The notes below the pieces were generated by a model. The model searched no databases. It was not told the origin of the DNA and was given only the letters and a program-made list of their open reading frames with translations. DNA of 64,000 nucleotides from Lysobacterales bacterium (GTDB lineage: Bacteria > Pseudomonadota > Gammaproteobacteria > Xanthomonadales > SZUA-5): assembly GCA_041395325.1 (NCBI GenBank), contig JAWLAT010000008.1, positions 55,102 to 119,101 on the forward strand, given 5' to 3'. A program made the translations under genes and the position numbers. Positions 1 to 64,000 of the stretch are shown piece by piece (the stretch's first letter is position 1; every line of letters starts with the position of its first letter).

Positions 1-1553
1 CGTCGACCGCGCACCAGATAGCCGGTGCCAGTCCGAACCTGGCTCAGGTTCTCGGCGTGGCGGGCGCCGATCAGCAGATCATCGACACCGTCGCCATCCA
101 CATCGCCTGCGCCAGCCAGACCATCGCCGGCGAAATCAAACTCGTTCTCGCCATCCATGATCCAGCCCGTGGTCGGGTCCAGATCGCCCAGTGACCACTG
201 CGCCGGGAAACCCTCGCGTCGGCCCAGCACCAGATAGCTGCGGCCGGAAATCAGTTGTCCGCCTGGGGCGGCTTCCGGTGCGCTGATCAGGAAGTCATCG
301 ATGCCATCGGCGTTGACGTCGCCAGCGCCAGCCACCACATAGCCGGCGCGGTCGTCGGCGAACTCGCCCACCATGTTGAAGCCGTTGCTGCCATCGAGAC
401 TGGCCAGTGACAGCAAGGCTGGAAAGCCGCTGCTGCGCCCGTAAACCACGTAGCTTTCGCCGATGTTGTTCTGGCCGCCGACGTCCCGGTTGAGGGCAGA
501 AAACAGCAGATCGGCCAGCCCATCGCCGTTGACGTCACCGGCCGCTCCGACTGCGCTGCCCAGCCGATCGCCGGCGGCCAGGCCCTCGATGGTGAATCCA
601 TTGGACCCGTTCAGCGCGGGCAGCAGGAGCGGTGTCGTGATCGCTGCGCTGCTGCCGAAGACCACGTGCACGCGGCCGGCGTTCTCCATGCCGGGCAAGT
701 CCGCACTGGAGGCACCGATGATCAGATCGGCCAGACCATCGGCATTGATGTCGCCGGCACGGCCAGAATGCAAGGCAAGCTCCCCGGGCGCACCCGCGAT
801 GGCAAAGCCATCTGGCCAGCTCAGCGTCGCCAGGCTCAGCGGGGTGATCGGATTGGCCGAGCCGAGGATCAGATAGCTGACGCCTTCGTCATTGAGGCCC
901 TCGCTGCTGAACAGCACGTCGTCCAGGCCATCGCCGTTGAAGTCGCCCACGAACTGCGCTCGGAAGCCGGTGAACAGACCGCCGATGCCCTCGGCCACCA
1001 GACCGCTGCCGGCACCCAGCTGATCCAGTGCCAGCACCGCCGGAAAGCCGCTGCTGCGACCATAGACGACGAAGGCCCGTCCGACTTCGCCCGCGGCGGC
1101 AGCGCCAACGATCAGATCGTCCAGCCCGTCGCCGTTGAAGTCACCACCGCCATTCACCGCTGTGCCGACGGCGTTCGTGGTGCTGCTCTCCAGCTTGAAA
1201 CCGTTGCTGCCGTCCAGATCAGCGACCGAGGTGACCGCCGGCTGTCCATCGCGCCGACCAAACACCACATAGGCCGCGCCGCTGCCCACGTTGTGCGAGT
1301 AGGCACCGACGATCAGGTCATCGATGCCATCGCCATTGATGTCGCCGGCCGAACCGACCGCATTGCCCAGACGATCATTGTTCAGCGCGCCCTGGACGCG
1401 AAAGCCGTTGCGGCCATCCAGATCACCCAGTGACAACGGCTGCGCCGCTGCGCCGAGGCTGGTCAGCGCGCTGGCCAGCAGCGCGCAGCGCAGGGCCACC
1501 GGCAGTGGGCGGGATCGAAGGACAGACGGATGACGAAACCGGTGAGCGCTCAT
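1..1553 (-). CDS. Secreted FG-GAP (integrin-alpha-like) repeat protein, N-terminal part; 3' end is outside the window
   Basis: Not in the ORF track because it runs off the window. My reverse-strand translation from ATG (1553..1551) gives MSAHRFRHPSVLRSRPLPVALRCALLASALTSLGAAAQP (signal peptide). Seven copies of GD[IFV][ND][GA]DG[ILV][DA]D...GA ... Y[VL]V[FYL]G follow (FG-GAP blade / Ca-binding motif). Plus-strand ORFs here (463..876, 666..1433) are low-complexity antisense artefacts. Confidence 0.85.
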   Translation of the reverse strand, partial: MSAHRFRHPSVLRSRPLPVALRCALLASALTSLGAAAQPLSLGDLDGRNGFRVQGALNNDRLGNAVGSAGDINGDGIDDLIVGAYSHNVGSGAAYVVFGRRDGQPAVTSVADLDGSNGFKLESSTTNAVGTAVNGGGDFNGDGLDDLIVGAAAAGEVGRAFVVYGRSSGFPAVLALDQLGAGSGLVAEGIGGLFTGFRAQFVGDFNGDGLDDVLFSSEGLNDEGVSYLILGSANPITPLSLATLSWPDGFAIAGAPGELALHSGRAGDINADGLADLIIGASSADLPGMENAGRVHVVFGSSAAITTPLLLPALNGSNGFTIEGLAAGDRLGSAVGAAGDVNGDGLADLLFSALNRDVGGQNNIGESYVVYGRSSGFPALLSLASLDGSNGFNMVGEFADDRAGYVVAGAGDVNADGIDDFLISAPEAAPGGQLISGRSYLVLGRREGFPAQWSLGDLDPTTGWIMDGENEFDFAGDGLAGAGDVDGDGVDDLLIGARHAENLSQVRTGTGYLVRGR

Positions 1554-1968
1554 GAGGATTCCTGGGGTCGTTGGGAAGGGCCGCGCACAGCGACGACTGC
1601 CCCCACAAGCGTCGTTCGGGGCCAAACTGGCTCAAGCGATGGTGAGCCCCTGCCGCTCCACCGGCGACCGCCGCTGCAGTCCTGCAGTGGGGAATCAGTC
1701 CAGAAGGCTTGCGCTGCGCCAGCGACGCCGGGTTCTGCTGCAATCACGTCCCGCGTGGTCACCGACCGCCAGTCGCCTGCGCTGGCCGGTGCGCTGGTTG
1801 TCGGCGTTGAGCAGCGGCTGCCGGCGTTCTACGGCTGTCCGTATCGGGAATCTGCAGCTGCCGAGCGCCGACTTCAACGAGCCTGAGCCGAGTGCTGCCG
1901 AAGTCGAGTCGTCGCTCGCTGGGATGACTGGACACCAGGCTCGCAAGCAGCCTGCCTGTGCCGCTGCC

Positions 1969-2340
1969 TCAGATCAGCCCCTCTGCCCGCAGCGCTGCGC
2001 ACTCCTCATCGCTGAACAGCCGCGAGCGCAGCAGGAAGCGCAGGCCTTCGCCGTTCTCCAGCGAGAACATGCCACCGCGGCCTTCGACCACGTCGATGAT
2101 CAGCTGGGTGTGCTTCCAGTATTCGAACTGCGAGGCACTGATGTAGAAGGGGGCGCCGCCGATCTCACCCAGCTGCACATCGGCGTCGCCGACCAGGAAC
2201 TCGCCCTGCGGAAAGCACATCGGCGAGGAGCCATCGCAACAGCCGCCGGACTGGTGGAACAGCACCGGCCCGTGGCGGGTCTGCAGCCGGGCAATCAATG
2301 CCACCGTGGCGGGTGTGGCGATGACCTGGCGAGTGTCCAT
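1969..2340 (-). CDS. DUF779-family protein (small partner commonly found next to acetaldehyde/aldehyde dehydrogenases)
   Basis: ORF 1969..2454 trimmed to the internal ATG at 2340 (MDTRQVIATPATVALI...). It contains the HQSGGCCDGSSPMCF motif I associate with DUF779. It sits 177 nt downstream of the ALDH gene on the same strand. Confidence 0.8.
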   Translation of the reverse strand: MDTRQVIATPATVALIARLQTRHGPVLFHQSGGCCDGSSPMCFPQGEFLVGDADVQLGEIGGAPFYISASQFEYWKHTQLIIDVVEGRGGMFSLENGEGLRFLLRSRLFSDEECAALRAEGLI

Positions 2341-2517
2341 CGGACGGTCTCCAGCGGAAGAATGGGCACCCCGCCTGCCTCGCCCGGGGGGGAGGGGCGG
2401 CGAAAGCAGGCGGGGGCCCGTGGTGGGTTCTTCCAGTCCTTGGAAAAAGCCCAACGCTGTTGCCCGGGTGTCGCGAGGAGAGTCCTCGCGAAAGCGCCGG
2501 GCCGGAAGTTGCTCGCT

Positions 2518-4047
2518 CTAGAAGAAGCCCAGCGCCTTCGGCGAGTAGCTGACCAGCAGATTCTTGGTCTGCTGGTAGTGCTCGAGCATCTTCTGGTGGT
2601 TCTCGCGACCGATGCCGGACTGCTTGTAGCCACCGAAGGCGGCGTGGGCCGGATAGGCGTGATAGCAGTTGGTCCAGACGCGACCGGCCTGGATGGCGCG
2701 GCCGAAGCGGTACAGGCGGTTGGCATCGCGGCTCCACACGCCGGCGCCCAGGCCGTAGAGCGTGTCATTGGCGATGGCCAGTGCCTCGGCCTCGTCCTTG
2801 AAGGTGGTCACCGACACCACCGGCCCGAAGATCTCCTCCTGGAAGATGCGCATGCGGTTGTGGCCGCGGAAGACCGTCGGCTGGACGTAGTAGCCGCCGG
2901 CCAGATCACCATCGAGGTGATTGCGCTCGCCGCCGATCAGCACTTCGGCGCCTTCCTGACTCCCGATGTCGATGTAGCTGAGGATCTTCTCCAGCTGCTC
3001 GCTGGAAGCCTGCGCGCCGACCATCGTGTTCGGGTCCAGCGGATTGCCCTGCTTGATCGCGGCCACGCGGGCCAGGACGCGCTCCATGAAGGCGTCGTAG
3101 ATCGATTCGTGGATCAGTGCGCGCGAGGGGCAGGTGCAGACTTCACCCTGGTTGAAGGCAAACAGCACGAAACCTTCGACCGCCTTGTCGAGGAAATCGT
3201 CGTCTTCGGCCATCACGTCGGCAAAGAAGATGTTGGGCGACTTGCCACCCAGCTCCAGCGTCACCGGAATCAGGTTCTGGCTGGCGTACTGCATGATCAG
3301 CCGGCCGGTGGTGGTCTCGCCGGTGAAGGCAATCTTGGCGATGCGCGAGCTGGAGGCCAGCGGCTTGCCCGCTTCCAGGCCGAAGCCGTTGACCACATTG
3401 ATCACGCCGGCAGGCAGCAGGTCGCCGATCAGTTCCATCAGCACCAGAATGCTGGCCGGTGTCTGTTCGGCCGGCTTGAGCACCACACAGTTGCCAGCAG
3501 CCAGTGCCGGTGCCAGCTTCCACACCGCCATCAGCAGCGGGAAGTTCCAGGGAATGATCTGGCCCACCACGCCCAGCGGTTCGTGGAAGTGGTAGGCGAT
3601 GGTGTCGTGGTCGATCTCGCTGATGCCGCCTTCCTGGGCGCGGATCACCCCGGCGAAGTAGCGGAAATGATCAATCGCCAGCGGCACATCGGCATTGAGG
3701 GTCTCGCGAATTGGCTTGCCGTTGTCCCAGGTCTCGGCATAGGCCAGCCGTTCGGCGTTCTGTTCCATCCGATCGGCGATGCGATTGAGCAGATTGGCCC
3801 GTTCGGTGGCCGAAGTGCGGCCCCAGGCGTCCTTGGCCGCATGGGCGGCGTCCAGCGCGGCCTCGACATCGGCCTTGTCCGAGCGCGGGATCTGGGTGAA
3901 GACCTTGCCGGTGATCGGCGTGATGTTGTCGAAATAGGCGCCGCCGGCCGGGGCAACCCACTGACCGCCGATGAAATTGGCGTAGCGCGGCTTGAACAGC
4001 GAGGCGGGATCGTGGGCTTCGGGCTTGGCGATGCTGACGGCACTCAT
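2518..4047 (-). CDS. NAD(P)+-dependent aldehyde dehydrogenase (ExaC/AldB-like acetaldehyde dehydrogenase)
   Basis: Full-length ALDH superfamily signature: [25 protein letters not shown] (catalytic Glu region), [12 protein letters not shown] (catalytic Cys), C-terminal [10 protein letters not shown]. Start moved to [10 protein letters not shown] (ATG 4047); the upstream extension to 4098 looks non-coding. Confidence 0.93.
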
Positions 4048-4092
4048 GGCGGTTCCTCGTGGACGGGTCGGGTCGAACACGCTCTCCACTAC

Positions 4093-4108
4093 GCACATGC
4101 AGTGCCAA
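4093..4108 (-). promoter_or_regulatory. Candidate sigma-54 (-24/-12) promoter for the aldehyde dehydrogenase operon
   Basis: The minus strand reads TTGGCACTGCATGTGC. This is TGGCAC-N5-GTGC with correct GG-N10-GC spacing, about 47 nt upstream of the ALDH ATG. A sigma-54 activator is encoded divergently next door. Confidence 0.6.
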
Positions 4109-4249
4109 GTCCATCAATGCTGCGATGCAGTACGACTTCGATGTCAGCTGACAAGCTTTTCCCAAGCCCACGTGCTGCACCGCCGCAGAAGCCTTCATTG
4201 CAAGCCCACACGGGATGTGGCGAACTGCGCGACAGTGGCATGCAACAGG

Positions 4250-4266
4250 TGTCGCAATTTGCGACA
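4250..4266. promoter_or_regulatory. Perfect palindrome TGTCGCAA-T-TTGCGACA, candidate enhancer (UAS) for the AcoR-like activator
   Basis: 8-bp arms with a 1-nt spacer, about 145 bp upstream of the sigma-54 promoter in the divergent intergenic region. A third half-site GCGACA lies at 4228-4233. Confidence 0.4.
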
Positions 4267-4277
4267 GGGGGATCGGC

Positions 4278-6161
4278 ATGAACCGGGTCAGTGATTTCCG
4301 CTCGCTGCGCCAGCGCTTCTTCGACAGCGGTCGCTTGCCCGCAGGTCAGTTGCCTGACCCGATCCTGCAATCCTGGCTGCGCTGTCGGCAACAGGGTCTG
4401 GACACCGGAGCAGGACCTCCGGAGCCGGTCTCGATGCGCATGTTGCGCGAGCTGCGCGAGCGCAACGAGCGGCTCTGGCGGATGGCCCGGCCCGAGCTCG
4501 ACGTGCTCGCTGCCGAGGCTGGTGAGAGCGGCAGCATCGTCGTGCTGACCGACGCCAAGGGCTGGATCCTCGACGCCGAAGGTCATCCCCAGTTCCTCAG
4601 CAAGGCCGGTCGCGTGGCGCTCAAGCCAGGCGCCTGCTGGGAGGAAGCAGCGGTGGGGACCAATGCGATCGGCACCGCGATCGTCGACAACCGCCCGGTC
4701 CAGGTGCTGGGTGGCGAGCACTATCTGGATCCGATGGCCGTGATCAGCTGTTCGGCGGCCCCCATCCACGATCCCTATGGCCAACTGGTCGGCGTGCTCG
4801 ACATCAGTGGCGATGCGCGGATCGAGCAGGTCCACACGCTGGCGCTGGCGCGAATGGCCGTGGCCAACATCGAACATCGCTATTTCGAGGAAGGGCTCCC
4901 CGATTGCGAACTGCTGCGCCTGCATCACGACCCGGCGCTGCTGGGCTCGGCGCGGGAGGGCTTGCTGGGTTTCCGCGATGGGCGCCTGGTCGCTGGCAAT
5001 GCGACCGGCCTGCAATTGCTGGGGCTGGACCGGCAGTCACTCGGGCAGGTGCGCTTCGACGCGCTGTTCGAGCAGGGACTGGCGCATCTGCAGCAGACCG
5101 GCCGACTGGCTGATCGCCAGGGTCGTCGGCTGTACGGCCATCGCCACGAGACGCTGCGAACGCGCACCCGACGGGTGGGCACGGCGCCGGCGATCCGGGT
5201 CGACGCGCCGACGCCGGCCGGCCAGTGGCAGCCGCTGTTCGATACCCAGGCCGACCTGGCCCTGCAGCGTGCCCGCCGGGTGCTTGATGCCGAACTGCCA
5301 GTGTTGTTGCTCGGCGAAACCGGCACCGGCAAGGAGGTCTTCGCCCGCGAACTGCACCGCCGCAGCCGTCGTGCCGTGCGGCCGTTCGTGGCGGTCAATT
5401 GCGCCGCCTTGCCGGAAGGCCTGATCGAGGCCGAACTGTTCGGCTACGAAGAAGGCGCCTTCACCGGCGCGCGCAAACACGGCAGCCCCGGCTTGTTGCG
5501 CCAGGCTGACGGTGGTGTGCTGTTCCTCGATGAGATCGGCGACATGCCTCTGGCGCTGCAGCCACGTCTGCTGCGGGTGCTGCAGGACCGCGAATTGCTG
5601 CCCCTGGGCGGCGGCAAGCCGGTGCGGCTGGATTTCGCGCTGATCTGCGCCACCCATCGGGATCTGCCGGCGGAGATTCAGGCCGGCCGCTTCCGGGCCG
5701 ATCTCTACTACCGCATTGCCGATCATTGCGTGTCGATCGCACCGCTGCGCGAGCAAGCCGACCGGGCCGGGCTGATTGCCCAGTTGTGGCAGCAGCTGGG
5801 CCAGTCGCGCCAGCTGAGTCCGGCCGTGATCGCTCGGCTGGTCGACTACGACTGGCCCGGCAATCTGCGCCAGCTGGTCGCCTGCCTGCGCACCCTGGTC
5901 GCCCTGACCGACGATGGCGAGCAGGTGGAGACAACGCAGCTGCCAGGCTACCTGCAGCACGTGGCGACGAGCCTGCCCGCGCCCGATGATCAAACTGCGC
6001 CGGCGTCAGAGGTCGGCAGCGACCTCGCCTCATTGCGCCGCGAGGTGATGCTGGCCACCTTGCGCGAGTGCGAAGGCAATGTCAGCCAGGCCGCACGGCG
6101 ACTGGGGATCAGTCGCAGCAGCGTCTACCGGGTGCTGGGACGCCAACCCGGCCTGCGCTGA
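4278..6161 (+). CDS. Sigma-54-dependent transcriptional activator, AcoR-like (N-terminal GAF-type sensor, AAA+ core, C-terminal Fis-type HTH)
   Basis: Walker [15 protein letters not shown], canonical [13 protein letters not shown] loop, Walker [19 protein letters not shown]-terminal [18 protein letters not shown]. Start set to MNRVSDF (ATG 4278). Confidence 0.9.
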
Positions 6162-6172
6162 GCGCAGGCCGG
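6148..6172 (+). terminator. GC-rich stem-loop (11-bp perfect stem) with the activator's TGA stop codon as its loop
   Basis: CCGGCCTGCGC-tga-GCGCAGGCCGG followed by TT, lying between convergent genes. No long U-tract, so intrinsic-terminator function is only inferred. Confidence 0.45.
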
Positions 6173-6207
6173 TTGCGAGCGCAGCGCCCTCGCTTGCTCA
6201 CAAGGCT

Positions 6208-7701
6208 CTAATTGGCACCGGCCTCGAAGCCATCGCGGAACAGGAAGCTGCCCGTGAGCACGGCGAAGGCGACGAAGTCATCGCCGGTCATCGTCATGTT
6301 GATCGCATTCGTGCCAACTAGAAAATAGCGCTCGCCACGACGTACACCATCGCGGCACTCGTCCTTCACGCTGGCCGGGCTGGTGCGAATGCTCAGCAAG
6401 CCGCCACCGTTGAAGCCGATGTCCAGCGCGCCGCTGTAGGTGATCCGGCCGAGGAAGCAGGCCGGGGCGACCACATTCGGCAGGATGCCGCCGAAAGTGA
6501 TTCGGTCACTGGTCTCCAGCAGCGTTGGATCGATGCGTTCCAGCGAGATCGTGTAGACGCCGCTCTGGCTGTTGTCGAAGCCGCTGCTGAACTCCAGTTT
6601 GCCGTCGCCGGAGAAACCGGGATCCAGCTGACCGCCGTAGGTCAGCACCGCCAGTCCTGCCAGCTGCGGTCCGGCCCCGGGTTCCACCTGCCCACCGATC
6701 ACAATGCGCCGCGAGGTGTCGCTGATCAGCGGGGGGCGATAGGCCAGGGCATGGATGCGGTCGTCGCGTGGCAGTCCGGCGATGGAGAAATCGACGATCG
6801 AGCGACCCGCCGAAAGGTTGCCGAAGCTGCTGTCCACAGCGCCATTGGCGAGCAGGCGGACCAGCGCCATGTCCTCGTCGAAAGGGCTGGCGATCTTGCG
6901 CGCGGTGCCGCCCAGCAGGATGCGCCCGTCGCTCTGCAACAGCACGCGGCTGGCGGTGCTGCGGTCATAGGCCGCCGAGAAGCTGTCATCGTAGAGCCCG
7001 TCGCCGCCGGCAAAGCTGGTGTCCAGCGCGCCACTGGCCAGCAGCCGTGTCAGGGCCATGCGGGGATTGATCAGCACCGAGTCCAGCTGGCCGGCGACGA
7101 GGATGCGGCCATCGGACTGAATCGCCACGGCCGTCCCGTATTCCTGATTTCGGCCGAAATCCAGCAACACGATGCCACCGCTGCCAAAACTGCTGTCCAG
7201 ACCGCTGCCATTGGCCTGCAGGCGCAAAACGAACCACTCGATGCTGGCCGGTATGCCTTCAGGCCCGCCATCGATACCGACCGGCTGCACCGGATAGCGC
7301 GCGCCACTGACCACGATGCGATTGTCAGCTTGTACCGCAGCGGCCAGCGGAACCAGATACTGCCCGGCGGCATCGCGCAGCACCAGGCGGCCTTGAAAGC
7401 TGCCGAAACTGGTGTCGACCTGACCATTGGGCAGCAATCGGGTCGCGCCCAGGCTGAGCCGGTTGTTCTCCGTCTGCACCGATCCAACCAGCACCAGACG
7501 TTCGTCCGCCTGGGCCACGATCGCATGGCCCCGGTCACCAAAATTCGGTGCCTCATCGAAGGCAATCACCTGTCTGCCGCCAATGCCAAACAGGGGATCC
7601 AGACGGCCGGCCGCCATGGCCGCCGGGCCGGCCAGCAGCGCGTTCAACAGCAGCAGCATCAAACCAAAACGGACCCGGGAGAAATCGGTACGGGAAGTCA
7701 T
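6208..7701 (-). CDS. Secreted delta-60-type repeat (beta-propeller-like) protein with C-terminal DGFE tail
   Basis: Signal peptide MTSRTDFSRVRFGLMLLLLNALLAGPAAMAAG. Repeated units of the form RLL.NG.[VL]D[TS]SFG..G every 50-60 aa. Ends ...FLFRDGFEAGAN. Confidence 0.8.
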   Translation of the reverse strand: MTSRTDFSRVRFGLMLLLLNALLAGPAAMAAGRLDPLFGIGGRQVIAFDEAPNFGDRGHAIVAQADERLVLVGSVQTENNRLSLGATRLLPNGQVDTSFGSFQGRLVLRDAAGQYLVPLAAAVQADNRIVVSGARYPVQPVGIDGGPEGIPASIEWFVLRLQANGSGLDSSFGSGGIVLLDFGRNQEYGTAVAIQSDGRILVAGQLDSVLINPRMALTRLLASGALDTSFAGGDGLYDDSFSAAYDRSTASRVLLQSDGRILLGGTARKIASPFDEDMALVRLLANGAVDSSFGNLSAGRSIVDFSIAGLPRDDRIHALAYRPPLISDTSRRIVIGGQVEPGAGPQLAGLAVLTYGGQLDPGFSGDGKLEFSSGFDNSQSGVYTISLERIDPTLLETSDRITFGGILPNVVAPACFLGRITYSGALDIGFNGGGLLSIRTSPASVKDECRDGVRRGERYFLVGTNAINMTMTGDDFVAFAVLTGSFLFRDGFEAGAN

Positions 7702-7966
7702 CACACGCTCCTGGCTGCGGTGGTATTCCTTCCAATATGAGGATGATCTCAAGTAAGCGGCAGGGTCGCCGCGGTCGCCCGCTTGACGGCGGTCAACTGA
7801 TCGCCGTCCGAACGATCCAGGTCGAACTGAGGGCCGAGTTGACCTGCGACGACTGCAAGAATCCGCGAGCCGGCGTTGACGGCTCTCGGTCCAGTGTCAG
7901 CCATGAGGTCGCTTTTTGCGCTGTGCGTCGTAGCATCAGCCGACGGACCGATCGGGGAGAGCCACC

Positions 7967-8560
7967 ATGTCGCGACTGCTGTTGCCGCTGTGCCTGCTGC
8001 TGAGCCTGTGTCACTGCGCCGGAGTGCCGACGGCGTCCGCGCCGCCAACGATCGCGGCCACCGCGGAACCGTCGACCTATGTGGCCGATGCCCTGCAGCA
8101 CGAAGGGGTGATCATCGCGGGCCAGCCAGGGCAAGCCGACTTGCCGTCATTGGCCGAAGCCGGCGTGCGCGAGGTCTTCAACCTGCGCACGCCAGGCGAG
8201 ATGGAGAGGCTCGATTTCGACGAGGCTGAATCCTTGCAGTCGCTGGGCATCGACTACGCGCAACACCCTGTGGGTGGCGATGACTACCCCTGGTCGCCCG
8301 CGCTGCTGGATGCCTTCAGCGCCGCCATGGCCAGCAAGGATGGGCCGCTGCTGCTGCACTGCGGCTCCGGTGCGCGAGCGTCGCAGTTGTATGCCGCCTG
8401 GCTGGTGCGCGAGCGCGGCTATCGCCCGGACGAGGCCTTGCGCACGCTCAGTCCGAAGAGCGGTTGGCCGCTGCCGATGGAACAGCTGCTCGACCGCCCC
8501 TTGCGCCTGGAGCTGGCGACGCCGCCGAGTCAGGGCTCCTTCGAATCCTCGCGCCGGTAG
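7967..8560 (+). CDS. Lipoprotein with DUF442/PTP-like (beta-lactamase-hydrolase-like phosphatase) domain
   Basis: Lipobox LLLSLC. The HCGSGARAS motif resembles the HCxSGxRS P-loop of the DUF442 family. GGAGA RBS lies 8 nt upstream of the ATG. Confidence 0.7.
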   Translation: MSRLLLPLCLLLSLCHCAGVPTASAPPTIAATAEPSTYVADALQHEGVIIAGQPGQADLPSLAEAGVREVFNLRTPGEMERLDFDEAESLQSLGIDYAQHPVGGDDYPWSPALLDAFSAAMASKDGPLLLHCGSGARASQLYAAWLVRERGYRPDEALRTLSPKSGWPLPMEQLLDRPLRLELATPPSQGSFESSRR

Positions 8561-10308
8561 CGGACCGCGCCGCCCACGATGGTGAAATCCACCTGTGCCT
8601 GCGGGATCTGGGCGGCGTCGATGGTCAGGATGTCGGCCGACAACACCACGATGTCGGCCAGCTTGCCCGGTTTGATGCTACCGACCCGACCCTCGTCGAA
8701 ACTGGCGATGGCGTTGTTGATGGTGTAGCTGGCAAGCGCCTCGTCACGGTTCATGCGCTGCTCGGCGTGGAAGGCCTCGCCATTGGCCATCATCCGGGTC
8801 ACCGAGGCGTAGTAGGAAGCGATGGGGTCGATCGGCTCTACCGGCACGTCGGTGCCATTGCCGACCAGTGCGCCGGAATCGATCAGGCTGCGCCAGCGAT
8901 AGGACGTGTCCCCGGTACGCGGCTCGCCCAATCGGGTGGGTACCCAAGGGCCATCGGAACTGCAGTGAATGCCCTGCACCGCGGCGATGATGCCCAACTC
9001 GGCAAAGCGTGGCTGGTCGACAGGCGCCACATGCTGAGCATGCTCGATGCGCCAGCGCAGCGAGCGGCCGTCGGCGCCATGATCGACCCAGGCCTGCTGA
9101 TAGAGATCCAGCAGCTCGCGATTGGCGCGATCACCAATCGCGTGAGTGTTCAGCTGGAAACCGTGCTTGATGGCGATCTCGGCGGTGCGGGCGATTTCCT
9201 CCAGCGGCTCCAGCACCAGGCCGGTGCTGTCGGGCAGATCACTGTAGGGCTCCAGCAGCCAGGCGCCGTGGGCGCCGAGTGCACCGTCGAGCTGGCGCTT
9301 GATCGAGCGCACGGCGAGGAAGTCGTTGCCGCTGGGCAAGGTGCGGTAGGCCGACAGCATCCGGTCCATCGCCTCGTTGCTCTCGCCGCGCACCATCACA
9401 TACAACCGCACCGGCAGGGCGCCTTCGGCGGCCAGCTGACGGAACAGATCGATCTCGGCAAAGCTCGCGCCCGCGTCGTGGAAGGAGGTGACGCCAAACC
9501 GCAGTGCTTCCTGACCAGCCAGTTCGGCCCGCTCGCGCAATTGCAGGGCGCGCTGCGCCGGACTCATGCCGGCGGTGGATCGGGCCAGTGCCTCACCGAC
9601 CAGCCGCTGTGCCGTTTCGCGCAGCAGCCCAGTGGCGCGGCCGCTGGCGTCGCGGACGATCGTGCCGCCGTCCGGGTCCGGCGTGTCGGCATCGATGCCG
9701 GCGGCCGCCAGCGCGGCGTCGTTGGCAAAGGCGGCGTGGCCGCTGGCGTGTCCGAGCAGGACCGGGTGATCGGGTGAGACGGCATTGAGTGCGGCATTGG
9801 TCGGCACGCCGTCTACCGCGTCGGCCGGCAGGCTGGTCAGACGACCCTGATGCCAGCCGCGACCCAGGATCCAGCTACCGGGTTCGGCGCTGGTCACCGC
9901 CTCGGTCACCAGCGCTTCCAGTTCGCTCCATTGCTGGACGCCGGTCAGGTCGAGAATCTGCTTGGACTGACCGAGCGAGAGGAAATGGCCATGGCCTTCG
10001 ATGAAGCCGGGGATCACGCGCCGGCCAGCGAGTTCGATCACCTCGGTCTGTGGCCCGATCAACGCCTGCACATCGGCATCGCTGCCGACGGCGACGATCT
10101 CGAAGCCGCGTACGGCCAGTGCCTGCTGTTCGCCCAGGTGTTCGTCGACCGTGGCAATGTGTCCGCCACGCAGCACCAGGTCTGCCGGCTGTGGTCCGCT
10201 GGGCGGTGCCGGCTCGGGCGTGGGCGGTGGCGGGCTTTCGCTGCAGGCGGCCAGCAACAAGGCCAGGCCGATCGACGCCAGGGTGAGTCCGCGTTGTGTC
10301 TGGGTCAT
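8530..10308 (-). CDS. Amidohydrolase-family (Amidohydro_3 / YtcJ-like) metal-dependent hydrolase lipoprotein
   Basis: Lipobox LLLAAC; PGFIEGHGH metal-binding motif near the N-terminus; HAIGDRA and GTDVPVEP later on. Size and motif order match the family. Confidence 0.88.
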   Translation of the reverse strand: MTQTQRGLTLASIGLALLLAACSESPPPPTPEPAPPSGPQPADLVLRGGHIATVDEHLGEQQALAVRGFEIVAVGSDADVQALIGPQTEVIELAGRRVIPGFIEGHGHFLSLGQSKQILDLTGVQQWSELEALVTEAVTSAEPGSWILGRGWHQGRLTSLPADAVDGVPTNAALNAVSPDHPVLLGHASGHAAFANDAALAAAGIDADTPDPDGGTIVRDASGRATGLLRETAQRLVGEALARSTAGMSPAQRALQLRERAELAGQEALRFGVTSFHDAGASFAEIDLFRQLAAEGALPVRLYVMVRGESNEAMDRMLSAYRTLPSGNDFLAVRSIKRQLDGALGAHGAWLLEPYSDLPDSTGLVLEPLEEIARTAEIAIKHGFQLNTHAIGDRANRELLDLYQQAWVDHGADGRSLRWRIEHAQHVAPVDQPRFAELGIIAAVQGIHCSSDGPWVPTRLGEPRTGDTSYRWRSLIDSGALVGNGTDVPVEPIDPIASYYASVTRMMANGEAFHAEQRMNRDEALASYTINNAIASFDEGRVGSIKPGKLADIVVLSADILTIDAAQIPQAQVDFTIVGGAVRYRREDSKEP

Positions 10309-10320
10309 CGCAAGCTCCTG

Positions 10321-11679
10321 TCAGATCACGCCGGCGCCGCTGAGGAAGACCAGCGCGATCAGCACCGGCGCAACAAAGCGGGTCAGCACTTTCCAGATGG
10401 CATAGCTGCCGGTACCCAGATCGGCCAGCTGCTCGCGACGCCGGCTTTCGAGCAGGATCCAGCCGGCGAAGATGGCGATGCTCAGCCCGCCCAGCGGCAG
10501 CAGCAGGTCACTGGCGACGAAGTTGACCGCATCCAGGATGTTGCGGCCGAACACGCGTACTTCGGACCAGTGGGTGAAGCTCAGCACGCTGGCGATGCCC
10601 AGCACGCCGGCGCCGCCACCCAGCAGCGTCGCCGCTAGCGGCCGCCTGATGCCTTTCTCGACCAGATAGGCGGTGCCGCCCTCGACCAGCGAGATGGTTG
10701 AACTCCAGGCGGCAAACGCGAGCAGCACAAAGAAGGCCAGCCCATACAGATCGCCCCAGGCCATCTGCGCGAAGGCGGTGGGCAGTGCCACAAAGACCAG
10801 TCCCGGACCGTAACTCGCCGGGTCCAGTGAGAAGGCGAAGACGACCGGGAAGATCGCCAGGCCGGCCAGCAGCGCCACGCTGGTGTCGGCCAGACAGATG
10901 ATCCCGCACAACCGCGGCAGCGACAGCTTGTCCGGCACATAGGCGCCATAGGCCATCAGACCGGCCATGCCCAGACTCAACGAGAAGAAGGCTTGCCCGA
11001 GGGCGGCGATCAGCGTCTGACCGGTGACCTTGGAGAAATCGGGCTTGAACAGATAGCTCAGCGTGTGCACGAACTGGCCGGTGGTCATGCCATAGATGAC
11101 CAGCGTGATCAGCAGCAGGAACAGCGCGGGAATCATGAAGCGCACCGCCGCCTCGATGCCCTTTTCCACCCCACGTGCGACGACGAACACCGTCAGCGCC
11201 ACAAACAGGAAATGCCAGAACAGCAGCTGGCTGGTGCTGCTGGTCAACGCGCCGAAATGGGCGCCGGCATCGCTGACGGCCGGGCCGGCACTGAACAGGC
11301 CGCTCAGATAGGTGACCGCATAGGACAGCGTCCAGCCGGCGATGATGCAGTAGAAGGACAGGATCAGCACGCCGGCGGTCAGACCGGACCAGCCAATCAG
11401 CGACCAGGCTCGCCAGGCGCGGGATTCACGGGCCAGGTCGAGCAGGGAGTTGATGGGGCTCTCGCGGCCGGCCCGGCCGATCAGCACCTCGGCAATCATC
11501 ACCGGCAGACCGACCAGCGCAATGGCGGCCAGGTAAATCAGCACGAAGGCGCCGCCGCCATGTTCGGCCGTCACGGTGGAAAAGCGCCAGATGTTGCCCA
11601 GGCCCACCGCCGAGCCAATGGCGGCCAGCAGGAAGCCGAGCTTTGAGGACCACATCCCGTGTTGTGACACCGTTGCCAT
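10321..11679 (-). CDS. Sodium-dependent transporter, neurotransmitter:sodium symporter (NSS/SNF) family
   Basis: N-terminal WSSKLGFLLAAIGSAVGLGNIWRF signature. Multi-TM hydrophobic profile throughout. Start trimmed to MATVSQHG (ATG 11679). Confidence 0.9.
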   Translation of the reverse strand: MATVSQHGMWSSKLGFLLAAIGSAVGLGNIWRFSTVTAEHGGGAFVLIYLAAIALVGLPVMIAEVLIGRAGRESPINSLLDLARESRAWRAWSLIGWSGLTAGVLILSFYCIIAGWTLSYAVTYLSGLFSAGPAVSDAGAHFGALTSSTSQLLFWHFLFVALTVFVVARGVEKGIEAAVRFMIPALFLLLITLVIYGMTTGQFVHTLSYLFKPDFSKVTGQTLIAALGQAFFSLSLGMAGLMAYGAYVPDKLSLPRLCGIICLADTSVALLAGLAIFPVVFAFSLDPASYGPGLVFVALPTAFAQMAWGDLYGLAFFVLLAFAAWSSTISLVEGGTAYLVEKGIRRPLAATLLGGGAGVLGIASVLSFTHWSEVRVFGRNILDAVNFVASDLLLPLGGLSIAIFAGWILLESRRREQLADLGTGSYAIWKVLTRFVAPVLIALVFLSGAGVI

Positions 11680-11820
11680 GGACCGCCTCCCCGGTCTGCC
11701 CAGGGCCGGCAGTATGCCAGTCTGCCGCGGCCCAGGTGCTGCGCCGTTGAAGGCTGCAATTGGTTGCATCAGTGATGCCGGATGCTGCGCTAGAGTGCAG
11801 GTCGGCAGTATGTGAAGGAA

Positions 11821-13446
11821 ATGTCATTGGAACAGGGCCCACCAGGGATGGGCGCTCGAGTTGATGCGCGCCGTGGCGTCGCACCGGGGCCGGTGGTGCC
11901 CGCTCGCCCGCTCGCTGCAGCGGCTGACAGCAAGGCGGCTTGTGCGCCCCCGCGCCGCGCCATTCTGACCGCGGTGTTGAGTTTCGTGGGCCTGTTCGGT
12001 TTCGCCTCACTGGGCGTGAGCTATCTGTATCACCGCGCCAAGGTGGAGTTGCTGGAGGCGCTGCGCACCGAAGTGGCGCAGCTGGCGCGCGCGGCGGTGC
12101 CGCTGGTGGACATCGATCTGCATCAGCAGCTGCGCAGTCCGGGACAGACCGGCTCGGCCGAACATCTGCAGGCCATCCGGCCGCTGGCCGACTTTCACCG
12201 GGCCCTGGAAGACGTCTACTACGTCTATACGGCGGTCCTCGTGGGTGGCGAGATTCACTTTGTCCTGGGCACCGACCATCTGTACCGCGTCAGTGGCGAC
12301 GACGAACTGCCGGATCCGGTCATGGGGCGCTATCCCGGCTCCGATCCCTGGTTCATGCAGGCGTTGCGGGAACAGCGACTGGTGGTCCAGCCAGCCCCGG
12401 TCCAGGAAGCCAAGCGGGCCTATCTGTCGGCTTTTGCACCGCTGCATGACCGCCAGGGCGGTTTCATCGGCGTCGTTGGTGTGGACATGGACGCCGCCAG
12501 CCTGAACCGGCGGCTGGTCGACATGCGCCACACCTATTGGAGCGCCGAAGCCTCGCTGTTGCTGCTGGCATTGTTGGCCGCCGGGATCGTCTGGCGCATT
12601 TCGCTGCGCCACGCTCGCGCCGAAGCCGCCGAGCATGCGGCGCTGTTGCGAGCCGAAGCCGAAGCCGCCTCGGCCAACCAGTTTGCGCTGGAAGCCAGCG
12701 CTGCCAGCCGCGCCAAGAGCGAGTTTCTGGCCATGATGAGCCACGAAATCCGCACGCCCCTGCACGGCATTGTCGCTACGCTGGATCTGCTCTCGGCCAG
12801 CTCCCGCGACCCTGCCCAGCAGCGTTATCTGCGTATCATCGATGCCTCGTCACAAACCTTGCTGCGGCAGATCAACGATCTGCTCGACTTTTCCCGCGCC
12901 GAGTCCGGCCGGATCAGTCTGGAAATGGCACCCTTCGATCTGGCCCGCGCGGTGACCGATGTGGTCGGCCGCTACACCGCGGCAGCCGAGCGCCGCGGAC
13001 TGGATCTGCAACTGGACATTCCGGACGAAGCGCGCATCAAGGTGCTGGGCGATCGTGTCCGGGTCGACCAGGTGCTGTCGAATCTGATGTCCAACGCCTT
13101 GAAATTCACCGAACAGGGTTCGGTGGCGATGGAACTGCAGGTCGAAGGCGACCACCGTTGGCACTTTGCGATCCGCGACACCGGTCCCGGCATTCCGGCC
13201 GGGGAGATCGATCGTTTGTTCCAGCCTTTCGCCCAGCTGGATGGCTCCAACCGGCGCGAACATGGCGGTAGCGGGTTGGGACTGGCCATCTGCCAACGCC
13301 TGGTGGGGTTGATGGGCGGCCGACTGTGGGTCAGCAGTGAGGTGGGCCAGGGGACCACCGTGCACGTCGTGCTGACCTTGCCACTGGCGCCGGTCGCGAA
13401 GCAGGCACGTGCGGCCGAATCTGCCGAGCCGACCCCCTCACCCTGA
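11821..13446 (+). CDS. Sensor histidine kinase (two TM segments, HisKA + HATPase_c), no adjacent response regulator
   Basis: H-box SEFLAMMSHEIRTPLHG, N box LMSNALKFT, G boxes RDTGPGI and GGSGLGLAICQ. Start is uncertain: GTG 11812, ATG 11821 or ATG 11848. Confidence 0.85.
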   Translation: MSLEQGPPGMGARVDARRGVAPGPVVPARPLAAAADSKAACAPPRRAILTAVLSFVGLFGFASLGVSYLYHRAKVELLEALRTEVAQLARAAVPLVDIDLHQQLRSPGQTGSAEHLQAIRPLADFHRALEDVYYVYTAVLVGGEIHFVLGTDHLYRVSGDDELPDPVMGRYPGSDPWFMQALREQRLVVQPAPVQEAKRAYLSAFAPLHDRQGGFIGVVGVDMDAASLNRRLVDMRHTYWSAEASLLLLALLAAGIVWRISLRHARAEAAEHAALLRAEAEAASANQFALEASAASRAKSEFLAMMSHEIRTPLHGIVATLDLLSASSRDPAQQRYLRIIDASSQTLLRQINDLLDFSRAESGRISLEMAPFDLARAVTDVVGRYTAAAERRGLDLQLDIPDEARIKVLGDRVRVDQVLSNLMSNALKFTEQGSVAMELQVEGDHRWHFAIRDTGPGIPAGEIDRLFQPFAQLDGSNRREHGGSGLGLAICQRLVGLMGGRLWVSSEVGQGTTVHVVLTLPLAPVAKQARAAESAEPTPSP

Positions 13447-13514
13447 CGATCAGCACGCCAACCTCACCGCCACAGGCACTACCATCGGCGGGTTTCCCAC
13501 CCGAGGGTCCCAAG

Positions 13515-15908
13515 ATGCGAGTGCTGCCAAACTGGTTGGCCGGGTTGTTGTTGCTGCAGGGCGGCGTTGCGCTGGCCGCACCCGAACTGACACTGGAACA
13601 GGCCATGGCCAATCCTGACTGGATCGGCAATGCGCCGGAGTCGGCCTATCTGGATGCGGCAGGCAGCCAGGTGTTGTTCCAGCGCAAGCGTGACGGCAGC
13701 GAGCTGCGGGATCTGTGGCGGGTGCCTTTCGCCGGTGGCGCAGCGGCGGCCACCGTGCCGATGGACGAGCTCAACACGGTCGACGGTTCGAATTGGCGGC
13801 TGGACGCATCCGGTCGTGCCGTGTTCACCCGCGATGGCGATCTGTGGTTGCGCCAGACCGACGGCCAGCTGCGTCAGTTGACGCGGACGCCGGCCAGCGA
13901 ATCCGAGCCGGCCTGGATGAGCGATGGCCGCATCATGGTGCGCCAGGATGCCGACTGGTGGATTGCCGAGCCGGCCAGCGGCCTGTACTACCCGGCCTAT
14001 CAACTCAGCTTTGGCAAGGATCCCAGCCAGCAGGAACCCGAAGGCCTGTCGGCCGAGGAACTGCGCCTGATCGACACGCTGCGCTACGAGCGCGAGCAGG
14101 AATTGGCGCGCCTGGCGCAGAAGACCGAGCGCAGCCGCGGTGATGCCAGCCAGCTGGCGCCGACGATCTGGTTCGATCCGGCCTGGGAGGCCAGCGGCAA
14201 TGCGCTGTCGGCCGATGGCCGCTGGCTGGTGCTGGCCGTGCGCGCCAAGGATGCGGCCAAGCAGAGCCAGGGCGACAAGATGCCCAAGTTCGTGGCTCGC
14301 TCGGGCTATGTGGAGATCGAGGATGTGCGGCCGCTGGTTGGGCGCAACGGCTTTCCGGCCGAACAGCTATGGCTGATCGACCTGCGCGATGGCAGTCAGC
14401 GACAGCTGGCCTTTGACCAGCTGCCGGGGATCACCGACGACCCCTTGGCCGATCTGCGCGCACAGGCGGAGAACAAGGACAAGAAGGCCTCCGACAAGAA
14501 GGACCCGGCCGAAGCCAAGCCACGACCGGTGCGGATCGGCGACCTGCAGTTCAACGAGGCCGGTGATGCACTGGCGGCGAGCATCTTCAGTCTGGACAAC
14601 AAGGACCGCTGGATCGCCCGGGTCAACCTGGCCAAGGCCGAGCTGGATCCGGTCCACCACCTGCACGACCCTGCCTGGATCAACTGGAGCTTCAACGATT
14701 ATGGCTGGCTGCCCGGCAGCCGTGACCTGTGGTTGCTGTCCGAGCAGTCCGGCTACTCACATCTGTATCTGCAGCGGCAGGGTCAGAAGCCCAAGGCGCT
14801 GACCAAGGGCCGCTGGGAAGTGCTGAGCAACTCGATCCAGACGCCTCGCGACGGACGCTGGATCTACTTCGGCGCCAATCGCGAAAGCCCGTTCCGCAAT
14901 GAGGTCTACCGGTTGCCGGCGCGCGGCGGCGAGATCGAGCAGCTGACCCAAGTCGGCGGCGTCAACGAGTATCGGCTCAGTGCCGACGGGGCACAGCTGC
15001 TGCTGATCCACTCGACCAGTTACAGCCCGCCGCAGTTGTGGCGCCAGGCCGCCCGAGCCGGCGCCGAGGCCAGCCTGCTGTTCGATCCGCGCACCGAGGC
15101 CTATCGCGCCCATGAGTTGCAGCCGCCGGAATTCGTCTGGTACCAGTCCACCCACGGCGACTTCCAGATTCCGGCCAAGCTCTATCGGCCCCGCGGCGAC
15201 GGCCCGGGCCGCGGCGCGGCAGTGATCTTCATTCACGGCGCCGGCTACACCCAGGATGTGCACGAAGGCTATCCGTACTATTTCCGCGAGCAGATGTTCC
15301 ACAACCTGCTGACGGCCGCCGGTGTCACCGTGATCGTGCCGGACTATCGCGCCAGTGAGGGCTATGGCCGCGACTGGCGCACCGCGATCTACCGGCAGAT
15401 GGGCCATCCGGAACTGGAGGATCTGCTCGACGCCAAGGCCTACATGGTGGCGATGCACGGCGTCGACCCCGACCGGATCGCCGTCTACGGCGGCAGCTAT
15501 GGCGGCTTCATGACGATGATGGCGCTGTTCCGCGCGCCGACGGATTTTGCCGCGGGCGCCGCGCTGCGCCCGGTCACCGACTGGATGCACTACAACCATC
15601 CTTACACCGCCAACATCCTCAACACACCGCAGGTGGATCCGGAGGCCTATCGGATTTCCAGTCCCATCGAACACGCCGCCGGCCTGCAGCGCCCGTTGCT
15701 GATCGCCCACGGCATGCTCGACGACAACGTCTTCTTCAAGGATTCGGTGCGGTTGGTGCAGCGTCTGATCGAGCTGCGCAAAGGGCGCTGGTTCGAACTG
15801 GCGGCCTACCCGCTGGAACGCCACGGCTATGTCTATTCCGACAGCTGGTACGACCAGTACGGCCGCATCTGGCGGCTGTTCTCCCGCGAACTGGGCTTCC
15901 CGGAGTAA
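13515..15908 (+). CDS. S9-family serine peptidase (prolyl oligopeptidase / dipeptidyl aminopeptidase-like), secreted
   Basis: Signal peptide; long N-terminal propeller-like region; C-terminal alpha/beta-hydrolase with GGSYGGFMT nucleophile elbow and HGMLDDNV (Asp) ... ERHGY (His). Confidence 0.9.
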   Translation: MRVLPNWLAGLLLLQGGVALAAPELTLEQAMANPDWIGNAPESAYLDAAGSQVLFQRKRDGSELRDLWRVPFAGGAAAATVPMDELNTVDGSNWRLDASGRAVFTRDGDLWLRQTDGQLRQLTRTPASESEPAWMSDGRIMVRQDADWWIAEPASGLYYPAYQLSFGKDPSQQEPEGLSAEELRLIDTLRYEREQELARLAQKTERSRGDASQLAPTIWFDPAWEASGNALSADGRWLVLAVRAKDAAKQSQGDKMPKFVARSGYVEIEDVRPLVGRNGFPAEQLWLIDLRDGSQRQLAFDQLPGITDDPLADLRAQAENKDKKASDKKDPAEAKPRPVRIGDLQFNEAGDALAASIFSLDNKDRWIARVNLAKAELDPVHHLHDPAWINWSFNDYGWLPGSRDLWLLSEQSGYSHLYLQRQGQKPKALTKGRWEVLSNSIQTPRDGRWIYFGANRESPFRNEVYRLPARGGEIEQLTQVGGVNEYRLSADGAQLLLIHSTSYSPPQLWRQAARAGAEASLLFDPRTEAYRAHELQPPEFVWYQSTHGDFQIPAKLYRPRGDGPGRGAAVIFIHGAGYTQDVHEGYPYYFREQMFHNLLTAAGVTVIVPDYRASEGYGRDWRTAIYRQMGHPELEDLLDAKAYMVAMHGVDPDRIAVYGGSYGGFMTMMALFRAPTDFAAGAALRPVTDWMHYNHPYTANILNTPQVDPEAYRISSPIEHAAGLQRPLLIAHGMLDDNVFFKDSVRLVQRLIELRKGRWFELAAYPLERHGYVYSDSWYDQYGRIWRLFSRELGFPE

Positions 15909-15938
15909 TCAGTCGGAGTAGCACTTGGCACCATGCGC

Positions 15939-15959
15939 AGGCCCAGTCTCACTGGGCCT
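15939..15959 (+). terminator. Perfect 9-bp stem / 3-nt loop hairpin downstream of the S9 peptidase gene
   Basis: AGGCCCAGT-ctc-ACTGGGCCT, 31 nt after the stop codon. No U-tract follows. Confidence 0.4.
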
Positions 15960-16045
15960 GAATACGCCCGGAGGCGCTGAACCCGGCTGGATCCGGAGCC
16001 AAGCCCGCTGGGTGTGGGACCGATCCCCGCTGAGCGTGGATTGAG

Positions 16046-16092
16046 TCCCCCTCCCTTGCGCCGCAGGCGGAGGGGAGGGACGGGGAGGGGTG
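16046..16092. repeat. REP-like GC-rich palindromic intergenic element
   Basis: TCCCCCTCCCTTGCGCCGCAGGCGGAGGGGAGGGACGGGGAGGGG. The CCCTCCC/GGGAGGG arms can pair. It resembles the intergenic elements that yield spurious 'PSPSLPSACGAREG'-type ORFs such as track ORF 15949..16176. Only one copy is seen in this window. Confidence 0.35.
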
Positions 16093-16259
16093 TGCTTTCA
16101 ACTCACCGACGAGTCCGCCGGACTGACCAAAGCGCAATTCGTCGGCCCAGCAGACGCCGATGACTGATCGGGTCATCCGCGTGAACGTGAACGTGGTTTG
16201 AGTACAGCGCCCGATACTCAGCGGCGGCTGGGTGCCCGATGGCTCGGACCGCCGCCCGC

Positions 16260-18056
16260 TCAGCTGTTGGCCGCCACCGGATTGGCGGCAGGGCGATCGG
16301 TGCGCCGGCGCGTTTGATGCACCACGCGGTTGCGACCCTTGCGCTTGGCTTCATACAGCGCCGCATCGGCGGCAATCAGCAACTCGCGCAGATCGAAGCC
16401 ATCGTCAGCGGTGGTCGCCACGCCGAAGCTGGCCGACAAACGACTGGGCGAATCGGGCTCGCCGTAGTAGATCTGGTGCACCGCCACCCGGCATTGCTCG
16501 GCCAGCGCCACGGCCGCTTCGCTGGATTGGCCAGGCAGCAGGAATCCAAATTCCTCACCACCGAGGCGGCCAAACAGCCCATGCGGTGCCAGCGTGTCAC
16601 GACAGCAATCGGCGGCGCGACGCAGCATCTCGTCACCGACGGCGTGACCATGGTCGTCGTTGACGGTCTTGAAGAAGTCCAGATCCATGATCAGCAGCGC
16701 GGCGTGGCTGCCGCTGCGCTCTGCCTTCTCCAGCAATCGCCGGGACTGCTCGATGAAATAGGGTCGACTGGCCGCGCCGGTCAGCGAATCGCTCTGCGCC
16801 AGATGCTGGAAGTGCCGCTGCATCTTGCGCGTGCGCAGTGCCCAGAACACCGCAAAGCCCAACACCGTCAGCAGCAGCAGAATCGACAGCCGCGCGTTCT
16901 GCACCGCCGTCTTGGTCACTTCCTGCTGCAGCTTCAGCAATTCGTTCTGCTGGTTCAGACCTTCAATTTCCAGCTTCTGCGCCTGCGTGCGATAACGGGC
17001 CAGCTGAAAGGCGAGTGCTCGCTGGCCGATGTCATCCAGATTGGCCCGCTCGACCTCCGCATTGCGCTGCAGCGCCTGAAAGGCCGCGGCGTAGTCGCCG
17101 CGTTGACTGGCCACGTCAGCCAGAACTCGCCAGGCTTCGGCCAATGGCTCGGTGTTCTCGCCGGGGCGGGTGATATCGATGGCTTCCTGTGCCCGGGCCT
17201 CGGCCTCACCCAGATCACCGATGGCTAGATGAGCCTTGGCTAGCTGCACGGCCATGTCGGAGATCACATACGGATAGCGCGTGCTCTCTATCGCGCTTCG
17301 GTGAGGTTGCAGTGCGGATATGGCGGCCAGCGCTCGGTCGTGCTTGAGGTGCAGTTTTGCTTCTGTGACCCGCATGCTGCTCGCTATCAATGCCTCGCCG
17401 TTGCGCGCACAGTCATCAATGCTTGAAACCAGTGCAGAGTCCACGTCCGCGAGCAGGCCAGATTTCAAACCTGAGTCTGCCTTCAGAGCTTCCGCGCCGC
17501 AGCGGATCCACGGAACTGTCGCTTCCCGGAGAAGTTGAGATGTGAACTTGATGCTGTCCTCATGCTGCCCAACGACATTGTGCAGCTGAGCGGCGACCGC
17601 CAAAGCTTGGGCTCGGGCAGCGGCATCCGACTGCTGCGGCAGTTCCTCCATCAACAAGTTCAGGTGTTCGAAGCTCTCCGTGTGTCGCCGGGCGAGACTG
17701 AAAGCATTGACGATGGTGCTCCGGCTCCTGAACCTGATTGTCGGATTCGTCGCGTGTTGTATCAGTGCCTGCAGCCTGTCGATCGCAAGGGCATGATTTC
17801 CCTCATAGGTTGCCTGCCAACCTCGAAGGTACTCGATTCTCTCCCTTTGGTCGGCGCTGAGTTGCGCTGTACCCTCCGAAAGCGCGTCCAGTTCGGCGAC
17901 GAAGGTCGCGAAATCGACTCTCTTCAGTTCCTCCAGACGAGCGAGCCGGTCGTCGGTGCTGTCGGCTCCTTGAGCCGACAGCATGCCAACGAGCAGCAGC
18001 ACCAGTCCCGCAGCAAGGCCCCTATGCAGCCAAGATTTGGGAATGGATCTGACCAC
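16260..18056 (-). CDS. Diguanylate cyclase (GGDEF) with signal/TM anchor, TPR-like extracytoplasmic region, second TM and coiled-coil
   Basis: C-terminal GGDEF domain: SDSLTGAASRPYF, DLDFFKTVNDDHGHAVGD, active-site RLGGEEFGFLL, EALYEAKRKGRNRV. The longest ORF starts with GTG at 18056, 12 nt after the stop of the upstream small ORF. Confidence 0.9.
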   Translation of the reverse strand: MVRSIPKSWLHRGLAAGLVLLLVGMLSAQGADSTDDRLARLEELKRVDFATFVAELDALSEGTAQLSADQRERIEYLRGWQATYEGNHALAIDRLQALIQHATNPTIRFRSRSTIVNAFSLARRHTESFEHLNLLMEELPQQSDAAARAQALAVAAQLHNVVGQHEDSIKFTSQLLREATVPWIRCGAEALKADSGLKSGLLADVDSALVSSIDDCARNGEALIASSMRVTEAKLHLKHDRALAAISALQPHRSAIESTRYPYVISDMAVQLAKAHLAIGDLGEAEARAQEAIDITRPGENTEPLAEAWRVLADVASQRGDYAAAFQALQRNAEVERANLDDIGQRALAFQLARYRTQAQKLEIEGLNQQNELLKLQQEVTKTAVQNARLSILLLLTVLGFAVFWALRTRKMQRHFQHLAQSDSLTGAASRPYFIEQSRRLLEKAERSGSHAALLIMDLDFFKTVNDDHGHAVGDEMLRRAADCCRDTLAPHGLFGRLGGEEFGFLLPGQSSEAAVALAEQCRVAVHQIYYGEPDSPSRLSASFGVATTADDGFDLRELLIAADAALYEAKRKGRNRVVHQTRRRTDRPAANPVAANS

Positions 18057-18068
18057 CGATCGTACCTG

Positions 18069-18356
18069 TCAGGCAGCTCGACGATTTTCTGAAGGCTCTC
18101 GAGGTTCTTCAGGAGCGTCGTCCTGGTCACCTTGATCCGGTTGGTCTGGATCCTTTGCCGGAAACACCAAACAGGTGAGTGTGGTGCTTGCGGCAAAGTG
18201 TGCGTTGCATGCGATCCGATCGCGGTTGGCGACGAGGTCCAATTCCTCAGATGACAGTCCTGCCAATGCCCCGGCAGTGGTCAGTTCGTTCGTAGAGGCA
18301 TCGCCGAGCGATGCGTCTGCGCCACACGTCTCGAGAAAAGCCATCAGCTTGTTCAT
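18069..18356 (-). CDS. Candidate split-borosin-type RiPP precursor peptide (95 aa)
   Basis: MNKLMAFLETCGADASLGDASTNELTTAGALAGLSSEELDLVANRDRIACNAHFAASTTLTCLVFPAKDPDQPDQGDQDDAPEEPREPSENRRAA. Its ATG overlaps the GNAT stop (ATGA at 18353-18356), and a GGGGGAAG Shine-Dalgarno lies just upstream. The leader layout resembles, from my memory, the recognition leader of the Shewanella split-borosin precursor. Confidence 0.6.
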   Translation of the reverse strand: MNKLMAFLETCGADASLGDASTNELTTAGALAGLSSEELDLVANRDRIACNAHFAASTTLTCLVFPAKDPDQPDQGDQDDAPEEPREPSENRRAA

Positions 18357-18994
18357 CTACTTCCCCCACTAGTGGATTTGCGAACACCAGGCGTCCAGCG
18401 ATCTGCCGCTACCGCCAAGCGCGACCAGAGCATAACCGCACCCAGTTCGGTTTCGGCGGTCTTGCCAGTAAAACCCATCAACCTTGCAACTCTGCACGCC
18501 GCAAGATTGTCAGCCTTGCAGCGCAATAGAAGCCTGCTGACGCCGAGCCTCTGAAGTTGATCAGCCAGTGCACGCATCCCCTCAACAGCCAACCCGTGGC
18601 CCTGAGCTTGGCTGGGTGCGATCACTCCCATCTCCCATTGAGAGCCATCAGGGTCCCAACGGTCTGCACTATAAATTGCCGCTAGGCGTCCACTCTCACG
18701 GACCTCCGCGGCGACTCTCAGGCTCTGGAAGGGCAGTTGCCTTCGATCCCAAGGAAGTGACTGAAAAGGGTCACTGAATTTCCTGAGAGATGATCGGATT
18801 CTCGGCGGGTATTGATTGGCTCGAAGTGCCCACGTGAAGTGTTCGCGAGCGGTTGCTTCGGATAGCGGTTCTCCGATCTTCCTCATGACGCGAGGGTCCC
18901 GATAGAGCGCGATGTACTCCGACTCGTGCTCGGAAGCCAACAGTCGCAGCGTTAGGCGACGCGTATGGGAAAGCTCAATGACGCTTGTAGTCAC
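18353..18994 (-). CDS. GNAT-family N-acetyltransferase (RimJ/RimL, Acetyltransf_3-like)
   Basis: N-terminal TRRLTLRLL...YRDPRVMRKIG pattern and acetyl-CoA motif QAQGHGLAVEG. GTG start 3 nt after the methyltransferase TAG stop; its stop overlaps the precursor ATG. Confidence 0.8.
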   Translation of the reverse strand: MTTSVIELSHTRRLTLRLLASEHESEYIALYRDPRVMRKIGEPLSEATAREHFTWALRANQYPPRIRSSLRKFSDPFQSLPWDRRQLPFQSLRVAAEVRESGRLAAIYSADRWDPDGSQWEMGVIAPSQAQGHGLAVEGMRALADQLQRLGVSRLLLRCKADNLAACRVARLMGFTGKTAETELGAVMLWSRLAVAADRWTPGVRKSTSGGSR

Positions 18995-18997
18995 GTA

Positions 18998-19798
18998 CTA
19001 GGCCAGGTTGCCAGTTGCTGCTGCAAGCATGGATCGCATCCGCTCATCCACCCGCATCGCTCGACCTGGCGGAATCACCAGCGTGTCGGCCAGGTCCACG
19101 TCAGCCTCGGTCAGGTCCGACAAGGCGATCCACCGAAGCTTCGCCTGCTCCAGCGGAAAGGTGGCGGCGCGATAGAGGCAGACCTGATGGTCGCCCGGGT
19201 AGTCGCGTAGCAGCACTTCGACCAGCAGAGCGCGTTGCGCGCGGCCTGTTGAAAGTTGCGCAAGGGAGCGGTCCCCGACCACGCCGACTTGCCACAGGAT
19301 CAGCAGGGCGGCAGGGTCAAAGCGGCGTTGGTAGAGCAGGAACTGCGTGGCTTCGTAGTGCTGGCAGCCGCAGTCTCCCGGATCCAGGCCGAGATCGGCA
19401 TAGAGGCAGTCTTCGGCCGACACGCCCGGCTCCAGTCGGGCGCGGATACCTTCGGCACGGGCGCGGCGGATGGCCTCATGCGGCACCCAGGCGAATACGC
19501 CGGGATGACCGTAGAAGGCGCCACAGACGCGCTGGCCGTCGCGCGCCGCGGTCAGCATCTCCTCGACCATGCCCTCATAACCGATCCGCCGCGAACGACC
19601 TTCCTGATAATGCGGCTGCAGACTGATGAAACGCTGGCTGAGCTCTTCCACCCAGCGTTCCACCAGGCCATCGGAAAAATTGCCGTAGACCACATCGGCG
19701 TGCTCGATTTCGTGCCGGGCTCGCGGCGTCAGATGCCCGCCCAGCAGCATACCGGTACCGACGCAGACCAGCTGTCCGTGGCGGGTGACTTCGCTCAT
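18998..19798 (-). CDS. SAM-dependent TP_methylase-fold enzyme of the borosin-type peptide alpha-N-methyltransferase kind
   Basis: From ATG 19798: MSEVTRHGQLVCVGTGM..., ADVVY, AFYGHPGVFAWVPHEAIRRARAEG, LEPGVSAEDCLYADLGLDPGDCGCQHYEATQFLL, ILWQVGVVGD. This motif set and order match what I recall for OphMA/SonM-type peptide N-methyltransferases rather than corrin/uroporphyrinogen or rRNA methylases. Confidence 0.78.
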   Translation of the reverse strand: MSEVTRHGQLVCVGTGMLLGGHLTPRARHEIEHADVVYGNFSDGLVERWVEELSQRFISLQPHYQEGRSRRIGYEGMVEEMLTAARDGQRVCGAFYGHPGVFAWVPHEAIRRARAEGIRARLEPGVSAEDCLYADLGLDPGDCGCQHYEATQFLLYQRRFDPAALLILWQVGVVGDRSLAQLSTGRAQRALLVEVLLRDYPGDHQVCLYRAATFPLEQAKLRWIALSDLTEADVDLADTLVIPPGRAMRVDERMRSMLAAATGNLA

Positions 19799-19864
19799 CA
19801 CCACTGTCCTCGCTATCGGGGAGCACACCGAAGGTGCCCGAGCACCCAGATTCTATCGGGGCAT

Positions 19865-19886
19865 CCCGATCAACGTCAGGATCGGG
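19865..19886. promoter_or_regulatory. Inverted repeat CCCGATC-N8-GATCGGG upstream of the methyltransferase gene
   Basis: 7-bp perfect arms in the 171-bp gap between the upstream GNAT gene and the methyltransferase start. Two CTATCGGGG direct repeats lie nearby (19811-19819, 19852-19860). Function unknown. Confidence 0.25.
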
Positions 19887-19969
19887 CAGCATCCTCGCGG
19901 TCACCCCGCTGGGACCGCCCGGTTGAAGCCTTCGATGAGTGGCGCGGATCGGTCGACGACAAACCAGTC

Positions 19970-20524
19970 TCAGTCCGTGCCTGAGTCAGCTGTCGCGAGC
20001 GCATCTGAACTCGCCGTCGGTTGCAGCAGCAGTTGCCAATAGCCCACATCCACCCAGCGGCCCAGCTTGTGGCCGACCTGTTCGAAATGGGCAACCTTGC
20101 GGAAACCCAGCCGCTCATGCAGCGCCACGCTGGGCGCATTGGGCAGCGCAATCCCGCCGATGGCGGTGTGCAGCTGGCGGGCGCGCAATTCGGCAAGCAG
20201 CGCCGAGTACAGCCGTCCACCCAGTCCGCGGCCGAGGTGCGCTCGATCCAGATACACCGTCGATTCCACCGAGTGTCGATAGGCGGGCCGTCCCTTCCAC
20301 GGCGTCGCACAGGCATAGCCGAGCAACTGCCCGGCGTGCTCGGCCACCAGCCACGGCAATGTGGCGGACTGCACCTCGGCAATGCGCTGGGCCATCGTTG
20401 CGGCCGCGACGGCTTCCGTTTCGAAACTGACCCAGGTCCCCAGCACATAGGGGTTGTAGATCGCTGCAATCCCGCCGGCATCAGCCAACGTGACGGGACG
20501 AATCTGCACCATCGACCGATCCAT
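19970..20524 (-). CDS. GNAT-family acetyltransferase, phosphinothricin/MSO acetyltransferase-like
   Basis: From MDRSMVQIRPVTLADAGGIAAIYNPYVLGTWVSFETE... to RGLGGRLYSALL (CoA motif) ... ALHERLGFRKVAHFEQVGHKLGRWVDV, typical of the PAT subfamily. The upstream extension to 20635 overlaps the GrpB gene and is rejected. Confidence 0.85.
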   Translation of the reverse strand: MDRSMVQIRPVTLADAGGIAAIYNPYVLGTWVSFETEAVAAATMAQRIAEVQSATLPWLVAEHAGQLLGYACATPWKGRPAYRHSVESTVYLDRAHLGRGLGGRLYSALLAELRARQLHTAIGGIALPNAPSVALHERLGFRKVAHFEQVGHKLGRWVDVGYWQLLLQPTASSDALATADSGTD

Positions 20525-20528
20525 TGCC

Positions 20529-21011
20529 TCAAGGCCGCCAGCGCTGGTGGATGCGGTCGTAGAAGACCTGCTTCTCGGCCTGATAGCGCGACTTGTCGTT
20601 CGGGTATTTCGCCTGCAGTGCGCGCTTGAGGGCATTCAGCTCGGCCACCAGGGCTGGCTCGGCGCGCATCACTTCAACGAAGTGCAGATGCAGTAGCGCA
20701 TCCCGATGGCCGGTCTGGAAACAATGCAGATGCACCTTGGGGCGTTCGCGGACGAAATATTCGCGACCCTCGATGCCATGGGCGCCCCGCGCCTCGTAGC
20801 CGATGGTCTCGAAACGCTGGCGCGCGTGGCCAACCTCGGCCAGATCCGAGACCAGACCGAGAATATCGATGCAGTTCTTGGCGATCAGTCCCGGCACAGC
20901 GGTGGAGCCGATGTGGTGGAAGCGGATCTCTCCGGGGTAGGCCGAGTGCAGTTGAGTGACCGCCCGCGCGTAGGCCGCGGGCCACTCGGGGGATGGTTCA
21001 ACGAGATACAT
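20529..21011 (-). CDS. GrpB (UPF0157) family protein
   Basis: HHIGSTAVPGLIAKNCIDIL and HLH...HRDALLHL...LRA.P....EY..LK motifs characteristic of GrpB. Confidence 0.85.
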   Translation of the reverse strand: MYLVEPSPEWPAAYARAVTQLHSAYPGEIRFHHIGSTAVPGLIAKNCIDILGLVSDLAEVGHARQRFETIGYEARGAHGIEGREYFVRERPKVHLHCFQTGHRDALLHLHFVEVMRAEPALVAELNALKRALQAKYPNDKSRYQAEKQVFYDRIHQRWRP

Positions 21012-21029
21012 GGCCGCCTTCGTGCTCCG

Positions 21030-21257
21030 TCATGGCGCGTCACGCAGCCGCGCCCGACATTGTTCGATGAACTGCTCGTGGGACAACTCCCCGCCTCGAT
21101 GCAGCTGCTTTTCGAAGACGCAACACAGGTTCCACAAGGCACGCTGTTCGGCCTGGTCGATGATGCTCAGAGCATCGGTGTCGCTGTAGCGCCGCACCAG
21201 TTCAAACAGCACCCAGGCTTCATCGTGGGTCAACGACAGGCTGATTTCAGCGTCCAT
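21030..21257 (-). CDS. Hypothetical small protein (75 aa)
   Basis: ATG start 3 nt after the MAPEG stop; GC3-rich codon usage; no recognisable motif. Confidence 0.5.
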   Translation of the reverse strand: MDAEISLSLTHDEAWVLFELVRRYSDTDALSIIDQAEQRALWNLCCVFEKQLHRGGELSHEQFIEQCRARLRDAP

Positions 21258-21260
21258 CGC

Positions 21261-21650
21261 TCAGTCTGCGCCCTTGCCCAGCGCCGCTGGCACCAGGGCC
21301 GCCAGGGCCAGGCCGAGCACCGGCAGGATGCTGAGCAGGAATCCCCTGCCGCGGGAGGCCGGTCTGGACACATAGGCATGCCAGTAAACCACGCGACCCA
21401 GCAGATAAATGATGCCGATGCCGGCGATGATCCAGTCCGGCCAGTAGCGGGCGGCGACATACAAGGCCGGCAGGAAGGCGACCAGCAGCTCCAGCGTGTT
21501 CATCTGCACCCGATAGACCCGCTCAAAGGGCTCGCTGCCGGTCACCGCAGGCGCCTTCACCCCATATCGACCGCGGGCCTTGCCCACCAGACTGGCGAAG
21601 ACCAGGTACTGCAGCACGGCCAGCATGGCGACCACATCGACCGGGTTCAT
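21261..21650 (-). CDS. MAPEG-family membrane protein (microsomal glutathione S-transferase-like)
   Basis: 129 aa with 3-4 TM helices. The RVQMNTLE and GRVVYWHAY motifs are typical of MAPEG. Confidence 0.78.
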   Translation of the reverse strand: MNPVDVVAMLAVLQYLVFASLVGKARGRYGVKAPAVTGSEPFERVYRVQMNTLELLVAFLPALYVAARYWPDWIIAGIGIIYLLGRVVYWHAYVSRPASRGRGFLLSILPVLGLALAALVPAALGKGAD

Positions 21651-21723
21651 TCGGACGCACCCTCAACAACCGCCATGGTGCAGGCATGGTACTCGGCGGC
21701 CGCGCTTGCGGCAGGGCGAAGAC

Positions 21724-22524
21724 TCAGTGCTTGGCCGTGTCGAGAGACCGGATCAGACGCGCCATCGTGGCTTGGCTGTAGTGACCCCGCAATGGCGTTT
21801 CCGATAGCGGCGGTGGTGCATCGGCACTGCGCAGTGTTTCGGTCAGCCCGCTGCGGCTGTCGTAGATCGGCGCCTGTACCGTTAGCGCCATTGGTGCGGG
21901 AAGAGCACCGTGCACGGCTCGATGGACCAGCAGTCCGTTGAGCAGGGCCAGGTCGGTGCCTGGATGCATGCCATCAGCCGCGAACCAGTTCAGTTCGGGC
22001 GCCAGTGCCCGAAGTTGTTGCAGCGTCTCGGAGACCTCGATGTAGGGAATGCCGGCAACGGCGGCAGCCTCCGACTCCATCGCCACCAGTTCCCTTGAGG
22101 CCTGTGGATTGGCCTGATAGGTCCCGAGCAAGAACACCCTCGTGCCGTGGTTGCGCGCCAGAAGGGCCAGATCCTTGACCGCTTGCCGTGATCGGGCACA
22201 GGACGGCCGACCGAAGGAACACATCAGATCACCACCCCGTTCCTGCAACACAAGGACTGAATAGCGCTGGTCCTGCAGTGCCCTCGCAACGGATCCATCA
22301 GTCAATCGTTGGTGCAGTGTGGCCCCACCGCGCACGATCATGTCGGTCGCCACTGGCCGTCCAGTGGAAGCCGACAGCGCTGCATACACGGCCGGCGTAT
22401 TGCCGACGTAGATCAGGCTGTTGCCGACGAACAGGACCCGGCCCTCCGCAGAACGGTGGCCTGGTGTACTGCAGGCAACGCAGAGGAGCGCGACCAGCAA
22501 GAGCAACGGCAGCATACGGCGCAT
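21724..22524 (-). CDS. SGNH/GDSL-like hydrolase lipoprotein
   Basis: Lipobox LLCVAC; FVGNSL (block I Ser); C-terminal DGMHP (Asp-x-x-His). Start chosen at MRRMLPLLLL. Confidence 0.68.
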   Translation of the reverse strand: MRRMLPLLLLVALLCVACSTPGHRSAEGRVLFVGNSLIYVGNTPAVYAALSASTGRPVATDMIVRGGATLHQRLTDGSVARALQDQRYSVLVLQERGGDLMCSFGRPSCARSRQAVKDLALLARNHGTRVFLLGTYQANPQASRELVAMESEAAAVAGIPYIEVSETLQQLRALAPELNWFAADGMHPGTDLALLNGLLVHRAVHGALPAPMALTVQAPIYDSRSGLTETLRSADAPPPLSETPLRGHYSQATMARLIRSLDTAKH

Positions 22525-22642
22525 CAGTCGGCAACCGAGCGGGGCAGAGATCCCCGACATGGGGCTTGGGACACGGGCCTCAAGCCGTCAGATCCAGCTG
22601 TGGCCTTTGCTGTTCGGCCAAGCCAGGGGAAACAGACGCGGG

Positions 22643-23083
22643 CTACCGACCAGCAATCACCACAATATTGAACTCGCGACGAATGGCACTCAGCGACCAC
22701 TCCAGGTACGCCTCGTGGTCGGCCCAGGGCCAGCGTCGATGCATGCGTCGGGCATGAATGAGTGCGCGCGGAATGGCCACGATCAGTCGGGGCAGATTGC
22801 GCAACACATGGGCCACGCTGTATTGCCGAAACAGGCTGAAGGCGCTGGCTTCCGAGTAGCCGGCCAGGTGACCACGCCAACCCAGCGTGGTGCCGAACAG
22901 CGTGTAGATCTTGACGATGCCCTCGCCCAACAGCGAGGTATCGCAGCCGAACACCACGTGCGCCACATCATGGCAACGGAAGAAGGCCTGCGCCTGCGCC
23001 GAGTGGTCGCGGTCGCCGAACAACCCGGCGTTGCGGGCGTAGTACCGCTCCAGTCCCTCGCGCAGGCTGATCGAGTCGGTCAC
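22643..23083 (-). CDS. Hypothetical protein with Coq4-like HDxxH-x11-E metal-binding motif
   Basis: CHDVAHVVFGCDTSLLGE fits HDxxH(x)11E. GTG start with GGGGAAG SD 8-9 nt upstream. Family assignment is tentative. Confidence 0.5.
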   Translation of the reverse strand: MTDSISLREGLERYYARNAGLFGDRDHSAQAQAFFRCHDVAHVVFGCDTSLLGEGIVKIYTLFGTTLGWRGHLAGYSEASAFSLFRQYSVAHVLRNLPRLIVAIPRALIHARRMHRRWPWADHEAYLEWSLSAIRREFNIVVIAGR

Positions 23084-23130
23084 GAGATCACTTCCCCGGC
23101 ATCCTCACTGCAGTCAGCCGCCGGGCTCGC

Positions 23131-23652
23131 TCAGGCGCACTCATACTCGCTGGCCCATTGAGTCTTGCCGCACGCGACGCATCGCAAAGGCAACGCGAAT
23201 CCGTCGAAAAAATCCTCGATATGAGCAATCACGTCCGCATCCAGATCGTTGATGGGCTCGATCTGATAGGAGAAGGACGCGAACACGTCGAATCTGACGC
23301 CGGAACAACTGCACGAGAAGGGCTGCGGAGCACCTTCTCCGCGCATCGAGTAGCAGCTGCCATCCAACTCAGCGTCGTAGCCGTGCACGGCGATATCGAA
23401 GAGCAATGCGCTGGCACCGCAAGCCGGACATTCCAGCGTGATCGGACACAAAAGTCCGGCCTCGGCATGTGGAAAACCCAGCACGCGAAATTGGCGGGAC
23501 CCACACGGGCAGCCCAAGTGCAGCAGGGCGAGTTCATCCCAACACTCCCACGCGGATTCCGGTGCTGACAGCGGTTCCACCACAAAGGCGGCAACACATC
23601 GTGGCGGCTTGCGCCAGGCATGCCTGACCAGATCCGTCGGCTCGTAGCTCAT
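23131..23652 (-). CDS. Hypothetical Cys-rich protein (two zinc-ribbon-like CxC...CxxC pairs)
   Basis: CPCGS...CPACG and CSCSG...CVACG spacing. The ATG overlaps the upstream gene's stop (ATGA at 23649-23652). Confidence 0.6.
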   Translation of the reverse strand: MSYEPTDLVRHAWRKPPRCVAAFVVEPLSAPESAWECWDELALLHLGCPCGSRQFRVLGFPHAEAGLLCPITLECPACGASALLFDIAVHGYDAELDGSCYSMRGEGAPQPFSCSCSGVRFDVFASFSYQIEPINDLDADVIAHIEDFFDGFALPLRCVACGKTQWASEYECA

Positions 23653-23906
23653 GACCAGTCGCGTTCAAATGCCGCGATGGCTTGCTGCAAAGTCGGGTGC
23701 AGCGGCGACCGCTCCTCGGGCGCCTGCTCCTGCAGCAACTCGACCAATTGCTGCTGCGAATGCGCGATTCCCGCGGGGATCGAGCCTGCATGGAAGTAGT
23801 CCTTGCTCTGGACGGTAAAGCCCTGACCGAGCAGTTCCAGACACTGATAGAGGACGACGCCATCGGGCGTTCGAGCCCAGACAGGTACGTGACGGTAGAG
23901 ATCCAT
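23649..23906 (-). CDS. Hypothetical small protein (85 aa)
   Basis: Start set to MDLYRHVPVW (GGAG 8 nt upstream). The track's upstream extension to 24029 uses AT-ending codons unlike the rest of the ORF. Confidence 0.5.
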   Translation of the reverse strand: MDLYRHVPVWARTPDGVVLYQCLELLGQGFTVQSKDYFHAGSIPAGIAHSQQQLVELLQEQAPEERSPLHPTLQQAIAAFERDWS

Positions 23907-24166
23907 TCGGCTCGCTCCTGAGACTCGATGCGCAGATGGTCTCAGGAATCGTCGAAGGATGCTCTGGGGACTCATCTGGGAGTCGTCATCTCCCCAACTT
24001 GCCCACACAGGCCCAGTGAGTTGCCTCAAATCGCACGCCGCAACTTCGCTGACGCTCTAGAGTGAGAGAAATCCCTTGGTTCGGCAAGTAGACAATGAAG
24101 TAACGGGCATTGACTAATAAAATCCGTTCAGTTTCAAACGACCCAATCATAATATGCGAGGAAGAA

Positions 24167-25856
24167 ATGGCGCTAGGCGAAGAACCGGCGAGTACGCCAA
24201 GTCCTCCACGGCCTTGGACGATCAAAGATGCAATAACATCGGTGATCGGGATGGTGGAAGAGGTTCCCAGTTGGCCGCCGGATCTATATGCGGTTGCAGC
24301 AACTATCCTCGCAGAAACAGGTGGGTACGTTCACGCCACGCATCTCGGATCGGGATGTGGGATCGAAACATGGAATGATGTAGCCCGATCACTCGCTTCG
24401 GAATGGGTTATTAAAGATGATCTGGAAGTAGAATGCATCCCTGGTGAAGTGCAAAATCTATGGGGGGAGTTGATCAGCCGCCACGACTTGGATCTTTCAA
24501 AAGTTCCAGGTGATTCGAGAATCTGCACCACTTTGGTAAAGCTACTGGCAATCGCTGACGAATGCAGTGCCGGGTTTGGTATAGATACCAACGATCCGAT
24601 ATGCCGTTCCGTCCTCGTTCTGCTCGCAAAAAACCGTTCGGCATCGCTGACAAAGAACGTACGGCTTGATAGGGCGCGAGTCCTACCAAAACAGCACACG
24701 CCGCAAACTGGCCTAACACTACGGTCACTTTCTCACCACTTGGCTTTAATCAGACCTAGAGGGGTGTCCGCGATTTGGTGCGCCCCGCTCGTTTTTAAGA
24801 AGCGTCAGGACGAAGACATAATAAATATCCTGATTTGTCCTTGGCCAGAAACAACCTCGGAGGCAGACTTTCGTACGGTGTTCTCCGTTCCGGACCATCA
24901 GGTCAGCAATAACTCAGTTCACAGGTTCTTCTGCTTCGACCCAAAGCACCCTGACGACAAGGAGGCTTTTGGCTCGAAACTGAGTAGGCGCGTTGCGGCA
25001 GGGAAGAGAATTTGTGGTGACATCCACCTGATCGTATTTCCAGAGCTTTCTTTGAGCGAAGACTGCCTCTCTGTGGCGAGGCGATTGGCTAACGAACATG
25101 GTGCAATGTTGGTGGCCGGCGTACGGCGTCGAGATAAGGGAAAGCGTCCTCTCAAATGTGCAGACGGTGATGAGCTTGGGGCGACAAGAAACACTTGCTT
25201 CGTCGACAGTCAAGGGTTATTCGCGAGAGGGTTCGAGAAGAACGAGCTCGACACCCTTTCTGGATTCAAGTTCGGAGAGTTTCAAGACAAGCATCATCGA
25301 TGGTCTCTCGACTGGCGCCAAGTGCTTCAATACGGCCTCGGGAGTCGATTGCCCACTTCTCGCCAGTGTTGGGAATGGACGCCGATCCGAGAGCGCCGTA
25401 TGCACTTTTGGACTATCAGCAACTGGCTTACTTGGGCACCATTGATCTGCGAGGACTTGGCCAGACAGGATCCGTTGCAGACATCAATACCTGAAGAGCT
25501 CGCCCCAAACCTCGTCATGGCTCTCCTTATGGACGGCCCGCAGCTTAGCAAGTAGTTGGTCTGCGAGGTTTGCCATGTGCTAGCGGAGGACCCCGGGTCT
25601 TCCGTCTTAACGATTACAAGTTTGGGGTTGACTCAGTAAAGGGTCTCCAGACGGAAAAGCCGGTTCTAGAGTTGTTTGTCTATGGCGGGACTTGCTCAGC
25701 GGCTTCCACGAGATTGAGATTCCAGAAGGCGCGGATTGTGGAGTCTTGAGCGTATCTCCGGTAAGGAGAGAGGAGTGGAGCGCAGACGGCCGGAGCGATG
25801 GAATGGTGTCGAGTACGCCCGTGTTCGCCGGTTTCACACCACTCCCCGTGGATTAG
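24167..25856 (+). pseudogene. Disrupted gene for a large protein with a C-terminal nitrilase-superfamily (CN-hydrolase)-like domain, in a low-GC islet
   Basis: Candidate Glu-Lys-Cys triad in order: HLIVFPELSL, FQDKHHRW, WAPLICEDLARQ, with spacing of about 82 and 53 aa. In-frame TAG at 25553-25555, after which the same frame still reads protein-like (LVCEVCHVLAEDPGSSVLTITSLGLTQ). TAA at 25637-25639, then the +1 frame continues (KGSPDGKAGSRVVCLWRDLLSGFHEIEIPEGADCGVLSV...TPLPVD) to TAG 25854-25856. First ATG is 24167 (the track starts at TTG 24110). Confidence 0.5.
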
Positions 25857-25925
25857 TACTAATCTTGAGAGTAAGCTTCGCGGGCAGGAGGCAGCTTGCT
25901 GCTGAGCGCGCGCCCTGGAGAGAAC

Positions 25926-26132
25926 ATGAGTGACAAGGCACAGGATTTCTCGCTGTTGGTTGAGCTAGCACGGGCTTCTGCTGACGGGAAGAGTGCAGAC
26001 GCCCAAGAGCTCCTTCGAATGGTGTCTGGTAGAGGCAACAAGGAGCTGGGAGAAGCACTCTTGGGGCAGAGTGATCGGCCCGACCAGATCATAGGCGTCA
26101 AGTTCATAAGGAGGGCGGCAGGGCTCTCCTAG
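25926..26132 (+). CDS. Hypothetical small protein (68 aa)
   Basis: MSDKAQDFSLLVELARASADGK... with GGAGA RBS 5 nt upstream. Lies inside the low-GC islet. No motif recognised. Confidence 0.35.
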   Translation: MSDKAQDFSLLVELARASADGKSADAQELLRMVSGRGNKELGEALLGQSDRPDQIIGVKFIRRAAGLS

Positions 26133-26229
26133 ACCGGAATGATCGGACGACAGCACGCGTTGTGCGTCGGTACATGGCCTGACTCTCGTAGTGCGTTCGG
26201 GCTCTTGTTGCCGGAATTCGGATGTGCGC

Positions 26230-26592
26230 TCAAGTCCGTCGCGCGTACTGGCTGGCCAGCGCCATGGCCACCCGGCCGATGAGTTCGTAGGGGATTGGCT
26301 CGGCATAGCGGAAGGCCAGATTGCCCTTCTCATTGCGGTAGGGCGCCAGTTCGGCGATCAGTGACGCATCCTGCGTGACCGGGGGATAGACGCCGAGATG
26401 CTGCTTGAAGCCGGCGAAATAGAAGAAGACCCGGTCCAGGCGGAAGGCCGGCATGTTGTAGCTGATGCAGCGCCGGGCCTCCGGCAAGGCCGCCTCCACC
26501 AACGCCTGGACCTTGCGCAGGATCGGCTGCACCTCGGCCGACATTGAGGTGATGTAGTCGTCGTGGGAGGTGAAGCGGGATGGCTTGGGCAT
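26230..26592 (-). CDS. DUF1801 (YdhG-like) domain protein
   Basis: 120 aa. The pattern I..YNMPAF....VFFYFAGFKQHLGVYP is typical of DUF1801. Confidence 0.78.
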   Translation of the reverse strand: MPKPSRFTSHDDYITSMSAEVQPILRKVQALVEAALPEARRCISYNMPAFRLDRVFFYFAGFKQHLGVYPPVTQDASLIAELAPYRNEKGNLAFRYAEPIPYELIGRVAMALASQYARRT

Positions 26593-26614
26593 GGGCTGGT
26601 CCTGGCGCGAAGCT

Positions 26615-27004
26615 CTATCGTTCCTTCAGGTCCGTCGGGATTTCGCCATCCGGCAGGTCTGCCGGAAGTCGCGCGCACTCGGTGTAGTCCGAAGGCGGCT
26701 GCCAGGTGTCATCGTAGCCGTGACAAATGTGCTCACAGCCACCACCGGTCAGGCGTACCGCACCATCGGGCAAACGATCTCGATGCCGTTCATTGACCAG
26801 ACACTCAACGACGCACGCATCTCCGAGCGCACAACGACTCACCAGCCGTTCCATTTGGCAACGCTCACGCTCCGACAGATAGGCAAGTGGATTTGTTCGC
26901 TGGACATCCAGGCATGGCGATGTCGCGATTGCGACGGCAGGCTGCGCACCCGCCGCAGCACCGGCAATGCCCAGCGAAGCGAGTGCCAATGCACACCAGC
27001 GCAA
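26615..27004 (-). CDS. Hypothetical secreted Cys-rich protein
   Basis: TTG start followed by a signal-peptide-like RWCALALASLGIAGAAAGAQPAVA; 10 Cys in the mature part. Confidence 0.5.
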   Translation of the reverse strand: MRWCALALASLGIAGAAAGAQPAVAIATSPCLDVQRTNPLAYLSERERCQMERLVSRCALGDACVVECLVNERHRDRLPDGAVRLTGGGCEHICHGYDDTWQPPSDYTECARLPADLPDGEIPTDLKER

Positions 27005-27200
27005 TGCGGACTTCGGGTCACCGGTCTACGGTGGCGCCTTCAACTACCTGGATGTGGAAGCTTTCAAACGGTTCGTCCTGTCGCGGCGCTGGCAGATGCC
27101 GGAGTCGGTTCTGCTGCTGCTGAGCGATGAAGAGGACGACGGGTTCAGTGTATTCACCCCGCCGCACCGTACCGACACAATTGACGAGGGATCACCATGA
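26967..27200 (+). CDS. Hypothetical protein (77 aa), start uncertain
   Basis: GC3-rich frame. Its stop overlaps the next ATG (ATGA at 27197-27200). The annotated ATG overlaps the divergent gene by 38 nt, so the true start may be further downstream. Confidence 0.4.
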   Translation: MPSEASANAHQRNADFGSPVYGGAFNYLDVEAFKRFVLSRRWQMPESVLLLLSDEEDDGFSVFTPPHRTDTIDEGSP

Positions 27201-27589
27201 CCATCAAGAGGACCTTGGTCGCCACGATCATGGGTGGCGTGTTGTTCCTGGGCCGTGCCGCCTTCGGCTTCGCCGAGGGCTTCAATTTCGGCGCAACGGT
27301 CATGGGCATCTATGGCGGCATTCAGTCCTCAGCTGCATTGGGTGCGACGGAGGGCGACAAGGCCGACAGTGCCGAGCTGCAGCTGGAGTTCGACGTCGAG
27401 GGCGGTCTGCTGGCCGGGCAGGTGCTGCAGGAGTATCCGACCTGGGCGCGACTGGGAGCCCTAGTCACGGGCACGGACCTGTCTCGACTCGAGTTGTACG
27501 TCGACCGGATGCATGAATATCGGGCGAGTCACCCCTTCGACGCGCACAACGCCTGTACCAAGGCCGAGTGCCCACAGCTCGATCAGTGA
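27197..27589 (+). CDS. Hypothetical exported/membrane-anchored protein (130 aa)
   Basis: N-terminal hydrophobic segment TLVATIMGGVLFLGRAAFGFA. Translationally coupled to the upstream ORF. Confidence 0.5.
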   Translation: MTIKRTLVATIMGGVLFLGRAAFGFAEGFNFGATVMGIYGGIQSSAALGATEGDKADSAELQLEFDVEGGLLAGQVLQEYPTWARLGALVTGTDLSRLELYVDRMHEYRASHPFDAHNACTKAECPQLDQ

Positions 27590-28039
27590 CGCCACGTTGG
27601 ACGGTGCTGTGGTGATCCCGACAACCGATGCCGGGTGTCAGCCCGCCGCCATTCGCGCTTTACCCAGGTGGCGCCATGCACGGCCGCGCGATCTAGGCAG
27701 ATTTCGGTGATAGTTTCGAGGGCGTAGAGGTGACGCTGTTCCAGGCATCATTCATCTTCTGGCTACCCGTCGACCAAACAGTCACTTCGGCCGATGGTGG
27801 CTCGCTTCGATCACCGCCCGCCCTCGCACTATCGAGTCGCGACCAATACCGATCCGCGTGTATCAATCACGTCGCACCCGGCGGTCCCTGCCGTGGCAAC
27901 TGTGGCACTTGGACGTCCGGCGGCCCGCTGTTGTTGAGGATGAACGAGGCGCTGGAGGTGGGTGATATCGCCCTGACGCTCGGCGCTGCGATTCATGATC
28001 AAGCGCATCGACCGGGCCTGAGTGCAGGCACGCGCGTGC

Positions 28040-29665
28040 CTACTCGAAACCATCGCCAAAGACGTCGATCGGGAACGAGAACTCCAGGCCGTCGATCTGG
28101 CCGGGTTGGGAAATCTCGATAAAACTCGGCATCGGCGGCAACGCACCCAAAGTGCACAGCGCGCCAGTGTGGTCCACACACATTGGCGGCACCGCCCAGA
28201 CCATATTGGCCATCAGGAAATACTGACCGGTCGCCAGCGCCGGCAAGGCAAACGTCCCATCGTCGGCCGTGCGCCTCGTGCCAACCTGGTTACCAGCCAT
28301 GTCATGGATGTAGATGTCGGCAATCACGGGTGAATCATCCGACTCGCGATAGCTCCGACCGGCCAGGACCGTGCCGGGCTGCAACAGGAAATCATGCGGT
28401 TGCGCCTGAACGCCAGAGCTGAGCTGCAAGGGGCTGCCGGTGCCGCAACTGCTGATACAGGTCTCGTCCGGCCATTTCACATTCAGATAGCCCAGGTCAT
28501 TGACCGCCGCCAGCGTATTGACCTGGTTCGGATTGATCCCCGCCAGCTCATAGCGACCTTCGCTGTCAGTGAAGGTCGTGCGACTTAGACTCGGCAGGAT
28601 CGGAAATGGCAACACGAACTGCTGGATCTGCACGCCGGACAACGGCATGTTGTCGACGGCAGATCGGACCTGCCCGCGAATGACAGCGCCGGGTGTGGCC
28701 AGAAAATTGATCTGGGTCGCCTCGGCCAACAGACTGGTCGACACAACCGTGCCTTGCATGGGATCGCAACCGGCGTCGCAGGGAATCGCCGGATAGAGCA
28801 CCCTGGACCACCACATGGATGCCCCAGCCACCGGATAGAGCTCGCTGCCGCCCAGAATCAGTCGATAGTCACCATCGGGCAACCCACCAATCTGATAAAG
28901 GCCGCTCCCATCAATGGCCGCTTCAGCGGAGCCGGTTCGGCCGGCGGAATCAATCACGTTCAGTTGCAGAATTCGATTGCGTACGTCCACTGACGGGACC
29001 GAACTGCTCACCGTGCCGCTGACCCGTGCGCCACGGATCAGACGCATCGTGACCTCAAGGCTCTCTCCGGATGCCAGCATGAAGCTCTGCGCACCGGTGG
29101 GATCAGCATCGATCGGCAACAGCAGGTCTGGCCAGCACTGGTCCCGATAATCGTCGGTCGGGTCCGTGACACACAGGCGATACTCACCCGCCTGCAACGA
29201 TTGCCAGAGTATTTCGCCCAAGTCATTGCTGGTCGGTCCGGTACCACCGCTGCCGAACCTGGTCAGGAATGCCCTCGTACCGGCGATCGGCGCGTCGTTC
29301 TCGGCGTCAAGCAAGCGCAGTCGCACACTGGCGGGCCGGTTCAGCAACACGTCGGCGTCGTTAATAGAAACCCCGGCGGTCAACGTGATCGTTCGCGTGG
29401 CGCTCAAGTAGCCTGTCCGGCTGGCGCTGATGCCATACAAGGCCGAGCCGTCGAAATCGAACTCGAAGCGCCCATCCGGTCCCGTCTCCAACCGGGCGAT
29501 CTCGTTGGGGATGAATCCCCACAAGGAAAAGATCACCGTGGCGCCGTCCACCGGTGCCAGGGTGCCGGCATCCAGGATGCGGCCGGCGACCGTGGCACTT
29601 TGGGCACCGCCGCAAACGAGCAGCAACAACGCGGCGGAGAATCGGAGAATCGTTCTGGACATCAT
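28040..29665 (-). CDS. Secreted protein with several CarboxypepD_reg-like / Cna-B-like beta-sandwich domains and C-terminal DGFE tail
   Basis: Start at MMSRTILRFSAALLLLVCGGAQSA (ATG-ATG at 29665..29660). Repeated G.[IV].D....P[IVL].G..[VI] ... GEYRL / GDYRL / GRYEL / GQYFL units. Ends FPIDVFGDGFE*. The 120-aa upstream extension in the track looks non-coding. Confidence 0.8.
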   Translation of the reverse strand: MMSRTILRFSAALLLLVCGGAQSATVAGRILDAGTLAPVDGATVIFSLWGFIPNEIARLETGPDGRFEFDFDGSALYGISASRTGYLSATRTITLTAGVSINDADVLLNRPASVRLRLLDAENDAPIAGTRAFLTRFGSGGTGPTSNDLGEILWQSLQAGEYRLCVTDPTDDYRDQCWPDLLLPIDADPTGAQSFMLASGESLEVTMRLIRGARVSGTVSSSVPSVDVRNRILQLNVIDSAGRTGSAEAAIDGSGLYQIGGLPDGDYRLILGGSELYPVAGASMWWSRVLYPAIPCDAGCDPMQGTVVSTSLLAEATQINFLATPGAVIRGQVRSAVDNMPLSGVQIQQFVLPFPILPSLSRTTFTDSEGRYELAGINPNQVNTLAAVNDLGYLNVKWPDETCISSCGTGSPLQLSSGVQAQPHDFLLQPGTVLAGRSYRESDDSPVIADIYIHDMAGNQVGTRRTADDGTFALPALATGQYFLMANMVWAVPPMCVDHTGALCTLGALPPMPSFIEISQPGQIDGLEFSFPIDVFGDGFE

Positions 29666-30172
29666 CTGGACACGGACAGAGAGGGCTGCGGCGACGATGC
29701 ATGAGGCGCCACGATCAGGCAAGCGTGAGACGTCGAAAAGCAAATCGGTGAGCCGTGCCCGGGAAACGACGCTCTCGCGCGCCAGGGATTTCGCGGGCAA
29801 CACGGTGTTTCGATGGCCAATCTCGGTTGATCCCAGCGCGATCGGCCGATGGTCACCGATGTAGCCCGTCCTGAACCCGCTGAAATCGGCTGTGCGAGTT
29901 GTGTGCCCACGGCGGCAAGGTTGTGCGGGCATCCCGTCTGGCAGTAGGCCGAGACGGCTGTTGCGCCGCGACGACCAACGACCGAGCGCGGCTGCAGGAC
30001 GCCCTGCGCCGACAGGCTCGGTCATGGGATCGGTGACGCCGGGGCGTCAGATCCAGCCCAGATCACCCATTCCAACTTGGCCCCTGTTGGTGCCGCGCCA
30101 GCAACCCAACGCTGACCTAAACCCGCCCTGAACCGATTGGCCGGCCTGTGCCGATCGTTGGTTGACCAAAAG

Positions 30173-30190
30173 AGAATGAGCGTTCATTCT
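30173..30190. promoter_or_regulatory. Palindrome AGAATGA-GCGT-TCATTCT, candidate TetR operator / promoter region of the RND operon
   Basis: 7-bp perfect arms, with flanking A/T runs extending the pairing to 30169-30194. It sits in an AT-rich patch about 65 bp upstream of the adaptor gene ATG. Confidence 0.45.
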
Positions 30191-30255
30191 TTTTCCGACC
30201 GAGCCGACCTCTCCGCGTCGGTCCCGTCATTTCGATCCCTAGAGTGAACGCTTTC

Positions 30256-31467
30256 ATGGCCAATTTCCCCTCCCGCACCGCTCTGCTCTTGGCGTTGACG
30301 GCCGGCGCCTTGACGCTGGCCGGCTGCAGTCAAGGCGAGCCACCCACCCGTACGGCGCCCCCGGCTGCGGTCACCGTAGTCACCCTGCAACCCCAAGCGG
30401 TCACCCTGACCCGCGAACTGATCGGGCGGGTCGAGGCCTCGGAAGAGGCCGAGGTCCGGCCGCAGGTCACCGGGATCGTCGAGGATCTGCTGTTCACCGA
30501 AGGTGGCAGCGTGCAGGCCGGCCAGCCGCTGTATCAGCTGGACCAGACTTCCTATCGTGCCGACGCCGACAGCGCTCGCGCCGCGGTGGCGCGGGCTCAG
30601 GCCGCACTAACCACAGCCCGCCAGAACGCCAACCGGTCCACCGAACTGGTCAAGATCGACGCGATCAGTCGGCAGGAAGACGAAACCACCCAGGCCACGC
30701 TGCAACTGGCACAGGCCGACCTGCGAGCAGCCGAAGCCGCCTTGCAGGGCGCCAAGGTGCCGTTGGGCTTCACCCGGATCACGGCCCCCATCAGCGGCCG
30801 CATCGGGCGCTCCAGCGTCACTCGCGGCGCGCTGGTCACCGGCAGTCAAAGCCAGCCACTGGCCCAGATCCAGCAGCTGGATCCGGTCTACGTCGAAGTC
30901 AGCCAGTCCAGCGCCGAACTGCTGCAGTTGCGTCGAGGGCTGGACGCCGGAGACGTGCAGCAGGCGCAGTCAGTCCCGGTCACGCTCACATTGGAGGACG
31001 GCAGCCGCTACGCCGAAGCCGGCGAGTTGCGCTTCGCCGAAGCCACCGTCGATCCGACCACCGGCGCAGTGGCGATGCGAATCGTGGTCGCCAACCCTGA
31101 GCAGCTGTTGCTGCCGGGCATGTTCGTGCGAGCGACCGTCGCCAACGCCGAGCGTCGCGACGCGATCCTGGCGCCGCAACAGGGCATCACCCGCAACGCC
31201 AAGGGTGAGGCCACGGCGCTGGTGGTGGATGCCGACAGCAAGGCGGCGCTGCGCGACGTGCAGGTCAGCCGCGCCATCGGCGACCAATGGCTGATCGAGT
31301 CCGGCCTGGAGGCGGGCGATCGGTTGATCGTCGAGGGCCTGCAAAAGATCGCCCCAGGTGCGCCCGTCAATGCCGTCGAAGCAACCGCGGTGGCGGCCAC
31401 GACTGACGCTGAAGCCGCCGCCGGCGGCCCGGCGACCGCGCCGACCGGCGTCGGCGCCAGCGAATAA
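30256..31467 (+). CDS. RND efflux periplasmic adaptor (membrane fusion protein, AcrA/MexA-like) lipoprotein
   Basis: [24 protein letters not shown] lipobox; typical [13 protein letters not shown], coiled-coil hairpin and barrel regions. GTG at 30244 is an alternative start. Confidence 0.92.
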
Positions 31468-31481
31468 CAGGAGCCCTACCC

Positions 31482-34400
31482 ATGGCACGCTTCTTCATCG
31501 ATCGCCCGATTTTTGCCTGGGTGATCGCCATCATTCTGATGCTCGCAGGCGCCCTGGCCATCACCGAACTGCCGGTGGAGCGCTATCCGGACATCGCCCC
31601 GCCGCAGGTCAGCATCAGCGCCACCTATCCGGGTGCCTCGGCCCAGGTGGTCGAGAACTCGGTGACCCAGATCATCGAACAGGCGATGCAGGGGCTGGAC
31701 GGCATGATGTACATGTCCTCCACCAGCCAGTCGAACGGCCAGGCCAGCGTCAGCATCACCTTCGCCAACGGCACCAATGCCGATACCGCGCAGGTGCAGG
31801 TGCAGAACAAGCTGCAGACGGTGACCTCGCAGCTGCCACAGGTCGTTCAGCAACAGGGCATCAGCGTCAACAAGGCCCAGAATGGCTTCCTGATGGTGGC
31901 CGCCTTTGTCTCCCGCGACGGCAGCATGAACGGAGAGGACATCGGCGACTACATCGGCAGCGCCGTGTCCGACCGGGTTGCGCGCGTGCCGGGCGTCGGC
32001 GGTACCCAGCTGTTCGGCACCAAGTACGCGATGCGCATCTGGCTGGATCCGGGCAAGCTCGACACCTATGGCTTGAGCGTGGCCGAAGTCACCGCTGCCC
32101 TGCGGGCGCAGAACGCGCAGATCGCGGTGGGCCAGCTCGGCGGCGCGCCCGCCGTCGAAGGCCAGCAGCTCAACGCCACCATCAATGCGCAGGACCGCCT
32201 GCAAACGCCTGAGCAGTTCCGCAACATCCTGCTGCGCACCCGCACTGACGGCTCCACGCTGCGGCTGGCCGATGTGGCGCGAGTCGAACTCGGCGCAGAA
32301 CGTTACGGCACCACCGCTCGCTACAACGGCAAGCCCGCCAGCGGTATGGCGATCATGCTCGCCACCGGCGCCAACGCCCTGGAGACTGCGGCCGCCGTGC
32401 GCGCCGAAATCGACGAGATCAAACCCTACTTCCCGGCCGGGCTGGATGTGGTCTACCCCTTTGATACGACGCCCTTTGTCAGCGTCTCCATCGAAGGCGT
32501 CATCCACACGCTGATCGAAGCGGTGGTGCTGGTTTTCCTGGTGATGTACCTGTTCCTGGGCAACTTCCGCGCCACGCTGATCCCGACGATTGCCGTGCCG
32601 GTCGTGCTGCTGGGCACCTTCGGCGTGCTCTATGCGCTGGGCTTCTCGATCAACATGCTGACGATGTTCGCCAGCGTGCTGGCCATCGGCCTGCTGGTCG
32701 ACGACGCCATCGTGGTGGTCGAGAACGTCGAGCGCCTGATGAGCGAAGAAGGCCTGTCACCCAGGGAAGCGGCCCGCAAGTCGATGGACCAGATCACCGG
32801 TGCGCTGATCGGTATCGGTGTGGTGCTGGCGGCAGTGTTCGTGCCGATGGGACTGATGGCAGGCGCCACCGGCGTAATCTACCTGCAGTTCACCGCCACG
32901 ATTGTCACGGCGATGGCGCTGTCGGTGCTGGTCGCCATCGTGCTGACGCCGGCACTGTGCGCCACCATGCTCAAGCCCGTCCAGAAGGGGGGCCACATCG
33001 AGCACGCCAGCGGTCCCATCGGTCGCTTTCTGGACTGGTTCAACGACCGTTTCGACGCCGGCAGCCGACGCTATCAGCGGGGCGTGCGCGGCATCCTCGG
33101 GCGTCCGGGCCGCTTTATGCTGATCTATCTGGTGCTGGGTGTGGTCGCCGCACTGCTGTTCCTGCGCACCCCCACCGGCTTTCTGCCGGAAGAGGACCAG
33201 GGCGTGCTGATGAACATCGTGCAGGCACCGGTGGGCGCCACCTCCGAGCGCACCCAGGCTTCGATGGACCAGCTGACCCGGCACTTCCTGGACAACGAGA
33301 CCGACACCATCGAATCGGTCTTCACGGTGCAGGGCTTCAGCTTCAGCGGCAGCGGTCAGAACACCGGCATGGGCTTCGTCAAACTCACTGACTGGGACGA
33401 GCGCACCGCCGCCGAGCAGTCCGCCGCCTCGATCGCCGGTCGCGCCATGGCTGGGCTGTCGCAGCTGAAGGATGCGCTGGCCTACACCATCTCGCCGCCG
33501 GCCATCCAGGGGCTGGGTTCGACCGCCGGCTTCTCCTTCAACCTGATGGACAACGGCAACCTGGGCCACGAGGCGCTGATGGCCGCGCGCAACCAGTTCC
33601 TGGGCCTGGCCGGCCAGAGCGCGCTGATCACCGGCGTGCGTCCGAACGGACAGGAAGACCAGCCGCAGCTGCGCCTGGACATCGACCAGGCCAAGGCGCA
33701 ATCGCTGGGTCTGTCGAGCGCCGACATCAACAGCACCTTGAGCACCGCCTGGGGTGGCAGCTATGTCGATGACTTCATCGACCGCGGCCGGGTCAAGCGG
33801 GTCTACGTCCAGGCCGACGCGCCCTTCCGCATGTTGCCCGGTGACATGGATCGCTGGTCGGTGCGCAATGCCGACGGCGACATGGTGCCCTTCTCCGCCT
33901 TCGGCAGCTCGCGCTGGGAGTACGGTTCGCCGCGGCTGGAGCGCTACGACGGCAACTCCTCGCTGGAGATCCAGGGACAGGCCGCCGCCGGCGTGAGCTC
34001 GGGCGAAGCCATGGCCGAAGTCGAGCGGCTGGTCGCCGAACTCCCCGCCGGCATCGGCATCGAATGGACCGGCCAGTCCTATCAGGAACGGCAGGCCGGC
34101 AACCAGATCGTGCTGCTCTACAGCCTGTCGCTGCTGATCGTCTTCCTGGCCCTGGCCGCCCTGTACGAAAGCTGGAATGTGCCGACCGCGGTGCTGCTGA
34201 TGGCGCCGCTGGGCATCCTCGGCGCGGTGCTGGCCACCTTGCTGCGCGGGCTGGAACGCGATGTCTATTTCCAGGTGGCGATGCTGACCACCGTGGGACT
34301 GACCAGCAAGAACGCGGTACTGATCATCGAGTTCGCCAAGCAGTACTACGAACAGGGCACAGCACTGGTCGACGCGATCATGCACGCAGTGCGCGATCGC

Positions 34401-34652
34401 CTGCGGCCGATCGTGATGACCTCGCTGGCCTTCGGCCTGGGTGTGTTGCCGATGGCGCTGGCCAGCGGCGCGGGCTCCGGCGCGCAGATCGCCATCGGCA
34501 CCGGCGTGCTTGGCGGCATGGTCGTCGGCACGCTGCTCGGTCTGTTCTTCATCCCACTGTTTTATCTGGTCGTGGTTCGCCTGTTCGACCGCAACAAGCA
34601 CCGGCAACAGGACGCTGAAATGCCCGCTGCCGCAGGAGCTTCCCATGCCTAA
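31482..34652 (+). CDS. RND multidrug efflux permease (AcrB/MexB family, HAE1)
   Basis: [28 protein letters not shown]-terminus; 1056 aa; 12-TM / two large loop architecture. AGGAG RBS at 31469-31473. Confidence 0.97.
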
Positions 34653-36054
34653 GTACGCCCAATTGCTGATCGCGCTGACCCTCGCGCTACTGAGCTCCGG
34701 TTGCGCCACGCTGGCGCCGACCCTGCCGGAGGCACAGCCGCAGCTTCGCCAGGCCTGGCCGGTACCCGAGCGCACTGAAACCACAGCCGTTGCCGGAGAC
34801 AGCAGCGACATAGGCTGGCGCGATGTGCTCATCGATCCACGCATCGAGCGCGTGGTTGCCCAGGCGCTGGACCACAATCGCGATCTGCGCGTGGCGGTGC
34901 TGAATGTCGAGCGGGCCCGCCAGCAATACCGGATCCAGCGTGCCGAGCAGTTGCCGGCGATCGGGGCGAATGCCAGCCTCACTCGCAATGGTGGTGATGC
35001 AGCAGTCAGTGATGCCTACAGCGCCTCACTGGGTCTGGCCAGCTTCGAGCTGGATCTGTTCGGTCGCGTGCGCAGCCTCAGCGAAGCTGCCGTGCAGCAA
35101 TACTTCGCTGCAGACGAAAATCGCCGGGCGGCGCAGATTGCCCTGCTGGCCGAAACCGTCAATGCCTGGATGGCCCTGGCCGCCGATCAAAGCCTGCTGT
35201 CGATCTCCCGCGAGACCCTGGCCACCCACGAGGAGTCCCTGCGCCTGACCGAGCGGCGCCACCAACTCGGCGCCAGCAGCGGTCTGGTGCTGGTGCAGGT
35301 GCGCACCCAGCTGGAAACCGCCCGCGGTGACGTGGCCTTCTACAGCGGCCGGGTGGAACAGGACCGCCACGTCCTGGATCTGCTGGTCGGTTCACCGGTG
35401 ACCGAGGAAAACCTGCCACAGGCCTTCGATGACGACCTGGTGGCTCTGGTCGCCCTGCCCGCCGGGGTGCCGTCGGAGTCGCTGCTGCGTCGCCCGGACA
35501 TCCAGGCGGCGGAGCATCAGTTGCGTGCGGCCAATGCCAACATCGGCGCCGCGCGTGCCGCGTTCTTTCCGTCCATCAGTCTGACCGGCAACGCCGGTAC
35601 AGCCAGCAGTGATTTCTCCGGGCTGTTCGGTGCCGGTACGCGCTACTGGCAGTTCGTTCCGCAGATCAACCTGCCCATCTTCCAGGGTGGCGCGCTGCGT
35701 GCGAGCCTGGGCGTGGCGCAGGCCGACCAGGACATCGCCCTGGCCAACTACGAAAGGGCGATCCAGACCGGCTTCCGCGAAGTGGCCGATGCGATCAGCC
35801 TCAGTCAGAGTCTGGCCCAGCAGCGCGGCGCAGCCGAGCGCCTACGCGAAGCCTCCGAACGGGCCGAAAGCCTTTCACAGGCCCGTTACAATGCCGGCTA
35901 CGACAGCTATCTGAACCTGCTGGATGCGCAGCGCAGTTTGTATGCCGCGCAGCAGGGGGTGGTGTCTGCGCGTTTGAACGAGCAGGCCAACCGCATTGCG
36001 CTTTACGCCGCCCTGGGCGGTGGCTGGCAAACCGACCCGGAGACGAGCCCATGA
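34645..36054 (+). CDS. Outer-membrane efflux lipoprotein (OprM/NodT family)
   Basis: [20 protein letters not shown] lipobox; duplicated OEP repeats. 8-nt overlap with the permease gene. The track ORF start at 34441 lies inside the permease gene and is rejected. Confidence 0.93.
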
Positions 36055-36683
36055 GCAGTACGGCGGAGAACAGTCGCCAGCAGCGCGCGCTGGCACAGCG
36101 CAACCGCATTCTCGACGCCGCCCAGCAGTGCTTCAGCGAGAACGGCTTCCATGGCGCCAGCATGGCCAACATCGCCGAGACCGCGCAAATGAGTCCCGGC
36201 CTGATCTATCGCTACTTCAAGGGAAAATCGGAATTGATCCACGGCATTGTGTCGCGTCAGATCGAACTGATCGCCGAAGATCTGGAAACCTTCAAGTCCA
36301 GCGCCAGCGAGGCTGCGCGCCACATCGCCGAGCGCTTCAAGGAAGTGGTCTCATCGCCCAAACGACGAACCACGCCTTCTCGGTTGCTGGAGCCGGCACT
36401 GATCCTGGAAATCGTCGCTGAATCGGGCCGCGACCCGGTGATCGCCAGTGCACTGGACGAATTGGACACCTATGTGGACAAGGCCCTCAGCGGCTGGTTG
36501 GCGCTGCCTCAGGGCGACGGCGACCGCGGCGTGCCACCCGATCAGCTGGCCGCCCGCACACTGATCCTGCGCAGCCTGCTGGACGGCCTGAAAATGCGTC
36601 AGGCCCGCTATCCGGAACTGGACGAACAACTGCTGCACCAGGCCCTGGATATCGCCCTGCACGATCTGCGCCGACGCGACTGA
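36051..36683 (+). CDS. TetR/AcrR-family transcriptional regulator
   Basis: N-terminal HTH RILDAAQQCFSENGFHGASMANIAETAQMSPGLIYRYFKGK. ATGA overlap with the OMF stop. Confidence 0.9.
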   Translation: MSSTAENSRQQRALAQRNRILDAAQQCFSENGFHGASMANIAETAQMSPGLIYRYFKGKSELIHGIVSRQIELIAEDLETFKSSASEAARHIAERFKEVVSSPKRRTTPSRLLEPALILEIVAESGRDPVIASALDELDTYVDKALSGWLALPQGDGDRGVPPDQLAARTLILRSLLDGLKMRQARYPELDEQLLHQALDIALHDLRRRD

Positions 36684-37044
36684 CGCCGCTCATGCCGGGC
36701 GCTGGAGTGCCGGGCGCTGGTCCCTGCCCAGGCACGTTGGGGTCGTATGTGGAAGCGTCTGAGCGGGCGGGAAGGACCGGTTCGATCGCTGATCGCGGCC
36801 ACCTGAGCGCGCTGCGACGCGCCTATCAAGTCGGCTTTGGTTGTTCTGTATCTGCGCCGCGAACGGAAACGACGGGAGGTTCGGGACGGAAGGCCTCTGC
36901 GGCGGAGAAATGCCAGGCCGCTCTGCAACCGGATCTGCCGCGCTCGTATCTACGCTTCCCCGAAACGCCGCCATCCTGCGGTGTACGGAGAGTCGATCAG
37001 TGAGTTTGTTGACGAGCGTTGGGATCGTCGGTCAGCGCGGCACG

Positions 37045-38172
37045 ATGGAAGGAATCTCCCGTGCTGGCGCGCCTCTCCGATCCGGCCGAGTGTCGGCCTG
37101 CCTGTGTGCGGCATTGTTGGCCCTGACCCTGCAGACCAGCGTGACCCTTGCGCAGCCCGGCCCGCCGCCAGACGCCGCAGCCGTCAGCTTGAGTGCCAGC
37201 GAGAACCGCGAGGTGGTGTTGGCCCTGGCCGAGGTGCTGCGTGAGCGTTTTGCTTTCCGCGAACGCGGCCACGAGGCCGCGCGGCAGATCGAGGCACTGG
37301 AACAGCGCGGTGCGTTTCGCGATGCCCACACGGCTGCGGAGCTGCTGTCACTGATCGAAGAACAGATCACGCCCATCGTCAACGATGGCCATTTCCGCGC
37401 CCGCTACTTCGGTCCCGAGATGGTCGCCGGTTTCAGCGATCAGCCGCCCTCGGCAGACGAGATTGCGGCCTTCCACGACGAGGTCCGCCTGCGTGGCGGT
37501 GAGATTCCGGACGTGCGCTGGCTGCCGGGCAATGTGGGCTATCTGCGCATCACCCGGTTCATCGACGCGCCACCCAGCAGCGAGAAACTGGCCTTCGCGC
37601 TGAACCTGCTTGCCGACACCGGCGCACTGATCGTCGACGTGCGTGGCTCACCGGGTGGCGAGCCTGCCGGCGTGGCGAACGTGATTGGCCATCTTGTCAG
37701 TGAGCGCACGCCCACGGTACACACGCAGGGTGACGATCAGTCCGCCGCGGATCGCACCTTCTACGCCGAGCCTCGACTGCCCAGCTTCGCCGACAAGCCC
37801 CTGTTCGTGCTGGTCGATGAGCGAACGGGATCGGGCGCCGAAGAATTCGCCTATGACCTGCAGGCGCTCCAGCGCGCCATTCTGGTCGGTCAGACCACCG
37901 CTGGCGCCGCGACGCCGGGCGGCTACCGCCCGCTGGCGCACGGTTTCGTGGCCTTCATCCCGATGCAGATCGTCGCCAACACGATCACCGGCACCAACTG
38001 GGAAGGGGTCGGCGTTATCCCCGACGTGGCGGTCCCGGCCGCTGAGGCGCTGGCGCATGCGCATCGGCTGGCGCTGGAGGCGATCCTGAAGGACGCGCAG
38101 GCGCTGCCGCGTGCCATTGCCGAAGAAGGGTTGGAAGGGTTGGTGTCGATCGAGGCGTCGTCAGTGCAGTAG
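37045..38172 (+). CDS. Secreted S41-family peptidase (IRBP/tail-specific-protease-like core)
   Basis: Signal peptide ...CLCAALLALTLQTSVTLAQP; VDVRGSPGGE and DERTGSGAEEFAYDL (nucleophile Ser region) motifs. Start set to MEGISRAG (ATG 37045). Confidence 0.78.
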   Translation: MEGISRAGAPLRSGRVSACLCAALLALTLQTSVTLAQPGPPPDAAAVSLSASENREVVLALAEVLRERFAFRERGHEAARQIEALEQRGAFRDAHTAAELLSLIEEQITPIVNDGHFRARYFGPEMVAGFSDQPPSADEIAAFHDEVRLRGGEIPDVRWLPGNVGYLRITRFIDAPPSSEKLAFALNLLADTGALIVDVRGSPGGEPAGVANVIGHLVSERTPTVHTQGDDQSAADRTFYAEPRLPSFADKPLFVLVDERTGSGAEEFAYDLQALQRAILVGQTTAGAATPGGYRPLAHGFVAFIPMQIVANTITGTNWEGVGVIPDVAVPAAEALAHAHRLALEAILKDAQALPRAIAEEGLEGLVSIEASSVQ

Positions 38173-38210
38173 TGGTTGTCGAACTCGACGAACATTGAGC
38201 GGACCGGCTG

Positions 38211-38432
38211 CTACTCAAACCCGTCGGCAAACAGATCGTCGGCGCCGTCGGGAGCCTCGCTGGCATGCAGGAATCCGCCGCGCAGGCTGAAGGATCGATC
38301 GGCGCGGACACGCTTGCCTGAGGGTTGGCCGGACTGCAGACTCGGGTTTGCCTTGGACAAAATCGATGAGGCAGCGCGTGGGTCAAAGCCAATCCAGATG
38401 GATGGGTAAGCGCAGCGCAGGGACCTCTGCAG
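38211..38432 (-). pseudogene. Orphan 3' gene remnant encoding only a ...DGADDLFADGFE* tail (no start codon, no signal peptide)
   Basis: Not in the ORF track. My minus-strand translation between the stop at 38433-38435 and TAG at 38213..38211 reads LQRSLRCAYPSIWIGFDPRAASSILSKANPSLQSGQPSGKRVRADRSFSLRGGFLHASEAPDGADDLFADGFE. There is no Met. The last 27 nt are close to the 3' end of the M14 peptidase gene. Confidence 0.4.
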
Positions 38433-38460
38433 TCAATCGCATTGTGAGCGGATTGGATCC

Positions 38461-39189
38461 ATGACCGACCAGGGCCTGCAGGCAAGGATTGTTCTTTGTG
38501 TACTGCACGATCAACCTGGGATCGTTCGATCGATCTGCGCAGAGCAGGCAGGATTTGAGTACGACGAAACGTACTCCGCACAGGGACCAGACCCGCGAAT
38601 GCCCGCCGCTTTCGAAGCGTCCAGATGCACGGTGCTGCCGTCGCTGACGGACGCCGATCGGGACGCCATCGTCGGACACAGAGACGTCGCCTATGTCTTG
38701 TCGCCGCGCATGCACCCGGCGACCGCTAGCCAGATTGCGGCCACCTCGTTACGCCTGGTGAAACGACTTCTGGACCTTGGTGCCCGAGCCATAAAGTGCG
38801 AGAGTGCGGGCCTGACGCATGGCCGCGAACGCTGGTCGTCGTTGGCCAGCCAGGATGACCCTGTGGCGCTCTATGGGGCTTGGGTCCGGCGGCCACTGGC
38901 GAGTCACGGCCTGCTTTATTCGTGTGGAATGCACCTGCTCGGATTTCCCGATGTCGAATTGGCAGGCGTTTCGGCCACCGACGCAGTCGAGCTGATCGAC
39001 GGATTCAGCCTGTATCAGCTGATTGACAGGCCGGGCGATCGACTCCTGGCTGGACACACCTTTAGCTTGCGGAGCACGGCGCCGCGCTTTCGACTGCGGC
39101 GAACCGCTTGTGAGCGATATGAACGGGACGATTTCTTTCACAACCCGCAGGGTTACTGGCGGCTTGAGCCGGTGAGCGATTTGCACTAA
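38461..39189 (+). CDS. Hypothetical protein (242 aa), lower-GC gene
   Basis: Clean ATG ORF with coherent codon usage. Weak personal recollection of DUF4261-like C-terminal pattern (LYSCGMHLLGFPDVEL); not verified. Confidence 0.55.
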   Translation: MTDQGLQARIVLCVLHDQPGIVRSICAEQAGFEYDETYSAQGPDPRMPAAFEASRCTVLPSLTDADRDAIVGHRDVAYVLSPRMHPATASQIAATSLRLVKRLLDLGARAIKCESAGLTHGRERWSSLASQDDPVALYGAWVRRPLASHGLLYSCGMHLLGFPDVELAGVSATDAVELIDGFSLYQLIDRPGDRLLAGHTFSLRSTAPRFRLRRTACERYERDDFFHNPQGYWRLEPVSDLH

Positions 39190-39237
39190 CGCGACGTTCG
39201 AAGTCCTCGCCTGAGCATCTCGTTGGATTTTCAAGAC

Positions 39238-41556
39238 TTACGGCAAACACGCCGGTCCCTCGAAGCCATTGGCGAAGCGCTGGTCGCTCTGGCCGTCGAG
39301 GATCTCCATGTCCAGCTGGGCGAAAGGCAGGATCGAAGCGCCCATCGCGTTGCTCAGGTTGACCCGGAAGCGCTCGACTGGCTCCGGCACCCCATCGGCG
39401 GCAATGGGCACCTCGATGAGCTTGGCGGCGATGTCACCGGGCGTCCACTGCAGGACCTGATTCGACGGCACCGTGTAGTCATCACCGGGCGTGGCGCTGC
39501 CCGTGGCGTGACTGAAGTCGACCGTGACACTGGCCACGCCGCCGCTGGGCCGCTCGACCCGGATCACGGCCGTTTCGCCTTCCACCACGTTCTGCCGACA
39601 GCGCGCGAAGCCGATCTGCTCCGGACCCGGTTCGGTCACGACGTGCGGCTCGGTGATCACCACATCCTGTCCGCTAGCACTGCCGAAAGCGCCCTGCAGG
39701 GTGCGATAGCTGATCGTCAGCGTGCGGTTGCCGATCTGCACCGGGACCAACTGACAGCTGCCACGGCTGGTGTTGGCGGCGGTGGTCGGCACCAGGCTCA
39801 GGCTGCAGGTGGTCACTGGCGAGGTGTTCATCGAGACGTCGACGATGCCATTGGGCTTGAACGGGCCGGTCGTGGCCAACGCGGTCACCTCGACGGTGAA
39901 GGGCAGCCCGGCCGGCTGCGGGTCTGGCGTGTCGGTGGCGGTGATGGCGACGACATCGAAGCTGAACTCGCTGCTGCGGCCCTGCGCGTCGGTGGCGATG
40001 GCCACGATCACATCGTCGTCGTCCAGGCTCACGCCGGGCGGGATCATCAGTGAGACGGTCTTGGGTTGCTGCGCATCAGCCAGGCCATAGACATCGCTGT
40101 CGAGCAGCACTTCGCCTTCGTCGCCAACGGCCTTGTAGAAATCCACCCGCAACGGATAGCTGCTGTTGGCCGGATCGGAATCGACGCGGTAGGTGAGCTG
40201 GAACTGACTACCGGCGACGCTGTAGGCCGTGATGTTCGGGTGGTTCTGCTGCAGATTGGCGCCAGCGTCCGGGTCGCCTGCATCATTGGGCGTGCGCCCG
40301 ATCGCCACCCCGCCGCCCGCCGTTGCGGTGGGGAAATCCAGACCCATGCCCTGATTGCCGAGCATCCGGTTACCGACGAACTCGACAAAGGTGGTGACAT
40401 TGCCGTTGGGCAGGATCACCGCCGAGCCCAGCGACGTGCCGGTGAATGACTGGCGCAGGGCGCCAACAAAGGTGTTGCCTTCGCTTTCTCCGAGCCCGCC
40501 GATCAGCAGGCGCGGTACGCTCGAGCCATTGGCCAGAAAGACCTCGATGTGATCCTTCTCCACGCCGACCACCGAGCCGTTCACCCCGAGGCCGAAAAGG
40601 TTGCCCTGGATCAGCGCCGTCTCCGTCATCGTCCGGCTGACCGAGAACTGCAGCGCGCCGCCAAAGCCGCCACTGAAGTTGCCGGTGGCGCGCGCGAAGC
40701 GGTTGTCGAGGATCTGGATATCCGGGGTATCGAAGCTGTCGTCGCCGGTCTGGACAATCAAGGGATCGCGCATCGGCAGGGGTGTGTTGCCGTCGGGTGC
40801 CAGACCGATCAGATTGCCCTGCAACAGGATCGAGCCGCGCTCACTGACAATGCTGTTGACGCGCAGGCGGCTGGTGCCACCACCCGGTTGCCCGCTCAGA
40901 TCGCGACCGCCACCAGCGATGACGTTGCGATCGGCCGGACTCGGCCCACCGACCCGGATGGTGCGATTGAAGAAGCTCAGGCCGAGGGCGCTGCAGGGCT
41001 GGGTAAATTCCGGTGACTGCCCCTGCGCATCCACACAGAACCAATTGCCGCGGTAGTCGTGGCGCAGACCGCCGGTGACGATGGCCGAGGTGGGCAGGGC
41101 GACGGCCAGCCCACTCAGATTGAAGGGACTGGCATTGCTGTTGGTCAGGTTGAACAGCGCCACCCCCAGGTTGACGAAGCCGGCACTGGTGATTTCGATC
41201 TTCAGCTGGGCATTGTTGGCGCCCGGCGCGGGAATGCTGTTCGGCTGCGCACCGGGTTGGGTGTAGCCGTCGATGGTCAGCCCTTGAGCAATCTGCAGCG
41301 TGCTGGCCACCTCGATGCGGCAGATGCCGGTGACTGCACTGCAGCCCGGCTCGCTGGCGGGGATGTTGAATTCGATCGTGTCGGGGCCGGCCAGCGCGTT
41401 GCTGGCGGAAATGGCGCCACGCAACGAGCAGTCGGCCGCCGCGGTGGTGCAGGCGCTCAGCGCGACGTTGTCCGACGTGGTGTCGACCGTGAACGTCGCC
41501 GCCTGGGCGATCGTCGACTGGAGGACGATCAGTGGCAGCAGATGTCGAGCGTGCAT
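39238..41556 (-). CDS. Secreted right-handed beta-helix-type protein with C-terminal Calx-beta domain and NGFE tail
   Basis: Start MHARHLLPLIVLQSTIAQA (ATG 41556). N-terminal TFTVDTTSDN...CSLRGAISASNA...DTIEFNI motif common to parallel beta-helix adhesin-like proteins. Calx-beta-like VDFSHATGSATPGDDYTV...L.W.PGD...K.IEVPI..D...E..E.F.V.L. Ends SDQRFANGFEGPACLP*. Confidence 0.8.
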   Translation of the reverse strand: MHARHLLPLIVLQSTIAQAATFTVDTTSDNVALSACTTAAADCSLRGAISASNALAGPDTIEFNIPASEPGCSAVTGICRIEVASTLQIAQGLTIDGYTQPGAQPNSIPAPGANNAQLKIEITSAGFVNLGVALFNLTNSNASPFNLSGLAVALPTSAIVTGGLRHDYRGNWFCVDAQGQSPEFTQPCSALGLSFFNRTIRVGGPSPADRNVIAGGGRDLSGQPGGGTSRLRVNSIVSERGSILLQGNLIGLAPDGNTPLPMRDPLIVQTGDDSFDTPDIQILDNRFARATGNFSGGFGGALQFSVSRTMTETALIQGNLFGLGVNGSVVGVEKDHIEVFLANGSSVPRLLIGGLGESEGNTFVGALRQSFTGTSLGSAVILPNGNVTTFVEFVGNRMLGNQGMGLDFPTATAGGGVAIGRTPNDAGDPDAGANLQQNHPNITAYSVAGSQFQLTYRVDSDPANSSYPLRVDFYKAVGDEGEVLLDSDVYGLADAQQPKTVSLMIPPGVSLDDDDVIVAIATDAQGRSSEFSFDVVAITATDTPDPQPAGLPFTVEVTALATTGPFKPNGIVDVSMNTSPVTTCSLSLVPTTAANTSRGSCQLVPVQIGNRTLTISYRTLQGAFGSASGQDVVITEPHVVTEPGPEQIGFARCRQNVVEGETAVIRVERPSGGVASVTVDFSHATGSATPGDDYTVPSNQVLQWTPGDIAAKLIEVPIAADGVPEPVERFRVNLSNAMGASILPFAQLDMEILDGQSDQRFANGFEGPACLP

Positions 41557-41751
41557 GTTTGACTCCTTCGCCGACCCACCGATGACGGGGCCACCGGGCT
41601 TGAGCTGCGGCACGATGGCGACATGCTCGAACCAGCGCCCTCATCGGGGTACCCCAGAACTGGGGTCGGCTCCGGGGGCGACGCAGGAGATGCAACGCGC
41701 GGCGCGTGGCGGCGGAGTATCGTCTGTGGCAACTCGCCGGGATCGAATGCC

Positions 41752-42174
41752 ATGAAGGTGCGCACCTTGACGCCTGCCGGCGTGATGAAGCCATTGGGTC
41801 CCTACAGTCACATCGCGGTGGCGGGACCTCACATTGCGATCTCGGCCACTGCCGGTGTGGATCCGACGACGGGTCAATTGGCAGGACCGGATGTGTATGC
41901 GCAGGCCAGCCAGATTCTGCGGTCCTTCCAGGTCCTGCTCGCCGAAGTCGGCGCCAGCCTGACTTCGGTCTTGCACGTCCACGTCTTCCTGCTGAGCATG
42001 GACGACTACGAGGCAATGAACCGTGCCTACCGTGAGGCCTTTGCCGAGCACTGGCCCGCACGAACAGTGGTCGGCGTCAGCGCGCTGCCCAAGACCGGTG
42101 CGCTGGTCACGATGAATCTGACGGCCGTGGGTGACGAGGGCTTGAGGCCCGCCGGAAAGGCGATTTCGACTTAG
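41752..42174 (+). CDS. RidA/YjgF/TdcF-family reactive-intermediate deaminase-like protein
   Basis: MKVRTLTPAGVMKPLGPYSHIAVAG...ARTVVGVSALPKTGALVTMNLTA is typical of the family. Start trimmed to ATG 41752. Confidence 0.88.
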   Translation: MKVRTLTPAGVMKPLGPYSHIAVAGPHIAISATAGVDPTTGQLAGPDVYAQASQILRSFQVLLAEVGASLTSVLHVHVFLLSMDDYEAMNRAYREAFAEHWPARTVVGVSALPKTGALVTMNLTAVGDEGLRPAGKAIST

Positions 42175-42224
42175 TCCGGTCGTGGTTGCCTGGCAGAGTG
42201 GGCAATCGCCCGAGGGAGGTGCGA

Positions 42225-42860
42225 ATGGGACTGGATTGGTTGCCGGGGTCGAAACCACGACGTGGTTGCGAAGCGGAGTTCGACAGCCTGAGGAGGGCGC
42301 TGTCTAGCCGCTTTTGCTGGGGCAGGGCCAGGAAGCAGGCTCGTCTGGACGAGATCACGGTGGATCCCGCCGAAACACTGGGCGCACCGGTGGTTGGCAT
42401 CGACGAAGCTGCCGATGAATGGGCACGCCAGATGTTTGAGCATCGAAGTGACCAGAGCCTCGACATGAGCAGTTGGCTGCGCAACCTGCATGGACTCCGG
42501 GTGGTCGAGTTGGCGCGCCCCTCCGACGGTCTATCGTTGTACTCGAATGGAGGGCCAGGTCAGTACATCGGCGCGGACAGCTTTCGCGCTCAGTTTCTCG
42601 GCGACTGTACCGAAATCATCGGAACCGAATTGCTCGACGCGTGCTTTGTCGAGAAGTCACCCGTCGAGTGCCTCGCTTTCGCCGACGCGCTCGAGCAGCG
42701 AGGGCGGGCGTATGCCGCTGCAAACGGCGTCGACCTGCACAGCATGGATGATTCGGATGATCCCGACAGTCCGTCGTTTCACGTCAGCGTCGTCTTGTCC
42801 GCGGCGCGTTGGTGTCGCTTCTGGGGCAATGCCGGCCATGGGATGGCGCCCTGGTTCTGA
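42225..42860 (+). CDS. Hypothetical protein (211 aa)
   Basis: MGLDWLPGSKP... with GGAGG RBS 7 nt upstream. Somewhat lower GC. No motif recognised. Confidence 0.55.
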   Translation: MGLDWLPGSKPRRGCEAEFDSLRRALSSRFCWGRARKQARLDEITVDPAETLGAPVVGIDEAADEWARQMFEHRSDQSLDMSSWLRNLHGLRVVELARPSDGLSLYSNGGPGQYIGADSFRAQFLGDCTEIIGTELLDACFVEKSPVECLAFADALEQRGRAYAAANGVDLHSMDDSDDPDSPSFHVSVVLSAARWCRFWGNAGHGMAPWF

Positions 42861-42940
42861 AGCCCATTGTCGTCATCACTGGGCTTGAGCAAGCGCCTGC
42901 CTCGATGGCAGGCGCCTGCTGCGTCTTGTGACCATTGCCG

Positions 42941-45229
42941 CTACTGAGTCGATCGCGGCCTGTCGACGGACTTGGGGCCGATCTGGTGCTCGGCGCCCTT
43001 GCCCCAAAGATCCGGATGCAGGAACTTGCCCTGATCATTGGCCGGCTTGTCCTGTTCCACCGGAATCCGATGCGCCTGGGCCCAGCGGTCATGGCGCACG
43101 CCGGTCACCTGCCAGGACACTCGAATCCCGGGTTCATCGGTGCGGATCACGAAGCGATTGCCTTCGATTTCCTCCCACACCGTGGCGCGCGCGAAGCTCT
43201 TGAGCACTGTCAGCTGATAGCGGAATGTCTGGTTCAGTGCTTCGAACCAGTCCGGCAGTATCACCTCCGCAGTGCCCTCGGCATCGGTTTCCACGATGCC
43301 GTTGTAGATGTTCATCATCTCCGGCGACTCGACGAAGGAATGCGACAGATATTGGTGTTCCGGATCCAGCGGATGATCGATGCGGAAGGACCCGCCCGAC
43401 TTGATCAGGGTCCCGGTCACCTGGGTGTCGCCCAGAAAAAAGCCAGCGCGCGTGTTGGGTCCACTGCCAAACGTCGCGCCATAGACACCGACGCTGGTCG
43501 CGCCTGCGGCCGTGCTGGCCGCGATCCCCTCGATGCCCCGTCCGTTCGGGCTGTTCGACTGTCCTCGAACACCCGCCAGAATGCCGCTGGTCGTCAACGC
43601 GTGGTTGGCAATCCCGTATACGGCGGCACCCTCCAGGTTCTCGATCTCGGCGCGAACGGCCACCGAGTAGGCGGCGCTGATTCCGGCGCCTGGATTATAG
43701 GTATTGACGAAGTGCCCGGCGCGCCCTTCAGGGGAAACCGCCGAGGCACTGATGGCGACATTGGCGCCGGTCGTCGCTGAGGTGGCGGCGCGAATCGCCG
43801 TTCCGGTATTCGCGCTGCTGCGGGCTTCCAGGCCGACGGCCGCCCCGCTGCCTGAGGTGTTGGTGAACAAGCCGCCGATGCCGCTGCCCGACTGGGACAC
43901 GCCACGAACCCCGATGTTGACGCCACTGCTGGCGGCGGCGAAGCCGTCGACGCCGATGCCGCTGACCGAATCGCTGCGCCCGAACAACCCATAGGCGGGT
44001 CCGTTCGAAGCGGTCGCGTAGCCACCCACGCCATTGCCGGAGCTGGAGGCGGTTTCACCATAGACGCCGTGGCTGACACCGCTTGTTGCAGGCGCAAATC
44101 CGTAGACGGCGCGGCCAGATCCCGATTCGGAACGGCCGTACAGGCCAACCGCCATGCCGCCGGTGGCATCGTTCTGGAAATGGCCGCCAAATCCATCGGG
44201 GCTCAAGGCGGCGCCGTAGACGCCATGGTTGGTGCCGCTGGTGGCGCCGGCCAGTCCGTGAACGCCGCTGCCGCTGGTCGACAGACTACGGCCGTAAACG
44301 CCCCAGGCGGCGCCGCTGGTGGCCAGCGCCTGACCGCTGACACCGTTGCCGCCGGTGGAGCTGTTCTGGCCGAGAATGCCGTTGGTGCTGCCGCTTGCGG
44401 CCGTGGCCGAGGCGAACACGGCCGAGCCGCCGCCATTGGCATTGGTGACCGACAGACCGTTGCCGGCGCTGCCGCTCCAGCTTTGCCCGAAATGCTGATG
44501 GTCGCTGCGGGCGATCGTGCTGGCGCTGCCGCTGCCGGCAAAATCGGCCGCGAGAGTGACATCGCCGCTGGCGCCGCCACCGCTCAATCCGCTGCCGGCA
44601 TTCACTGCGGTGATGTCGCCCCCGCCGCCGCCGGTGCCCACGTCGTCCTCCTCGCAGACAACGTTGCCGTTGCCGGTGATCTCGCGGATCGCGAAACCCG
44701 CGGCACAGATCCCGTTGATGCGCAGCTGCACCTGGGAGTTGTCGACGTCGGCACCGCCCACCGAGCCGTTGATGATCGAGTTTCCGGATACCGAATTCGC
44801 CGCGACCGAATTGGCGGTCTCGGCGGTTTGCGCGACCAGCGCCCGGCTGGCGTAGGGGGCTGCATCGATGGGCTGCCGGGGCGTCAACAGCTCAAAGCTG
44901 CCGCCGCCACTGGGACGCACGCTGATCTGCAACCAGCGCTGTTCGCCGCCCAGATCGCCGAAGTCCAGCTGCGCCGAAAACACGCCGTCGACCACCGCCA
45001 CGTTGCTGCGGCTCTGTAGGGCCAGCTGGGTACCGCCGGTGGCTGCGCCGAACAAGCGAAATTCGAAGTCGTGATTGCCGCTGGCGGCCTGGCCGTTGTC
45101 GTCCAGGCGACCCTGGTAGGTGAAGGCGGTGCCTTGCGGTACCGCCAGGCATTCGGGGATCAGCGCCAGCTGGCACAGCGCGATGAACAGCAGGGGTGAC
45201 AGGTAGCGGGTGAGTGCAGACATGGACAT
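42941..45229 (-). CDS. Secreted tail-fibre-like Gly/Ser-rich repeat protein with conserved globular C-terminal domain
   Basis: Start [29 protein letters not shown] (ATG 45229). N-terminal [25 protein letters not shown] unit. More than 25 degenerate ~11-22 aa units of type SG.N.GV.G.A..SG.GVYG. C-terminal [45 protein letters not shown]...LPDWFEALN. The 215-aa upstream extension in the track (to 45874) is Arg/Trp-rich junk. Confidence 0.8.
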
Positions 45230-45455
45230 GCCGGATCTCGCTGACGAAGGACGGCGCCAGCTCTGCAAGGCCCATGCCGGGTCTGAGACGGCGCAAAAAC
45301 GCCGCTGGGCTCGGAGGTCCGGTGTCAGTTTCGATACTGGATGCGGCCAACGCCCCCCAGGTGGTGCCAGCTTTGACACCGCGATTTCCCGGGTCGTGGT
45401 CGGCACGCATGCGCATAGCCCCGCCACAACGTCGTCGTCACCGGTTCTGGCGCGC

Positions 45456-45471
45456 TGGCACAACGCTTGCT
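45456..45471 (+). promoter_or_regulatory. Near-consensus sigma-54 (-24/-12) promoter
   Basis: TGGCACAACGCTTGCT equals TGGCAC-N5-TTGCT exactly. It lies 34 nt upstream of the ATG at 45505, with GGAG at 45494-45497 in the predicted short leader. Confidence 0.65.
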
Positions 45472-45504
45472 GTGGTCTCGCAGCATTGATCAGCGGAGCG
45501 CCCC

Positions 45505-45768
45505 ATGAAAACCACCAGGCTGTTTGGCTTGACCCTGGCCACCACCTTGGCCGGTGCCAGCCTGGCCCAGGCCCTGGAGATTCGCAGCGCCACCATCGAC
45601 GGCGGCGGCGGACGTTCCAGCGGCGCTCGCTACACCGTCTCGGGCACGGTCGGGCAACCCGATGCACATCCGGCGATCGGTTCCAGCCGCAGTCTGGACG
45701 GTGGCTTCTGGCCCGCGCCTGAGACACCGCTGCTGGTCGATCCGCTGTTCGCCGATGGATTCGAGTAA
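45505..45768 (+). CDS. Small secreted protein (87 aa) with GTVGQPD...GGFW unit and C-terminal FADGFE tail
   Basis: [23 protein letters not shown] signal peptide, good RBS, GC3-rich. Ends DPLFADGFE*. Confidence 0.7.
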
Positions 45769-45816
45769 CGCCCAGCGCTTGCTGCGCACGTCCAAAGACC
45801 CCATGGAGCCTTGAAA

Positions 45817-46740
45817 ATGACCTCTCGACTCGTTGTGATCCTCCTTGCCACGTTGCTGCTGATCGGCACGGCACAGGCCCAGACCGAACTGCTGAGCAAT
45901 CCGGGATTCGCCATGGATCTGTCCGGCTGGAGCAATCTGAACAACCGTCCGGCGCAATGGGATGCCGCGGACGCTAGCAGCAATCCCGCCTCCGGGTCGG
46001 CGCTGCTGACCAACGTTGGCACCAGCAATGGCGCGATCCCGCTCGCGCTGAGCCAGTGCATCCGGGTCAGCACCGCCACCGAATATGGCTTTGGCGCTAC
46101 CGTCCGGGTGGCGCCGGGCCAGCCAGCCGACACCACGGCCTATGTTTTCGTGCAGACCTATCAGGCCAGCGATTGCTCCGGCAACGCCATCCAGAGCGAG
46201 TCGATCGGCAGTGTGGCGACCGACTGGCTGAGCACGGGTCGAACGCTGTTCACCACCAATGACACCTCCAGCATTCGTCTGAGCCTGGGCGTCGGCAAGC
46301 CCTCCGGCGAGACCGCCGATGCAGCGGCCTATTTTGATGACGTCTATCTGCAGCGCGCCGATGGCGGCGGCCTGATCAACGAGCGGCTGTCCGGCAGCTG
46401 GTTCAATCCCAGCACCCCGGGGCAGGGCTTCTTTCTGGACATCTCGCCGGAGATCAACCTGTTCTTCGGTGGCTGGTTCACCTGGACCGATGTCCCCGGC
46501 CAGATCGACTGGATGACCGTCCAGGGCGGCTACAGCGGCAATACCGCGATGGTCCCGATCTATCGCAGTCGCGGCGGTGCCTTCAATGCGCCCGCGGCAG
46601 TGACCAGCGAGGCCATCGGCGTGGCAGAGTTCAGCTTTGACAGCTGCACCAGCGGGCAGGTGCGGGTGGAGTTCGTCGGTGATCCCAACGTAATTGTCAT
46701 CCCGTTGCAGCGGATCAGTCCGGCCTTTCCGGGCTGCTGA
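45817..46740 (+). CDS. Secreted protein, N-terminal CBM4/9-like jelly-roll region plus C-terminal GSWFNP..GQGFF domain
   Basis: [22 protein letters not shown] signal peptide (ATG 45817, GGAG 8 nt upstream; the track starts at TTG 45811). TELLSNPGF...LSGWS opening and YFDDVYLQ closing strands are typical of CBM-like sandwiches. Confidence 0.72.
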
Positions 46741-46760
46741 CCCCACGGCGGGCGTAGTCG

Positions 46761-46781
46761 GGGGTGCCGCGGTGGCACCCC
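46761..46781 (+). terminator. Perfect 8-bp GC-rich hairpin after the small secreted-protein operon
   Basis: GGGGTGCC-gcggt-GGCACCCC, 21 nt after the stop at 46740. No U-tract. Confidence 0.4.
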
Positions 46782-46828
46782 GATGAGGCACCAGGCATGC
46801 TCCTGCCTTTCGACTCTTGGAGCGGAAG

Positions 46829-47260
46829 ATGAGCCAAACCAGTCGACGTGAGGGCGCCTGTGCCTGCGGCGCGGTGAAGCTGATTGCGCAGCAGGCCAGC
46901 GCTACGCTGGGCGCCTGCCATTGCCGGTCGTGTCGGCGCTGGGGCGGTGGTCCGCTGCTGACCGTGAGCTGTGGCACCGAAGTGAGTTTCGAGGGCGGCG
47001 AGCATATCGGCGTGTTTGACTCATCGGATTGGGCCCAGCGCGGCTTTTGTCAGCGCTGTGGCAGCCACCTCTACTACCGACTCAAGAGCAACGGCCACCA
47101 CGAGATCCCGGCGGGGCTGTTCGATGACAGCGACGACCTGCACTTCGACCATCAGGTGTTCGTCGACGAGCGACCGCCCTACTACCGTTTTGCACAAGAC
47201 ACCGAAGAGCTGACCGGCGCGGAGTGCTTCGCCAAGTTCGCCGCGTCTCAACAGCCCTGA
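46829..47260 (+). CDS. GFA-family (glutathione-dependent formaldehyde-activating / CENP-V-like) zinc protein
   Basis: GACACGAVK...GACHCRSCRRWGGGP...GFCQRCGSHL Cys pattern. ATG 46829 with GGAG RBS. Confidence 0.85.
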   Translation: MSQTSRREGACACGAVKLIAQQASATLGACHCRSCRRWGGGPLLTVSCGTEVSFEGGEHIGVFDSSDWAQRGFCQRCGSHLYYRLKSNGHHEIPAGLFDDSDDLHFDHQVFVDERPPYYRFAQDTEELTGAECFAKFAASQQP

Positions 47261-47278
47261 TGGCGTGTCGCCGCCGGG

Positions 47279-49752
47279 CTATTGTCTGGCGATGAAGGCC
47301 TGCAGGTCTTCGATCCAGAAGGCCGGTGCGTCGGCGCCGTCGGCCTCGGCGCGGGCAGCCATTGCCAGAACCTCGCTGCGGCTGGCGCCGGCCGCCGCCA
47401 GGGTCTGCGCCAACTCGAAGGCCAGCGTGGCGCGAACGATCGGCGGGTAGCTGTCGGCGTAGCCATCCAGCACCGTTTGCAGGATCTGGCGCGAGGCCTC
47501 GATCTGGCCCAGATCGCGCAGCAGACTGCCGCTGCCGGCCGCCGCCGCGCCATACAGCCGGTGCCGCTCGCCCAGTACCTTGGCGGCGCTGCGGAGCAGG
47601 GCCTGATATTGCGCCAGCGCTGGCTCGGTCTGCCCCTTCTCGGTCAGCGCGCGGGCGTAGGCAAACTGCAGGAACATCACGTTGCGGTGCTCGGCCCCAA
47701 CGCTGTTCAGACCGGCCTGGGTGGCCTTCTCCAGCAGCGCCAGCGCCTCATCCGGACGATCGTAGGTGACCAGCATGTTGGCGTAGTTGTTGGCCGCCAC
47801 CAGATAGGCGTTGTGGTGTGTGCCAAAACCGCGCTCGACGCCATCAAGCGCCTGTTTCCCCAGTGTCAGAGCCTTGTCCTGATCGCCGCTGCGGTGGACG
47901 GCCCAGGCATAGGCGCGCAGCAGGCTGGCAGTCTGCGGCGCCTGGTCACCGTAGATCCGACGATAGTCCGTCAGCGCCGAGGCCAGCATCTCGCTGCCGC
48001 GTTCCAGCTGGCCGGCGTTGGACACTAGGTGCTGGCCATAGTAGTTCGCCCACTGCGCCTTGCGCGCCGGGTCACGGGTTTGGCGCAGGATCAGCTCCGC
48101 GGTCTCAAACCACCGCTTCACTTCGCTTTCCGGTGATCCGGCGACGCTGTTGGCCAGGGCGATGCCATTGGCACTGTCTGCGGCGGTCGGCAGATCACCG
48201 CCGACCATCGCCAGCAGCAGGGCACGCTCCAGCACCGGCTGCGCCGCCGTGAGACCGGTCAGCTCGGTCAGGGTATTGCCACGCAGCGCGGTGTAGCGCG
48301 CCAGCGTCGGCAGATGATCGAAGGCGGTCACGGCCGCGTCGATCTGGTCGAGTTGCTCCAGCGCCGCCTGATAGCGCCCGGCGGTGCGCTTCGCCCAGGC
48401 CTCGGCGAGTTGTTCGTCCAGCCGTTGGTACTCCGCCCGCGGCGCTTGGCCGCTGGGCAGCGGCACCCGGCTGAGCAGCGACTGCCGATCGGCGCAGGCG
48501 CTGGGGCTGGGCAGCTTGAGGACGGCCTCCAGCGCGCCGTCGACCAGCTGCGGATCGGCGTTCGCGAACTGGCGGCCCAGCGCATCCAGCTGGCTGAGCT
48601 GACCCTCCAGACAGACCATCCGCCGATCCAGCAGATCGGCCGATTGCTCATTGCGCTCGTGGGTTGCCTGACAGGCCGACAGCTGTTGATCGCTCCAGTC
48701 GCCGAGATAGCGTTGAACAGCGCTGTCGACGCGCTGGAAACTGTCCCCGGCATAGCTCAGGCCGGTGGCCAGAAAGGCCTGCCGCAACCGTTGCACGCCG
48801 CTTCCCTGCCAGACGGTCGAAGGCTGCTCGATGCGCTGACACAACGGTGGGCGATGGCTTTGCTGATAGCCGAATACGGCGGTGAGCAGGACCAGAGTGG
48901 CGCCCATGGCCAACAGTCCGCGGCGTTGGGCTCGGCCCGTCTGAGGCCGAAGGGCGGCCAGCACCGGTGCGAGATCCGCATGCCGATGGTCCGGCTCCAC
49001 GGCCAGGCCTAGTCGCAACGCCTGGCGCAAGCGGGGTTCCAGAGGTAGCGCATTGAGCGCATCGGGGTTGCGCCGCAGTTGTTCCAGATCGGCCCCCAGA
49101 CTGGCGCACAGCGACAGGCAGAAGGCGTACTGGTCGGATCGGGCACTGGCTTCACGCCCAGCCAGTTGCTCCGGCGCCATGAATCGCGGCGTGCCGTGGC
49201 CGGCGCCGTAGTCATCGATTCTGCGCGCCGAAATGGCCAGTCCGAAGTCCATGACCCGGACTCGCTGGTCACGGCTGATCATGACATTGTCGGGCTTAAA
49301 ATCCCGATGGACGATGCCGGCGGCATGTGCGGCCGACAGGCCCGCCCCGGCTTGAGCATAGGCCTGCAGCACCTCGGCGACGCCGGGCTCGCACTGGGCC
49401 ACCCAGTCATGCAAGGTCCAGCCGTCGACGAATTCCGTGATCAGATAGACCTGGTCCTCGAACTCCCCCACATCGAACAACGGCAGGATGTTGGGATGGG
49501 AGAGCTGGGCCAGCGCGCGGGCCTCGGCAATCAGTCGCCGATTCGAGTCCTCGCCATCGGACTCCGGTTTCAGGAATTTCAGGCAAACGCGGCGGTCGAG
49601 CACGCCGTCGTAGGCACCGTAGACCCGCCCCATGCCGCCTTCACCCACTTGCGTGAGCACCACCAGTCGACCGACCTGGGTACCGCTGGCCAGCCGCCGA
49701 TCGCCATCCGAGATCGGCGCGGTATCGATGCCCTGAGTGGTGTTGCCTGCAG

Positions 49753-49756
<4 letters not shown>
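47279..49756 (-). CDS. Hanks-type Ser/Thr protein kinase with one TM helix and large TPR-repeat extracytoplasmic/C-terminal region
   Basis: VGEGGMGRVYGAYD (Gly loop), VCLKFL (Lys), HRDFKPDNVMI (catalytic loop), DFGLA, PRFMAPEQ. TM LLAMGATLVLLTAVFGY. GTG start overlaps the upstream stop (GTGA at 49753-49756). Confidence 0.9.
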
Positions 49757-51483
<1,727 letters not shown>

Positions 51484-51669
51484 TCGGCGATTCGTGGGTC
51501 GCGAGCTCGAGCACCCGACTCTAACCGAATCGTGGTCGATGGAAAGCGTTTCGTGCCGCTTGCCGTGGGCGCCGGCGGCAATGGTCACCTGGCCTGAGGC
51601 TTGAGGGTCAGCTGACGCTCAGTCGTGTCTGGTACGGGTGCCGCGTCCGTTCTACCGGCTTCGCGTGCT

Positions 51670-53253
51670 TCAAGGCGCGTTCTGGTCCAGACGAATCACC
51701 GACACCGAGCGCGGGGGCAGCACCACCTGCAGTCGAGTACCGTCCAGCGTCACTGCCAAGGCCCGCGGTATCACCGTGTCCGGCGCTTCGAAGCTGTTGA
51801 CGCTATCGATCGCAGGCGCGCTGAGCGTTTCAGCGGTGACGCGGTGCTGGGAATCGTCGTCGATCTCGACGTCCAGCGGCGCCTCGCGCGCCGGATGCAG
51901 ATTGGTCAGCGCCAGCAGCAGCTGACCGTCGACCGCGCGGGCCGCGATGCCGTCCACCCGCGGCAGCTCGATATCGCCTTCCTCCCAGCTGCCCGCCTCG
52001 ATGCGCAACGGCAGCACCCGCGCCTGCTGGAATGGCACATACATCCGGAACACGTGATAGGTGGGCGTCAGCAACATGCGCTCGTCCTGGGTCAGGATCA
52101 TGGCCTGCAGCACATTCACCATCTGCGCGATGTTGGCCATGCGCACGCGCTCGGCGTGGCGCGCGAAGATGTTGATGTTCAACGCCGCGATCAGGCCATC
52201 GCGCAGGCTGTTCTGCTGCATCAGAAAGCCCGGATTGGTGCCCTCTGCCGGCGCGTACCAGGCGCCCCATTCGTCGACCGCCAGGGCCAGCTTCCGCTCC
52301 GGATCATAGCGATCCATGATCGCGGCGTGCTGCGTGATCAGCGCGTCCATCTTCAGCGTCGCCTGCAGAATCTCGGCGTATTCGCGGGTGCCGAACCCCG
52401 TCGCGGCGTGCTTGTTGGCCCAGTCGATCACCGTGTAGTAATGCAGCGAGAGCCCCTCGATATCCCAGCTCCACTGCCGCGCCTGCCACGCCGCCATCAC
52501 CGCTTCGGTCCATTCCAGGAAGCGCGGCTCGCCGCCGCCCGGACCGACCGCGATGCGCTGCATCCGATCCTCGGATTGCTGATCAGGGTGGTAGTTGCGG
52601 GCAAAGCGCGCGTAGCGCTTCATCTCCTCGACATAGGTTTCGGGCGACATGTTGCCGCCGCAATCCCAGCTCTCGTTGCCCAGCCCGAGGAAGGGAATGC
52701 GCCAGGGTGCCTCGCGACCGTTGGCCGCGCGCTCGCGCGCCAGCGTCGTCGGCAGCGCGGCGGTCATGTATTCCAGCCACGCAGCCGCCTCGCGTGGCGT
52801 GCCCGAGCCCACATTGACCGAGATGAAGGGCTCGGCGCCGATCTGCGCGGCGAAGTCCATGAACTCATGCGTGCCGAACGCGTTGGATTCGGTCACGCTG
52901 CCCCAGTCGGGATTGAGCGTCACCGGGCGTTGGTCGCCGATGCCGTCGCGCCAGTGGTAGTAGTCGGCGAAGCAGCCGCCGGGCCAACGGACGTTGGGGA
53001 CCTTCAGGGCGCGCAGCGCCGCGACCACGTCATTGCGGATGCCGCGCGTGTTCGGAATCGACGAATCCGGTCCCACCCAGACTCCGCCGTAGATGCCGTG
53101 CCCCAAATGCTCGGCGAACTGGCCAAAGAGGTGACGATTGATCGTCGGGCCAGGTTCGCCGGTGCTCACCACCGCCGGTATCGATTCGCCTGATGCGGCC
53201 AGCGGCATCGCCCACAACACGAACCACGACAGCACACCCCAGCTGCGGCTCAT
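51670..53253 (-). CDS. abfA: GH51 alpha-L-arabinofuranosidase, secreted
   Basis: INRHLFGQFAEHLGHGIYGG.W, VRWPGGCFADYYHWRDGIG, LGNESW (acid/base Glu) and DEWG.W (nucleophile Glu) motifs. Signal peptide present. Confidence 0.92.
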   Translation of the reverse strand: MSRSWGVLSWFVLWAMPLAASGESIPAVVSTGEPGPTINRHLFGQFAEHLGHGIYGGVWVGPDSSIPNTRGIRNDVVAALRALKVPNVRWPGGCFADYYHWRDGIGDQRPVTLNPDWGSVTESNAFGTHEFMDFAAQIGAEPFISVNVGSGTPREAAAWLEYMTAALPTTLARERAANGREAPWRIPFLGLGNESWDCGGNMSPETYVEEMKRYARFARNYHPDQQSEDRMQRIAVGPGGGEPRFLEWTEAVMAAWQARQWSWDIEGLSLHYYTVIDWANKHAATGFGTREYAEILQATLKMDALITQHAAIMDRYDPERKLALAVDEWGAWYAPAEGTNPGFLMQQNSLRDGLIAALNINIFARHAERVRMANIAQMVNVLQAMILTQDERMLLTPTYHVFRMYVPFQQARVLPLRIEAGSWEEGDIELPRVDGIAARAVDGQLLLALTNLHPAREAPLDVEIDDDSQHRVTAETLSAPAIDSVNSFEAPDTVIPRALAVTLDGTRLQVVLPPRSVSVIRLDQNAP

Positions 53254-53403
53254 GGTCTCCCCCGATAGTGGTCAACCTGAGCGATCCTAACGCCGTTTGG
53301 ATAGTGCATGACAGCGCAGGACAGGAAACGGTCCCGGCACTTGCACTGCGCGACCCGGACTCCCCAAGATCACACGTCGGTGCGCTGAAGTTCCGAGGTC
53401 TGC

Positions 53404-53913
53404 ATGCTGTCGAAATGGTTTCGTCGCTCCAAGCCGCGGGTATTTCTCGGCTCACTCGTCGTGCTGCCACGCACCGACCTCAAGCGTTACTTGGAGTGGT
53501 CCGGTACCGGCACGGAGGTCGACGAGAAGCTGCGATCGAAGCTGGTCGAACTCATCAGCCTGCCGCCGGCCGATCAGCTGCAGGAACCACGGGACAACGA
53601 CCTCTGCCTGGATGTTGCCATCCCTGCTTTCCAGTCTGGCTCAGGAGCGCCGTTGCATCTGGGTGGCGAGGTGTTGCCGCTGATGTGGCGACCCAAGATC
53701 ACGGTGATCGGACAGTTGCGCCAGATCAGCACGGGACGGACTCACAGCCACGCCAAGGTCACCCACAAGATGCCTTGGTCGCGTTTCCTTGCCGGCAGCC
53801 TCAACTGGCGCCTGATTTTCTGGGAAATGACCGGTGCAAGCCCAGCGCAAATGCAGGCGCTGCTTCACGAGGCCTGCATCAAGCTGCTGCAGCGGCTGCG
53901 GAAGACGCTCTGA
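53404..53913 (+). CDS. Hypothetical protein (169 aa)
   Basis: ATG ORF with plausible composition in a slightly lower-GC stretch. No motif recognised. Confidence 0.45.
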   Translation: MLSKWFRRSKPRVFLGSLVVLPRTDLKRYLEWSGTGTEVDEKLRSKLVELISLPPADQLQEPRDNDLCLDVAIPAFQSGSGAPLHLGGEVLPLMWRPKITVIGQLRQISTGRTHSHAKVTHKMPWSRFLAGSLNWRLIFWEMTGASPAQMQALLHEACIKLLQRLRKTL

Positions 53914-54107
53914 TCGACCCTGCTCGGCGGCACCTGGATGAGCAGGCAGTATTGTCGACCGGGTCTGTCCTTGGCCGGCTGATTCATGTCCACGTGGATT
54001 CACTTCTGGTCGGGCAGCCATGGCTGCGAATTGGCTGATTGACGTCGGCGGGCAAAAAGCAGCTCGTTGCCCGCGGTTCCTCACCCCAGCCAGCCACAGC
54101 GGCTACC

Positions 54108-55811
54108 ATGCGCGGTTTGCAGCCTTCGGAGCGCACGGTCTTGCCAAAGACAGTTTTCCAATGGGCCCTGCTCGGGCTGCTGATGTCGGCGACTGCGTCC
54201 GCCCATCACCCCAGTGGGCCTGAGCCGGTCACCAACGACGTGGTGATCGCAAAGGTCTACACCGACAGCGAGGACCGACTGAAGCAGCTGCGCGAGAACC
54301 ACGATCTTTGGTACTACCTGTGGCGGGAGGGGTATGCCGTCATCCGCACCGATCGCAACCGGCTGCCGGCCGATGCGCAGATCGATCAGGCGCTGACGGC
54401 AGGGCTGTACGCACCGCCGGTGCTCAGCAAGGGTGGCGGCACGCTCGGTGCGCGTCCCTGCTATCGCACCGTCGAGCAGACCTACGCGGATCTGCAGGCG
54501 CTGAGCGTCAGCCACCCCGATCTGGCCACCTGGGTCGACATCGGCGACAGCTGGGAAAAGACTCAGGGTCTGGGCGGGCATGACACCCATGCGCTGGTGC
54601 TGACGAATTCGTCGATCCCCGGTCCCAAGCCCATCTACATGGTGATGAGCGCGATCCACGCGCGCGAGCTGAGCACCGCCGAGGTGAACACGCGCTTTGC
54701 CGAGATGCTGGTGGCCAACTACGGCGTGGATGCCGACACCACCTGGATGCTGGACTACTTCGAGGTCCATATCCTGCCGCAGCAGAATCCCGACGGCCGC
54801 AAGATGGCCGAGGCGCAATGCGCCAGTTCCTGCAATCCCGGCTGGCGCAAGAACACCAACCAGAACTACTGCGGCGCGGCGTCGAGCTCACGCGGGGCCG
54901 ATCTCAACCGCAATTCCTCCGGCACCTTCTGGGGCGGCAGTTCCGCCAGCGGCAGCGCCTGCAATGATTCCTACCGCGGTCCTTCCGCCGCCTCAGAGCC
55001 GGAAACACAGTCGGTGGAGAACTATGCGGCCAGCGTGTTTCCGGATTTTCGGGTCGAATCGCCCGGAGACCTGACCACGCCGGCTGATCCCAATGCCGAC
55101 GGCGTGTTCGTTTCCATTCACAGCACCGGCGACATCGCCTTCTACCCGTGGGAAGGCAGCAATGCGCTGCCACCGAACCTGGCGGGCCTGCGCGGCCTGG
55201 CGCAGAAGATGGGCTTCGCCAGCGGCTTCGCGGCCTGCCAGAACTGTTTCCTGGGCCCGGCTTCCGGCACCACGGTCGACAACATCTACGAGAAGCTGGG
55301 CGTTGCCGCCTACACCTTCGAGATTGGCAGCAGCTTTGGCCAGAGCTGCGCCAGCTTCGAATCCACGGTGCTGCCGGAGACCCTCGCCGGTCTGCAGGCC
55401 GGCATCAAGCACACCCGCCGCCCCTATCAGACCGCGCTGGGGCCGGATGTGCGCGATGTGACGCTCACCAGCAACGGCGGATCGATCACCCTCAGTGCCG
55501 TCGCCGATGACACCCGGCGAGCGGTCAACGGCGGCGGTGAACCGGTCGATGCCGCCCAGCCGATCGCCGAGGTGCGCTACACCGTCGGCGAACCACCCTG
55601 GATCGCCACCCAGGCCTTTGCCCTGAATGCCGACGATGGTCAGTTCGACGAGAGCATTGAGGCGGTCAGCGCGCCGCTCACCCAGATTTCCGGCCAGAGC
55701 ATCGTCTTTGTCTACGCGATCGACAGCAATGGCAATCAGGGCCCGCCCTCAGCCGTGTTCGTGAATGCGGACGACATCTTTGCCGACGGGATGGAGAGTC
55801 CGGTGCGATGA
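54108..55811 (+). CDS. Secreted M14-family zinc carboxypeptidase with C-terminal DGME tail
   Basis: Signal peptide ...FQWALLGLLMSATASA (ATG 54108). SAIHARELSTAE (HxxE zinc site), NPDGR, and a later H...Y/E pattern of Peptidase_M14. Ends NADDIFADGMESPVR*. Confidence 0.88.
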   Translation: MRGLQPSERTVLPKTVFQWALLGLLMSATASAHHPSGPEPVTNDVVIAKVYTDSEDRLKQLRENHDLWYYLWREGYAVIRTDRNRLPADAQIDQALTAGLYAPPVLSKGGGTLGARPCYRTVEQTYADLQALSVSHPDLATWVDIGDSWEKTQGLGGHDTHALVLTNSSIPGPKPIYMVMSAIHARELSTAEVNTRFAEMLVANYGVDADTTWMLDYFEVHILPQQNPDGRKMAEAQCASSCNPGWRKNTNQNYCGAASSSRGADLNRNSSGTFWGGSSASGSACNDSYRGPSAASEPETQSVENYAASVFPDFRVESPGDLTTPADPNADGVFVSIHSTGDIAFYPWEGSNALPPNLAGLRGLAQKMGFASGFAACQNCFLGPASGTTVDNIYEKLGVAAYTFEIGSSFGQSCASFESTVLPETLAGLQAGIKHTRRPYQTALGPDVRDVTLTSNGGSITLSAVADDTRRAVNGGGEPVDAAQPIAEVRYTVGEPPWIATQAFALNADDGQFDESIEAVSAPLTQISGQSIVFVYAIDSNGNQGPPSAVFVNADDIFADGMESPVR

Positions 55812-55833
55812 CTCGCTACTGGCTCGCGACAGA

Positions 55834-55853
55834 ATGTAGTAATGTTCCTACAT
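55834..55853. promoter_or_regulatory. Inverted repeat ATGTAG-N8-CTACAT, candidate autoregulatory operator of the TA operon
   Basis: 6-bp perfect arms, 22 nt upstream of the antitoxin ATG, in the only AT-rich patch of the intergenic region. Confidence 0.4.
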
Positions 55854-55874
55854 GCTCTGAATCGAGGCGTTTCC

Positions 55875-56129
55875 ATGCCGATCACAACGCTCTCCAGTCG
55901 TGAACTCAATCAGGACGTCACTCGCGCCAAGAAGGCCACCAAGAGCGGCCCCGTGTTCATCACCGATCGCGGCAGGCCAGCGCATGTGCTGTTGAGCTTC
56001 GAGGACTATCAGCGGCTGACCGGGCAGCGGCGAAACATCGCCGATGTGCTGGCCGTGCCTGGGCTTGCGGAGCTCGACTTTCAGCCGCCGCGCATTGACA
56101 TCGGGGCCAGACCCGCCGATCTCGAATGA
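55875..56129 (+). CDS. Type II antitoxin, Phd/YefM family
   Basis: MPITTLSSRELNQDVTRAKKATKSGPVFITDRGRPAHVLLSFEDYQRL is the classic Phd/YefM N-terminal fold pattern. ATGA overlap with the toxin gene. Confidence 0.85.
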   Translation: MPITTLSSRELNQDVTRAKKATKSGPVFITDRGRPAHVLLSFEDYQRLTGQRRNIADVLAVPGLAELDFQPPRIDIGARPADLE

Positions 56130-56554
56130 TGTATGTGGTCGACACCAATGTGCTGTCCGAGCTGCGCAAGGTGCGACTCGGAACGGCCGACGCGAACGTC
56201 ACTGCATGGGCGGAAAGCGTGGATGCAGCCGAGCTCTACGTGTCGGTGATCAGCCTGATGGAGCTGGAGTTGGGCGTATTGTCCATCGAACGACGCGATG
56301 CCAGTCAGGGCGCGATGCTGCGCGCCTGGCTGGAGCAGAAGGTGTTGCCCGAATTCGCCGAGCGCACTCTGCCGATTGATACCGCGGTGGCATTGCGCTG
56401 CGCCCGATTGCATGTGCCCGACAAGCGTGGCGAGCGAGACGGCCTCATCGCCGCCACGGCGCTGATTCACCGGATGACGGTGGTGACACGCAATGTGGCG
56501 GATTTCGAGCCGACCGGGGTGAGCATGATCAACCCCTGGGAGCCGCTGTCGTGA
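56126..56554 (+). CDS. vapC: Type II toxin, PIN-domain ribonuclease VapC (FitB-like)
   Basis: MMYVVDTNVLSE (first acidic residue), SVISLMELE, DGLIAATA, VVTRNVADF; the four PIN acidic positions are in order. Confidence 0.9.
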   Translation: MMYVVDTNVLSELRKVRLGTADANVTAWAESVDAAELYVSVISLMELELGVLSIERRDASQGAMLRAWLEQKVLPEFAERTLPIDTAVALRCARLHVPDKRGERDGLIAATALIHRMTVVTRNVADFEPTGVSMINPWEPLS

Positions 56555-56623
56555 GTCGGATCCACTGCAACGGCGGCTCAATCAGGGGCTGAATGAAGCC
56601 GACGAGTGCGACACACCCAGAAC

Positions 56624-57199
56624 TCAGTCCGCTGGCCAGTTCGCCAGTTCCGGGCAGTTCGTCAGGTCTTGTCCTGCCTCACTCTCCAGGTCGCGCAGCA
56701 GTCTGGAAACGACGCTTTCAATGACATTGCGTTCGTTGGAAGTCGGATCGATGCCGATGAACGAGGTCGTCTTGACCATCTGCTCATAGCTGAACTCGCC
56801 GACGATCTCCCCACGGCATTCGACGCTGAAAGTGGCCGTGTAGAGCATCGAGCGGCTCGTCGGCACGAGAAACAGGGTGGCCGCGTTGAACATCAGCTTG
56901 GCCACGTCGGCGCCGGCGGAATCGGTCGTCGAGCCTTGTACATGGGCCCGAATCTGTCGGGGCAGGAAGGGACTGTTCAACCGGATTTCGTCGAACAGGC
57001 CGGACTCGATCAGTTGCTGGCGAACTGACAAGTGCGTGGTGCTGACATAGCTGCCGTCGCTGTAGACGTAGCCATCATTCACCACCAGTCCGACCGTCCC
57101 GTATCGACCAGGCTGAGCCGAGAATTTCGCTATTTCAAGCGTCTGCGTTGTCTGGCAACCACAAAGCAAGGTGAGCATTGCGAGCAGGATCCAACGCAC
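56624..57199 (-). CDS. Hypothetical lipoprotein
   Basis: GTG start, RWILLAMLTLLCGC lipobox, lower-GC gene. No other motif. Confidence 0.6.
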   Translation of the reverse strand: MRWILLAMLTLLCGCQTTQTLEIAKFSAQPGRYGTVGLVVNDGYVYSDGSYVSTTHLSVRQQLIESGLFDEIRLNSPFLPRQIRAHVQGSTTDSAGADVAKLMFNAATLFLVPTSRSMLYTATFSVECRGEIVGEFSYEQMVKTTSFIGIDPTSNERNVIESVVSRLLRDLESEAGQDLTNCPELANWPAD

Positions 57200-57417
57200 G
57201 GCTGGCCCTCGATCAGGAGTTCGGCCGGTAGTAGAAGAGGCCTGCGCGGGTCACGCAAGAGGGCAAACCGGAGATTCTGCCCACTGTTGTGGTCTCGCGG
57301 CCCGCAACACCAGGCACCCCAAATCGCAGTCCCCGCAACCGCCTGTGATTGCCTGACAGGGGAACTGTGCCCAGGCTTTCAGGGTCGGCCTGCGGGGCGG
57401 TTGAAGGGTATTTGCGC

Positions 57418-60246
57418 ATGAAGCGACGAGGGGGTTCCGAGTCGGCCTGGCCTGATCGGTTGCGCCAGTATTGGCTGGCGCTCGGCTTGTGCGCCTCCGC
57501 AGTGGTGTCCTGGCCGTTGACGGCCGCAGAGGATTCGCGCGACGAGTTCGATTCGCTGCTGGCACCGTTGCTGGCGCTGGCAGGAACGGACAGTGATGGC
57601 AGCGTGCCGAACGCGCTGCAGGCGGTGAGCGCAGCGCTTCGCACTCGGCTTGAAGCCGACCTGGGTACGGCCTTGCCGGCCTGCCCTGAATACGACCCGC
57701 TGCAGGGCGTCGTGATCTCGCGCGAAGCGACCACTGAGGATCTGTCGACGGAGGTGCATCCACTGATCGAGCGATTGGGCGCGCTGCTCGACCAGAAGGA
57801 CGCAGCGCTGCGCGATGGGGCGGCCTACGTACTGGGCGAGATCGGGCCACTGGGGGCACCAGTTGTCAGCCCTCGGGCGACAGGCCTCGGTGACCGTCCG
57901 ATGTGGCTCACTCATGCGGCCGGGCGAACCCGCTGTGAACAGTGGTCGATGAGTGGCTCGCTGGCACAGCTCCCGAAGCCGCTGCGCCAGCGCGCCGAGA
58001 CCCATACGCAGCATCGACAATGGCCGCTGCTGCTGGCGGCCGACTTGCTTGGCGATGTCGGTCGGATCTGGCCGGATGGGTTGATCTCGTCCTTGCTGGA
58101 CAACGACGACAATGTGGTTCCATTGGGCACCAAGCCCAAGCTGGAGCCACCACCAGCGCTGAATCCGGAGATGGCGGCGGCCCTGCTCGACCTGGCAGCA
58201 GTTGCCTCGGATTCGGCACGTGGCATCGCTCTGCGCCTGGAAGTGCTGGTGCTCTTGTCCCAAGCCAAAGCGCTGGGGCCGGCTGCCGCACCATTGCGCA
58301 CTCTGATGGCGCATGCCAACGACCCGATTTCCTTTGCCGCTGCCAGGACTCTAATCAGCAGCCAGAACCCCCACATGGTCGAAGCCATCGTGCTGTTGCT
58401 GAAGCGCCATCAGCTCGGTCTTTGGGAGACGCAGCCTGACCTGTTCTGTGCGCAGATCATTGCCGATCCCGAGTTGCTGCGCATCCTCACCGACCGGCTG
58501 CAGGGTGAAGACTGGGGGGAAGCCAAGCAAGCGGCGATCTGGCTAGCTTGCACGCGGTCGCAGCAAGCCCCGCCGGCCCTGCTGGCGGCGCTGACCCATC
58601 CCTCCTGGGAGGTCGTGCAGGCGGCCATTGAGGCTTTGGCCGCGTGGCTGGACAAGGATGCCGCGGTTCGAGCTGCGCTGGCGGAGGTCGCCAAGGCGCA
58701 CTGGTCTGGACTGGTTCGGGCCCAGGCCCGCCAGGCGCTGGATGGGCCAGAAGGTCCTCCGGAACCAGACAGGCCGGAGTCAGACGATCAGGTCATGGTC
58801 GTGTTGGGCGGCTGCTTCCATCGCTGCCTGACTGACCATCTGAACGCCGTCTGCGGCGTCGACGGGGAAGTCGTCGACGGGATCTACCAAAGCCCGCGCC
58901 TGGGTCAGTTCCAGGTGGTCTGGCAGCGCGCTCGGCGTAACCCTGCACCCATGGGTTTCCCGATCGTTCTGAGCGAGGATCTCGACAGGACCGCATATGG
59001 CACCAGTAGCTACCTCACGGTGGATGACGGGTGGTTGGTGGGCACGGATCGATGGCACTACGACGGTGTGATCGGCCACGTCAGCCATGCCGGCGAGGTC
59101 CAGCCAATTGGCGAGCTAGGCGAGGATGCCGCAGCCATTCTGGATACTCCGCAGCTAGGCCGCATCGTGCTGGGCGGATCCGTCTTCGGACTCGGCAAGG
59201 GCGGTCTGCTGGCCAGCATCCATGCTGGTGAAGAGGGCTGGTCAATGCGCTATCGCGCCAGCCTGCCCAGCCCGCCCTGGGCGTGGGCCTTCGCGCCCGA
59301 CGGCACCTTGCTGGTGGCCGACCCTCACAATGCGGTGGCCGTACACGCCGACTGGAGCCTGGAAGCTCTGTCCTGTCCGACCATCGTGCCGGCGTCGATG
59401 CCGAAGCGGGTGCTGTCGGTGGCGCGACGGGCTGCCGATTCCCCCCTCCCAGTCCGCCACCGTGAAGCGGTAGTGCGAGTCGCCGTCCTGGAACCGATCG
59501 TCGAGCGACGGCGCTTGGCACTGCTTCAGTCGCACAACGGTCCGCAGCAGGGCGAGTCAGGACAGCCTCTGGAGTGTATTCAAGAGGACTATCAGGATGT
59601 CGTTCAGGAACTCGTGGATGCCAAACAGCATCAGGGTGACTCCGCTGGCGCGCTCGCGCTGCTGGACGAGTCGCTGTGCGATGCAGATGCCATCAACGTG
59701 GGACAACGAGCCAATTTGCTGGCCGACCTGGGGCGCCCTCAGGAGGCGCTGGCGTACCTGCAGGCTCACCCCTACGTTGAGCAGTACGTGGCTCAGTTCC
59801 TGCTCACGGCACTGGCGCTGATCGAGGGCGACTCCAATGCCGCCCGCAAGCATCTGGATCGTGCCCAGAACGCCTTGGATGGCGAATCAATACCAGGCTT
59901 GTTCGAGCCGGACCGGCGCTATGCGGACATGCTGAGCCTGATCGTCAATCCCTCAAATACAGTGTTCGCTTCCACCCCGGAGCTCGATCAAGGCGGCTGG
60001 CCGGAACCGCTGATGCGATATCTGCAAGGCGAGATCAGCGAAGCCCAACTGGTGCCGGAATTGTACCGTCGCGACGGACAGGTGGATCGCGAACGCCTCT
60101 GTGAGGCGCTGGTCTACCTCGGTATGCGCGAGGCAGCGACCGGCCGGCACGTACACTCCCGACGCTACTTCAGGGCCGCGGTCAGGCTCTCGGTCTACGA
60201 CTTCATGGAGCACACCGTGGCGCTGTTGGCGCTCTCTCGGGAATAG
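57418..60246 (+). CDS. Large exported protein with HEAT (PBS-lyase-type) repeats, a central beta-rich region and a C-terminal TPR-like region
   Basis: Signal peptide ...YWLALGLCASAVVSWPLTAAE. HEAT-like DAALRDGAAYVLGEIGP and HPSWEVVQAAIEALAAW. C-terminal helical repeats (GRPQEALAYLQAHP...). Start set to MKRRGG (ATG 57418). Confidence 0.65.
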   Translation: MKRRGGSESAWPDRLRQYWLALGLCASAVVSWPLTAAEDSRDEFDSLLAPLLALAGTDSDGSVPNALQAVSAALRTRLEADLGTALPACPEYDPLQGVVISREATTEDLSTEVHPLIERLGALLDQKDAALRDGAAYVLGEIGPLGAPVVSPRATGLGDRPMWLTHAAGRTRCEQWSMSGSLAQLPKPLRQRAETHTQHRQWPLLLAADLLGDVGRIWPDGLISSLLDNDDNVVPLGTKPKLEPPPALNPEMAAALLDLAAVASDSARGIALRLEVLVLLSQAKALGPAAAPLRTLMAHANDPISFAAARTLISSQNPHMVEAIVLLLKRHQLGLWETQPDLFCAQIIADPELLRILTDRLQGEDWGEAKQAAIWLACTRSQQAPPALLAALTHPSWEVVQAAIEALAAWLDKDAAVRAALAEVAKAHWSGLVRAQARQALDGPEGPPEPDRPESDDQVMVVLGGCFHRCLTDHLNAVCGVDGEVVDGIYQSPRLGQFQVVWQRARRNPAPMGFPIVLSEDLDRTAYGTSSYLTVDDGWLVGTDRWHYDGVIGHVSHAGEVQPIGELGEDAAAILDTPQLGRIVLGGSVFGLGKGGLLASIHAGEEGWSMRYRASLPSPPWAWAFAPDGTLLVADPHNAVAVHADWSLEALSCPTIVPASMPKRVLSVARRAADSPLPVRHREAVVRVAVLEPIVERRRLALLQSHNGPQQGESGQPLECIQEDYQDVVQELVDAKQHQGDSAGALALLDESLCDADAINVGQRANLLADLGRPQEALAYLQAHPYVEQYVAQFLLTALALIEGDSNAARKHLDRAQNALDGESIPGLFEPDRRYADMLSLIVNPSNTVFASTPELDQGGWPEPLMRYLQGEISEAQLVPELYRRDGQVDRERLCEALVYLGMREAATGRHVHSRRYFRAAVRLSVYDFMEHTVALLALSRE

Positions 60247-60465
60247 GGGAATCCGCAGAATGGACCGCTCTACGGGGCGACGTCGATGCTGAGCTTCGAA
60301 TCAGTTCCGAGTGAATTGGACTGCTGTTCCTCAGGCCTGACGCTGCCTTTCGCTGGCGTGTGCCTTCTCCTCGCGCCTTCCTTGGAGGAAAACCCATCGG
60401 AACGTTCGCGTCGATTGCGCAAGCGGGCTCGAGTGCCGCCGTCAGTGCATGCTGGAGTCTCGATC

Positions 60466-61089
60466 TCAGCGCAGCAGCTCTTCCACCAGTTCGGAGTACT
60501 CGAACTTCTGCCGGGCCGTCCGCTGGCGCTGTGCCAGCACGATCGAACGCAGGGCCGCCAGAGCGACCTGGAAGTCGTCGTTGACGATCAGATAATCGAA
60601 TTCGCCGTGATGGGTGATCTCGGCACGGGCATTGGCCAGCCGCCGGGCGATCACCTCTTCGCTGTCCTGACCGCGGCGGGTCAGGCGTTCGCGCAGGGTG
60701 CTGGCCGAGGGCGGCAGGATGAACACACTGATGGCATCGGGCCATTGCGAGCGCACCTGTCGCGCACCCTGCCAGTCGATCTCCAGGATCACGTCCAGTC
60801 CGGCCGACACCGCATTCTGCAGATCGACCCGGCTGGTGCCATAGTGATTGCCGTGCACGCAGGCGTGTTCGACCAGCGCCTGGGCGTCAATCAAGGCCTG
60901 GAAGTGGCGCGTGTCGACGAAGCGATAGTGCTCGCCATCCACCTCGCCTGGACGCGGTTGGCGGGTGGTATAGGAGATCGACAGTCTGACCTGATGGTCT
61001 TGCTCGGCCAGGGCCCGAACCAGCGAAGTCTTGCCGGCCCCCGAGGGCGCGGCGACGACGATCAGGCAGCCGCGGGCGGATTCATTCAT
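60466..61089 (-). CDS. gmk: Guanylate kinase
   Basis: LIVVAAPSGAGKTSLVRAL P-loop, SISYTTRQPRPGEVDGEHYRFV, ILEIDWQGARQV. Start MNESARG (ATG 61089); the track extension to 61434 is antisense-style junk overlapping yicC. Confidence 0.95.
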   Translation of the reverse strand: MNESARGCLIVVAAPSGAGKTSLVRALAEQDHQVRLSISYTTRQPRPGEVDGEHYRFVDTRHFQALIDAQALVEHACVHGNHYGTSRVDLQNAVSAGLDVILEIDWQGARQVRSQWPDAISVFILPPSASTLRERLTRRGQDSEEVIARRLANARAEITHHGEFDYLIVNDDFQVALAALRSIVLAQRQRTARQKFEYSELVEELLR

Positions 61090-61949
61090 TCCAGATTCTG
61101 CACTTGTTCGCGGATCTGTTCGATCAGCACTTTCATGTCCACCGCCAAGGCCGTGGTGGCCGCGTTGATCGACTTGGAGCCGAAGGTGTTGACCTCGCGC
61201 AGCAGTTCCTGAACCAGGAAGTCCAGTCGTCGGCCGATCGGTTCCTCCAGTGCAATCACGCGGCGGGCCTCCGTCAGGTGGATGCCGAGACGGTCCAACT
61301 CCTCGTCCACATCCATGCGCGTGAGCTGCAGCACCAGTTCCTGTTCCAGCCGTCCGGGATCGACCGGGGTGGGCAAGTCGGCCAGGCGCTGGGTCAGCCG
61401 ATCTCGCAGGCCCAGGCGCAGTTCCGGCAGCCACTCGATGGCGCGCTGGCGATGGGCTTCCAGCGCGTCGACGCGTTCGCCGATCAGCTCGGCCAGCCGA
61501 GCGCCTTCGCGGGCGCGTGCCTGGGCGAAGTCCTTGCCCAGACGATCGACCAGCGCGAGGAATTGCTGGGCCAGCCGATCGCGGTCCACTTCGGGACGGA
61601 CATAGAGCTGCGGCAGGGTCAGCAGATCGGTGAGGCTGCCCGGTGCCAGCTGTGGGAAGGCGGCCGCCAGTTGCGCCACGATCGGCTGCAAACCGGCTAC
61701 TGCGGCGGCGTTGAGGGTGGGCTGGGCCTGCGCTTCGTCACTGCGCAACCGGCCACTCAGGTCGACCTTGCCGCGACTGATATGGCGACCCAGACGCTCG
61801 CGCAGCTGCGGTTCGGTCGAGCGCAGCTCTTCCGGCAGGCGACTGACGAGTTCGAAGAAACGGTGGTTGACGCTGCGCACTTCCAGGCTCAGCGTCCCCA
61901 GATCGGTGGTGCCTTCGATACTGGCGAAGGCAGTCATGCTGCGGGGCAC
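61086..61949 (-). CDS. yicC: YicC-family stress-induced protein
   Basis: (GTG)PRSMTAFAS...LEVRSVNHRFFE N-terminus parallels E. coli YicC MIRSMTAY...RSVNQRYLE. C-terminal EVNTFGSKS and QIREQVQNLE. ATGA overlap with gmk. Confidence 0.9.
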   Translation of the reverse strand: MPRSMTAFASIEGTTDLGTLSLEVRSVNHRFFELVSRLPEELRSTEPQLRERLGRHISRGKVDLSGRLRSDEAQAQPTLNAAAVAGLQPIVAQLAAAFPQLAPGSLTDLLTLPQLYVRPEVDRDRLAQQFLALVDRLGKDFAQARAREGARLAELIGERVDALEAHRQRAIEWLPELRLGLRDRLTQRLADLPTPVDPGRLEQELVLQLTRMDVDEELDRLGIHLTEARRVIALEEPIGRRLDFLVQELLREVNTFGSKSINAATTALAVDMKVLIEQIREQVQNLE

Positions 61950-62101
61950 GGCGATTCACGGGGCCATCGGGCGGCCAATGGTAAACTGCTCGTTGCCCAT
62001 TGTGGAAAGCCAATGATGATCCGATCGACCCGCCGCGCGCCGTCGCGGCTTCTTTTTTGCCCGGTTGAGTCGACTTTTGGGACGAATCTGGGAGGTGCGC
62101 G

Positions 62102-62824
62102 ATGAGCGCCCGTCCCAGTGGTCGTCGTCCCGACGAGTTGCGCCAGATCCGGATCGAGCGCGGTTTCACGCGGCACGCCGAAGGCTCCGTGCTGATCAGC
62201 TTCGGCGACACCCGCGTGCTCTGCAATGCCAGCGTGGAGGAGCGGGTGCCCGGATTCCTGCGGGGGCGTGGCGAAGGTTGGATCACGGCCGAGTACAGCA
62301 TGCTGCCGCGGGCCACGGCCACGCGCACCGGCCGCGAAGTCAATCGCGGATCACCCGGCGGGCGCACCCATGAGATCCAGCGTCTGATCGGCCGATCGCT
62401 GCGCGCCGTGGTCGATCGCAGCGCGCTGGGCGAGCGGACCATCACGCTGGACTGCGACGTCCTGCAGGCTGACGGCGGTACCCGCACGGCATCGATCACC
62501 GGAGCCTATGTGGCGCTGGTCGATGCGATCAACACGCTGCTGTCGCGCAAATTGCTCAAGGCCAGTCCCATCCACGGTCAGGTGGCCGCGGTGTCGGTGG
62601 GTATCTACGAAGGCCAGGCGGTACTCGATCTGGACTATCCGGAAGATTCGGCCTGCGAGACCGACATGAATGTGGTGATGAACGACGCGCTGGCATTCAT
62701 CGAGTTGCAGGGCACGGCCGAAGGGCATGCCTTCCGCGCCGACGAGCTGACCCAGATGCTCGATCTGGCGCGTGCCGGCATTGCCGAGCTGCACGCGCTG
62801 CAGCGCGCGGCGCTGGCGGGCTGA
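62102..62824 (+). CDS. rph: Ribonuclease PH
   Basis: [75 protein letters not shown]. Confidence 0.96.
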
Positions 62825-62827
62825 ACC

Positions 62828-63433
62828 ATGTCGGTGCGCTGGATCCTGGCCAGTCACAATCCCGGCAAGCTGGCCGAGATGCGCAGTCTGCTGGCCGACC
62901 TGCCGATGGAACTGATCGACGCCCGCAGCCAGGGCGTCACTGAACCAGCGGAGACGGCCAGCACCTTCGTCGAGAATGCCTTGTTGAAGGCGCGTCATTG
63001 CGCGCGCCTGACCGGCCTGCCTTCGCTGGCCGACGACTCCGGTTTGCTCGTCGATGCCCTGGATGATGGGCCGGGCCTGCACACGGCGCGCTACGCCGGT
63101 CCGCAGGCCACGACTTCCAGCAATATCGACAAGCTGCTGGGCGCTCTGGCCGGCGTGCCGGCCGAGCGTCGCGGGGCGCGCTTTGTCGCGGTGGTGGTGT
63201 GGCTGGCACACGCGGAGGATCCGCTGCCGGTGATTGCCCAGGGTATCTGGCACGGGCGAATCCTTGAGCAGCGCGACGGCGCAGGCGGATTCGGCTATGA
63301 CCCGGTCTTCTTCGATCCGGAGCTGGGGCAATCGGCCGCGCGGATGGATCCAGCCGTAAAGGATCGGCGCAGTCATCGCGGGCAGGCCTTGGCGCAGTTG
63401 CGATTGGCGCTGAGCCAGCGCACCGCCCCATGA
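62828..63433 (+). CDS. rdgB: Non-canonical purine NTP (dITP/XTP) pyrophosphatase RdgB
   Basis: ILASHNPGKLAEM, TFVENALLKA, ADDSGL.VDAL.G.PG..SARYAG, GFGYDPVFF, HRGQAL. Confidence 0.93.
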   Translation: MSVRWILASHNPGKLAEMRSLLADLPMELIDARSQGVTEPAETASTFVENALLKARHCARLTGLPSLADDSGLLVDALDDGPGLHTARYAGPQATTSSNIDKLLGALAGVPAERRGARFVAVVVWLAHAEDPLPVIAQGIWHGRILEQRDGAGGFGYDPVFFDPELGQSAARMDPAVKDRRSHRGQALAQLRLALSQRTAP

Positions 63434-64000
63434 AGGGGTCGCCTGCGGTGGGCTCGGCCGAGCCGCCGTTGGCGCCCCCCCTGGCGCCGCCGCTGGCGCT
63501 GTACGTGCACCTGCCCTGGTGCGTGCGCAAATGCCCCTACTGCGATTTCAACTCCTTCCAGCGCCCCGGCGCCTTGCCGGAACAGGCCTATGTGGAGGCG
63601 TTGCTGGCCGATTTGCGCCAGGATCTGCAGCTGATCCGGCCTCAACCGCTGCAGAGCATCTACTTCGGCGGCGGCACTCCGAGTCTGTTCTCGGCCGCCA
63701 GCATCGACCGGCTGCTGGCCGGCGTCCGGCAACTGTTGCCGCTGGCCGGCGACTGCGAGATCACGCTGGAAGCCAATCCCGGCGCCAGCGAATACGATCG
63801 CTTCGAAGGCTATCGCCAGGCCGGCATCAATCGTGTTTCGCTGGGCGTGCAGAGCTTTGACGATGTGCAGCTGCGCCGGCTGGGTCGGGTCCACGACGCC
63901 AGTCAGGCGGTAGAGGCCTATGCTGCCGCGCGACATGCCGGCATCGCCCGCATCAACCTGGATCTGATGTATGCGCTGCCGAGGCAGACCTTGGCCGCGG
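63430..64000 (+). CDS. hemW: Radical-SAM heme chaperone HemW (HemN-like, oxygen-independent coproporphyrinogen-III oxidase-like); 3' end outside the window
   Basis: LYVHLPWCVRKCPYCDFNS (CxxxCxxC), IYFGGGTPSL, RVSLGVQSFDD..L..LGR.H. The ATG overlaps the rdgB stop (ATGA). Not in the ORF track because it runs off the window. Confidence 0.9.
   Translation, partial: MKGSPAVGSAEPPLAPPLAPPLALYVHLPWCVRKCPYCDFNSFQRPGALPEQAYVEALLADLRQDLQLIRPQPLQSIYFGGGTPSLFSAASIDRLLAGVRQLLPLAGDCEITLEANPGASEYDRFEGYRQAGINRVSLGVQSFDDVQLRRLGRVHDASQAVEAYAAARHAGIARINLDLMYALPRQTLAA

What the first reader, a model, noticed from the sequence alone, without database searches (positions are those of the whole stretch)
18069..18356. 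Precursor architecture: helical recognition-type leader, Cys-bracketed hydrophobic core, unusually long acidic Pro-rich follower
Seen: residues 1-46 (MNKLMAFLETCGADASLGDASTNELTTAGALAGLSSEELDLVANRD) form an amphipathic, helix-prone region ending in GL(S/T)xEExxxVxxxD. From memory this parallels the leader of the Shewanella split-borosin substrate. Residues 47-68, RIACNAHFAASTTLTCLVFPAK (nt 18153-18218), are the only hydrophobic stretch. They contain Cys50 and Cys62 flanking 11 residues, followed by LVFP. Residues 69-95 (DPDQPDQGDQDDAPEEPREPSENRRAA) form a strongly acidic Pro-rich tail.

Inference: the core lies around 47-68 (aliphatic/aromatic residues are the usual N-methylation targets). A disulfide or other Cys-based macrocycle is possible. 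The acidic tail could be a follower removed by proteolysis or a solubility/export handle.
Basis: partly seen in the sequence, partly recalled or inferred. Interest (0 to 1): 0.65.

Follow-up and report, generated by a model that had tools for sequence, protein, structure and literature searches.

The report
Split-borosin precursor peptide, SamA1/SonA type
The 95-residue ORF is a real, ordinary member of a described family of bacterial peptide precursors whose backbone is N-methylated by the neighbouring enzyme. Its acidic tail is typical of the family and, by the one experimental precedent, is probably the released product rather than a discarded follower.

Summary
It is third in a tight four-gene operon: a SonM/SamM1-like backbone N-methyltransferase, a PF13302 acetyltransferase, this ORF, and a TPR-GGDEF diguanylate cyclase.

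A profile of 57 relatives finds only SonA in the whole PDB (E 8e-8, no gaps over residues 1-56). It matches the characterised precursor SamA1 at 96.6% hhalign probability. AlphaFold gives the five helices of the borosin binding domain, with helix 5 at residues 47-53.

- **Cys bracket.** Cys50 is unique to this sequence (Leu or Ile in 55 of 57 relatives). Cys62 is nearly invariant.
- **"Unusually long" tail.** The family median is 31 residues, and 40 of 57 tails are net acidic.
- **Core at 47-68.** Residues 47-53 belong to the leader fold.

In SamA1, methylation in the aligned C-x-F-F|P motif licenses a pepsin-like protease to cut before Pro and release the unmethylated anionic tail. By analogy, the tail from P66 would be the product here. 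No such protease lies in this window.

Verdict: a new member of a known kind, of modest interest.

The parts
18069..18356 (-). Precursor ORF (95 aa plus stop): a type IV split-borosin precursor, SamA1/SonA-like.
   Evidence: ORF listing. 74 HMMER hits (one a repeat artefact). Family profile versus PDB finds only SonA, E 8e-8. hhalign versus SamA1 gives probability 96.6%. The identical protein is on 15 contigs and is NCBI MCB1632962.1, 'hypothetical protein'.
18192..18356 (-). Residues 1-55: borosin binding domain (BBD), a five-helix leader that docks onto the methyltransferase.
   Evidence: AlphaFold2 with the 57-sequence alignment gives helices 3-13, 15-18, 22-31, 36-43 and 47-53, with block-mean pLDDT 90-96 over residues 1-50. 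The best PDB fold match is SonA 7ltc_B, and SonA chains reach TM 0.72-0.74 at rmsd 2.4-2.5 A. The profile aligns without gaps to SonA 1-56. SonA's BBD is residues 1-53 and its helix 5 is M47-L53 (PMC10549244).
18159..18173 (-). Residues 62-66 (C-L-V-F-P): conserved junction motif. Inferred site of backbone N-methylation (L63, V64 or F65) and of proteolytic cleavage (F65|P66).
   Evidence: Cys62 is present in 55/57, V/I/L64 in 52/57, F/Y65 in 37/57 and P66 in 35/57 relatives. The motif aligns to SamA1 C50-V51-F52(Me)-F53|P54 and to SonA Y62-L63(Me)-V64-I65(Me)-S66. It is the hydropathy maximum of the protein. Methylation and cleavage are inferred, not shown.
18072..18161 (-). Residues 66-95 (PAKDPDQPDQGDQDDAPEEPREPSENRRAA): anionic, Pro-rich, disordered tail ending in RRAA. 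Inferred to be the released peptide.
   Evidence: Composition. No secondary structure predicted and falling pLDDT. The family tail median is 31 aa, 40/57 are net acidic and 32/57 end in [VAIL]A. The SamA1 tail PAEDEPEKEQQENEEEDEAPKA was detected in cells after the SamP cut.
18353..18994 (-). GNAT acetyltransferase (PF13302, 213 aa), translationally coupled to the precursor. Its substrate is unknown.
   Evidence: Pfam E 1.6e-15. Its stop codon overlaps the precursor ATG. The same gene order occurs in L001-L004 and L009-L016. PF13302 occurs in about 26% of split-borosin clusters and in the sam cluster.
18998..19798 (-). Borosin alpha-N-methyltransferase (TP_methylase fold). The probable start is the ATG at 19798; the longest ORF starts at the GTG at 19828.
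   Evidence: phmmer versus PDB SonM 7LTC gives E 2.1e-66. It is 55% identical to SamM1 and 44% to SonM. The YGHP and DCLYAD motifs are present, and residues aligned to SonM Y58, R67, Y71, F99 and W166 are conserved (alignment; motifs and residues).
16260..18056 (-). TPR-transmembrane-GGDEF diguanylate cyclase (GGEEF motif intact), starting 12 nt after the precursor stop. It is the fourth gene of the operon.
   Evidence: Pfam GGDEF 1.2e-36 and TPR_12. Homologues follow the precursor in L001-L007 and L009-L016. A GGDEF gene follows sonA in S. oneidensis, and GGDEF occurs in 56% of split-borosin clusters.
19850..19879 (-). Sigma-70-like promoter match (CTGACG-18-TAGAAT) about 50 nt upstream of the methyltransferase ATG. 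Possible operon promoter.
   Evidence: Consensus scan, 9 of 12 matches. This is a weak pattern match only.

Best explanation
The ORF is the precursor peptide of a type IV ('split') borosin pathway of the SamA1 subtype, in an uncultured Xanthomonadales/Lysobacterales bacterium.

Shown by computation:
- Residues 1-55 form the five-helix borosin binding domain.
- The enzyme encoded two genes upstream is a SonM/SamM1-type SAM-dependent backbone amide N-methyltransferase with its catalytic residues intact.
- Residues 62-66 (CLVFP) are a family-conserved junction motif.
- Residues 66-95 are a disordered, anionic, Pro-rich tail that is typical of the family.

Inferred from homology:
- The binding domain docks on the methyltransferase dimer.
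- The enzyme methylates one or two backbone amides among L63, V64 and F65.
- Methylation then acts as a licence for an endopeptidase to cut F65|P66. In S. amazonensis this endopeptidase is the pepsin-like SamP. Here it is unidentified and not in the window.
- The cut frees an unmethylated 30-residue anionic peptide, PAKDPDQPDQGDQDDAPEEPREPSENRRAA.
- This peptide may then be trimmed at the C-terminus and acetylated by the translationally coupled PF13302 acetyltransferase.

The biological role is unknown. The invariable co-transcription with a TPR-GGDEF cyclase points to a link with c-di-GMP signalling.
For: Identity:
- The methyltransferase hits SonM structures at E 2e-66. It is 55% identical to SamM1.
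- A 57-member family profile that excludes SonA finds only SonA chains in the PDB (E 8e-8, no gaps, 1-56 to 1-56). A 4-sequence profile already ranks SonA first.
- hhalign against SamA1 gives probability 96.6%, E 6.5e-10. It aligns TCLVFPAKD with FCVFFPAED.
- AlphaFold2 (mean pLDDT 84.8) gives five helices, with helix 5 at 47-53 exactly as in SonA. SonA is the top PDB fold hit, with TM up to 0.74.

Context:
- The gene order MT-GNAT-precursor-TPR/GGDEF has gaps of 3, -4 and 12 nt.
- The GNAT, precursor and GGDEF genes follow the methyltransferase in L001-L004 and L009-L016; GNAT is not detected in L005, and L006 carries a GNAT-sized ORF there.
- The RODEO borosin module scores local GGDEF and acetyltransferase genes as features.

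Mechanism precedent:
- SamA1 is methylated on F52. SamP cuts F53|P54 efficiently only when the substrate is methylated. The anionic tail was detected in vivo, and PF13302 is in the sam cluster (sequences).
- Family conservation fits this logic. The junction at 60-66 is conserved (1.92 bits) and the tail is the most variable segment (2.76 bits).
Against: - No SamP/A1 aspartic peptidase lies in the 64 kb window, nor within 7 kb of six of the seven related genomic loci that were checked.
- Only 194 of 2,699 borosin methyltransferases have such a peptidase in their cluster.
- The other characterised relative, SonA, yields a product that keeps its two N-methylated residues (Shewanellamide A). The fate of the methylated segment therefore differs between the two precedents.
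- The methylated positions also differ. In the window's register, SonA gives 63 and 65, while SamA1 gives 64.
- The SamA1 work is a preprint, and its authors say the final natural product is not yet established.
- Nothing here demonstrates methylation, cleavage or acetylation.
Confidence: 0.6

Rival explanations
1. SonA-type maturation. The product is a linear peptide that keeps the N-methylated residues, for example a C-terminal fragment starting in the linker (about residues 55-60) and running through CLVFP into the acidic tail. Host proteases not encoded in the cluster release it.
For: Shewanellamide A is the 16 C-terminal residues of SonA, methylated at L63 and I65. No protease is encoded in the son cluster. 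The window ORF aligns without gaps to SonA, so L63 and F65 fall on the methylated positions. There is no SamP homologue in the window.
Against: The window's methyltransferase is closer to SamM1 (55%) than to SonM (44%). The junction motif C-x-h-F-P, the acidic tail and the PF13302 gene are SamA1 features that SonA lacks. SonA has Tyr where 55/57 family members have Cys62.
Confidence: 0.25
2. Not a secreted natural product. The methylated small protein, or its tail, is an intracellular regulatory partner of the co-transcribed TPR-GGDEF cyclase, and backbone methylation acts as a regulatory switch.
For: The TPR-GGDEF gene is the most constant neighbour. It is found in L001-L007 and L009-L016 and in 56% of split-borosin clusters. 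No exporter or protease is in the operon. The native role of the son cluster is described as elusive.
Against: The TPR domain of these cyclases is predicted to be periplasmic, which would require export of the ligand. Both studied systems release peptides. There is no direct evidence for any interaction.
Confidence: 0.1
3. Residues 47-68 are the core, closed by a Cys50-Cys62 disulfide or other Cys-based macrocycle, and the acidic tail is a follower or solubility handle that is discarded.
For: Both cysteines exist and flank 11 residues. The hydropathy maximum lies at 59-65.
Against: Position 50 is Leu or Ile in 55/57 relatives, and Cys only in the window. Residues 47-53 are helix 5 of the leader domain. 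No cyclase, oxidase or other Cys-modifying enzyme is in the operon. The tail is conserved in character across the family and was the detected product in the sam system.
Confidence: 0.03
4. A chance ORF in GC-rich DNA that is not translated.
For: Its GC3 is only 0.54, against 0.72-0.85 in neighbouring genes. Long spurious ORFs are common in this window.
Against: 74 HMMER hits, nearly all with conserved length and register. Significant profile matches to two experimentally characterised precursors. A conserved position between the GNAT and GGDEF genes. The neighbouring GNAT shares the low GC3 (0.57), so the composition marks a module rather than non-coding DNA.
Confidence: 0.01

Closest known systems
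SamA1 / SamM1 / SamP pathway of Shewanella amazonensis SB2B (bioRxiv 10.1101/2024.01.09.574750)
   Same: A discrete BBD precursor with a C-x-h-F|P junction followed by a highly anionic Pro-containing tail ending in Ala. The methyltransferase is 55% identical. A PF13302 acetyltransferase is in the cluster.
   Different: No pepsin-like SamP in the window. The window's leader is 12 residues longer (65 versus 53 residues before the Pro). P2 is Val rather than Phe. The window's operon places the GNAT between methyltransferase and precursor, and the ORFs overlap.
SonA / SonM of Shewanella oneidensis MR-1 (Shewanellamide A; PDB 7LTC, 7LTE; PMC8429565, PMC10549244)
   Same: The five-helix BBD is in the identical register (no gaps over 1-56). 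The hydrophobic methylation site is at residues 63-65. A GGDEF gene lies immediately downstream. The methyltransferase has the same catalytic residues.
   Different: SonA ends 6 residues after the methylated Ile and has no acidic tail. It has Tyr62 instead of the family Cys, and no acetyltransferase. Its product retains the methylations. Methyltransferase identity is only 44%.
Fungal fused borosins (OphMA / omphalotin, types I-III)
   Same: A homologous N-methyltransferase domain (E about 1e-39 to 1e-43), with the BBD homologous to part of the OphMA clasp.
   Different: The substrate is fused to the enzyme and methylated autocatalytically at many sites. A prolyl oligopeptidase then macrocyclises it. 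Here the substrate is a separate small ORF, with probably one or two methylations.
Multi-core split-borosin precursors (type V RceA; multi-core relatives seen here)
   Same: The same leader. The closest genomic relative, L001, carries a second precursor with three VFAA repeats. P0028, P0037 and P0054 are similar.
   Different: The window's precursor has a single junction motif and a long tail rather than repeated cores.

Membership tests
Type IV split borosin precursor (BBD-fused precursor) | N-terminal borosin binding domain homologous to SonA residues 1-53 (five-helix bundle) | tested here: met
   Family profile versus PDB finds only SonA, E 8e-8, with no gaps. AF2 gives five helices with helix 5 at 47-53. 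SonA is the top fold hit, TM up to 0.74, although Foldseek E-values are not significant for so small a domain. A single-sequence phmmer search found nothing.
Type IV split borosin precursor (BBD-fused precursor) | Encoded as a discrete ORF next to a borosin alpha-N-methyltransferase carrying the YGHP and DCLFAD motifs | tested here: met
   A separate 266-276 aa TP_methylase lies two genes upstream. SonM match E 2e-66, with YGHPGVF and DCLYAD present and the residues aligned to SonM Y58, R67 and Y71 conserved (motifs).
Type IV split borosin precursor (BBD-fused precursor) | Backbone alpha-N-methylation of residues C-terminal to the BBD | not testable with these tools
   This needs co-expression and LC-MS/MS. 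Only positional homology to the methylated residues of SonA and SamA1 is available.
SamA1-type (methylation-gated release of an anionic tail) | Junction motif Cys-x-hydrophobic-Phe followed by Pro | tested here: met
   The window's C62-L-V-F-P66 aligns to SamA1 C50-V-F-F-P54. The motif is conserved in the family.
SamA1-type (methylation-gated release of an anionic tail) | Long anionic C-terminal segment after the Pro | tested here: met
   30 residues, 10 acidic versus 4 basic, 6 Pro. The SamA1 tail is 25 residues with 11 acidic (sequence; counts).
SamA1-type (methylation-gated release of an anionic tail) | PF00026 pepsin-like peptidase (SamP) in the cluster or elsewhere in the genome | tested here: not met
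   tblastn with SamP gives a best E of 1.2 in the 64 kb window. There is also none within 7 kb in L001-L006 and L008. L007 (Aliikangiella) has one, at 41% identity. No window ORF of at least 250 aa has two D[TS]G motifs. The rest of the genome could not be searched, so a distal copy is not excluded.
SamA1-type (methylation-gated release of an anionic tail) | PF13302 acetyltransferase in the cluster | tested here: met
   Pfam E 1.6e-15. The gene overlaps the precursor start.
   Cys50 is in 1/57 and Cys62 in 55/57 relatives. Cys11 is in 6/57. No covarying pair exists.

The most novel reading that the evidence does not exclude
In this lineage the backbone methyl mark may gate release of the anionic, Pro-rich peptide by a protease other than SamP. 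The translationally coupled acetyltransferase would modify the peptide, and the product would be the ligand of the periplasmic TPR domain of the co-transcribed diguanylate cyclase. This would be a peptide signal controlling c-di-GMP rather than an antibiotic. The near-invariant Cys62, the fixed 65-residue leader and the recurrent basic-then-[VAIL]A C-terminus would then be functional recognition elements that are still unexplained.
Probability: 0.12. Interest if true: 0.65.

Novelty: new member of a known kind. Interest (0 to 1): 0.3.

Why it matters
The locus adds a Xanthomonadales example to a pathway class whose products and biological role are still largely unknown. Only one bacterial borosin metabolite has been fully established.

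Its practical value is as a clean, minimal four-gene test case with no in-cluster protease. It could answer three questions:
- Is 'methylate the leader to license release of an unmodified anionic tail' a general rule?
- What does the ubiquitous PF13302 acetyltransferase do?
- Why is a TPR-GGDEF cyclase almost always co-transcribed?

The family-wide numbers gathered here give concrete hypotheses for that work: the fixed 65-residue leader, Cys62 in 55/57 members, the median tail of 31 residues, and the recurrent C-terminal [VAIL]A. For the scan itself, the lesson is that the finding is correct in kind, but its most eye-catching details (the Cys bracket and the 'unusual' tail) are not special.

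Tried and rejected
- **Direct searches of the ORF.** Pfam, NCBIfam and single-sequence phmmer against the PDB gave no hit. Profiles were needed.
- **Word-indexed homologue search.** It returned only three proteins. The exhaustive HMMER scan was needed to see the family.
- **Shallow-alignment AlphaFold model** (4 sequences, pLDDT 66). The fold search was inconclusive, with DsbA fragments on top and SonA at rank 12. A 57-sequence alignment fixed this.
- **The convergent S9 prolyl-oligopeptidase-family gene (13515-15908)** as the pathway protease, which was attractive because the cut site precedes Pro and fungal borosins use a POP. Rejected because the neighbour differs in each relative: an M16 peptidase in L009, a probable transporter permease (read from the sequence) in L001, a probable glycosidase (read from the sequence) in L005. 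It also carries a signal-peptide-like N-terminus.
- **SamP in the window.** Neither tblastn nor a motif scan found one.
- **P0006**, a 2,180-aa hit with 23 matched stretches. It is a repetitive adhesin-like protein and a repeat artefact, not a relative.
- **Cys50-Cys62 or Cys11-Cys62 pairing.** There is no covariation.
- **GNAT versus PDB.** Only a marginal RimI match (E 0.009) and spurious Kelch hits, so nothing can be said about its substrate.

Full report
**Observation.** Residues 47-68 map to nt 18153-18218, as stated.

The three-part layout is real. Residues 1-46 have no Pro and a mean hydropathy near 0. Residues 59-65 (TLTCLVF) form the hydropathy maximum (2.24). Residues 69-95 hold 10 acidic residues, 3 Arg and 5 Pro, with mean hydropathy -2.46.

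The claim of "the only hydrophobic stretch" is overstated. Residues 28-34 and 4-10 are also hydrophobic, and 47-57 are not.

The ATG overlaps the stop codon of the upstream gene (ATGA), and a G-rich Shine-Dalgarno-like run precedes it.

**Context.** The ORF is the third gene of a compact minus-strand operon:
- a TP_methylase (18998-19828, probable start 19798);
- a PF13302 GNAT acetyltransferase (18353-18994);
- the ORF itself;
- a TPR-GGDEF diguanylate cyclase (16260-18056).

The gaps between these genes are 3, -4 and 12 nt. A weak sigma-70-like match lies about 50 nt upstream of the methyltransferase.

The methyltransferase matches the solved SonM structures at E 2e-66 and the fungal OphMA-type enzymes at about 1e-40. 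It carries the YGHP and DCL(F/Y)AD motifs used to define borosin methyltransferases. The residues aligned to SonM Y58, R67, Y71, F99 and W166 are conserved (residue roles). It is 55% identical to SamM1 of Shewanella amazonensis and 44% to SonM.

**Homology of the ORF.** Direct searches found nothing, and the word-indexed search gave three relatives.
- A profile of just these four sequences ranked SonA first in the PDB, aligned 4-58 to 4-58 without gaps.
- An exhaustive HMMER scan of 1.84 billion cluster representatives found 74 proteins with E<=1e-3. Nearly all are 71-117 aa and matched 1-68 to 1-68.
- A 57-sequence alignment of single-core members, excluding SonA and SamA1, hits only SonA chains in the PDB at E 8e-8.
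- The same alignment matches SamA1 by hhalign at 96.6% probability, E 6.5e-10.
- AlphaFold2 on this alignment gives mean pLDDT 84.8 and helices 3-13, 15-18, 22-31, 36-43 and 47-53. This is the five-helix borosin binding domain, with helix 5 exactly where SonA's 'metamorphic' helix M47-L53 lies.
- SonA is the best PDB fold hit. TM reaches 0.74 at rmsd 2.4-2.5 A, although the Foldseek E-values are not significant for so small a domain.

The exact protein occurs on 15 contigs from several sources and is deposited as a hypothetical protein of a Xanthomonadales MAG. The closest genomic loci are Lysobacterales MAGs, Frateuria, Dyella, Alishewanella and Aliikangiella.

**Family anatomy**.
- The leader before the conserved Pro is 65 residues long in about 50 of 57 members.
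- Nearly invariant positions are L8, E9, G12, L17, D46 and C62.
- Position 50 is Leu (46) or Ile (9). The window alone has Cys there, so the 'Cys bracket' is not a family feature. Cys62 is present in 55/57.
- The junction at residues 60-66 is among the most conserved segments (1.92 bits). The tail from residue 73 is the most variable in sequence and length (2.76 bits, many gaps).
- Tails are at least 20 residues in 50/57 members, with a median of 31. They are net acidic by at least 5 in 40/57 and strongly basic (PKK-rich) in 2.
- 32/57 end in [VAIL]A, often after Arg or Lys.

The window's 30-residue tail is therefore typical. It is long only in comparison with SonA.

**Mechanism.** Two relatives have been studied.
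- SonA is methylated on L63 and I65. It yields Shewanellamide A, its 16 C-terminal residues with both methyl groups kept.
- SamA1 (...DVFCVFF|PAEDEPEKEQQENEEEDEAPKAVNA) is methylated once, on F52. The pepsin-like SamP then cuts F53|P54 efficiently only if the methyl group is present. The unmethylated anionic tail is found in cells. A PF13302 acetyltransferase is in that cluster.

The window shares with SamA1 the junction motif, the tail, the acetyltransferase and the closer methyltransferase. I therefore favour the SamA1 logic:
1. the binding domain docks on the enzyme;
2. one or two amides among L63-F65 are methylated;
3. the methyl mark licenses cleavage at F65|P66;
4. the 30-residue anionic peptide is released and possibly acetylated and C-terminally trimmed.

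Only the fold, the homology and the gene context are shown here. Methylation, cleavage and acetylation are inferred.

The main weakness is the absence of any SamP homologue in the window, or within 7 kb of six of the seven related loci that were checked. The published survey finds such peptidases in only 194 of 2,699 clusters. A SonA-like outcome, in which the product keeps the methylated residues, therefore remains a serious rival.

**Comparison with what is known.** This gene set is already recognised in the literature.
- GGDEF occurs in 56% and PF13302 in about 26% of split-borosin clusters.
- The RODEO borosin module scores local GGDEF, acetyltransferase and peptidase genes as features.
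- Its dataset already contains Dyella precursors with the binding domain and acidic tails.

The window's locus is thus a new, uncharacterised member of a known kind. It passes every testable membership criterion for a type IV split-borosin precursor. It passes all SamA1-type criteria except the in-neighbourhood A1 peptidase.

**Rejected ideas.**
- The adjacent convergent S9 peptidase is not conserved next to the cluster in relatives.
- No Cys pair covaries.
- A 2,180-aa hit is a repeat artefact.
- The GNAT has no informative structural relative.

**Verdict.** The placement of the core, the Cys macrocycle and the 'follower' role of the tail are not supported. Interest is modest. The open questions belong to the whole family rather than to this locus: the final product, the roles of the acetyltransferase and of Cys62, and the link to c-di-GMP.

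Noticed in passing
window 17200-19000 (GNAT 18353-18994 and precursor 18069-18356 in particular): The GNAT and precursor genes have GC3 of 0.57 and 0.54, against 0.72-0.85 for the methyltransferase, GGDEF and flanking genes. Local GC dips to about 0.58. This suggests the GNAT-precursor pair is a separately acquired or faster-evolving module.
   Followed up: partly
L001 7807-9899 (Lysobacterales MAG JAGRJL010000137.1): The closest genomic relative carries two GNAT-precursor pairs after one methyltransferase. One precursor has three VFAA repeats (multi-core) and no acidic tail. The other has the FLFPAKDPDPD... acidic tail ending in RKAA. The GNAT-precursor unit therefore seems to duplicate as a cassette.
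   Followed up: partly
family alignment A4, C-termini (window residues 92-95, nt 18072-18083): 32 of 57 family members end in [VAIL]A, often preceded by Arg or Lys (RRAA, RRVA, RKLA, RHVA). SamA1 ends in KAVNA and loses its last three residues in vivo. A conserved C-terminal recognition or degradation signal is possible but unexplained.
   Followed up: partly
family alignment A4, window residue 62 (nt 18171-18173): Cys62, four residues before the putative cut, is present in 55/57 relatives, and 25/57 have a Cys-Cys pair at 61-62. SonA has Tyr here. No function is known for it, and no Cys-modifying enzyme is in the operon.
   Followed up: no
P0039, P0025, P0027 (relatives): P0039 is a GNAT fused N-terminally to a BBD precursor. 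Its tail, like those of P0025 and P0027, is strongly basic and Pro/Lys-rich (PPKKAPGK...) instead of acidic. The family therefore makes polycationic as well as polyanionic tails.
   Followed up: no
window 13515-15908 (+): A signal-peptide-bearing S9 (DPP-IV/prolyl oligopeptidase family) peptidase lies convergent to the GGDEF gene. In the P0002 relative the same position holds an M16 peptidase (L009 12372-15131). The position is not conserved, so it is probably unrelated to the cluster, but a protease sits next to the operon in both cases.
   Followed up: partly
window 24000-25800 (ORF 24110-25555, +): GC drops sharply to about 0.51 in a 65% GC window. The region contains a 481-aa ORF with no Pfam match. 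It may be a foreign island.
   Followed up: no
window 19970-20635 (-): Immediately upstream of the operon is an ArsN1-type N-acetyltransferase (arsinothricin/phosphinothricin resistance family; NCBIfam 215.8 bits, cutoff 210), followed by a GrpB gene. Both are also present in the identical MAG contig L013. They are probably unrelated to the borosin genes.
   Followed up: no
L007 5641-6828 and 4243-5004 (Aliikangiella marina): This locus has a SamP homologue (41% identity), two methyltransferase genes and a multi-core precursor with six or more SHKALIITPKAQA repeats. It is a richer borosin cluster than the window's.
   Followed up: no
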